From positions 1-39,954 of the IMG/VR virus record IMGVR_UViG_3300032321_000245: a DNA stretch of 39,954 nt; one strand, given 5' to 3'. Positions within the stretch are counted from its first letter, which is position 1. Every line of letters begins with the position of its first letter. The position numbers and the translations under genes are program-made. This document shows, one piece after another, positions 1 through 39,954 of the stretch. The notes beneath the pieces are model-generated. The model was not told where the DNA came from. It saw only the letters and a list, made by a program, of their open reading frames with translations, and did not search any database. The stretch is from a virus. Lineage: Duplodnaviria > Caudoviricetes.

Positions 1-123
1 ATACCTACATAACCAAACTTGCCAGGATTTTCTCTTTGAAGTACGGTTTTGTATGTTGTTGTATTAGAATAGTTTTGAAATTGAAACACATCTAAATGCA
101 AAGCATTACTGTCTGTCATTGCA
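1..123. repeat. Terminal direct repeat, identical to 39832-39954 (circular assembly overlap)
   Basis: First 123 nt (ATACCTACAT...GTCATTGCA) match the last 123 nt; the overlap falls inside a CDS. Unit genome is 39,831 bp. Confidence 0.95.
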
Positions 124-398
124 GCGCCAGAAGTAATCCAATAAGCAGATGCTAAATTTGGGTCAAACCCTGATATAGCGGTTGAACTTGTTTCAAGTCC
201 TGCTAACAATGTATCACTGTATATGCTTGAAGTTCCGTTTACTGTCCAACTTCCACCACCTGATATTCCAGGTGGAACAGAATTTAGAATAAGAACTAAG
301 TCGGTATATGTTTGTGGAATACTTCCAAGAGTAACGCTACCTGTGCTGCTAGTAACGGTGTTACTCATAATTGGAGTGTATGTACTGCCTGCTGCCAT
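1..398 (-). CDS. 5' part of putative fibre-tip/receptor-binding paralog 2; continues across the junction to 39720 (169 aa total)
   Basis: ATG at 398 gives MAAGSTYTPIMSNTV...SIPQTYTDLVLIL..., open to position 1 and in frame with the 39720-39950 ORF (ends TLYGIKAA). Not in the ORF track. Confidence 0.85.
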   Translation of the reverse strand, partial: MAAGSTYTPIMSNTVTSSTGSVTLGSIPQTYTDLVLILNSVPPGISGGGSWTVNGTSSIYSDTLLAGLETSSTAISGFDPNLASAYWITSGAAMTDSNALHLDVFQFQNYSNTTTYKTVLQRENPGKFGYVG

Positions 399-404
399 AG
401 TTGA

Positions 405-995
405 TTACCCCTTAATTCCGTAGAGAGCAAATGATGAATACTGAGTAAATAAAGAACTATTAGCAGGAACAATTGAAATAGTACTAATGGCACTTGAACT
501 ATTCATCCAGACACCAGATGATTGTCCAACTCGCCCACCAAGAGTGCCATATTGCTGTCCATTGTGGTCAGTACCACCAAGAAGTCTTGTAGTTTTATTT
601 TTGTTTGCAGAAGAATAATCAAAAATATCTAAAATAATAACTCCAAAATTTCCACCACCTACGGTTGTTCCAAGATGTCCGCTACCCATAAGTATTTTAC
701 TTTCGTTGTTTCCTGCAGATGCGTTGGCAGTAGAGCCATCGCCCCAAGCACGGTGATTTGAATAATTGCCACTAGTAGTATCTGAATTAAATGTCATATA
801 GGCTTCGTCAATTCCGTAAGTTGTTCGATTTGTTTGTGCAAAAATACGAAGATGCAAATGTTTATATGTACCAGGAATTGAAGAAAATGTAATAGTTCCA
901 GTTCCACCAGAACCTACAGTTTGAGTAGCAATAGATTCAAATGTACCTGGAACGGCGGATAACTTAGATGAAGCAATTGTTCCAAGAATTGGCAT
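405..995 (-). CDS. Putative fibre-tip/receptor-binding paralog 1
   Basis: Likely start MPILGTIASS at 995 (TAATG overlap with upstream stop); FESIAT...ITFSSIPGTYKHL...FALYGIKG pattern shared with the two downstream genes. Confidence 0.75.
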   Translation of the reverse strand: MPILGTIASSKLSAVPGTFESIATQTVGSGGTGTITFSSIPGTYKHLHLRIFAQTNRTTYGIDEAYMTFNSDTTSGNYSNHRAWGDGSTANASAGNNESKILMGSGHLGTTVGGGNFGVIILDIFDYSSANKNKTTRLLGGTDHNGQQYGTLGGRVGQSSGVWMNSSSAISTISIVPANSSLFTQYSSFALYGIKG

Positions 996-1555
996 TAGGA
1001 AATATCTCCAATCACTGTAAATACATTTGATGCAGTACAAATAATTGTTGCTGCTGAGTATCTTGCTCGTAATATTGGTGCAACAGATGAAGCACCAGTT
1101 GATGTAATAGTTACACCAGAACCAGCAACAAAACTTGTAAGACCAACACCTATTGATTGAACATTTATTTGTTCGCCTGCTGCAAATACCGAAGGTGGAA
1201 TAGTTATTACTACTGCAGCAGCATTTGATGATGTTACTAATTTACCTGAGTCAGCAGCAACTAATGTATAAGTAGTACCAGTTTGCGCATTAAATGCTAG
1301 GTTAATAAGTGGAGCAGTTAATGTTTTATTAGTTAGTGTTTGAGTACCAGTTAATGTAACTGCTCCAGTAATTGTATTACTTGCAGTATCAATTGTTTTG
1401 TTAGTCAGCGTCTGTGTACCAGTAAGTGTCGCCACTGTTGAGTCAATACTCAATGTAGCAGTGCCACTTGTGGCTGTGCCAGACAGACCTGTGCTGGCTG
1501 TTACCCCAGTTATATCTGCTAAAGCGTTATCCGCATTGGTTCTAGAACGAGTCAT
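995..1555 (-). CDS. Short tail fibre / branch protein
   Basis: Thr/Gly-rich, TQTLTNKT repeats; the C-terminal ~100 aa is paralogous to the C-terminus of 1555-3951. Confidence 0.75.
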   Translation of the reverse strand: MTRSRTNADNALADITGVTASTGLSGTATSGTATLSIDSTVATLTGTQTLTNKTIDTASNTITGAVTLTGTQTLTNKTLTAPLINLAFNAQTGTTYTLVAADSGKLVTSSNAAAVVITIPPSVFAAGEQINVQSIGVGLTSFVAGSGVTITSTGASSVAPILRARYSAATIICTASNVFTVIGDIS

Positions 1556-3951
1556 TAGGCTATATCTCCAATTACTAGGAAGGTATTAGATGCGGTACAA
1601 ATAATTGTACCTGTTGAATATTGCGCCCTAAGTGTTGGGGCCGAAGATGTTGCACCAGTAGATACAATAGTTACTCCAGAACCTTGTGCTAGTGCTAATG
1701 CACCCGCGCCCATTCTAGCAATATGTATTTGCTGTCCCGCTGTAAAAACTGAAGGCGGTAAGGTAAGTGTTATTGCTCCAGCATTTGATAGAGTAACAAG
1801 TTTATTTGTATCTCCAGTTACTAATGTATAACTAGTTCCAGTCTGTGCATTAATAGTTAAATCAAGGGTAGATACTGCACTTAATGAAGCCCATTTAATC
1901 CCAGTAGTTTCAGTAGAGTCAGCAACTAAATACTGTCCATTAGTTCCTACCGCTAGTCTACCAACTGTGTCAGCGGCAGTACCTGCAAGTAAATCACCCT
2001 TAGCATCTATTGTGGTTACTGTTAAAGCATTTGCTATTGCAAGTGGGCTAAAGGCTAATACTTCTACTATATCACTTGCAGTCAAAGCAGTAAGACCAGT
2101 AATACTTGAACCAGTGGTGGCTGTGTAATCTCCACCTCTTGATAGCAATACACCGTTAAGATATACTTGCTCATAACCTACTGTGTAAGCAAGAGTTACT
2201 GAGTTATTATCTGCACCATTAAGTGTTGTCTCACCACCTGCTGCGGTTTTACTCCAACGAAGCACAGTAACACCTGAAGTAATATTACCCCAAGCAGTAC
2301 CTGACCATACTTGCATAACAGCGGTTGTACTATTCCAATAAAGAGCACCAGTAGCCAAAACATTTCCATCATTATCTACAGATGGAGCAGATGCTTTAGC
2401 ACCTAAGTATCTATCATCAAATGAATCATATGAGGCTGCAGCAGCAGTGGCAGCAGCAGAAGCAGTGGCAGCATCGGCTGCTACGGCAGAACTAATTGCA
2501 TCTGCATAAGTTTTAGTTACTGCGTGTAGTCCAATCGTAGGAGCACCTGAAAGTGTTAACGCTCCAGTCATAGTTCCACCTGCAAGTGGTAACTTGGCTG
2601 CTAGGCTGTTAGTAACAGTAGTAGCAAATGATGCATCATCACCAAGTGCTGCAGCCAACTCATCAAGAGTATCTAAAGCACCAGGTGCTGCTGCAATAAG
2701 GTTAGTTATCTGTAAGTCTGTATATGCCTTTGTAGCCGCATCCTGTGCTAGTGTAGGGTCAGCAAGTCCTGTAATCTTTTGAGCATTAAGAGCAACTGAT
2801 GCAGTAGGTGCAGCCATCTGGTCTAAACGAGATGTACGAACTTGTGTATCAAAGTTTGAAACTGTTGCAGCAAGTTGTGTACCAGTATGATTAGCGCGTG
2901 CAAATGGGTCAGCAGTTAACTTGGCTGCAGTAATAGTACCATCAGCAATATCTGCAGCGACAATAGTTCCATTTGCTATATCAGCAGATGTAATAGTTCC
3001 TGCAAGGTTTAACTTGCTATATGAAATAGCAGCAGAAGCATTAATATCTGCATTAAGAATAGTCCCGTCAAGTAACATTGTTGAAGTAACGGTTCCAGTA
3101 TCTCCAGCAGTAATAGCGGTTCCTGAAATTTTTGTTTTGTCAATGGCTGCTGCTGAATTAATATCAGCATTAAGAATTGTACCATCCAAAATCATTGTGC
3201 TAGTTACTGTGCCAGTATCGCTGGTTTTTACCAAAGTAGCACTTGATGGAATTGTTGTTCCGTTGATGCTAGTTGCTGTTGCTACACCAAGAACGGGTGT
3301 AACCAGAGTTGGGCTAGTAGCAAGTACCAAAGAACCAGTACCTGTTTCATCGGTTACGGCTGCTGCTAGGTTTGCACTAGATGGAGTTCCAAGGAATGTA
3401 GCAACTCCAGTACCAAGTGAAGTAATACCAGTACCACCATTGGCTACTGGAAGAGTTCCAGTTACACCTGTTGTTAGTGGTAATCCAGTTGCATTGGTTA
3501 AAACACCAGATGCAGGTGTTCCTAATGCTGGAGTAGTTAAAGTTGGTGCAGTTAAAGTCTTGTTAGTTAGAGTCTGTGTGTTAGTTGTACCAACTACTGC
3601 ACCTGTTGCACCGTGTCCAGTGGTTGCTTCAATATGAGTATTAGTCTCACTTAAGTCACGACCAATAACCATATGTCGGACAATTGCACCAGCAGAGTGG
3701 GCTACAGCAGTTGAGCCATCAATGGCTCTAGCAATAGTAAGCGTGTTACCAGATGCATAATTACTTACATCTACAATTTCTTCAAGAGCCGTATCAGGGT
3801 CAATGACAACGGTATAAGTTTCACCTACTGCGGGTGTCTTGCCACCCATGAGATTAGCACCAGAACCTACAGTCATAGTTGTATCACCAGAGGTAATACC
3901 ACTACTCAATGTTGTCTGTTGTGCTCTGGACGAGTATTTTCTAGTTGTCAT
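1555..3951 (-). CDS. Long tail fibre protein
   Basis: 798 aa Thr/Ala/Gly-rich; fibre motifs ([49 protein letters not shown]); duplicated [20 protein letters not shown] block; follows the tail adaptor. Confidence 0.85.
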
Positions 3952-3962
3952 TTATCTGCCTA

Positions 3963-4889
3963 TCAAAGGGAATAGTGGACGCGGATAGGATATTTGTCTT
4001 GCTGTTTCTTTATTTCTTCGTTTAGTCTTTGAGTAAACAAAGTATAAACTTGTCTAGTAAGTGATTGAGATGAACCATATGGACGCTTGGAGTCTGTCTC
4101 ATCTGCTTGCGGACTAACCATTGACGCACGTGCTGGGTCAAGGTTAGACAGCAAACGATAGGTAGCACCAAGAATAACTAAGTCTTTGCAAGACTCAGGC
4201 AGACCAGTAGTGTCTGTGAATATATCTGCATTAGTAGAAAAAGAAGTTGGATTAGTAGAGTATACAATTTGAACAGTACGTCCTGAAGGGATGTAGTCAT
4301 AGATAGATAAAGTCTGACCGCTGGTAAATGCGGTTGAGTTAGCATTACCATCAAAGCGGTAAGTACGAATAGGAATCCATTCTTTGCTTGAGCCTAAGGC
4401 TTGATATGCAACAGCAAGGATAGAGCGAATATCTAAAGTAGTACCAGTAGTGGGTAGTCTAAATGCTGAAACTGCAGAGTTAGATGTAATAGTAGTTGTC
4501 TTGGCTGCAAAGATAGATGAACCAATTGCACTAATAGTATCGTTAATTGCTCGTTTAATTACAAACCTAGGGAATGTAGGAGCAATAGTAACTTTAGTAC
4601 CTGCTGTATGTGCAGCAAGAGTAGTGCCTAGATATGCTCTACCATAGGGAGCAATAGTTGCTGTGTTACCAACTCGGTCATAGTTATCTACCCAGAATAG
4701 TTCTTCATCAATCTCAACAATACCCTTGCCTACGCTATCGGTAGATGCAAGAGATAGAGTGATGGGTGCAGCAATAGTAGATGCAGTTGCTGTTACGTCT
4801 GCTGTAATATGAGTAGCACGGTCTTGCTGAAGTGTATAACCTGAAAGGTTAATAGAGACTTCATTAATCATATCCGTTAAAGTAGTCAT
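3963..4889 (-). CDS. Putative podovirus tail adaptor / tail tubular protein A-like
   Basis: 308 aa; N-terminal MTTLTDMINEV helix, RAINDTI segment and C-terminal LPESCKDLVILGA helix typical of adaptor proteins; lies just before the fibre genes. Confidence 0.6.
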   Translation of the reverse strand: MTTLTDMINEVSINLSGYTLQQDRATHITADVTATASTIAAPITLSLASTDSVGKGIVEIDEELFWVDNYDRVGNTATIAPYGRAYLGTTLAAHTAGTKVTIAPTFPRFVIKRAINDTISAIGSSIFAAKTTTITSNSAVSAFRLPTTGTTLDIRSILAVAYQALGSSKEWIPIRTYRFDGNANSTAFTSGQTLSIYDYIPSGRTVQIVYSTNPTSFSTNADIFTDTTGLPESCKDLVILGATYRLLSNLDPARASMVSPQADETDSKRPYGSSQSLTRQVYTLFTQRLNEEIKKQQDKYPIRVHYSL

Positions 4890-5143
4890 TATACGTTTAT
4901 GCTCCTTAGTGCTGCAACTGCAGATTTACCAGTAGTAGATGCAAGTTCATTGCAGATAGCATTAAGACCTTTGTATGCAGAAGGTTGACGAACAGCGCTG
5001 GCTTTATAGTTAAGGGCTGCAACTAAACCTAAACCAGTTGTGCCAGCATAACTATTTGCTGCACCCTGTTGTGCTTTGCCAGTTGTACCAGCAAGGCGAT
5101 TGAGTTCTGCAGTAAGAGTGCTACCTTCTTTGCCTAATGCCAT
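4889..5143 (-). CDS. Small virion-associated hypothetical protein
   Basis: 84 aa with internal repeat ELNRLAGTTGK / CNELASTTGK; coupled to the adaptor gene. Confidence 0.7.
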   Translation of the reverse strand: MALGKEGSTLTAELNRLAGTTGKAQQGAANSYAGTTGLGLVAALNYKASAVRQPSAYKGLNAICNELASTTGKSAVAALRSINV

Positions 5144-5146
5144 TAG

Positions 5147-5332
5147 TTATCCTTTTTTAGTAATGATTTTTTTACGTAAGGTTGCGCCTATTTTTATTTC
5201 TTTTTTATTAGGCAATCCTTTAGCATGCATTTTTCTATCGGCTTTCATATAAACAGATTTTTGAGCAGGAGTCATACCTTTAGTCATTTTTATATCTTGT
5301 TTTAATTCTGTTTTTGATGAACCATTTTTCAT
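5147..5332 (-). CDS. Small Lys-rich hypothetical protein
   Basis: 61 aa, TAATG-coupled to the upstream gene. Confidence 0.65.
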   Translation of the reverse strand: MKNGSSKTELKQDIKMTKGMTPAQKSVYMKADRKMHAKGLPNKKEIKIGATLRKKIITKKG

Positions 5333-5568
5333 TATCTATACCCTGCCGTTTTCTTTGCAATTGATTTAGGTTGCTTTACAAATTGTTTACCTTTAGCATT
5401 GCCTACAGCCTTGGCTTTATTAGTTGCTGCTTTTTCTGCAGGACTTAAAGAAGACCAAGCAGCAGCAGGCAAATATCTTTTCTTACCTTTTGATGGTGTG
5501 CCGTCAGAGGTCTTCCACTTCTGTGCAGTCCAGTCTTTTAAAGACTTCTGAGATTTAGCCAATGCCAT
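5332..5568 (-). CDS. Basic protein resembling the C-terminal half of DUF5872 proteins
   Basis: SQKSLKDWTAQKW...RYLPAAAW...GKQFVKQP motif; family recalled from memory. Confidence 0.7.
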   Translation of the reverse strand: MALAKSQKSLKDWTAQKWKTSDGTPSKGKKRYLPAAAWSSLSPAEKAATNKAKAVGNAKGKQFVKQPKSIAKKTAGYR

Positions 5569-5744
5569 TACTTGTAACCTCCGCCTGCCTTCTTGTATTG
5601 AACAGCAAGCAATTGAGCCTTACGAGCAGACCATTCACCAGGGTCTCCACCCTTGGAACCAGCCTTAATTTTCTTAAACAAAGAAGCACGCATTCCTGGC
5701 TTGGTATAATTACCAGCAGCATTGACTGTAGATTTCTTCTTCAT
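5568..5744 (-). CDS. Basic protein resembling the N-terminal half of DUF5872 proteins (58 aa)
   Basis: Hand-translated MKKKSTVNAAGNYTKPGMRASLFKKIKAGSKGGDPGEWSARKAQLLAVQYKKAGGGYK; ATGA and TAATG overlaps with its neighbours. Confidence 0.8.
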   Translation of the reverse strand: MKKKSTVNAAGNYTKPGMRASLFKKIKAGSKGGDPGEWSARKAQLLAVQYKKAGGGYK

Positions 5745-6034
5745 TTCTTTTTAGCCTTGTTTCTCTTAGAGATAGCAGCAGCCTTAGCCTTGGCATCAGC
5801 CTTAGAACTTGCTCCCCACGCATTAAGCGATAGAAGTAGTCTTGTTGGCGAGCCATCAGGCTTGCGCTCTGGTCCTGGCATTCCACCCATACGGGCTAGG
5901 AAAGATGCCCTACGTGGGTTGTCTCCAGCCTTTACAGGGGCTTTCAGAGTACCACCCTTATAAGATGCTCTGCCTTTGGCATTAAGCCCACCAGCAGGGT
6001 TTTTGCCTTCTTTACGTGTCCAGGCTGCTGTCAT
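5741..6034 (-). CDS. Basic phage protein (DUF6321-like)
   Basis: AWTRKEGKNPAGGLNAKGRASY...RRASFLARMGGM motif; family recalled from memory. Confidence 0.7.
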   Translation of the reverse strand: MTAAWTRKEGKNPAGGLNAKGRASYKGGTLKAPVKAGDNPRRASFLARMGGMPGPERKPDGSPTRLLLSLNAWGASSKADAKAKAAAISKRNKAKKK

Positions 6035-6605
6035 TATTTTTCCTTAGCCATACTTGTGAGTTTGATAATAAAACTTCTGATTCATCTTTGACTGCTCCTA
6101 CAAAGGTATCTATTGACCAGCCTGGCTGGAACTCAATACCTCTAGGGTCTTCCCATAGGTAGTCATCAAATGCCATAATCCCGCCTGGCTTAAGTAATCT
6201 CCAAGCAAGCACGGCATCTTGTAGCACACCTTCTGCGGTGTGGTCTCCATCTATGTAGATAAAATCAAAAGTTGGTTCTTCAATAGAACGAAGAAACTCT
6301 TTGCTGTCCATCTTATATTTAATTACATTAGGTCGAAAGGCAATACGTGAATCGTATACACGCTCAACGTCTAACCAATCCATTTCTTTATGCTCTTCTT
6401 CATCTGAGCCAGTCCAAATATCTACATCTTCTAAGATTGAGTTTTTCTGGGTTAGTACGTTATCTACTAGCCATGCAGTTGCATCACCTGTAAAGGCACC
6501 AATCTGTAGAAACCTTAGACCCAACTTACCAGCAAGTGGTAGCAGTTGTGACTCAAAGTTTTGTTTTGCTGTCATCTCAAACCAGTTAGGATATTTAGTT
6601 TGCAT
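6012..6605 (-). CDS. Class I SAM-dependent methyltransferase (Methyltransf_24-like)
   Basis: LQIGAFTG motif I, FDFIYIDGDH, LKPGGIMAFDDY; likely start MQTKYPNWF at 6605. Confidence 0.85.
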   Translation of the reverse strand: MQTKYPNWFEMTAKQNFESQLLPLAGKLGLRFLQIGAFTGDATAWLVDNVLTQKNSILEDVDIWTGSDEEEHKEMDWLDVERVYDSRIAFRPNVIKYKMDSKEFLRSIEEPTFDFIYIDGDHTAEGVLQDAVLAWRLLKPGGIMAFDDYLWEDPRGIEFQPGWSIDTFVGAVKDESEVLLSNSQVWLRKNNDSSLDT

Positions 6606-7293
6606 AACCCTTACCTCTACTAAAAGCATCATAGTAGTTTTCATCCATATTAAATCGCTTCATATGTCCTACCGTTGCAGCGGTGTCACACCACAGAGGA
6701 ATCTCTGCCTTGTTGACTACTGCAAAGAAGTAGATGTCTTCACCAGTGAACTGCTTGTTAGCACCCACTTCTGTAAAGAATGGAACTCCTGGCAATGCTT
6801 CTTTGATTCTTGTTATCACACTGCGGTGCATAAGGCAAAAGCCCATACCTGCAGCACTTACTTTAATAAAGGCATTTTTAGGTAGTGGGTCTAACCTTCT
6901 AATCCCAATACCAAACTCTGCTTCAGCAAACTCATAGACAGTTGCTAGTGGCTTCATCAATGGTTGCTCTGGTTCATTACTTGTAAAGTAAACACCAGTA
7001 AGCAATGGAATATCTACGGCATCTCTACGATTCCAAAGTTTAAGAAACTTTTCTGGAGTAATCATTATGTCCGAGTCAAGCCAGAGTAACCAATCAGATT
7101 TGTTATTGTCATACCAACGATTGACTAACATTTCTCGCTGTTGTGCTATCTGATTACCGTGGGCACGAAGTGAACCACAAAACTCTACGCCTGAGTTTAT
7201 AATGGTGTCAACAACACCTTCCATAAACTTGCCATCTACCATACCATTGTCACACCAAGCGACTGCTAAGGTTTCTTTTTTTTGTTTAACCAT
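6595..7293 (-). CDS. GT-A fold glycosyltransferase (GT2-like)
   Basis: WLLWLDSDI (DxD motif), AAGMGFCLMHR, GEDIYF, VGH motifs. Confidence 0.8.
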   Translation of the reverse strand: MVKQKKETLAVAWCDNGMVDGKFMEGVVDTIINSGVEFCGSLRAHGNQIAQQREMLVNRWYDNNKSDWLLWLDSDIMITPEKFLKLWNRRDAVDIPLLTGVYFTSNEPEQPLMKPLATVYEFAEAEFGIGIRRLDPLPKNAFIKVSAAGMGFCLMHRSVITRIKEALPGVPFFTEVGANKQFTGEDIYFFAVVNKAEIPLWCDTAATVGHMKRFNMDENYYDAFSRGKGYAN

Positions 7294-7308
7294 TGTCCCC
7301 TGCTTTAA

Positions 7309-7584
7309 CTATTTCTTGATTTGTTTATTAGTCTTATTGTCGTACTTACGACCTTGTAGGACTGCTCCTAGAAATTGACCTTGCTCTGCAGTCTGACGCT
7401 TATTTGCAGCACGAGCACGAGCATTTGCTCCTGGACGTACATCTGCACCCTTATTAAAAGCATCTTTGTATGCTCTGCCAAAATCAACAGCAGCACCAGC
7501 AACAGTTTTAGCGTAACTTACAATTGGCTTATAGACTGAAGACATATTTGAATGGTCTCCTGCAGAGTTACGTGTTTTAGCCAT
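7309..7584 (-). CDS. Basic hypothetical protein
   Basis: 91 aa, TAATG-coupled; GQFLGAVLQGRKY motif. Confidence 0.7.
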   Translation of the reverse strand: MAKTRNSAGDHSNMSSVYKPIVSYAKTVAGAAVDFGRAYKDAFNKGADVRPGANARARAANKRQTAEQGQFLGAVLQGRKYDNKTNKQIKK

Positions 7585-7718
7585 TACTTCTTCTTGCCCA
7601 TCTTCTTCATTGTTGATTTACCCATAATCATTTTCTTACCAGTTTTCTTGGCTGCTTTTTTAGCCATAGCCTCACCTGCTGGTGTGTATGGAAACTTCAT
7701 CTTTCCTACCATTGGCAT
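7584..7718 (-). CDS. Lys/Met-rich micro-protein (44 aa)
   Basis: Hand-translated MPMVGKMKFPYTPAGEAMAKKAAKKTGKKMIMGKSTMKKMGKKK; TAATG overlaps at both ends. Confidence 0.75.
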   Translation of the reverse strand: MPMVGKMKFPYTPAGEAMAKKAAKKTGKKMIMGKSTMKKMGKKK

Positions 7719-7888
7719 TATTTCTTACCCTTCTTAGCAGTAGACTTCTTCATCATTTTCATACCAACTTTAGTTTCTCTTGCTTTTTCTTTCTTACCTT
7801 CTGGCTTTTTTAATTCTTTTTTCTTCATCAATACATTTTCAGTCTTCTCGTACATTGCGTATCCTGATTTTTCATTCTTTGTTGCCAT
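7718..7888 (-). CDS. Lys-rich micro-protein (56 aa)
   Basis: Hand-translated MATKNEKSGYAMYEKTE...MKKSTAKKGKK; TAATG overlaps at both ends. Confidence 0.75.
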   Translation of the reverse strand: MATKNEKSGYAMYEKTENVLMKKKELKKPEGKKEKARETKVGMKMMKKSTAKKGKK

Positions 7889-8358
7889 TATTGTATTCCT
7901 GCTTCCTTGAGTTCCCGCATTACTGTGGCTGTTGGTTTATCTATCTTCTTTGCTTGTACCATTGTTCCGCCGTCATACGCTGTACCGAGTTTTTCAGATG
8001 CATCGTGTGCTGCTTCTATCTGTTTTCTTTTTGTACCATTAGGTTGAATACCCTGTGCTCTAGCACTACGATATGCTTCAAGTTCAGAGTTCCATTTCTT
8101 TTGAGTAGTGCCACTTGCATTGACATCGCCTCTAGCATCCCCTGCATTTAACTGCAAACCTTTAGCCTTACAGCCAAAACATTCACAATTCTTCTGACAA
8201 GGTTCTTTAGGTATAGGTAATGCAGTTATATCATATAGTGGTTCAGGTGATGTAGCATCACACTTAGTGCAACCCCATAACAAAACTATAGAATGCATTT
8301 GTCCATCTATTAAATTATATCCATCTTTAACAACTTTGCCTATATGGTCGCAATCCAT
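7888..8358 (-). CDS. Cys-rich hypothetical protein
   Basis: 156 aa, CDH, CTKC and CxxxCxCFGCK motifs; GGGA RBS upstream. Confidence 0.75.
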   Translation of the reverse strand: MDCDHIGKVVKDGYNLIDGQMHSIVLLWGCTKCDATSPEPLYDITALPIPKEPCQKNCECFGCKAKGLQLNAGDARGDVNASGTTQKKWNSELEAYRSARAQGIQPNGTKRKQIEAAHDASEKLGTAYDGGTMVQAKKIDKPTATVMRELKEAGIQ

Positions 8359-8365
8359 TTTGTCC

Positions 8366-8638
8366 CTACTCTGTTGTGAAGTTAGCCGAAGTTACAATAC
8401 CGTCAGCAATCATTGCCGTTCTAATAGCATCAGTAATTCCAGTATGTTGACATCCACCCATATAGTAAGCAGTATAAGTTGCTAACTCATCTTCGGTTGG
8501 ATATTGCGTAAGTGAGTAGACACCACTGCTAAGTATAATGGTGTAACTCTTTGTGCGTTGCTTGAAGTGTGTGAACAAACGGTGACCACCAATGTGTCCT
8601 TGTTCCAAGGTTGGTGTTACGAGTGTGTACGTTGCCAT
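8366..8638 (-). CDS. Hypothetical protein downstream of capsid gene
   Basis: AAGGAG RBS before the ATG at 8638 (MATYTLVTPT). Confidence 0.75.
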   Translation of the reverse strand: MATYTLVTPTLEQGHIGGHRLFTHFKQRTKSYTIILSSGVYSLTQYPTEDELATYTAYYMGGCQHTGITDAIRTAMIADGIVTSANFTTE

Positions 8639-8658
8639 TGTTCTCCTTAATGAACTTA

Positions 8659-8688
8659 CCAAGAGGCAGGGTTTCCCCTGCCCCTCAG
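8659..8688 (-). terminator. GAAA-capped hairpin after capsid gene (partial terminator or mRNA stabiliser)
   Basis: Minus strand CTGAGGGGCAGGG-GAAA-CCCTGCCTCTTGG; no U-tail. Confidence 0.6.
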
Positions 8689-8696
8689 TCAATCAA

Positions 8697-9641
8697 CTAA
8701 GCGACTGATGAACCGTTGAGAATACGATACAAGGCTGCTTCGCGGTAACGCTTAAAGCCAAGAACGCCGTACCAACCCATTGGGCGGAAACGCATCAACT
8801 GGTCAATTACTGGACCGATAACTACGTGTGGCTCTTCAGCAACGGCTTCAGCCATTGCTTCCTTGCCAGCAAGAATTGTGCGGTATACCTTGGCACTTGA
8901 AGCACCATCAGTATCGTTGAACATACGAGCAGACTCTACGAAGTAGGCTCCTTCATATGAACCAATTTCTCCAGCCCAAATGTTGTCATTTGAGTTGTAC
9001 TCGTGAGGCAAACGCCATCCACCAGCACCAGTCTCAGCACGAAGGTCGTGTGAAACTTCTGGGTGAATACCACACCAGTACATTGAACCCTTACGAGGTA
9101 CTGACAGACCTGAACGCAACTTAGCAACAGCCTTACGGATGTTAGCAGAAGTGATTGTATCTGTAGCAGCAATTGTTACTGTGTTAGTACGTGTACCACC
9201 GTAGATGACGTTTGTGCCACCACGAAGTTCAGTCTGTGCAACTGTATCAATTGAACCTGCAAGGTTGAATGCGATGATGTTAGCAATTGCTGGGTCTACA
9301 TCAGCAAGGCTGAAGAGTTCCAAGGCACGTGTAACAAGGACAGAGTTACCATACTCAGCAAGAGTAATAGTAACTGATGTTGGAGCAGCAATCTGTACTG
9401 AGTCACGCTCAGTAGATTCTGTGAGTGCAGTTGTCTGTTCTGACAAATCTGCGTATAGTTGTAGGACTACGGTTGAGCCAGGGTTTGCTAACTTAGTGGG
9501 CTTCTTATCTGCAACACTACGAATTAGGGGTTCTGAACGCAACGCAAAGTCTAATAGTCGGTCATACGCCTTTTGGACGAGACCTGCACCACCAGCGGTA
9601 CCAGCGAGATTGCCAGTAGAAGATGTATATGCATTAGCCAT
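8697..9641 (-). CDS. Major capsid protein (N4-gp56-like family)
   Basis: 314 aa; ITLAEYGN, IHPEVSHDLR, GEIGSYEG, DQLMRFRPMGWYG motifs; follows scaffold; GGAGGTGA RBS. Confidence 0.9.
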   Translation of the reverse strand: MANAYTSSTGNLAGTAGGAGLVQKAYDRLLDFALRSEPLIRSVADKKPTKLANPGSTVVLQLYADLSEQTTALTESTERDSVQIAAPTSVTITLAEYGNSVLVTRALELFSLADVDPAIANIIAFNLAGSIDTVAQTELRGGTNVIYGGTRTNTVTIAATDTITSANIRKAVAKLRSGLSVPRKGSMYWCGIHPEVSHDLRAETGAGGWRLPHEYNSNDNIWAGEIGSYEGAYFVESARMFNDTDGASSAKVYRTILAGKEAMAEAVAEEPHVVIGPVIDQLMRFRPMGWYGVLGFKRYREAALYRILNGSSVA

Positions 9642-9683
9642 TGTTGTTCACCTCCTAAGGTGAGTTATGAAATTACTATGTGT

Positions 9684-10163
9684 TTACTGCTGTTGAGAGT
9701 AGATAATTGAGTTAAGTTCTTCTGCGGAAGCCGCATTATTAATTCGACTCAATAAATCTTCTGCTCGGTCAGGGCTTGTACCAAGTTGAGTAACCACATC
9801 TTGCTGCCGTAAGGCTGCTCGATTTAGTTCTTGTTCTTGATTTACCTCTGGCTTTGTTAATCCAAATAGGTCTCCATTATCTTCAAGCCAGGTATTAACT
9901 GACTCTTCAGTAATATCATCCAAATCTTTCAGGATTAATCGTTGTGCCTTTGGATTGACACCCTTCTGTTCTAGGACCTCTTTGACTGTACGCTCACGCT
10001 GCACCTTGGATAATCCCTCAAGTTGCTCAGTGAGTTCTTTGATACGCTTCTCATCGTTGCGCTTGGCTTTCCGTAACTTTTTAAGTAAGTCACTTCCATC
10101 CATCTGCACTTCGTTGTCGGTATCTAGTTCGTCTTCGTCTTCATCCCAGTAGTTGTTGCTCAT
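9684..10163 (-). CDS. Capsid scaffolding protein
   Basis: Acidic N-terminus (MSNNYWDEDEDE), coiled-coil character, directly upstream of the capsid gene. Confidence 0.75.
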   Translation of the reverse strand: MSNNYWDEDEDELDTDNEVQMDGSDLLKKLRKAKRNDEKRIKELTEQLEGLSKVQRERTVKEVLEQKGVNPKAQRLILKDLDDITEESVNTWLEDNGDLFGLTKPEVNQEQELNRAALRQQDVVTQLGTSPDRAEDLLSRINNAASAEELNSIIYSQQQ

Positions 10164-10283
10164 AGCAACCCACCCTTCTATTCGTTTGAATCGCAAGCCT
10201 CAGATTCTAGTCGGGGAACTAGCCTGGCTCTTACTCCCAGTCTTATACGCTATGTGGGCTGGTCGGTCACATAGGAATCTATT
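10164..10283 (-). promoter_or_regulatory. Structured leader / probable promoter region upstream of scaffold-capsid genes
   Basis: One of the few sizeable intergenic gaps in the late arm; hairpins CTATGTG/CACATAG (10250-10274) and CTAGTT-CCCC-GACTAG (10207-10222). Confidence 0.5.
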
Positions 10284-11753
10284 TTATATTAAGCCTGCTG
10301 CTGATGATTTCTTTAAGTAACCAGTGCTGTATGCACCTGGTGCATTACCTGCGCTACCTTCAAAACTAGCACGTTCTTTAGAGGCTAAAATATTACGCTT
10401 GCGCTTTGCTGCATCACTAGCCTTAAGAAACTCTTCTTCTCCAGTTTGCTGTGTGTAAGCAATACCAGTCTCACCATATATGTCACCAAGTTTACTTGTT
10501 GCAGGTAAGACGCTTGCTAAGGAAGCATAGCCTTCAAGTGCACCAGAACGGTCAACACCATAATCAGCATAACCAAGTGACCTACTTGTATCAGTAAATC
10601 CTTGACCAAGTGCAGCAGCACCAATTTCAGATGCAGTTACCTTACGCTTTAATTCAGGTAAGTATTCTGTTGGGCTAAGGAAATAAGAAACTAAATCTTT
10701 ATCCTCAAGAGTTGGATAGTAAGTTTTTAATTGCTTTATAATGTTTGCATCTGCATTCTTTACGCGGTCAACTGCAAGACCAATACGGTTCTTAGCCTCA
10801 ATAGCAGAGATGTCGTTACCAATAAGAGTACCCATGCGCTCGCGTGTAGCAAGGTTTTGAACACCATACTCTCTAAAATATTGTCCATAATCTTTTTCTT
10901 GTTGAAGGTATTCACCTTCTGATAAAGCATTAAGTCCTGCTTTAACACGAGTTTCATTGCCAACAAAACGTTGCTTGTAAACTTTAAGATTACGCATACC
11001 AAGTATGGCAGCATTTGGTCCTACGTTAGGGTCAATAATTGATGACTCAATGTAGCCAGATAGTTCAGCAAGTTCAGCATCTGTAAAACCATATGAACGC
11101 ATAGTGTCTTGCACTAATGCAAATGCATCACGTTTTTCTGCTTTTTCTGCTGCTGCTTTAGCAAGCGCTGCTTGCTCTGCATCATAACGGTCTTTGTTAG
11201 CGGCAGCGGTATCATCTGCTGCTTTAGTACCTGCTTGAAGAAGAAGTCTTTTACCACTTTTAGTTACTTGATAAATGTCACCAGTAACAGGGTCAGTATA
11301 AACACCGACTACAGGGTCGCTTGTATCTGGGTCTGGGTCGTTTGGGTTTTTAGTAACAACAATTGGTTCACCAATTTTACCAGTCTTAGGGTCAAACGTT
11401 CTGCCTAATTCAGCAGCAAGTTTTTTATTAGCAGCAATTTGCGCTGTTTGTTCTTTAGCAGCAGCACCTTGAGCAATTTTTGCAGCAGCCAAATCAGCGG
11501 CTGCTTGTTTAGCAGCGGCAGCCTGTTGTGCTTCTAATGCTTTAACTTGTGCTTCTAATTTAGCAGCAAGCGTTTGTGCTTGTGATACAACTGTTGCTGC
11601 TGGTGTAGGTTTTGCCTGAGCAGATGGTGAAGGAGTAGGTGTTGGCGTAGCCTTAGGTGTAGGAGTAGGTGTAGGTTTAGGAGCAGTTGCTGCTGCTCTT
11701 GCTGCATCTGCAGTCTTAGCAACAGGAGTTGGTGTTGGTTTAGGTGCTGCCAT
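10284..11753 (-). CDS. Putative internal virion (ejection) protein
   Basis: Start MAAPKPTPTP at 11753 (TAATG overlap); Pro/Thr then Ala-rich helical segments; one of three large genes between portal and scaffold. Confidence 0.6.
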   Translation of the reverse strand: MAAPKPTPTPVAKTADAARAAATAPKPTPTPTPKATPTPTPSPSAQAKPTPAATVVSQAQTLAAKLEAQVKALEAQQAAAAKQAAADLAAAKIAQGAAAKEQTAQIAANKKLAAELGRTFDPKTGKIGEPIVVTKNPNDPDPDTSDPVVGVYTDPVTGDIYQVTKSGKRLLLQAGTKAADDTAAANKDRYDAEQAALAKAAAEKAEKRDAFALVQDTMRSYGFTDAELAELSGYIESSIIDPNVGPNAAILGMRNLKVYKQRFVGNETRVKAGLNALSEGEYLQQEKDYGQYFREYGVQNLATRERMGTLIGNDISAIEAKNRIGLAVDRVKNADANIIKQLKTYYPTLEDKDLVSYFLSPTEYLPELKRKVTASEIGAAALGQGFTDTSRSLGYADYGVDRSGALEGYASLASVLPATSKLGDIYGETGIAYTQQTGEEEFLKASDAAKRKRNILASKERASFEGSAGNAPGAYSTGYLKKSSAAGLI

Positions 11754-13285
11754 TATCCTACCTTGCCCCATGTCTTTAGTAGAGTATTAATAAAAGATGC
11801 TGCCATTTCATTAGCCTTTGGTGTTTTACGCCATTCTGGTTTAGCACGTACTCCAAGAATGAAATCATTGTTTGAAAAAATCTTGTCTCCACTAATTGCA
11901 CTCTGTACGTCCTGGTCATAAATGTTTACGCTATTTTGAACTAACCCGTATTCATTTTCTTTTATACGTTGAAAGTTAGATGCAATATCAGTAACCTTTA
12001 ATCCTTGGTCAATGTATGGTGCAAGAGTCTTAAACTTAATCTTGGCTGCTTGTTTAATACTATTAGCCTCTTGCTCTAGTCCAGTTGACATAGCATCAGG
12101 ACTAATGCCTGTAGTTACACTGCCAGGCTTTACTGCTTTACGTGAACGATTAAGCAAATCAATATGAGTTAATTCAATACCATAGTCGGCTGCAACTGCA
12201 CGCAGTTTGCCATATGACGCACCAATAAGTGCGCCTGCCTGCTCAAGGTCCTCAGAAGAGGTATTCATAATGCCAGTACTAATAACAGTTTTTTGTTTTG
12301 TTTTTGAGTCAGTTACTGTAGCACCATTAACAACTAAGCCAAGTCGCAAATCAAGACGGTCTTGTTCAGACATCTGTGTATATGCAACTGTTGTGCCAAT
12401 AGTATTTCCAAATATATCGGTTGTACTAGTACCTGTACTTTGACGTGCTAATTCAGCCTTGTGCAGGCGTTGCCAGTATTCTTCACGTAATACTTTGACT
12501 TCATTTACAAGTGCAGGGTCTCCAACGTATTGCTTAACTGTACGGTCAAACTCAGCATACGCATCTTCTTTAACAGTAAGACCACTAGTACGTTGACTTT
12601 GGCTAGTTGGCATAGCCATTGGTGTACGACTTGTAACGTATGATTCAAAAGAATACATCTTCTTTTGTTTATTACCATTAGCAATTTCAACACCTGTATT
12701 AAAGTTATCTACAGACGCTTGAAGTAAAGAGTTCTTGATTGCTTGCTGGAATCCAATATCTTTATCAGTTATTGGACCAGCAGTAAGAGACTTTTTGTAA
12801 TCACTGATACTTGGGTATAAATCTTTTAATTGTGTTTTGTAAATAGTGATATTAGCACGTGGAATGTTTTTAATGATACGTTCTACTTCTGCATCAATAT
12901 CAGTTATAGTAAATCCAGTTTGTGTGCCTTCAGCATCAAACTTTGGAAGAACTACTACAGCCTTTGGCTGTGTATTTGTAGAAGTCGGACGTGCAGATAC
13001 ATAAGGCTGTTGTTGAACTCCGCCCATAGTACCGCCGCTATTTAAAGCATAAGAACCATCAGTAAACTTAGTATAATCTGTTATTGTGCCTGTAGGAAGT
13101 GGCTCAATAGGGTCAACATCACCTGTACCTAGTGCATTTACTGTAGAAGTAGGTGTTGGCTTCTTAGTACTTTTAGTTGAAGTAGGTTTAGGGGTAGGCT
13201 TAATAGCATTGTTTGCTGCAGTAGCAGGACTATATGATGAAGCCGCCGAAGGCGTTGGCTTTGGTGTTGGTTTTGGGCTTGCCAT
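11753..13285 (-). CDS. Putative internal virion (ejection) protein
   Basis: 510 aa, Pro/Thr/Lys-rich N-terminus; structural-arm context. Confidence 0.6.
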   Translation of the reverse strand: MASPKPTPKPTPSAASSYSPATAANNAIKPTPKPTSTKSTKKPTPTSTVNALGTGDVDPIEPLPTGTITDYTKFTDGSYALNSGGTMGGVQQQPYVSARPTSTNTQPKAVVVLPKFDAEGTQTGFTITDIDAEVERIIKNIPRANITIYKTQLKDLYPSISDYKKSLTAGPITDKDIGFQQAIKNSLLQASVDNFNTGVEIANGNKQKKMYSFESYVTSRTPMAMPTSQSQRTSGLTVKEDAYAEFDRTVKQYVGDPALVNEVKVLREEYWQRLHKAELARQSTGTSTTDIFGNTIGTTVAYTQMSEQDRLDLRLGLVVNGATVTDSKTKQKTVISTGIMNTSSEDLEQAGALIGASYGKLRAVAADYGIELTHIDLLNRSRKAVKPGSVTTGISPDAMSTGLEQEANSIKQAAKIKFKTLAPYIDQGLKVTDIASNFQRIKENEYGLVQNSVNIYDQDVQSAISGDKIFSNNDFILGVRAKPEWRKTPKANEMAASFINTLLKTWGKVG

Positions 13286-13287
13286 CT

Positions 13288-16200
13288 TTATCCCTTGCTC
13301 ATTGCTACAGTTGGAGTTGTGTATACATCATCAATTAAAGGTTTGATAATGCTTTGATATGCTTCGGTTAGTGGAGCATTGCCTGCTGCAAAGTTCTTGA
13401 GATACTCAAGTCCTTCATCACGTACCTTGTTAATAGTTTCTTCACCATTAAATTGTGAACGTATATTGGCATCTTCTAATACCATTAACATACGGTTAGT
13501 TAATGCTGTCATCTGAGAGATTTGCAAACGCTGACCTTTAGGTAATTTATCAAAGTACTTAGGATTATTAACCATCTGGTCTAGGTGATTAAAGCGTGTG
13601 ATTAACTCTTGGCGTGGAGTAATTGGATTAGTACCCAATTGAAGCGCCAATGCTGGATTAGCCTGCTTCATTGCAAATTTAATATCACGTGCCTGACGTA
13701 GTACCTCTGAACGATATGATGCACGATTGCGGTCTAGGTTATTAGGGTCATTAAACAATGCCTGAACCTGACGGTCTACATTATAGAAATCATTACGTGC
13801 ACGAACTGTTGCTACATCAAGAAGATAACGCTTTAATACTCCACCATTATCATTAAATGGATTAGTCTTTCCAGGAATAATATCGGCTGCTTCAAGATAC
13901 TTAACTACAGATGGGTCATACTTACCAATGTTTGGGGCAAATACCCAAGCAACATCTGGATAATCACGAAGTACTTCCGTGTTCTTCATGGTCCACAACT
14001 TAGTCTCTTTAGTATAAGAGATGGCTGCTTTAGCAGCCTTGTTGTTAGCACCAACTGTATAGATAAGTTTATCTGGATTAGACGCTGTAAACATTGATAC
14101 TGCTGTACCAATAGGGTCATCCATATAATAGCCATACTTAGAGTTCACATCAAGAACAGCACGAAGTATATCGCTAAACTCTTGACGGAAACTAAGAACG
14201 CCTACTCTACGTAGTTCGTTTGGAAAGTTAGGGTCATTAGTACTGAGCATTGTAGGTACAATAGTATTAAAACCAATTTTAACAGCAAGAGTATTATGTA
14301 CTGCGATACCTAAGCGGTCATAGTATTGCTGTACCTTTTCCGCATTTTCCCAGTCTTCTGGCTTCATTTTTGTGTTGCCAGAAATCTCTATGTTAGCGGC
14401 TGCTTGCATAAGTGTTGTAGCCTGAATACCAGTCTTATGTTCTGGGTCAAATTGTGCCCATGCGTTATTTAATAATACTGGAACTATTGAACGTGCCCAA
14501 GTAGTGTTATCTGAACCTGGACCAAGAACAATATTATCAATGTTATCAGCAAACTTAAGTATACCTTCGTTGTCTAATTCACGTCCCACTATATTAAACA
14601 TAGCCTTTACTGCAAGTGCAGGTATAGCAATGGTAGGACCAGTAAGTGATGGAACACCCGCTGCATCATTATATGATGGGTTAAGCAAAGATATTTTTGC
14701 ACTGTATTGATTCCACTGTGGCTGCTTAAAGAAGTCCCAATTACCACGTGCTAGATTAACTGCAGCCTTTACAGGGTCAGTTAATGCAGATAGTGCAGGG
14801 GCTACAAGCCCCCAGATAAGACCATCATTAGGAACCATTACATATTGATTACCCTTGTCATCTGTATACACAAGACCAGAACCTGACATTGATTGGCTCA
14901 AGTGACCTGTACGATAAATAACTTTATCAGGGTGTGCAATAATGTAACGTGAATAACGGCGAATATAATCTTCAGATGCGCGATAGAAACGTCCGACACC
15001 ACGTAGATTCCACGCCATTTGTGTGCGTACATCTGGGTTATCAGCATACTTCATTAGTTCATCAGCAGCATTGTGCGTAGCACGACTATCAAAGTATAAG
15101 TCAGCCTGCAATCTAGCAGCATCTGGGTCTACATCACGTGCAATAAGGTCTCTAACCATTTGCATTTCGTCAGGCTGCATCTTACTACGCTGTTGCATTA
15201 CCTTAATACCAAATGCATCAGCACGATATATGTCAGTAAGTTGCCTATCCATCTGCTTCCAGGGAATCTCGCCAAACTTCTTAAATGCACTTTCAGTGCT
15301 ATCAATTAGTCCAGGAAAATCATACTGAGTTTTTAACATACCTTGGATTGGGAAGTCTTTAACTAATACTTCAAAATCCGCATAAGGCATTTTGCTAATA
15401 TGATAAGAAGGAGACTTCATGCGTGCTTCATAAGCACGGCGAGCCTTCTCTGTATCAGCATTCTTAGGCAGTGGCTTACCTGCGTAGTCACGTAGGTACT
15501 CATCTGACTTTTGGAAGTTACTGCGCTTCTTAATCTTTTCAGCAGCATCATCTAATTTGCTTTTAACAGCGTCAAAGAGTGGACGATTAAATACTTCAGA
15601 TGAACCATGGAATACAACATAGAGTTCACCCATGCTTTTGCGTACAATTGCATCTGTAATCTGTGAAGAAGATTTACCTGCTGCACGTAAACCAAATGTC
15701 TGTCCAAAACGACCATTAAATCGTTTGATAGATGTTAGTAGTTGTTCAACCTTAATAACTTTTTCATAATCTGTACCAGGATTAAGAATCTTTTCTACAA
15801 CAGCCCATGAACCATCAGACTTTTTAGTCCAACCAATGAGTTCCATGATTTCATCTGTATAAGCAACACCATCAGCAGCGGTTTCAAGACCGTTATGCTT
15901 GATAAACAAAGAACCAAAGTCAATAACTGGACCGTATGATGTCTTAAATGTATTCTTACCAAAGTAACGGAAAAAAGCATCATAATGAACAGCAGTACGC
16001 TCTGATGTTGTTAGTAACATTTTTTCATCTGTAAGGTATGTTCCCATATCCTTACGACCCCACTCTTCAACAGCCTCTGTGAGTGGTGACTTGCCATACA
16101 TTTCAGCCTGTACTGAACCATCAACCATAGTATTACCAAATGAACGTGCTACTTGTGACTGCACCATACCTTCAACGGCATGTGAGTTGTTCATAAGATG

Positions 16201-18771
16201 AGTTGCTAACCAGCGTTGTTCTTGTTCAGACAACTTCCCAGCATATTTTGCAATAACCATAGCACTTAAACGCTCTTCGTACGTTCCACCAAAGTATTCA
16301 TCAGCAGAAACCAACTGTTGACGTTTAATAACTTTGCCGTTAGGCAAGGTATAACTAGCATCAACCATCTGAGGTTCTTGCATAGCACGGCGCATAGCAG
16401 GTGATACGTATTCTGCTGGGTTTTTACCAGCAACAGAAAGAAGTTTACTTTTTACAAGACCATAAGTTTCTGTACTACCACGATATGCAGCAACTGTGTT
16501 AGCAATTGCAGAGCCTTTGCCAGTCATAAAAGCAAAAATTGCAGTTGGATGTTGAGTTAATGCAGCAATTGTACCTTCATCAACAGCAGACTTAAGACCC
16601 AACTTAGGATATAGGGTTAACTTAGTCCAACCGTTCATAATCATCTGTGCCCAGGCAGCATTAGTCAACTCACCAATTCCAAAGTGACGGCGGAAGCCAG
16701 CATTTAATGTAACGTTGCTGTGTACCCATTCTGAAATTTCGTTAAAGTTAGGCATAGATACGCCTTCAGTGGTGTGCAGAATCTGACTTGGACCAGTTGG
16801 TACATCAATCATTCCATCAGAGATTAAATGCTTAGGCATTTGAATATCTGAGATAGGACCCATGCCCTTAATAGGGGCAAAGATAGATTCTAGCCATGCA
16901 CGTTGTACATCTAAACCTTTAACAGTTGAGGCTAACCCTAACTTGTCTGTATAAAGTTTAAACATAGAGAATAACATATTGATACGTTCTTCTGGTGAAA
17001 CACGTAGAAAGCGTTCAGTGAGCAAATTTGCTCGCAACTTATCGCCAACAATTACACGTGAGAAATCACGGAATGCTGCAGCAGATTTAACTACCATACC
17101 ATCTTCGGTATAAATCATAACATTAGTTGGATGCTTAGACATTGCACTATTGTAAGCACTCTGCAATCTATTACCATTAGCAGTAAGAGATTGAATTACT
17201 TCATTTTGCTTAGGGTCTACAAGTTGGAACTCAGGACGATTAGCAAAGTACTTATCAAATGCTTTTGCACTTTCTAATACTTCTTCTGGAATAGGTTCTT
17301 TACCAGCAGCAACACGGCGTCCAACGCCGTTAAAGACTTGGTCAAATGCTTCTTTAATACCTGTAGTAATTTTACGTGTAGAACGTTCAATGGCTACATG
17401 ATTCTCTGTGTAGTAATGCAATCCTTCTACACGACCAGAAATAATATAGTTCATGTATTCGCCTTGCTCAAAGAACTTAATCATTGTAGGCAAGTCTGTA
17501 ATAGGAACTAATTTTTCTTGGTCGTTAAGAACCTTAGTATTAACAAGGAGGTCAAGAACACCTTCATTGTCATACTTAGGATAATCACGAGCAATACGCA
17601 TACGGACAAGACCTGATTCAGCATCATTGGCTGTTTTACGTGCATTGCGTAGTGCAACAATTTCTTTTGCTAGTCCATCATGTAGTGATGACACTTGTGG
17701 GTCTGCAAATAAATCTATTACGCGAGTAGCGCTGTTATTTTTTCCAGCATTAACAAATGTTTCTGCAAGTTTTTCTGATTTAAGAGCAGCCTTAGTGCTA
17801 CCACCAGTAAACCAAGTTAATGGGTCAACTACAATTTGATAGGCAAAGTTAATTGTACCTGAAGGAGAAACATATTTTTCATCAGAAAATGGGTTAGGGT
17901 TAGAAATAACCCATTTATCAATTTCTTTAGACTTTTCAAATGCTCGATATGCATCAGCATCTGCAACACCAGTAAGTGAGCCAAGTACTGTAGGGACAAT
18001 TGCCCAAAGACTACCCTCTGATGGCGGGTGTTCTCTATTCATCCAGTTAGTAAAGTCGTTACCTGGGTTTACTTGACCAGCCTTGTGTTCCCCAAATGCT
18101 GTTTTCCAATCACTGCCATTCTCAGACATATTGCGAACAGCATTAATCATTGCATTATCTAGTGGACCGTACTCACGAATAATATCTCCTGGCTTTTTGC
18201 CATCAATAATTCCACGAATAAGATAACTCTTGGCTTTGCCATGTTTAATTTCAAGTTCTTCAAGCATCTTGCTATCCCACTGGTTATGCCCGTCCCAAGC
18301 ATCTGACCAAGTTTTTGTTGAAAGAAGTTTTTTAAAATCTCCAGATGTTGGTTTAGCATCATCTAAAACATTAGATGCAATCTTATATGGAAGATTAATA
18401 CCTTTGTAATAAAAATCAGCAACGTCAAATACCATACGAAATGGTTCAGTTACACCTTTAACAAGAGCAGTACCAATTTGTCCAAGAATACTTGGAGGTG
18501 CTTTTTGATAACCAGCACCTTCATTAATAAACATAAGACCTTGTTTAATTTGTGGCTCTAGTTTATTGTATGCTTTCCATGCTTTACCAGCATCAGTGAT
18601 ACGTGTAAGTTCACGGTCTTTGTTTAGGAGACGTTGAATGTTTTCTTGAATAGCACGTTCTTCTTGTGTTGGTTGTCCCGCAAGGGATGCCGCATACAGC
18701 GTTGGGTTTGCTGTTGCAAGAACGTTATTAACAGGCTGAGGTCTGGGCTGATTAGGATTTATCAGAGACAT
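13288..18771 (-). CDS. Large putative internal virion (ejection) protein
   Basis: 1827 aa, helical character, no tape-measure periodicity; size and context like podovirus core proteins. Confidence 0.65.
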   Translation of the reverse strand: MSLINPNQPRPQPVNNVLATANPTLYAASLAGQPTQEERAIQENIQRLLNKDRELTRITDAGKAWKAYNKLEPQIKQGLMFINEGAGYQKAPPSILGQIGTALVKGVTEPFRMVFDVADFYYKGINLPYKIASNVLDDAKPTSGDFKKLLSTKTWSDAWDGHNQWDSKMLEELEIKHGKAKSYLIRGIIDGKKPGDIIREYGPLDNAMINAVRNMSENGSDWKTAFGEHKAGQVNPGNDFTNWMNREHPPSEGSLWAIVPTVLGSLTGVADADAYRAFEKSKEIDKWVISNPNPFSDEKYVSPSGTINFAYQIVVDPLTWFTGGSTKAALKSEKLAETFVNAGKNNSATRVIDLFADPQVSSLHDGLAKEIVALRNARKTANDAESGLVRMRIARDYPKYDNEGVLDLLVNTKVLNDQEKLVPITDLPTMIKFFEQGEYMNYIISGRVEGLHYYTENHVAIERSTRKITTGIKEAFDQVFNGVGRRVAAGKEPIPEEVLESAKAFDKYFANRPEFQLVDPKQNEVIQSLTANGNRLQSAYNSAMSKHPTNVMIYTEDGMVVKSAAAFRDFSRVIVGDKLRANLLTERFLRVSPEERINMLFSMFKLYTDKLGLASTVKGLDVQRAWLESIFAPIKGMGPISDIQMPKHLISDGMIDVPTGPSQILHTTEGVSMPNFNEISEWVHSNVTLNAGFRRHFGIGELTNAAWAQMIMNGWTKLTLYPKLGLKSAVDEGTIAALTQHPTAIFAFMTGKGSAIANTVAAYRGSTETYGLVKSKLLSVAGKNPAEYVSPAMRRAMQEPQMVDASYTLPNGKVIKRQQLVSADEYFGGTYEERLSAMVIAKYAGKLSEQEQRWLATHLMNNSHAVEGMVQSQVARSFGNTMVDGSVQAEMYGKSPLTEAVEEWGRKDMGTYLTDEKMLLTTSERTAVHYDAFFRYFGKNTFKTSYGPVIDFGSLFIKHNGLETAADGVAYTDEIMELIGWTKKSDGSWAVVEKILNPGTDYEKVIKVEQLLTSIKRFNGRFGQTFGLRAAGKSSSQITDAIVRKSMGELYVVFHGSSEVFNRPLFDAVKSKLDDAAEKIKKRSNFQKSDEYLRDYAGKPLPKNADTEKARRAYEARMKSPSYHISKMPYADFEVLVKDFPIQGMLKTQYDFPGLIDSTESAFKKFGEIPWKQMDRQLTDIYRADAFGIKVMQQRSKMQPDEMQMVRDLIARDVDPDAARLQADLYFDSRATHNAADELMKYADNPDVRTQMAWNLRGVGRFYRASEDYIRRYSRYIIAHPDKVIYRTGHLSQSMSGSGLVYTDDKGNQYVMVPNDGLIWGLVAPALSALTDPVKAAVNLARGNWDFFKQPQWNQYSAKISLLNPSYNDAAGVPSLTGPTIAIPALAVKAMFNIVGRELDNEGILKFADNIDNIVLGPGSDNTTWARSIVPVLLNNAWAQFDPEHKTGIQATTLMQAAANIEISGNTKMKPEDWENAEKVQQYYDRLGIAVHNTLAVKIGFNTIVPTMLSTNDPNFPNELRRVGVLSFRQEFSDILRAVLDVNSKYGYYMDDPIGTAVSMFTASNPDKLIYTVGANNKAAKAAISYTKETKLWTMKNTEVLRDYPDVAWVFAPNIGKYDPSVVKYLEAADIIPGKTNPFNDNGGVLKRYLLDVATVRARNDFYNVDRQVQALFNDPNNLDRNRASYRSEVLRQARDIKFAMKQANPALALQLGTNPITPRQELITRFNHLDQMVNNPKYFDKLPKGQRLQISQMTALTNRMLMVLEDANIRSQFNGEETINKVRDEGLEYLKNFAAGNAPLTEAYQSIIKPLIDDVYTTPTVAMSKG

Positions 18772-19175
18772 TACGCCAAATTGATTCTATTGTAGATAGC
18801 CTCTAGTTGACCTGATGAGTCATTCTTCATCATGTTATAGATAACAGATGCAGGGTCTGATGGTTGAATACCACGAATACCAGATAAATCTAAACCTGGT
18901 CCAGGACCATAATCTGCACCAGCAGAAATTGGTTCATCTGGAAATGCAGTAGGTGCATCTAAAGAAAGTAAGTCAGGCATACTTGGCATTCCTGCCATTG
19001 GTGCACCAGCCTGTTGGTCGTTTAATTCCTTGTTCTCACCGTATCCAAAACCTGTGTATTGCTGCATTGGCTGTGTCATACCATCCATTGCTCCGCCGTC
19101 CGTGCGTTGTGATAGTGCACCAGGACCTGATACAGGTGCTGGATTACTAGGCTGACGATAACCTCCACGTGCCAT
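18771..19175 (-). CDS. Gly/Pro-rich virion-associated hypothetical protein
   Basis: RGGYRQPSNPAPVSGPGALSQRTDGG and GADYGPGPG motifs; coupled to neighbours. Confidence 0.75.
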   Translation of the reverse strand: MARGGYRQPSNPAPVSGPGALSQRTDGGAMDGMTQPMQQYTGFGYGENKELNDQQAGAPMAGMPSMPDLLSLDAPTAFPDEPISAGADYGPGPGLDLSGIRGIQPSDPASVIYNMMKNDSSGQLEAIYNRINLA

Positions 19176-19411
19176 TACTCGTCCTCCTCATCCATGTATT
19201 TTCTAACATCATCTATTGTTGGTGGTGATTGCATCCAATCAGGATACGTCTGCTTTGCAGAAAGAATATACAAAGCGTTATCAACTGTAAATCCTGCTCT
19301 ACGCAGTGATTTATAAAATTCGTGTAACTCAATTGCGTACTGGTCTAACTTTGAATAATTTTCATCAGCAACTGTTTTAACCTTCGTTATTTTTTTACGA
19401 GGTGTTGCCAT
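19175..19411 (-). CDS. Hypothetical protein
   Basis: 78 aa, AAGGAG RBS, HEFYKSLRRAGF helix. Confidence 0.75.
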   Translation of the reverse strand: MATPRKKITKVKTVADENYSKLDQYAIELHEFYKSLRRAGFTVDNALYILSAKQTYPDWMQSPPTIDDVRKYMDEEDE

Positions 19412-19421
19412 GACTTACTCC

Positions 19422-21194
19422 TTAGACTTGTCGCTCTCTAGTTGTTTTTACTGCTGCTCTTGCTTCTCCTGCGCCAGAAAGACTTGAAAGCATTGTTTGC
19501 AAATCTGGTCTTCCTTGTGCTTGCGGTGGCATTGGAGGACCTCCTGCTGGCGGACCAGCGGGAGCAGGGGACATTTGCTCAACCGCATTAGTTGGTGCAC
19601 CAACAGGAGGAACTTCTTGCTGCGGAGCAAAGGTTTCTTCTATTGCATCTTCTAATGCTTGTCCCTTTTGACGAGCCTTTATTACCGCAGCAATCTTACG
19701 AACTACATCTGATGCATCCTGACCTTGAGTAGCCATTTGTGGAATTGCTTGTGTATATGCCGTAAGTGAACCAAGTAGCGCAGAGCGCATATCTTCAATT
19801 TCAATTTTTTCTAATTCTTGTGTAACGTTAACAGTAAATGGTAATTCTCTCATAGCCATATCTCGGCTGATGAGTTTTCCTCCAAGTGCTTGAAGCATAA
19901 AGATAAGACCTTGTGCTGGGTTAAGACCAGCAAGCATGCCGTAACGAACATCAGCAGAATAGTCTTGTTTAATATCTTTGGTTGGTTTGTATGTAATTTC
20001 ATAAGGTGAACCTGAATCTACTCCACGAATTGTTTTTTCTTCGGGATAAATCATTTCATCTACACAGAAGCAAAGGCTAATAATATCCCGAAGTGTCGCA
20101 GCAAAAATTGCTTGTGCAGATTTAACCTGTGTATCAAAGGCTCCCATAAGAGCCTGTACTCCTTGACCAGTAACAATAGAAGCATCTATGTTTCCAGTAC
20201 GAGATTCAGGATAACGTGAACCAACACGTAGTTCTTGATTAAGAACCTGTTGTTCTGTAAATGCGCCTTGTGGTAAAGTAAGTTCTACGCGGCGTACACC
20301 TGCTGGGTTGGCTGTACGAATAACAGCATCTCCACCAAGCATGAGTTCTTGTACATCTTGTGGAAGTACGATAGGTGCTTGAACAGACTTTTCTGCTGCT
20401 TCCATTGCAAGTAATGCAAATCGGTTACGAAGTAATTGAATGCCAAGTACGTCATCAAACTGTCCACGCATTTCACCATCAATAGATGGCTTACGTGCAA
20501 CAACGACCATCATCTTATTAAGTGGATTAGCAGCCTGAGAAAGAACTAGGTTGCTTCTACGTGGTACATAGATTATAGATTGGTCTTTGTCGTAGTAACG
20601 AACCATTTCAATAACAGCATTAAGGTCTTGCTTATATCCATCTGGTCCGAGTAATTCTCTATCATACTCTGGGAACTGAGATACTAGTTCACCGAGTGTC
20701 ATAGAGTATCGTTTAGCAAATGCCACACAACGTCCATAGCGGTCAAACTCTGGGTAAGCCCCAATAGGATTTTCTATGCGGATACGTGGCAGTTTTGCTT
20801 CATCGTCTAATTCAATAATGAAAGGGACGAATCCATATGTTATATACCAGTCAGCACCTGAGTACATTTGTACTGCTAGGTCTGAGTGCTGGAAGTAGTT
20901 AGAAGCAATACGAGTACGCTTGTCAGCAAAACTACGAGCGCGGTCAGATACTTGATTGGCTGCAGAACAGTTAACCGCTGGAAGCGGAGCCATAACTTCA
21001 GACAAGTCACGTGCAACAATGTCAATAAAGTTTGCTACTACATTGGCATCTACGCCTTCTGGGAAGAAGTTAGGATATACCTGAGCAATCTTTCCTTTAC
21101 GTACAGCAAGTACATCTAGGTTACGCGCATCACGTTCGTGACTGCGGTAACGCAAAGAATCAACTCTTGCCGTTACTTGTTCTATAGTTAACAT
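19422..21194 (-). CDS. Portal protein
   Basis: 590 aa directly after terminase; VANFIDIVARD segment, TGQGVQALM, Pro/Gln-rich C-terminal tail. Confidence 0.85.
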   Translation of the reverse strand: MLTIEQVTARVDSLRYRSHERDARNLDVLAVRKGKIAQVYPNFFPEGVDANVVANFIDIVARDLSEVMAPLPAVNCSAANQVSDRARSFADKRTRIASNYFQHSDLAVQMYSGADWYITYGFVPFIIELDDEAKLPRIRIENPIGAYPEFDRYGRCVAFAKRYSMTLGELVSQFPEYDRELLGPDGYKQDLNAVIEMVRYYDKDQSIIYVPRRSNLVLSQAANPLNKMMVVVARKPSIDGEMRGQFDDVLGIQLLRNRFALLAMEAAEKSVQAPIVLPQDVQELMLGGDAVIRTANPAGVRRVELTLPQGAFTEQQVLNQELRVGSRYPESRTGNIDASIVTGQGVQALMGAFDTQVKSAQAIFAATLRDIISLCFCVDEMIYPEEKTIRGVDSGSPYEITYKPTKDIKQDYSADVRYGMLAGLNPAQGLIFMLQALGGKLISRDMAMRELPFTVNVTQELEKIEIEDMRSALLGSLTAYTQAIPQMATQGQDASDVVRKIAAVIKARQKGQALEDAIEETFAPQQEVPPVGAPTNAVEQMSPAPAGPPAGGPPMPPQAQGRPDLQTMLSSLSGAGEARAAVKTTRERQV

Positions 21195-21201
21195 TTAAAC
21201 C

Positions 21202-23091
21202 CTATCCATATGTTTCGTGCCATTGGTCTGCAAAGGCATCATCTAAATTAACTGCATATCTTGTATTCATCTGTGCTTTAGTAGCCCAACGATTATTGAG
21301 ATACTTAGATGTGTTACTACTAGACTGCATAAGTTCGCGGATGCGAATAACTGCAAACCACAATGCCATAACAGTATCTGTCTTGCCTTTAGTGTTAGGC
21401 TTCCAAGTCAACAGTTGTTGAGTAAGAGCCTTTATACCTTCGCTGCCTTCAGAAGAAGGAAGTTCTATAATGTTGTTCTTTTGGAACTTTTCTTCTCGGA
21501 CCGTTCCAAACAGGTTAGACATTGACGCGACTCCAAAGGATGTGTCCCATTTGTTTTTGCCTGTGAAGTGAGCATCAAGGCGTACACCATATCCAGCAAG
21601 CCAGTTTCGTAACTCGTCATCAAGAGAGTAGGCTTTCTGATGAGCATTAATTTCAACTCGAAACTCTTGCGGTTTATATTTGATAACCAGTTCTTCAATA
21701 GTCGCCCTAATCTTTTGCGGTGTTGGTTCTGTCATGTTAATGCAATCGTTAATATAAATCTTGCCATCTGCACGATTGTATGTACAAACAACAAATGCAG
21801 CGTTACCTGCCATAGCAGGGTCAAATCCAATTACGACATAAGGTTCTATCTTTGGTGGATGTCCAGCAGCACCATCTTTTAGCGGTCCCCGCTTGCGCAT
21901 CCCATTGGTCGCTCCCTGCACGAGTACTGGCGGGAATATTGAGTCTTCCATGATGTCTTCTTGTTGGTAGACAAGTGCCCATGTTGAGGGGGTGACTTCA
22001 CTTCTTCGTCTGTTGAGGGTCTTGCCGTCCCACTTGGGGTAGAAGCCGTTTTCCTGAGGAGTGTCATCATCGCCATCCCACGGTACGTCCGACTCTTTCC
22101 AAAGCGTAACCCAGTCTTCTGGCTTCTCCGAATACTCCAGTACAGCAGGCATGCCCATATAAGTAAAGGGAGTCTTGCCACCTGACCAATGCTTCGGATT
22201 ACGAAGTTCTTTATATAAATCATTTGCTGCAATTCGTGTCCCTACGACTAGCAATTTACCGTTCTTACCCAGACGGGTAATAACTTCCTTCTGCAGCCAG
22301 TTAATCTGCTGTTCCCACTCATGAGCGTTGGCTGTAGTTATACAGTCGTCAAGAATAATTAAGTCGGCACGTGCGCCGTAAATCTGACCGCCCATACCTA
22401 GTGCCTGGATGGTTGGGTCTTTCTCAGATGAGTTACGCGCATCGCCCCCAAGATAGACGGTATCGGTACGCCAAGTATCTGCGTCCTGTTTCCAGCCGCC
22501 CTCTGGACCATATGCGGTCTGCAGTTTGAGCCAACGTGGATGGGACAATCGTTGCTTGATAGCGTATACGAACTCGCGTGCCTTAGTAATCGTCTTTGAT
22601 ACCACAATGATGCGGATGTTGGGATTGAGGGCAATGCGGTAAGTTGGATAGTTCACCGTGACAACGGTGGACTTAGCGTGCTCAGGGGGCACGTTGATTA
22701 GGAGGCGGTTAGACTCTCCTGGCTCATATATAATATTTTTGTGATTCCATGATGGCTCGCGTCCCTCCAGAAGGTCAATCCAGTTCTGGTGGTGAGGGAA
22801 GACCGTCTGGTCAAAAAACATCTTGGAGAACTCCGCAAATGGGATAGACTCCTTTTGAACACCGAGGGCATCAAAGGATTGTTTGCTTCCTTCTTCCTTA
22901 GCCTCTTCAAGTGCCGTTGCAAATAATGGGTCTCTGACCATCCACTGACGGATAGTATCTGGCTTTTTGCCTATGGCAATCATAGCCGCTTGAGGGGAGA
23001 CGCCCACCCTTACCTTCTCAAGAACTTGCTCCTTGGCTTGAGCCACACCCTTTGCTAAGTGGTGCTCGTTGCCAGATTTAAACCCAGCCAT
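21202..23091 (-). CDS. terL: Terminase large subunit with N-terminal HTH-like extension
   Basis: Walker A-like PPEHAKS, Walker B LIILDD, motif III VVGTR, nuclease IGFDPA and DTVMA. Confidence 0.92.
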   Translation of the reverse strand: MAGFKSGNEHHLAKGVAQAKEQVLEKVRVGVSPQAAMIAIGKKPDTIRQWMVRDPLFATALEEAKEEGSKQSFDALGVQKESIPFAEFSKMFFDQTVFPHHQNWIDLLEGREPSWNHKNIIYEPGESNRLLINVPPEHAKSTVVTVNYPTYRIALNPNIRIIVVSKTITKAREFVYAIKQRLSHPRWLKLQTAYGPEGGWKQDADTWRTDTVYLGGDARNSSEKDPTIQALGMGGQIYGARADLIILDDCITTANAHEWEQQINWLQKEVITRLGKNGKLLVVGTRIAANDLYKELRNPKHWSGGKTPFTYMGMPAVLEYSEKPEDWVTLWKESDVPWDGDDDTPQENGFYPKWDGKTLNRRRSEVTPSTWALVYQQEDIMEDSIFPPVLVQGATNGMRKRGPLKDGAAGHPPKIEPYVVIGFDPAMAGNAAFVVCTYNRADGKIYINDCINMTEPTPQKIRATIEELVIKYKPQEFRVEINAHQKAYSLDDELRNWLAGYGVRLDAHFTGKNKWDTSFGVASMSNLFGTVREEKFQKNNIIELPSSEGSEGIKALTQQLLTWKPNTKGKTDTVMALWFAVIRIRELMQSSSNTSKYLNNRWATKAQMNTRYAVNLDDAFADQWHETYG

Positions 23092-23139
23092 CCATCATCC
23101 CCTTGCTGAAGGCAGAGTTATCCCGCCGTATAGAAGTAT

Positions 23140-23500
23140 ATCTGTACAACAGTCTGTCACAGTAGAGGAAGGCTCTAAAAAGACTTCCTATTATATTTAC
23201 TGTACATATATACTTAATCCGTTCAAACAGGTCAAACGAACTGTTTGGTAGTAAATAGTTTATTATTTAATAGAAACAGATAGATAACTACCCTCCAGTC
23301 ACTATATACAGAAATATTTCTAAGTAGAGATACCTACATATACAGGCTGACAGATTAAAACACTAGGGGTCAGACTCCTAGATGTTCTAATCTGTACATA
23401 CAGTCACTACTGGACGCAGTCTGCATAGTGATACTGTCTGTCGGGCTGTCGCCCAATAATAGATAGATACTGACGATGGACCTATCAGTATATATATACA
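23140..23500. repeat. AT-rich cluster of inverted and short direct repeats; candidate packaging site, genome end or origin
   Basis: Inverted repeats at 23351-23394, 23401-23436 and 23467-23491; repeated CAGTCACTA, TA(C/T)ATACAG and AGATAGATA; immediately upstream of terL. Confidence 0.5.
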
Positions 23501-23504
23501 GCCT

Positions 23505-24160
23505 AATGCCGAACAGGTTCTTCATTCGGACTTCCTATGAACAGCGTCTGCAAGCAGTTCTGTTCAGCCTCGGCGTCTGCGCCTCACAATGTCGGGCGTC
23601 TGCACGCTACGCTAAGCAGGTCCCTCCTTGTTCGACTGCAGTTCCTCGGTCCGCTAAATGCGGAAGGAAGCCTCATTCATAACCAAGCAGTTCTTTGCTG
23701 TCCTTGCAAGCAAGGTGCAAAGCGTCTGCTGTTCTATGTGTTTATCTATCCCATATCGCATGGGAAAGACAAAACATCTATGGCTGAGATTGTGCTATTC
23801 CGCTTAGCCAATACGCACCAGCCACTCGTCTATGGGACTCGTGCCTGGCTGTCTAAGCGGGTTGTGTTCGCTCCAAGCGTTACGGTGCACAGCCCCTCCA
23901 CGCAATGCGCTCACCTAACACCACACACAGTCGGACGCACGCCACGGCTTTCGCTGGCTATCGCCAATATTGCTCAAGCCTACACTCGTAGCCTACCTCG
24001 CTCTGGCTCGGCTTCACGGCTACTCGCAAGCGTGCTGAACCTTACACCGCGCTGTCAAATCGGCATCAGCCGATTGTCGCCCTGACGTCTGGCTTTTCGC
24101 CAGACAGGGCAAGAGTGACAGCGGGATGTCGCGGTATCCCGACAGTATGTGCTGTTGATT
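23505..24160 (-). ncRNA. Candidate large structured non-coding RNA (~650 nt), family unrecognised
   Basis: GC-rich; near-continuous nested helices; G-U pairs, tandem GA, G(CUUG)C and GAAA loops favour the minus strand. Boundaries approximate; no expression evidence. Confidence 0.65.
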
Positions 24161-24181
24161 TAACTACTGAAAGGCTACAAG

Positions 24182-24580
24182 ATGAACGAAGTTACATACA
24201 CACAGGACTCACTCTCAATCACTAATGTATGTTCGGAGTGCATAGCACAGGAACAACTTTGTGTTGAGTGCGTAGAAACTGCAGACGCTCGCCTCACAAA
24301 CCTAGCGTATGAGGCGGCGTCCGAAGGTAACCTTATGTACAAGTCCCAATGGCTTGTGGATACAGAACCAAGCGGACACGACTGGACAGATAGGGAAGGT
24401 GAGTTCAAACTCCCTATCGTACTACTACAGGACGGTGGTGAACTTGATAATCTATGGGCACTTGATGACTACACACAGTCACAACGTGAGGTTATCTGCC
24501 AAGCATGTCACCTTGCTACACCTAAGATGTTCAACCAGTGCCAATCATGTGACAGCGTATTGGAACATAACGTCAGATAG
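24182..24580 (+). CDS. Early Cys-rich (four CxxC) protein
   Basis: CSEC, CVEC, CQAC, CQSC; GAAAGG RBS. Confidence 0.8.
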   Translation: MNEVTYTQDSLSITNVCSECIAQEQLCVECVETADARLTNLAYEAASEGNLMYKSQWLVDTEPSGHDWTDREGEFKLPIVLLQDGGELDNLWALDDYTQSQREVICQACHLATPKMFNQCQSCDSVLEHNVR

Positions 24581-24624
24581 TACAGACGTTACAGGTAGCC
24601 CTGTTGCCTACGGCAGGGCTACCT
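24568..24624 (+). promoter_or_regulatory. Tandem intergenic hairpins
   Basis: TAACGTC/GACGTTA (24568-24591) and AGGTAGCCCTGT/GCAGGGCTACCT (24593-24624); no U-tail. Confidence 0.5.
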
Positions 24625-24664
24625 TCCACATAAAAACTAACTACTAAACAAGGAGAAACAACAG

Positions 24665-25012
24665 ATGGAAATCAAGAACGAATATACAGTAACAGGTACA
24701 CTCAAGAATATCCGTACATTCACAGGTTCTAAGGGTACACTCGCAACAGGTTGGCTTGACCAACGCACATACTCACGTCTGCCAGATGGTACAGCAGACC
24801 GCGCAGTCTACGTAGTAGGTATGAATATCGTAGCACTAGATGATTCTACAGTGGGTGACCTTGTAGACCTTGACAAAGGACGTCAAGGTAATGAGCACAC
24901 ACAGCAAGTAACACTAAAGGGTCGCATGATTACACGCTTTGACCGCCGTGACATTCCTGAAAAGCGTGCACCTCAGTTACAGTTTGAGGTCTTTGAAGTA
25001 AGCGTAAACTAA
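24665..25012 (+). CDS. SSB-like OB-fold protein
   Basis: VTGTL...VTLKGRMITR...FEVFEV beta pattern; AAGGAG RBS; no acidic tail. Confidence 0.6.
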   Translation: MEIKNEYTVTGTLKNIRTFTGSKGTLATGWLDQRTYSRLPDGTADRAVYVVGMNIVALDDSTVGDLVDLDKGRQGNEHTQQVTLKGRMITRFDRRDIPEKRAPQLQFEVFEVSVN

Positions 25013-25017
25013 AAGAC

Positions 25018-25060
25018 GGGAGGGTGGGTGGCTAAGACAGCACTCACTCTCCCTTTTTTT
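25018..25060 (+). terminator. Rho-independent terminator
   Basis: GGGAGGGTGGGTG...CACTCACTCTCCC stem followed by a T run. Confidence 0.9.
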
Positions 25061-25135
25061 ATTATGCGGGGGCATAAGGTAATCAAAAGCAACGGACAAG
25101 TCATCAACTATTAACCTACTACACAAGGAGAAGCA

Positions 25136-25315
25136 ATGTATTTTTCAGTACTAGATATAACAGCAGTTATGATTGCACTCATAGTATCAATTACACTGAT
25201 ACTACTGACAGCAATGGCTAACCGTGACCTCATCAGACAAAACAGAAATCTTCGGGCACAGAACAAGCGACAAGTAGAACAGTGCCGTAACTTCCACAGT
25301 CCACGTCCATTCTAA
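25136..25315 (+). CDS. Small single-pass membrane protein (59 aa)
   Basis: Hand-translated MYFSVLDITAVMIALIVSITLILLTAMANRDLIRQ...; AAGGAG RBS. Confidence 0.75.
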   Translation: MYFSVLDITAVMIALIVSITLILLTAMANRDLIRQNRNLRAQNKRQVEQCRNFHSPRPF

Positions 25316-25325
25316 GGAGAGAGTA

Positions 25326-25520
25326 ATGAGCAAGTATGCAATAGAAGTAGAACTAGTAGGACATGATGGCAATGCGTTTGCCATTATGGGTAGAGTATCA
25401 AGCGCCCTTAAGAAAGCAGGCGCAAGCAAAGAAGAACTAGACCAGTACATGAAAGAGTCCATGTCTGGTGACTATGACAATCTAATCCGAGTAGCAACTG
25501 AATGGGTAGAGGTAGCATAA
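25326..25520 (+). CDS. Conserved small phage protein
   Basis: VELVGHDGNAFAIMGRVSSALKKAG...GDYDNL motif; strong RBS. Confidence 0.8.
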   Translation: MSKYAIEVELVGHDGNAFAIMGRVSSALKKAGASKEELDQYMKESMSGDYDNLIRVATEWVEVA

Positions 25521-26017
25521 TGACACTAACAATGACAATAAACGACCATCTCGTAGAGTTGGGTTCTCTAGTAGACAATCAAGCAACATCTGTCCAACGT
25601 GTAGGCGCACGGTTAGTTGAACAATACTTTGCATCATCAAGTACAGAACAAGATGATGAGGTTGTAGTCAACGTCTTGTATTATCTAACAGATATACAAG
25701 TACGTGACTATGCATTAGGCTTGATAGATACAAGCAAGTCAGATACAATTATACCTGCACTTGCACACCTATTAGAAAAAGCACCAACAAATACAGTATA
25801 TATCAATGCACCAGCAGCACTGCTTGCTCAGTTGTATTATGAGCAAGGCAATAAAGCAGATGCATTCCTTATGCTAAGTAACTCACAACATGATTACTCA
25901 TTAGCACAACTGTTGTATCGTGTGTTCTCATCAGGCATGCCAGCAGAAGGATTCGCTGAGATGCGTAAAGAACTACATCCTAAGGTAGTAGCAGGTATAT
26001 TCGGAGAGGAAAACTAA
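25520..26017 (+). CDS. DUF4192-like protein
   Basis: DIQVRDYALG...APAALLA...YSLAQLL pattern; start MTLTMT via TAATG overlap. Confidence 0.6.
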   Translation: MTLTMTINDHLVELGSLVDNQATSVQRVGARLVEQYFASSSTEQDDEVVVNVLYYLTDIQVRDYALGLIDTSKSDTIIPALAHLLEKAPTNTVYINAPAALLAQLYYEQGNKADAFLMLSNSQHDYSLAQLLYRVFSSGMPAEGFAEMRKELHPKVVAGIFGEEN

Positions 26018-26256
26018 TGGCAAACTATGACGTACTATTTATGCATGACCATTTTGTATTAGTAACTACAATCATAATGGATAAAACAGATGACGAAGAA
26101 AGCATTGAACTAGCCGCACTTAAACGTTTGTCCGATGAATATGGTAATGAGTTTACGGAAATCATAAAGTCATGTAAGCAAGTAACAATTGAAAGACAAC
26201 CAAGTGACATCCCTGATTTCGGTGACCCAGAAGATGCAGGTATTGACCGTGACTGA
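26017..26256 (+). CDS. Acidic hypothetical protein
   Basis: 79 aa, GGAGAGG RBS, TAATG coupling. Confidence 0.7.
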   Translation: MANYDVLFMHDHFVLVTTIIMDKTDDEESIELAALKRLSDEYGNEFTEIIKSCKQVTIERQPSDIPDFGDPEDAGIDRD

Positions 26257-26425
26257 TGACACAATGAAGATACGTGCTAAAGCAGCAAGTTATGCACAGT
26301 CATTTCTTGCTAACAAATACTATGAAGAGTACAAGGAATTGTATGACGCATATCTAATTAACCGTGGCGTAACTACACGTAGAGGTAGAGTTATGTCTGA
26401 CGAAAGAGAACTAGTAAAGGAGTAA
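26249..26425 (+). CDS. Hypothetical protein
   Basis: GTG at 26249, in frame with the ORF-track call; fills the gap between genes. Confidence 0.6.
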   Translation: MTDDTMKIRAKAASYAQSFLANKYYEEYKELYDAYLINRGVTTRRGRVMSDERELVKE

Positions 26426-26427
26426 TC

Positions 26428-26784
26428 ATGGGGCTAGACATGTATCTATATGAAAAACAAACACATGAAATAGCATACTGGCGCAAGGCTAATGCTATTC
26501 ATGGTTGGATTATCAGCAACGCTGGTTCAGTAGATAACTGCACACCTATTCATCTTACTAAGATGGACATTGTTCAGTTACGAGATGACTGCCAAAAAGT
26601 AATAGATGAAGGCACTCAAGAGACAGCACTAGAACTGCTGCCTCCTGTTGGTGGATTCTTCTTTGGCAGTACAGAAATAAATGATTGGTACTGGCAAGAC
26701 GTTAAAGATACACTTGAGAAACTAAATACAATCATAGATGAAACAGTAGATGATGCTCAGTTTGAGTATCAGGCTAGTTGGTAA
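26428..26784 (+). CDS. Conserved phage hypothetical protein
   Basis: MGLDMYL...YWRKANAIHGW...GFFFGS...YQASW motif; AAGGAG RBS. Confidence 0.85.
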   Translation: MGLDMYLYEKQTHEIAYWRKANAIHGWIISNAGSVDNCTPIHLTKMDIVQLRDDCQKVIDEGTQETALELLPPVGGFFFGSTEINDWYWQDVKDTLEKLNTIIDETVDDAQFEYQASW

Positions 26785-26793
26785 GGAGATAAC

Positions 26794-26925
26794 ATGAGTG
26801 AACCACAATACCTAGAAGGTGATGACTTTGCACTGAAGGATGAATGTGATGAGTGCGGTAACTTTATACACTCATGTGAGTGTGGCAATGAAGAACCTGA
26901 CCGTATGTATGGAGACGAAGAGTAA
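26794..26925 (+). CDS. Acidic Cys micro-protein (43 aa)
   Basis: Hand-translated MSEPQYLEGDDFALKDECDECGNFIHSCECGNEEPDRMYGDEE; AAGGAG RBS. Confidence 0.7.
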   Translation: MSEPQYLEGDDFALKDECDECGNFIHSCECGNEEPDRMYGDEE

Positions 26926-26934
26926 AGGATAAGT

Positions 26935-27372
26935 ATGCGACAACAATTAATACGCTATATATCTGTAGGAACTAGCCTTGTATTATCAGTTGCTTCCCTG
27001 ATTGGTATACCTATTAAGGCTTATGCACTAAACAATCAACCCACATTAGAACCAAAAAAAGAAGTAAAGTTAATCCATGTATGGAATAAGTTTACATTAA
27101 AAGCATACGCCAAAGCATACATGAAAGAAACGTACCCTAAATGGGGACGCAATGAATGGTATGCACTAAACAAATTATGGGGTAAAGAATCTGCATGGGA
27201 CCACACAGCAGACAACCCTACCTCTAGTGCATTTGGTATAGCACAAGTATTAAACACTGACCCTGAGACCCCAGCCCCCCTGCAAATTGCGAAGGGGCTG
27301 GAGTATATCGTTCACCGATACGACCTTCCATCAATTGCTTGGGCACATTGGAGAAAGAATGGTTGGTATTAA
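26935..27372 (+). CDS. Exported lytic transglycosylase (SLT/lysozyme-like)
   Basis: Signal peptide ending AYA; LWGKESAW (catalytic E), NPTSSAFGIAQ, GLEYIVHRY, AWAHW..NGWY. Confidence 0.8.
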   Translation: MRQQLIRYISVGTSLVLSVASLIGIPIKAYALNNQPTLEPKKEVKLIHVWNKFTLKAYAKAYMKETYPKWGRNEWYALNKLWGKESAWDHTADNPTSSAFGIAQVLNTDPETPAPLQIAKGLEYIVHRYDLPSIAWAHWRKNGWY

Positions 27373-27530
27373 TGAAGACATACTATAAAGTTACTTGCGA
27401 TATACAGGTTGAAGCAAGTGATGATGACACTGCTATCTGGCTGCTACAAGATGCATGCCAGTTATATCCAGGTTTAAAGTTTGAACGCTGGATGTTTGTA
27501 GAAAAGGATGAGAGAAATGCAACTCAGTGA
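27372..27530 (+). CDS. Hypothetical protein
   Basis: MKTYYKVTCDIQVEA... via TAATG overlap. Confidence 0.6.
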   Translation: MKTYYKVTCDIQVEASDDDTAIWLLQDACQLYPGLKFERWMFVEKDERNATQ

Positions 27531-28536
27531 AGCATATCTAAGCAAGTCAGTAGAGAAGACACGTAAACAAGCATGGGTACAAGCAGGCACTGCGGTAAAC
27601 GCAGGGTCTGCATCAGAAGCAGCACGACAGGCTGGACTAGACTGGAATGTAATGCTTGCAGATATGGAAGCAATTGTTTCCAACAAAGTCAATGAGTATG
27701 AGACAGTGACTGACCACTATCCAGTACCTAAACGACAGGCTGTTATCAAACTTGGTAAAGAAAATACCAATGAAGTTATAGGTGTAGTCGGTGACAAGTA
27801 CAAGATTGTGCAGAACATGGAAGTGTTCTCTGCACTAGATACATTGGTTGACTCAGGTGATGCTCGTTATACAGCAGCAGGTGAGTACAACAATGGTGCA
27901 AACATCTGGATGGTAATGGAATTACCTATAGGTGTACAAGTAGCCAACGACCCACACGCTGCATTCTTATTGGTGCAGTCATCACATGATGGTTCATGTG
28001 CAGTACGCATACGTCCTATCATTGAGCGTTTATTCTGCGCTAATCAAATCAATCGCATCATCAAAGGTAAGCATAAGAACGCTTACACCTATGTTATGAA
28101 GCACACTACAAACTCTGAGTTGTCAGTCAATGACATTCGTAACATTACTCAGTTAACTTATGATTCTATTCAACAGTATGAAGTAGTAGCAGGTACGTTA
28201 CTAAAACGTAAGGTTGATGAGCGTCAAGTTAAAAACATCTTCAAGTCTGTATGGTCATTACCATCAGAAGTAGAAGATGCACCCGACCATCTATTATCAC
28301 AAGGTCAACGCCGTCAACGTACCATTGCACTTAATGGACGTGACTCAGCATGGAATATTTACAGCCAGTCACCTACACAGGAGAACATCAGAGGCACAGC
28401 CTTTGGTGCATGGCAAGCAGTCATTGAACATGCTGACCATTATGCTTCTGGTGGCTCTGACCGCCGTGCAATTGCCACCATCAGCGGACGTAATGACCGC
28501 ATCAAGGACAAAGCCCTTGACTTAATCCTCGCATAA
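27517..28536 (+). CDS. DUF932 family phage/plasmid protein
   Basis: AGLDWNV, YKIVQN, SSHDGS, RLFCANQ, GTAFGAWQAVIEHADH motifs. Confidence 0.88.
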   Translation: MQLSEAYLSKSVEKTRKQAWVQAGTAVNAGSASEAARQAGLDWNVMLADMEAIVSNKVNEYETVTDHYPVPKRQAVIKLGKENTNEVIGVVGDKYKIVQNMEVFSALDTLVDSGDARYTAAGEYNNGANIWMVMELPIGVQVANDPHAAFLLVQSSHDGSCAVRIRPIIERLFCANQINRIIKGKHKNAYTYVMKHTTNSELSVNDIRNITQLTYDSIQQYEVVAGTLLKRKVDERQVKNIFKSVWSLPSEVEDAPDHLLSQGQRRQRTIALNGRDSAWNIYSQSPTQENIRGTAFGAWQAVIEHADHYASGGSDRRAIATISGRNDRIKDKALDLILA

Positions 28537-28564
28537 CTTATATAATTAACTTCTTATTATATAA
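28517..28564 (+). promoter_or_regulatory. Housekeeping-sigma promoter overlapped by a palindromic operator-like site
   Basis: TTGACT (28517) - 18 nt - TATAAT (28541); inverted repeat CTTATATAAT...ATTATATAAG overlaps the -10 and start region. Confidence 0.65.
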
Positions 28565-28573
28565 GGGACGTTT

Positions 28574-28608
28574 CACTGGGTTGTCCCGCCAGTGGCGAAC
28601 ACGGGACA
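28574..28608 (+). promoter_or_regulatory. H-type pseudoknot in 5' leader
   Basis: Stem 1 CACTGG/CCAGTG; stem 2 TGTCCCG/CGGGACA; loops of 2, 0 and 7 nt. Confidence 0.6.
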
Positions 28609-28631
28609 CACACAAACAACGAGAGGGAAAC

Positions 28632-29045
28632 ATGAACACAATCCAAGTAGTAAACTCAGTAGGACAAACAGTGAACTACACTGAATCTGAAATCAAAATG
28701 ATTATAGATAACGGGGTTAGAAGTGCAGAGAGTTGCGTCCAACTCAGTGACAAAGTTAAAGATATTAAATACAAAGTCCGTGACTTTTTCAGTGAAGGTG
28801 AATGGCAAGATGGTGAAACAACAATCAGTAAAGGTGACGTCAACCTATTACTTGAATCCATCGGATGCAATAAACTTACAACACAATACAGTGGAACATT
28901 TACTATCACAGGTTCATTCACTGTAGAAGCAGAAGAAGAAGAAGAAGCAGAGTCCATGTTTACAGATAATGTAGATGTATCATTCAATGATGGTGACTAT
29001 ACTGTAGACCAAGTAGAAGTACACGACTTAGAAGAGGACAACTAA
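28632..29045 (+). CDS. Acidic hypothetical protein
   Basis: GAGAGGG RBS before the ATG at 28632 (MNTIQVV). Confidence 0.75.
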   Translation: MNTIQVVNSVGQTVNYTESEIKMIIDNGVRSAESCVQLSDKVKDIKYKVRDFFSEGEWQDGETTISKGDVNLLLESIGCNKLTTQYSGTFTITGSFTVEAEEEEEAESMFTDNVDVSFNDGDYTVDQVEVHDLEEDN

Positions 29046-29140
29046 TGAGTAAAGAACTGCAAGATTCATTAGACCGTATGGCTGAAGCAGCACAAGTAGT
29101 ACTCGATGAAGTACTACAAAAAATAGAAGAAGATAAATAA
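29045..29140 (+). CDS. Micro-protein (31 aa)
   Basis: MSKELQDSLDRMAEAAQVVLDEVLQKIEEDK; TAATG overlaps at both ends. Confidence 0.65.
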   Translation: MSKELQDSLDRMAEAAQVVLDEVLQKIEEDK

Positions 29141-29520
29141 TGGCAGAGTACGTACCTTACAAACCATACAACGGTACTGCTGGCTGGTCAGGTACAGATA
29201 CGTCTCAGCAGAGAGCGCTAGATAATATCCACTCTGGTCGGGAAGAAAACAACCAGCAGTTAGCGTTACGCATATTAAAAAACAGAGGCACTGAAGGTGC
29301 TACATGGAAAGAGTTAGCCATTGACACAGGCTGGCATCATGGCACAGCAAGCGGTGTACTATCAGTACTACACCAGTCAGGTGCAATCGTAAGATTGTAT
29401 GCTGCACGCAATAGATGTAAGATTTATGTACATCAAAACTTTAAAGACCAAGTTAAACATGTGACGTATAAGAAACGAGAAAAACTTTGTCCGCATTGCG
29501 GGCATGACATCAATGCATAG
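29140..29520 (+). CDS. Winged-helix DNA-binding protein with C-terminal CPHCG
   Basis: GATWKELAIDTGWHHGTASGVLSVLHQSGAI HTH pattern. Confidence 0.7.
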   Translation: MAEYVPYKPYNGTAGWSGTDTSQQRALDNIHSGREENNQQLALRILKNRGTEGATWKELAIDTGWHHGTASGVLSVLHQSGAIVRLYAARNRCKIYVHQNFKDQVKHVTYKKREKLCPHCGHDINA

Positions 29521-29530
29521 CCGTCACGTA

Positions 29531-29596
29531 TGCTATGATGGGGACAATCAGTGGGCGGTAGGTTTTGGCTCTCTCCTTGTCCTACCCCCACTGGTT
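29531..29596 (+). promoter_or_regulatory. Extended -10 promoter followed by a hairpin presenting an anti-SD loop
   Basis: TGcTATGAT at 29531-29539; 16-bp stem 29546-29596 with loop TTTTGGCTCTCTCCTTGT. Confidence 0.6.
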
Positions 29597-29615
29597 ACTT
29601 AATCAAAGGAGAAGT

Positions 29616-30386
29616 ATGTCAGAAGTAGAAGTACCCAGAGATAGATACGGTAGACCTATGGTTGTTCCACCTAAAGGTGGTAAGCCAGTAGCCTACACAC
29701 GCACTACTACAGTTGCAGGTTCATTAGATGATGGCACTGCACTAGTGGCATGGAAGTTACGCATGGCAGCAGCAGGTTTAACACTACGTCCTGACTTATT
29801 ACTTGCAGCCAGTGCTGTAAGAGAAAACAAATTAGAGATGGATAAGTTAGTTGAAGATGCAATGGAAGCAGCAGGTGCTACTAAGCAAGCAACCATAGGC
29901 ACAGCCATACATACACTTACAGAAAAACATGACAGAGGTATAGACTTAGGTGTAATCCCTGAGGATTATGTTGCTGACATACAAGCATATGATGCCGCAA
30001 CTAAAGGCTTTGAAAATGTTTTTATCGAGCAGTTTTGTGTACTGGATAAGTTCAAGATTGCAGGTACACCTGACCGAGTAGTCAGATACAAAGGCGAGTT
30101 GTTTATCTCTGACCTAAAAACTGGTAGTATTTCCTACCCAAATAAAATTGCTATGCAGTTAGCGGTGTATGCAAACGGCTTGCCGTATGACCCCGCTACC
30201 GCAAGCCGTTCGGTATGGGGAGATGTTAATAAAGATAAAGGAATCATTGTCCATTTGCCAGCAGGCAGTGGCGAATGCACACTACATTTTGTTGACATCA
30301 AAGAAGGATGGAAAGGTATTCAATTAGCAATGAAGGTACGCGCCTTCAGAGATACCAAAAAGAAATTGGTAGAGAAACTTACTTGA
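29616..30386 (+). CDS. PD-(D/E)XK exonuclease (RecB/Cas4-like)
   Basis: GTAIHTLTE, AGTPDR, SDLKTG, MQLAVYA motifs; start MSEVEVPRDRYGRP. Confidence 0.85.
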   Translation: MSEVEVPRDRYGRPMVVPPKGGKPVAYTRTTTVAGSLDDGTALVAWKLRMAAAGLTLRPDLLLAASAVRENKLEMDKLVEDAMEAAGATKQATIGTAIHTLTEKHDRGIDLGVIPEDYVADIQAYDAATKGFENVFIEQFCVLDKFKIAGTPDRVVRYKGELFISDLKTGSISYPNKIAMQLAVYANGLPYDPATASRSVWGDVNKDKGIIVHLPAGSGECTLHFVDIKEGWKGIQLAMKVRAFRDTKKKLVEKLT

Positions 30387-30532
30387 AGTTATGCACTAGT
30401 TGCATTAGCACAGATGTTATACTCTATCAGTACGTTGAAACGGATACAGAATATGTATGCCGTTCTTGCGGGGTAATTACCACTATCAAGGAGAAACATG
30501 CACACAGAAGCACCAATCAGTATCACCGTTAA
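30383..30532 (+). CDS. Zinc-ribbon micro-protein
   Basis: TTG start overlapping the exonuclease stop; CTSC...CRSC. Confidence 0.5.
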   Translation: MKLCTSCISTDVILYQYVETDTEYVCRSCGVITTIKEKHAHRSTNQYHR

Positions 30533-30968
30533 ATCACCAGCAGGTTCATTGGTTACAGTTCGTGCGTCTAACGCAGAAGAACTGGACCAGACAGTAGCGC
30601 TAACACTTGCATCACTAGCATCTGCAACTGCAGAACTAGAAGCAGCAGTACGAGGTACTGCACCAGTTAACACAGCAGTACCAAACAACCCAGTAGTGGG
30701 TATGTTGGCTACACAATTAGGTGGAAGTGTATTGCCAGATACACCAATGCAATCAGGACCACCAGCATTTGTATCTCCAGGTGTAGGTGCACGTCAGTGC
30801 CCTCACGGTACAATGACACGCATCCACGGTTTGACAGGTAAGTTTGGTCCATACAAAGGACACTTCTGCCCTGCTAAGCAAGGAGACATGACTAAGTGCA
30901 CAACAATTTATGTTAAGGCAGGCTCACCAGAGTTTGCTACATTTACAGCCGACCAAACAAAGGCATAA
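30498..30968 (+). CDS. Replication-module hypothetical protein with C-terminal Cys/His motif
   Basis: AAGGAG RBS; CPHG...HFCP...C; lies between exonuclease and helicase. Confidence 0.8.
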   Translation: MHTEAPISITVKSPAGSLVTVRASNAEELDQTVALTLASLASATAELEAAVRGTAPVNTAVPNNPVVGMLATQLGGSVLPDTPMQSGPPAFVSPGVGARQCPHGTMTRIHGLTGKFGPYKGHFCPAKQGDMTKCTTIYVKAGSPEFATFTADQTKA

Positions 30969-30969
30969 C

Positions 30970-31071
30970 ATGGAATTATGTATAGTCTGCAATGAAGACG
31001 CAGACTTTATATTAATTGACGGCGGTTATTACTACTGTTTCCAATGTATCCATGATGGAAAGGCGCAATGA
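30970..31071 (+). CDS. Zinc-finger micro-protein (33 aa)
   Basis: MELCIVCNEDADFILIDGGYYYCFQCIHDGKAQ; ATGA overlap with the helicase gene. Confidence 0.6.
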   Translation: MELCIVCNEDADFILIDGGYYYCFQCIHDGKAQ

Positions 31072-31883
31072 AAACACTACGCCGTAGTATCGGTAAGCCA
31101 GAGGTGGGGGGAGAACCATTACCCCCACCTTTTCAGGCTTTCCAACGTGAAGGTATCATCCTGCGTAGAGCAGAAGTTACAGTCATAGCAGGTACTCCAG
31201 GCGCAGGTAAGTCATCTATTGCATTGCATATCGCAGCAAGACTGAAACAACCAACACTTTACTTCTCTGCCGATACCAATGCACATACAATGGCAATGCG
31301 TTTGCTTGCTATGAAAGCCAAGATAACTCAGCAAGATGCTGAGTACATGATTAAGACCAAGCCAGAAACAGCAGAACATTATCTGCGTGAGTTTTCTGGT
31401 ATGTACTGGTCGTTTGAACCTAGCCCTACACTAAAAGATTTAGATGAAGAAGTATCAGCATTTGAAACTATGTGGGGCAGAAGCCCTACTCTTATAGTTG
31501 TAGATAATCTTATGGACATAGCCATTGATGGACATGAAGAGTTTGCAGGTATGCGTGCAGTTATGAAAGAGTTAAAGTATTTAGCACGTGATACCAATGC
31601 AGCAGTACTAGTCTTACACCATACCCAAGAAGGAGCACAAGGTTATCCTTGTCAGCCACGTTCAGCACTACAAGGTAAGGTTGCACAGATACCAGCAATG
31701 GTACTTACAGTAGGTCAGATGATACATGGAGTAGACACATACTTGTGTGTAGCCCCAGTTAAAAATCGTTATGGTAAGGCTGACCCAACAGGGGCAACTT
31801 ACCTTACGCTATCATTTGACCCAGCCAAAATGCATCTGGAAGATGTAGTCCGAGATAGCACACAGATGGAGATGAAAGTATAA
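31068..31883 (+). CDS. DnaB/RecA-fold ATPase (helicase-like, catalytic domain only)
   Basis: Walker A GTPGAGKS, Walker B IVVDNL, ELKYLAR, VKNRYG. Confidence 0.85.
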   Translation: MKTLRRSIGKPEVGGEPLPPPFQAFQREGIILRRAEVTVIAGTPGAGKSSIALHIAARLKQPTLYFSADTNAHTMAMRLLAMKAKITQQDAEYMIKTKPETAEHYLREFSGMYWSFEPSPTLKDLDEEVSAFETMWGRSPTLIVVDNLMDIAIDGHEEFAGMRAVMKELKYLARDTNAAVLVLHHTQEGAQGYPCQPRSALQGKVAQIPAMVLTVGQMIHGVDTYLCVAPVKNRYGKADPTGATYLTLSFDPAKMHLEDVVRDSTQMEMKV

Positions 31884-32026
31884 TGCCAAAGTATAGAGTT
31901 ACATACTCACAATATAAAGTTAAAGTTATCCGTGCTTCTTCATTAGCAATAGCAGAAGAACGTGCAAAGAAAGCAGAGACAGGACGTTGGGAACTAACAG
32001 AAGTTAGAGACGAACCTAACGAATGA
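31883..32026 (+). CDS. Micro-protein (47 aa)
   Basis: MPKYRVTYSQYKVKVIRASS...; coupled at both ends. Confidence 0.65.
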   Translation: MPKYRVTYSQYKVKVIRASSLAIAEERAKKAETGRWELTEVRDEPNE

Positions 32027-32373
32027 GTAGTGCAGCCAAAGCCAAAGGCTCAGGAGCAGAACGAGATGTAGTTAAGTATCTCAAAGAATGGTTTCCTTAT
32101 GTAGATAGGCGATTGGCTGGTGCTACGTTAGACAAAGGTGACATCTCAGGTATACCTGGAGTTACAATTGAAATCAAAAACCACGCGACAATGAAGTTGT
32201 CAGAGTGGACAGAAGAGTTGATAGTCGAGATGGCTAACGACAAGGCATGGACAGGCGTGGTGTGGCATAAGCGCAAGGGTAGGGGAAGTCCTGGCGATTG
32301 GTATTGCACCATGCCTGCTCATGTATGGGTAGACTTACTAAGGAGAGCACTAAAAAATGAAAGTAAAATGTAA
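32023..32373 (+). CDS. Holliday junction resolvase (Hjc-like PD-(D/E)XK)
   Basis: KAKGSGAERDV, DKGDI, IEIKN motifs. Confidence 0.8.
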   Translation: MSSAAKAKGSGAERDVVKYLKEWFPYVDRRLAGATLDKGDISGIPGVTIEIKNHATMKLSEWTEELIVEMANDKAWTGVVWHKRKGRGSPGDWYCTMPAHVWVDLLRRALKNESKM

Positions 32374-32464
32374 TTGGTGCACAGCAAAACTTGATGATGA
32401 ATACTTAGAAGATGTTTGCCCTAAGTGTGACCAGATAGGTTACCTTATGGATATAAATGGATAA
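32357..32464 (+). CDS. Zinc-ribbon micro-protein (35 aa)
   Basis: MKVKCNWC...CPKCDQIGYL; AAGGAG RBS. Confidence 0.6.
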   Translation: MKVKCNWCTAKLDDEYLEDVCPKCDQIGYLMDING

Positions 32465-32834
32465 GCCAAGCATTGAAGAGTATCTTCATTACATAGGCGC
32501 AGCCACCCCAGCAATGGGTGGTGGCTGGCGCAAGATGAAGTGTCCATTTCATAACGACAGTCATGCATCAGCAGCAGTTAACTATGATAAGAATGCTTTT
32601 ATCTGCCACGGATGTGGCGTAAAGGGTGATGTATATTCCCTAATAATGTACAAAGAAGGTGGTGATTATCGTGAGGCTCTCAAGTTTGCAGCGTCAGTTC
32701 TTACTACAGGCAACACAGAGATACGCGAGCAAGATAGAACTCGCAAGGGATTATCTATTAAGCCGTCATCTCTCGGTAGAAGAGGCAAACACATTTCACT
32801 TGGGGGTGGTAGAAGACCCACTTCCAGGACATGA
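32457..32834 (+). CDS. Primase zinc-binding domain (CHC2) protein
   Basis: CPFHND...FICHGCG.KGD motif. Confidence 0.85.
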   Translation: MDKPSIEEYLHYIGAATPAMGGGWRKMKCPFHNDSHASAAVNYDKNAFICHGCGVKGDVYSLIMYKEGGDYREALKFAASVLTTGNTEIREQDRTRKGLSIKPSSLGRRGKHISLGGGRRPTSRT

Positions 32835-33306
32835 GGCGTACAAAGGACGCCTTGCTATTCCATACATTACACCATCAGGTGTAGTTGATATTAGATTCCG
32901 TGCAATGGGTAACGAAGACCCTAAGTATATGGGATTAGTTGGTGCTAAAACTACTATGTTTAACACACAGGCTTGCTTTGTAGCAGATAAATATATTTGC
33001 GTAACCGAAGGTGAGTTTGATTGTATTATGATGTCAGTTAAAACTATGCATCCAACTATAGGTATTCCAGGTGCTAACAATTGGAAGCCACATTACGCTA
33101 AGATACTAGATGACTTTGATGTTGTTATAGTTCTTGCTGACGGAGACCCAGCAGGTCTTGAGTTTGGCAAGAAGATTAGTAGAGAACTAGGTAATGTAAA
33201 CATTATCTCTATGCCAGATGGCGAAGACGTAAACAGCATGATGATAAAGATGGGGAGTGAATGGCTTGACGGACGAATCAAAGAATGTGTTACCCCTGGA
33301 CAGTAA
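32671..33306 (+). CDS. DNA primase TOPRIM domain protein
   Basis: RLAIPY, FRA...PKY, VTEGEFD, DGDPAG, DVN motifs; probable GTG start at 32671. Confidence 0.88.
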   Translation: MRLSSLQRQFLLQATQRYASKIELARDYLLSRHLSVEEANTFHLGVVEDPLPGHEAYKGRLAIPYITPSGVVDIRFRAMGNEDPKYMGLVGAKTTMFNTQACFVADKYICVTEGEFDCIMMSVKTMHPTIGIPGANNWKPHYAKILDDFDVVIVLADGDPAGLEFGKKISRELGNVNIISMPDGEDVNSMMIKMGSEWLDGRIKECVTPGQ

Positions 33307-33577
33307 GTTCTGGGACTTTGCTAGGACAAGTGAGTTTAGTATTGCAATACCAGTATCAGACAAGAAGTTATTAAATATTGTAGGTGCGCTTGAAGATATA
33401 TACCACACCATAGATACAGACCCAGAAGAATCAAAAGAATGTTTGATTATGTTAGGGGCTATCTTTGTATCCTCTAGTATGGGCAAGGCAGATGAAGTAT
33501 GGGAAGAGTTTGCAGTACGTGAGTCAATGCAGTCCTTTGACCGAGACATTAAGGAGATACTAGATGAAAAACCTTGA
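33257..33577 (+). CDS. Hypothetical protein
   Basis: Fills the gap between primase and the next gene; start may be GTG 33287. Confidence 0.65.
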   Translation: MNGLTDESKNVLPLDSKFWDFARTSEFSIAIPVSDKKLLNIVGALEDIYHTIDTDPEESKECLIMLGAIFVSSSMGKADEVWEEFAVRESMQSFDRDIKEILDEKP

Positions 33578-33905
33578 AGATGCTAAAGGAATTACAATAG
33601 AATTACTTACAATTATGTACAAGAAACACCAAGATTATGGTCCAATGAACATAGCAGGAGCACCAGGCGGTGCTATGAATGGGCTACGTGTACGTATGTA
33701 TGACAAGTTGGCACGGCTATCCCACCTTGGAGATACCGACACGCCCAACTACGAAAGCATAGAAGATACACTGATTGACCTTGCAAACTATGCCATAATC
33801 GGGTTACTAGTCCAACGTGGACAATGGGAAGGTTTACCCAATTTAAATGGCAAAACAAAAACGAGTAGTAGTCCTCAGCGACCTACAAATACCGTATCAA
33901 AATAA
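33564..33905 (+). CDS. Nucleotide modification-associated domain 1 (DUF1599-like) protein
   Basis: KKHQDYG, VRMYDKLARL, ESIEDTLIDLANYAII motifs. Confidence 0.8.
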   Translation: MKNLEDAKGITIELLTIMYKKHQDYGPMNIAGAPGGAMNGLRVRMYDKLARLSHLGDTDTPNYESIEDTLIDLANYAIIGLLVQRGQWEGLPNLNGKTKTSSSPQRPTNTVSK

Positions 33906-34593
33906 CACAGCAGTCCAAGCAACATTAGATTTTATTCAGTATTATAAACCAGATGAACTCTGGTGTGTGGGTGATGAACTAGATGCACCCGAACCTAGCC
34001 GTTGGAACAAAGGCATGGCTGGTGAGTATGCAGAAACATTGCAAGAAAGTATTGATTTAACTCACCAGATTATGCGCAACTATCGCGCAGCGCTAGGTAA
34101 GAAACCATTTTATATTCAACGCAGCAATCACACTGACCGCATAGATACATACATGCGCAAGTATGCACCTGCATTCATGTCACTCAAGTCATTAGAGATT
34201 GAACAGTTACTTGGCTATGACAAGTTAGGTATTACTTACTTGCATAAGATGCATGAGTTGATGCCTGGTTGGGTAATGGCACACGGAGATGAAGGCGCAC
34301 TTAATCGTGCACCAGGTGCTACTGCATTAAACTTAGCAAAACGTTTAGGCAAGTCAGTTGTATGTGGACACACGCATCGCGTGGGCTTGCAGCATGAAAC
34401 AACTGGCTTTTATGGCAAGACACATACACTGTATGGTCTTGAAGTTGGACACATGATGGACATCAAGCAAGCAAGTTACCTTACATCAGGTAGTGCCAAC
34501 TGGCAAACAGGTATTGGTATCCTTGTACAAAATGGTACAAAAGTAACACCATTTGCTGTGCCAATTGTTAATGGTGAGGTAATCATTCCTTAA
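33847..34593 (+). CDS. Calcineurin-like metallophosphoesterase
   Basis: SDLQ, GDELD, SNH, HGD, GHTHR motifs. Confidence 0.88.
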   Translation: MAKQKRVVVLSDLQIPYQNNTAVQATLDFIQYYKPDELWCVGDELDAPEPSRWNKGMAGEYAETLQESIDLTHQIMRNYRAALGKKPFYIQRSNHTDRIDTYMRKYAPAFMSLKSLEIEQLLGYDKLGITYLHKMHELMPGWVMAHGDEGALNRAPGATALNLAKRLGKSVVCGHTHRVGLQHETTGFYGKTHTLYGLEVGHMMDIKQASYLTSGSANWQTGIGILVQNGTKVTPFAVPIVNGEVIIP

Positions 34594-35216
34594 TGAATTA
34601 CATTGAAGATTATAATGATTTAGTACAAACACTTGCTGCAGAATATGCAAGACGCTACACAATGGTGGAGCGTGATGACATAGGGCAAGAGTTGTGGGTA
34701 TGGTTTGCAGGACACCCGCGTAAGTACAAAGAGTGGTCTGAGTTAGAACAAAAAGACCGAGATAAACTTATCGCTAAATCACTACGTAATGCAGCGCTTA
34801 AGTTCTGCGAGAGAGAGAAAGCAAAAAAAATTGGGTACGATATGTCTGATTTGTACTACTATGACGTGTCAGTTATAGAGGTTTTCTTGCCTTCAATCAT
34901 TGGAGAATCCTATGAGATACCTACAAAGATTAAAGATTTAGGTGGAACAGTCAAGACATCTGAGATTTCAGATGGTAACAATTGGTTATCATTAAGGTCT
35001 GACATAGCATCAGGTTACTACAAATTATCTGAAGCAAAACAAAACATATTACGTTTACGATTTAGTATAGAACAACCCGACTGGATATTACTTGCAAAAG
35101 ATATGGACAGCACACCTGATGGTGCACGTATGAAAGTGCAACGTGCAATCAATTCTCTTATAAAAAATTTGGGTGGATGGAGACCACAAACAGATGAGGA
35201 CTCTAGAGTTGAATGA
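34593..35216 (+). CDS. Sigma-70-like RNA polymerase sigma factor
   Basis: Region 2-like VERDDIGQELWVW...LRNAALKF and region 4-like LSEAKQNILRLRF...KVQRAINSL. Confidence 0.7.
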   Translation: MNYIEDYNDLVQTLAAEYARRYTMVERDDIGQELWVWFAGHPRKYKEWSELEQKDRDKLIAKSLRNAALKFCEREKAKKIGYDMSDLYYYDVSVIEVFLPSIIGESYEIPTKIKDLGGTVKTSEISDGNNWLSLRSDIASGYYKLSEAKQNILRLRFSIEQPDWILLAKDMDSTPDGARMKVQRAINSLIKNLGGWRPQTDEDSRVE

Positions 35217-35391
35217 CTTAAGGGGTACACCTACATTTGCATGTATATGTGGTTGTCTTATGTTTGAGATTACTGTTATGTGGGATATGGAAACAAGAGA
35301 AGTTACATGGTATGACCTTGCTCAGAAGTGCAAGGATTGCGGAACTATAACAACAGCACCAACGCCAATGGATTGGAGAGATTGCGAGTAA
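35209..35391 (+). CDS. Cys-rich small protein
   Basis: DLRGTPTFACICG...CKDCG...APTPMD; probable TTG start. Confidence 0.7.
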   Translation: MNDLRGTPTFACICGCLMFEITVMWDMETREVTWYDLAQKCKDCGTITTAPTPMDWRDCE

Positions 35392-35552
35392 TGCCTAAGT
35401 ATGATTTTAAATGCGAACTATGCACTGAGATTATAGAAACAAGTGAGAATGTACCACCAGTATGTACCACTTGTAATGGAACCATGACACGTGTATGGTC
35501 TAGTGTAGCCGTTAAGTTTAACGGCAGTGGATTTTATTCAACAGGAGGATAG
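35391..35552 (+). CDS. FmdB-family zinc-ribbon protein
   Basis: MPKYDFKCELC...CTTC...FNGSGFYST motif. Confidence 0.8.
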   Translation: MPKYDFKCELCTEIIETSENVPPVCTTCNGTMTRVWSSVAVKFNGSGFYSTGG

Positions 35553-35813
35553 ATGTACAAACCTAGTGATACCCCTAATTGTGAATCAACAGACACTAAT
35601 TTATTTTTTGTACCAGATGGAAGTGGTACTTATCCAGAAGTCAAAGCACTTAGAAAGATTTGTGGAGCATGTGTAGTACAAAAAGAATGTCTTGATTATG
35701 CACTTAAGTATAATGTAATGGGTTACTGGGGTAACACTACTGAAAACCAACGCCATAAGATGCGGCGAAGACTTGGTATAGTTTCAATACCAATGTACCT
35801 TACCTACCAATAG
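35553..35813 (+). CDS. whiB: WhiB-family Fe-S transcription factor
   Basis: C...LFF...ICGACVVQKECLDYAL...GYWGNTTENQR; four-Cys WhiB pattern. Confidence 0.9.
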   Translation: MYKPSDTPNCESTDTNLFFVPDGSGTYPEVKALRKICGACVVQKECLDYALKYNVMGYWGNTTENQRHKMRRRLGIVSIPMYLTYQ

Positions 35814-35861
35814 AAAAAAACCCCCGTCAGGTAGGTTAAAGTACCTGAACGGGGGCTTCTT
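35814..35861. terminator. Bidirectional terminator between the convergent arms
   Basis: A7, then CCCCCGTCAGGTA...TACCTGAACGGGGG, then CTTCTT. Confidence 0.85.
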
Positions 35862-35896
35862 GTCTCTATCGGGCTGCTATAGCCCTAAAAAGGGTA

Positions 35897-36082
35897 TTAC
35901 TTTGAACCGCGACCAAAGTCAGCAGCAGATGGGTCTAGCCATTTAAGTACAGGACCAGCCACGCCAGCGAGTGCAGCAGCAGCAAGAGTCTTTGGATTAG
36001 TTTCGCCAGTCATATAGATAGCGACCACGGCAGCAGCCGCAGCACGGAACCAAGATAGTGCTAGTTGTTTGAATTGCTCCAT
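35897..36082 (-). CDS. Putative holin
   Basis: 61 aa, two hydrophobic segments, follows the endolysin; GGAGG RBS. Confidence 0.65.
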   Translation of the reverse strand: MEQFKQLALSWFRAAAAAVVAIYMTGETNPKTLAAAALAGVAGPVLKWLDPSAADFGRGSK

Positions 36083-36099
36083 TGTATCCTCCTAGGGGA

Positions 36100-36591
36100 T
36101 TAGGGCTTTGCCCTGTGTAACTTACAGCAGGTGCAAACTTCGGTCTTATATGCTTTCTTTGCAGGTATAGAACTTAAGGCTGCAACAATTTGATTAACAG
36201 TTTTAGGTGTATTCATCCACCAGAACCAAGGGCTTGTGTCATTACCCATTCCATCATTGATTGAAATATGTAGGTGTTTAGTGTGTTGATTACTACCCGT
36301 GTACTTACGGTTGCCTTCTTTAGCACGTTCGGCTGACCAGATTTTGCCCTGAAATATTAAATACTTAACTCGCTTGTCTTCCTTTAATTTCTGGAAGATA
36401 TCAACACAATCAATCCCATTGTCAGGGTCATGTGTTATATCAACAGCCAACCCTGTATTGTGGTCTGATGTTGGACTTTGTTTCATATGCGCTGCTGATG
36501 GTAGTAATCCATCGCTTGCTTTCTTGCGCTTAGGGCGCAATGCTGTTGCTTGACGTAGTACTGCTATAGCAGCAGGTGTTGCTTTACTCAT
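36100..36591 (-). CDS. Putative endolysin (M15-like zinc peptidase fold)
   Basis: SDHNTGLAVD (Hx6D) and HLHIS motifs; lies between membrane-protein genes. Confidence 0.7.
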   Translation of the reverse strand: MSKATPAAIAVLRQATALRPKRKKASDGLLPSAAHMKQSPTSDHNTGLAVDITHDPDNGIDCVDIFQKLKEDKRVKYLIFQGKIWSAERAKEGNRKYTGSNQHTKHLHISINDGMGNDTSPWFWWMNTPKTVNQIVAALSSIPAKKAYKTEVCTCCKLHRAKP

Positions 36592-36685
36592 CGTCATCAT
36601 CTTCCCAATCAGCAGGGTCTACATTAGGTGTTGGTAATCCCCAACCTGGGTCAGGAACTATAGGTGTAAATCCCATAAATGCCAT
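36584..36685 (-). CDS. Pro/Asp-rich micro-protein (33 aa)
   Basis: MAFMGFTPIVPDPGWGLPTPNVDPADWEDDDDE; overlaps both neighbours. Confidence 0.55.
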   Translation of the reverse strand: MAFMGFTPIVPDPGWGLPTPNVDPADWEDDDDE

Positions 36686-36882
36686 TATGCTTTCTCACAT
36701 AACATTTTATAAATATCATCCACACGATTTTCAACACGGTTCAACCTATCGGAAACACTGCTCCCACCATTGGGTTTAAGTTCTGCTAAATAGTGTTTAA
36801 CCATCCAACGAATCATAATTGCAAATGCTCCTACAAGGGATGTGATTGATAGGGCAAATGCAGCCCAATCTTGTGGTGTCAT
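36685..36882 (-). CDS. Single-pass membrane protein (lysis-associated)
   Basis: N-terminal TM segment followed by ELKPNGGSSVSDRLNRVE. Confidence 0.75.
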   Translation of the reverse strand: MTPQDWAAFALSITSLVGAFAIMIRWMVKHYLAELKPNGGSSVSDRLNRVENRVDDIYKMLCEKA

Positions 36883-36886
36883 GATG

Positions 36887-38851
36887 TTATACCGTTCTGA
36901 TAGTTATGTTAATAACCCCACCAAAGCCATCAAAACGCTTATCAGGTGGTGTCATACGACTGAATGTAACTTGCTGTATTACTGCTTGCTGTGATTCTCC
37001 TGTTGTCAGGTCTTGCCAAGTCAGAACATCGCCTGTCTTTTCAATCTCTTCTAACAATTGTATACGAGCATATGCTCTGCCATCATAGCCAACTACAGTA
37101 TTAAATCTGTCAGTTTCTATATCAAAACAATAAACAGGGAACTGAATAATACGTTGACGTGGTGTAGCAATAGTTGCTTTAGCCTGATAACCTTTAAAGG
37201 TTGGACCAGTAGTAGTATCTGTAGTATCACGAGTAAGTGTAAACTTATATGCAAGAAACTCTTGGGCTAGTTCGGGTTGACTTGTTGTTACTTCTACTGC
37301 TGCTACATTTGAATTATAAGTAATATGGTCGTATTGTGTTTCATTACCATTTGCACCTGTAGCCAAAGATGAAGAAGTAAACTCACCAGATATAAATGTG
37401 CCACGAGCAACAAGACGTTTATAGTTTTTAGGTTCTAATGTAGAAAATCTAATCTTACCTGTAGTTATAGAACCAGATGATGCTAAAACTGTAGTTGACT
37501 GAATGGCTATGCCATTACTGCCTGATGTAGTAAAGGCTATCTGGTCTGTATTGCCTACAAAATCTACAGTAGTAGCATAACCAGTAGCAGTACTAAGATA
37601 AGCATCTTTAGCATAAGCAAAGCGCAATGATTCAATTTCTGAACCTAAGTCAATACGATATAAACCAGCACAATTATTAACTGTACCTGCAGCCCATACA
37701 AATCTATCGCGGAAAGCAAAGTCACGGACACCATTAGTATCTTCAAATAAAAGCGGACCATAAGATAAATCACCAGCAGTAGTAGCACCTTCTGAGATAC
37801 TAGCCACACGCATACCTTTATTAGTACCTATCATTAGGTAACCAAGATACGACTCAATCTTATAAACTATCTCACCAATGGGCAGTTGTGCTGCTACAAT
37901 CCCTGATGTCAGGGTAGGCATAGAACCGCCAGCAGATAGAACAAACTTGTAGATAGCAGAGTTACCGCCAAGGTAACCAGCGGCATAGATAGCAGAACCG
38001 CCTTCAGAAATAGATGACCAAACCCAATCCGCATTAGGATGTGTGTATATAGGTGTAGGCAAGGCACGTGATGTGCCTTTAGTACCAGTTAATTCATAAA
38101 CACTAGGTCCAACACAAGCAACCAAACGTTGCTTTGCCCAAGCAAGAGTTACTCGTTCACTGCCAGTTGCATAATATTCTGTGTACCCAGATGTAGGTGT
38201 TGCAATTTCTCCTGAATAAATATGGTCGTTGTCAGCAACGAACAAGTGTGCTCCATCAGTTGCAATTGCTAGTGTAGCCGTATCTAATCCAGCAGTAACT
38301 ACGTGTGTGTAAGCAACAGCAGTACCACTAGCAGTGTAATTATTAATAGTTGTATTTGCTGGTGTCCAAGCAACAAGTTTATTAGTTGAGCCATCTACAA
38401 CAGAGATAAGTTTATAAACACCAGTTGTAACACCAGTCATATTGGCTGTCTCTTTAAGAAGAGTAACCTGTCCCTTAGTCCATACATCTACATTGTCTGA
38501 GTCAGTAAAGCGATGAGCAACTGATTCACCTGCAGATGGGTCATAAAACTTAATACCTGTGCCATTATGAAAAGAAGACTGACTTCTTAGCCACCAACCA
38601 GTAAGTGATTGCTCACCTGGTTCTGTCCCAATATCTGATTGGTCTTTACTAAATGGTGCAGTCTGACGAATGTATGGTCTAGTATCATTGATAGCATAAA
38701 AGAATGGCAAGCCACCTACTGCTACATCATATGCTTCATTAGTATTTTGCCAAGTAGAAGTAGATGAAACAATACCTAAATCAATAGCAATAGCACGACC
38801 AATGCTGGCAGTTGCGGAGCCTCTACCTTCGGTTATATCTCTTGTTGCCAC
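36887..38851 (-). CDS. Putative tail nozzle / tail tubular protein B-like
   Basis: 654 aa, beta-rich propeller-like character; AAGGAG RBS with GTG start. Confidence 0.6.
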   Translation of the reverse strand: MATRDITEGRGSATASIGRAIAIDLGIVSSTSTWQNTNEAYDVAVGGLPFFYAINDTRPYIRQTAPFSKDQSDIGTEPGEQSLTGWWLRSQSSFHNGTGIKFYDPSAGESVAHRFTDSDNVDVWTKGQVTLLKETANMTGVTTGVYKLISVVDGSTNKLVAWTPANTTINNYTASGTAVAYTHVVTAGLDTATLAIATDGAHLFVADNDHIYSGEIATPTSGYTEYYATGSERVTLAWAKQRLVACVGPSVYELTGTKGTSRALPTPIYTHPNADWVWSSISEGGSAIYAAGYLGGNSAIYKFVLSAGGSMPTLTSGIVAAQLPIGEIVYKIESYLGYLMIGTNKGMRVASISEGATTAGDLSYGPLLFEDTNGVRDFAFRDRFVWAAGTVNNCAGLYRIDLGSEIESLRFAYAKDAYLSTATGYATTVDFVGNTDQIAFTTSGSNGIAIQSTTVLASSGSITTGKIRFSTLEPKNYKRLVARGTFISGEFTSSSLATGANGNETQYDHITYNSNVAAVEVTTSQPELAQEFLAYKFTLTRDTTDTTTGPTFKGYQAKATIATPRQRIIQFPVYCFDIETDRFNTVVGYDGRAYARIQLLEEIEKTGDVLTWQDLTTGESQQAVIQQVTFSRMTPPDKRFDGFGGVINITIRTV

Positions 38852-38860
38852 TATTGCTCC

Positions 38861-38947
38861 TTAATACGGTAGTAAATCTGCTTCATCTATTGCATCGTCA
38901 ATTGTGCGAGTATGTTCTTTAGAACAACTACCACATTGCTTGCACAT
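38861..38947 (-). CDS. Cys micro-protein (28 aa)
   Basis: MCKQCGSCSKEHTRTIDDAIDEADLLPY; TAATG overlap. Confidence 0.55.
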   Translation of the reverse strand: MCKQCGSCSKEHTRTIDDAIDEADLLPY

Positions 38948-39183
38948 TAAAGAACGATTGTTGCTGCTTCTTCTTCGGTAAGCGGTGTACCTGCTACCAA
39001 CTTAGTCTTAGCAGATAGTTTGAGTGCAGCCTTTGCTTCTGCTGCTGCTTCTGATGCTGCAAAACGTGCTGTTGCTTTTGCAATATCTACTTTACGTTGT
39101 GCAATTTCTTCCGCTGTAAAAGGGCGCTCAGTTACTTCGCCTGTTGTGCAATTTATTTCAGTTGCAATTAGTGTTTCTGTCAT
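38947..39183 (-). CDS. Putative tail-fibre assembly chaperone
   Basis: EINCTTGEVTERPFTAEEIA...LTEEEA; follows the fibre-tip genes. Confidence 0.55.
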   Translation of the reverse strand: MTETLIATEINCTTGEVTERPFTAEEIAQRKVDIAKATARFAASEAAAEAKAALKLSAKTKLVAGTPLTEEEAATIVL

Positions 39184-39201
39184 TGTGTTGCTCCTTAGTT
39201 A

Positions 39202-39717
39202 TTAGGGTGTGTTAGAAATACCATAAAGGTATGCGTTTGTATATTGTAAAAATGAATTAACATCAGGTTTAAGAGTAACTCTAGTTATTGCTGCCGTGCT
39301 TTGCCATATTCCTGAAAGAAGGTGCGAATAAGAGGTTGTTGCATTTGTTTCCATTGTTCCATTTACTTGAAAAGATTTATACCTTGAAGTATTTGTATAA
39401 TTAGCAATGTAAATTTCATTATTGCTAAATGTACCTGATGTTGATGTATTGCCACAAATAATACCAGAGTACCCAGTGTTTTCAGTTCCTGTGGTTGGTG
39501 TTGCATTGCCAGGACTTTGTATCCATCTTACTGGAGAGTTATATGCTGTTCCATTAAAACTTGTATACAAGTAATCAAGAGTGCTTGAATTATTTGAACG
39601 AGCAGATAACTTTATGCAAAGGTCTGTATATGTACTTGGTATTGAAGTAAAATCAATAGTAGAAGAACCACCGCTGCCAACATTAACTGCAGCAATAAGT
39701 GTATATGTATCTGCCAT
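39202..39717 (-). CDS. Putative fibre-tip/receptor-binding paralog 3
   Basis: TYTLIA...IDFTSIPSTYTDL...YLYGIS pattern shared with paralogs 1 and 2. Confidence 0.75.
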   Translation of the reverse strand: MADTYTLIAAVNVGSGGSSTIDFTSIPSTYTDLCIKLSARSNNSSTLDYLYTSFNGTAYNSPVRWIQSPGNATPTTGTENTGYSGIICGNTSTSGTFSNNEIYIANYTNTSRYKSFQVNGTMETNATTSYSHLLSGIWQSTAAITRVTLKPDVNSFLQYTNAYLYGISNTP

Positions 39718-39719
39718 AG

Positions 39720-39954
39720 TTATGCCGCCTTAATTCCATATAGTGTGAGTGTAGAACCAGCAAGAAAATTATTTGTTTGAGTAACAGTAATAGATGTTAT
39801 TGCCGATGTACTTCTTATTAAGTGCGCCCATATACCTACATAACCAAACTTGCCAGGATTTTCTCTTTGAAGTACGGTTTTGTATGTTGTTGTATTAGAA
39901 TAGTTTTGAAATTGAAACACATCTAAATGCAAAGCATTACTGTCTGTCATTGCA
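39720..39954 (-). CDS. 3' part of fibre-tip paralog 2 (start at 398, across the junction)
   Basis: In frame with 1-398; ends SAITSITV...TLTLYGIKAA. Confidence 0.85.
   Translation of the reverse strand, partial: AMTDSNALHLDVFQFQNYSNTTTYKTVLQRENPGKFGYVGIWAHLIRSTSAITSITVTQTNNFLAGSTLTLYGIKAA
39832..39954. repeat. Terminal direct repeat, identical to 1-123
   Basis: Exact match on reading. Confidence 0.95.

Follow-up and report, generated by a model that had tools for sequence, protein, structure and literature searches.

A mosaic, strand-specific fold between the terminase and first early genes of freshwater actinophages: a possible single-stranded DNA promoter

The window analysed here, i.e., the whole stretch of 39,954 bp, is a complete virus record. 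A PHROGs scan of its 48 ORFs placed the terminase, portal and capsid genes on the minus strand and genes for a helicase, a primase, an exonuclease, a sigma-like factor and WhiB on the plus strand. Judged by terL, the nearest isolates are the Planktophila phages E7 and F5 (62–63% identity), and the terminases of the cluster BF Streptomyces podoviruses share 42% identity with that of the window; with these as the nearest terminases, the window phage is most likely a freshwater actinophage. The primase is split across two overlapping plus-strand frames (32457–32834 and 32659–33306), each with a primase match, and passages of PMC13097060 mention a split primase for the actinophage clusters A, BD, and BE2. 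The middle replication genes are preceded by a near-consensus promoter, TTGACT-18-TATAAT (28517–28546, plus strand). The virion gene block includes a 1827-aa protein (13288–18771, minus strand) without PHROG or Pfam match, which is possibly an ejection protein.

The spacer that holds the element is the divergence point of the genome, with early genes running from 24182 onward on the plus strand and late genes from 23091 downward on the minus strand. The first late gene is terL, encoding the terminase large subunit (21202–23091, minus strand), as recognized by the PHROGs scan and the terL comparison. The first early gene (24182–24580, plus strand) encodes a cysteine-rich protein of 132 aa that fell into no family in the ORF and family scan. 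The second (24665–25012, plus strand) encodes a protein with a predicted SSB-like OB fold (model pLDDT 91.8), whose top PDB matches are SSBs (E 3.7e-6). Between terL and the predicted genome end discussed below, positions 23100–23330 are AT-rich and strongly conserved, carry CAGAC/GACAG repeats and palindromes, fold with a z of about −5, and likely hold packaging or late-promoter signals. The window contains no tRNA genes; a tRNA-Arg (L043:3908–3980) and a tRNA-Trp (L055:462–533) lie just upstream of terL in two of 15 related loci scanned.

The original prediction described a structured non-coding RNA of about 650 nt on the minus strand (23505–24160), and all helix halves that it named were found on that strand in their places: the closing helix of domain (a), CGCTGTCA at 24123 with TGACAGCG at 24057; the arm helix of domain (d), CCGCTTAG at 23860 with CTAAGCGG at 23807; and the closing helices of domain (e), AGCCA at 23785 with TGGTT at 23685, and domain (f), GGCTTCCT at 23672 with AGGAAGTC at 23536. 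The four CGAG/CGAG tandem G-A motifs were also recovered as four such loops in the predicted fold, CGAG being present eight times. Helices (e) and (f) appear in one predicted fold and are closed differently in another; thus, the 3′ half of the element has alternative pairings. Folded as RNA, the minus strand reaches −272.5 kcal/mol (z −4.70, with none of 20 shuffles equally stable) and the plus strand −238.3 kcal/mol (z −4.22), while DNA parameters give z-scores of −8.0 and −6.75, respectively. Among 171 segments of 220 nt scanned (to position 37804), the three covering the element are the top three in stability, yet its z-score is not unique, as two flanking spacer segments (−5.1 and −5.25) and one coding segment (−5.9) score lower. 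The element is indeed GC-rich (about 51–54% against about 36–50% elsewhere in the window). A search with Rfam models returned no family at the cut-off and three chance-level matches at E up to 10, nothing reached the cut-off in 20 related loci either, and BLAST against 50,697 phage records gave one chance match of 22 nt. The plus-strand ORF of 182 aa is rejected as a gene, being frameshifted or stopped in five of the six matching relatives; the sixth has only residues 1–68 in common.

Read along the minus strand, the element begins with the 5′ arm of what we call the core hairpin (24116–24160), which ends in TGTCA (24120–24116), pairs with a probability of 0.98 in the predicted folds and would template the leader of the first early gene. 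Within the hairpin loop sits the three-way junction of domain (a) (24050–24123), swapped as a unit between phages, to judge from the ends of the relatives' matches. The 3′ arm carries the −35-like hexamer TTGACA (24053–24058), paired in the predicted folds, followed after 8 nt by TAAGGT (24039–24044), a TANNNT hexamer whose second and third bases are predicted to be unpaired. The promoter scan picked out the −10-like hexamer CACGCT (24029–24034), which stands at the canonical 18-nt spacing and, on duplex DNA, would direct transcription in the late direction, starting at about 24022. Domains (b) and (c) (23915–24036) fold into a branch with tandem G-A pairs and GCGAAAGC, then an outer stem that re-pairs the 5′ arm; this part is common to relatives L046, L041, L142, and L136. 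Domain (d) (23800–23860) is an arm with a single tandem G-A in the folds, and domain (e) (23681–23785) is a junction with a CTTG-capped arm and, by comparison with relatives, swap points near 23773 and 23735. Domain (f) and the last hairpin (23511–23672) consist, by alignment and helix check, of arms repeating one internal-loop unit, made of GCAGACGC and GA(A/C)CTGC in four copies each from 23729 to 23544, and three relatives have one additional copy of the repeated arm.

To place the element among its relatives, we took the best 80 of 271 terL loci plus loci from further searches. An anchor and an early ORF were present in 159 loci, of which 91 remained after removal of near-duplicates; seven of these spacers were left out for wrong start assignment, giving 84, i.e., 57 long (variable part of 330 nt or more) and 27 short. 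In these freshwater actinophage relatives, 84 in all, the spacer separating terL from the first early gene measures 115 to 970 nt, and 27 have the short form only. Folding was run on alternate long spacers (29 of 57), with eight shuffles each. Their late-strand z-scores run from −2.7 to −12.4 with a median of −6.5, the early-strand median is −6.2, and energy is lower on the late strand in 27 of the 29. Only two relatives, L046 and L136, match the element from end to end. The others have single modules in common with it: 24120–24053 alone, 24058 onward, or 23773 or 23735 onward. Matches to domain (a) start at 24120 and stop at 24053–24054, a swap that coincides with the TGTCA/TGACA helix; modules are exchanged at helix ends. 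One recurrent hairpin motif is linked to this group of phages: 32 of its 38 matches lie near terL. A loose pattern scan of metagenomes found terL in none of its loci, and a 16-mer search found it in nine of 43, the other 34 being taken as chance, including L132, L138, and L153 with matches of 20–26 nt.

By these comparisons, the element is this phage's version of a mosaic spacer and not one conserved RNA of 650 nt. ROOL, GOLLD, and OLE RNAs, as portrayed in parts of PMC12286853, are of similar size, rich in junctions and phage-associated, and the size, nested junctions, z-score and phage context of the element would suit a discrete ornate RNA of that class. Yet, the architecture of those RNAs is conserved and tRNAs are often close by, whereas the element is a length-variable mosaic outside Rfam, weakened as a single RNA by its module swaps, in a window free of tRNAs and without a promoter-like minus-strand site upstream of 24160 within the scanned region. 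The ROOL model did match on a known plasmid, our positive control, and the GOLLD search, run without such a control, gave no match in 35 records. With the loops described below lacking RNA-type selection and the fold containing the promoter elements themselves, we regard a ROOL/GOLLD/OLE-class RNA as very unlikely. What stands of the original prediction is a selected, strand-specific, non-coding fold outside Rfam; what falls is the discrete 650-nt RNA. Its alternative, an ssDNA structure, was rightly named and is now the favoured reading.

The pairing itself is seen in homologues. Compensatory changes occur at 11 of the 29 pairs of domain (a), for which 11 distinct sequences were available. 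Its covariation score exceeds those of all 500 shuffles, and 97% of cells are paired, compared with 28–40% when the partners are slid. In the 3′ domains compensatory change affects seven of 84 pairs among nine sequences too alike for a good test.

We then considered whether the loops are those of RNA or of DNA. In predicted folds, GNRA and UNCG loops together make up five of 303 loops in long spacers, compared with eight of 66 in E. coli rRNA, none of eight in one ROOL RNA and one of 95 in terL coding DNA. In a model-free count, the GNRA:GNYA ratio is 10:19 in the spacers and 16:4 in six control RNAs (p 0.003, although the spacers are related and p values of loop counts therefore overstate the evidence), and UNCG is found 0 times in 36 kb of spacers vs. 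four times in 5.8 kb of control RNA. The commonest loop is CTTG, with TTTA, GNA and GNYA loops also present. The same model-free count yields 94 loops closed by G and A on the late strand vs. 29 on the early strand. Pointing away from DNA, GNRNA loops exceed GNYNA loops, 23 to 13, a GNRA loop persists in arm (c) of L136, and the ROOL RNA likewise shows no GNRA or UNCG loops. We do not argue from two-base loops (52 of 212), whose share is, by estimate, close to chance. In DNA, stable motifs include GNA and GNYA loops as well as pyrimidine-GA-purine tandems; tandem G-A pairs, G(CUUG)C and GNRNA loops are found in RNA too. Overall, these loops favour DNA over RNA. Passages of PMC5737381, whose supplements list further motifs, present the computational distinction between ssDNA and RNA motifs as hard.

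The most widespread part of the spacer is the core hairpin. Short spacers retain it as a single TGTCAA...TTGACA hairpin, and a paired TTGAC-like hexamer is found in 72 of the 84 spacers, a few of them mis-assigned. In 56 distinct hairpins, about five of which are assigned to a neighbouring helix, the 5′ arm lies 53–82 nt from the first early ATG (61 nt in the window). The boxes are strongly asymmetric: in the predicted folds a −10-like hexamer stands on the 3′ arm in 38 of the 56 hairpins (25 at 16–18 nt and 22 at 6–8 nt), while two of the 56 have one on the early duplex strand, and TANNNT at 6–8 nt occurs 28 times on the late strand vs. three times on the early strand in the 84 spacers. The short-spacing type has eight different hexamers, all of which retain the T, the A and the last T. 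Rows of the canonical-spacing type have the −35 paired and the −11 A open in eight of the 10 shown; in the window's type this A is open in three of 17, the window being one of the three. Of the 10 canonical-spacing spacers, nine are of the type in which the first gene product is predicted to adopt an SSB-like fold. The two SSB-like families, exemplified by L008:2644–3033 (minus strand) and window 24665–25012 (plus strand), occur as first or second early genes, and comparison of their profiles revealed no likeness. Most short spacers lack a −10 at both spacings. Short spacers (e.g., L007, L013, L062, and L075) have different first genes, with N-termini MFRLL.TGSR or MKVVRVVNG, and carry a small near-perfect palindrome ahead of the ribosome-binding site; the MFRLL.TGSR product presumably resembles a YspA/SLOG-type protein. 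WhiA binding as the cause of the short spacing was dropped, since WhiA and WhiB are placed upstream of the −35 in the relevant sections of PMC10243135.

TTGACA-like hexamers are present on both hairpin arms in opposing directions, and BF phages carry TGTCAA two to three times at this end. Both facts would fit a by-product of inverted duplex protein sites, such as back-to-back promoters or terminase iterons, combined with local duplication, in which no folded state is used. We consider this scarcely probable, as it leaves aside the compensatory changes in the inner arms, the strand-specific G..A loops and tandem G-A pairs, and the swap points at helix ends.

The more serious competitor, possible if doubtful, is a non-coding, structured RNA of some 520 nt, made in the late direction from the TTGACA/CACGCT promoter (from about 24022 to about 23505). 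It could act as a protein sponge through its repeated internal-loop unit, as a leader of the late operon after end joining, or as a primer or pause signal for duplication of the terminal repeat. Its best argument is the canonical late-direction duplex promoter, found in 43 of the 57 long spacers and four of the 27 short ones; such an excess is expected if the promoter serves transcription of the long domains, and thus counts against a DNA promoter. Invariant unpaired bases in the multiway junctions, the motifs shared with RNA, and an A/T-rich tract that follows the last hairpin in many relatives point the same way. One RNA run holds four 151-nt pieces of depth 3–7 on the element, from strandless contigs that are possibly DNA. 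Each RNA run holds 5–6% of the words, with patchy coverage of the element at low depth, and as assembled contigs show neither strand nor level, absence from RNA runs was not counted as evidence. Against such a late RNA, there is no preference for GNRA or UNCG loops, overall architecture and length are not conserved, and its start lies downstream of both the 5′ arm and the covarying, folded domain (a). In 37 spacers, the set of loop and tandem motifs is found upstream as well as downstream of that putative start; the fold therefore spans sequence that an RNA from that promoter could not contain.

The spacer also appears to hold the end of the genome. In cluster BF, terminal repeats of 253–276 bp lie in this very spacer, according to passages in PMC9753666 and PMC13097060. 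The motif GACCC...TTAA starts 40 bp inside the right end in three of four BF phages, the fourth having a variant missed by the pattern, and is present in 88 of 91 spacers; in the window it occupies 23355–23372 (minus strand), which puts the predicted end 40 nt further on, at about 23332. The junction GT/A stands at exactly +40 from the motif in 53 of the 54 rows shown. In a virome run that is probably DNA, one contig of depth 3.7 terminates at 23331 and has no loose end, an observation made after the prediction. Contig ends of the fetched viral loci, most of them set by the fetch flank, form no pile-up at the predicted end, and the strict motif pattern has no match in E7 and F5, where a variant is visible. 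A physical end near 23332 is thus predicted from terminases of 42% identity, one motif and one contig of depth 3.7. The conserved AT-richer segment at 23332–23500 (minus strand, inner boundary approximate) would, by analogy with cluster BF, be the terminal repeat. Whether the element acts as DNA or as RNA, the motif and its spacing would provide a rule for locating the genome ends of these phages from sequence. Given an end at about 23332, the folded strand would be the 3′-ending strand there, besides being the template of the early genes. A 3′-ending strand is the one bared by resection or by incomplete lagging-strand synthesis.

The explanation that we prefer, with a chance that we place a little short of even, is that the terminal ssDNA fold is a Frpo-like promoter for the first early genes combined with a protective, variable cap. 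It builds on position, fold, covariation, mosaicism, box asymmetry and SSB-like predicted folds as observed; genome end, single-stranded state, use by a polymerase and cap role are what we infer. Flanked by the first early gene and terL, the element folds best on its minus strand, which is the early template. The virion DNA would end near 23332, as in cluster BF, with the minus strand carrying the 3′ end, and this strand would be bared by 5′–3′ resection after entry or by lagging-strand synthesis. The 5′ arm would then pair with the 3′ arm, the source of TTGACA and a −10 hexamer, and host RNA polymerase would copy the 5′ arm into the first early genes, including the SSB-like one, or lay a primer. 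The 500 nt of swappable branches may resist nucleases or decoy host DNA sensors, a role that could account for their rapid turnover. Once the end is duplex again, the hairpin promoter would be off and the same hexamers would face terL. The core hairpin in most spacers, short ones included, counts in favour of this DNA promoter. Against it count the window's type, with its TANNNT 6–8 and not 17 nt from TTGACA and its −11 A open in so few rows, the many short spacers lacking a −10, the failure to find a late-strand fold in BF phages, and the fact that tailed phages inject duplex DNA.

Hairpins might instead be extruded from the duplex, as a supercoiled cruciform helped by SSB, to serve as an N4-like promoter or as a nicking or priming site for copying the terminal repeat in packaging. 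Both strands of the 29 long spacers folded do beat their shuffles, with the medians given above, and the element adjoins the predicted terminal repeat; a hairpin also sits beside the terminal repeat of T7, for which our literature search on the T7 terminal hairpin found no paper. N4, a duplex podovirus with terminal repeats, reads its early promoters as hairpins of 4–5 bp on the template strand with a virion RNA polymerase, as described in parts of PMC3715699. The likeness lies in a template-strand hairpin for the earliest genes, yet the boxes here are of the sigma-A type and the fold spans hundreds of bases. Mismatch-rich branched stems of 100–200 nt would presumably extrude poorly, the stabilising motifs are confined to one strand, and no virion RNA polymerase was seen, the 1827-aa virion protein being without a family match. 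We therefore hold extrusion to be improbable.

The single-stranded promoter reading is closest in layout to Frpo, a stem-loop in which one strand alone re-forms the −35 and −10 boxes, ahead of first-expressed genes, including ssb (described in passages of PMC9849209 and PMC11541004). Likewise, predicted folds rebuild both boxes on the 3′ arm (38/56) and almost never on the early strand (2/56), on the template strand and before SSB-like early genes, whose first expression would follow from genome layout; the likeness is clearest in canonical-spacing spacers, with both boxes paired to the 5′ arm. In contrast to Frpo, the window has TAAGGT 8 nt from TTGACA, and CACGCT, at 18 nt, pairs within a branch; the carrier is a tailed duplex-DNA phage without known ssDNA entry, and 500 nt of variable branches are added. 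Streptomyces telomeres, as outlined in parts of PMC7205883, are ssDNA stem-loops with CTTG or GNA caps, nuclease-resistant and exchanged fast between strains; they measure about 160 nt, sit at the very end and need terminal proteins. The element shares CTTG- and GNA-capped stem-loops on what would be the 3′-ending strand, but the genome here is packaged by a terminase, and the fold contains promoter boxes and begins about 170 nt inward of the predicted end; the 48 ORFs scanned against PHROGs include terminase and portal and no Tap or Tpg terminal-protein genes. Cluster BF phages (Beephvirinae) have the same divergent layout, the end motif and terminal repeats in this spacer. Their non-coding end of 1.1–1.5 kb, in contrast, repeats TGTCAA and folds best, if at all, on the early strand, and no late-strand fold comparable to the element was found in them. 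E7 and F5, which like the window encode WhiB, a sigma factor and a glycosyltransferase (passages of PMC10202952), differ on sequence inspection by a short AT-rich spacer with an ordinary-looking early promoter and without a long GC-rich fold. The element would work like Frpo and like the Streptomyces telomere, yet departs from each of them, and from ROOL, GOLLD, and OLE, in a defining feature.

Our literature search, which covered few subscription papers, found no description of the element. Promoters on single-stranded DNA have precedents in conjugative plasmids and, in the form of tiny hairpins, in N4. Taken furthest, and only tentatively, the early duplex end in this large family of lake actinophages may turn single-stranded and fold into a modular DNA of several hundred bases, whose promoter would fire only while the end is chewed or unreplicated and whose shuffled, aptamer-like arms would be turned against host sensors and nucleases. 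If the late RNA holds instead, the spacers would define an undescribed modular family of phage RNAs. The phages concerned likely infect the most abundant freshwater bacteria, a host group for which cultured members and phages now exist, as reported in parts of PMC10202952. If the DNA reading is true, nature would have supplied in these spacers a library of branched ssDNA folds whose arms can be swapped, and so large a folded end in a common duplex phage would revise the picture of the first minutes of infection: a tailed phage would carry a natural branched ssDNA device linking host attack on its end to early expression.
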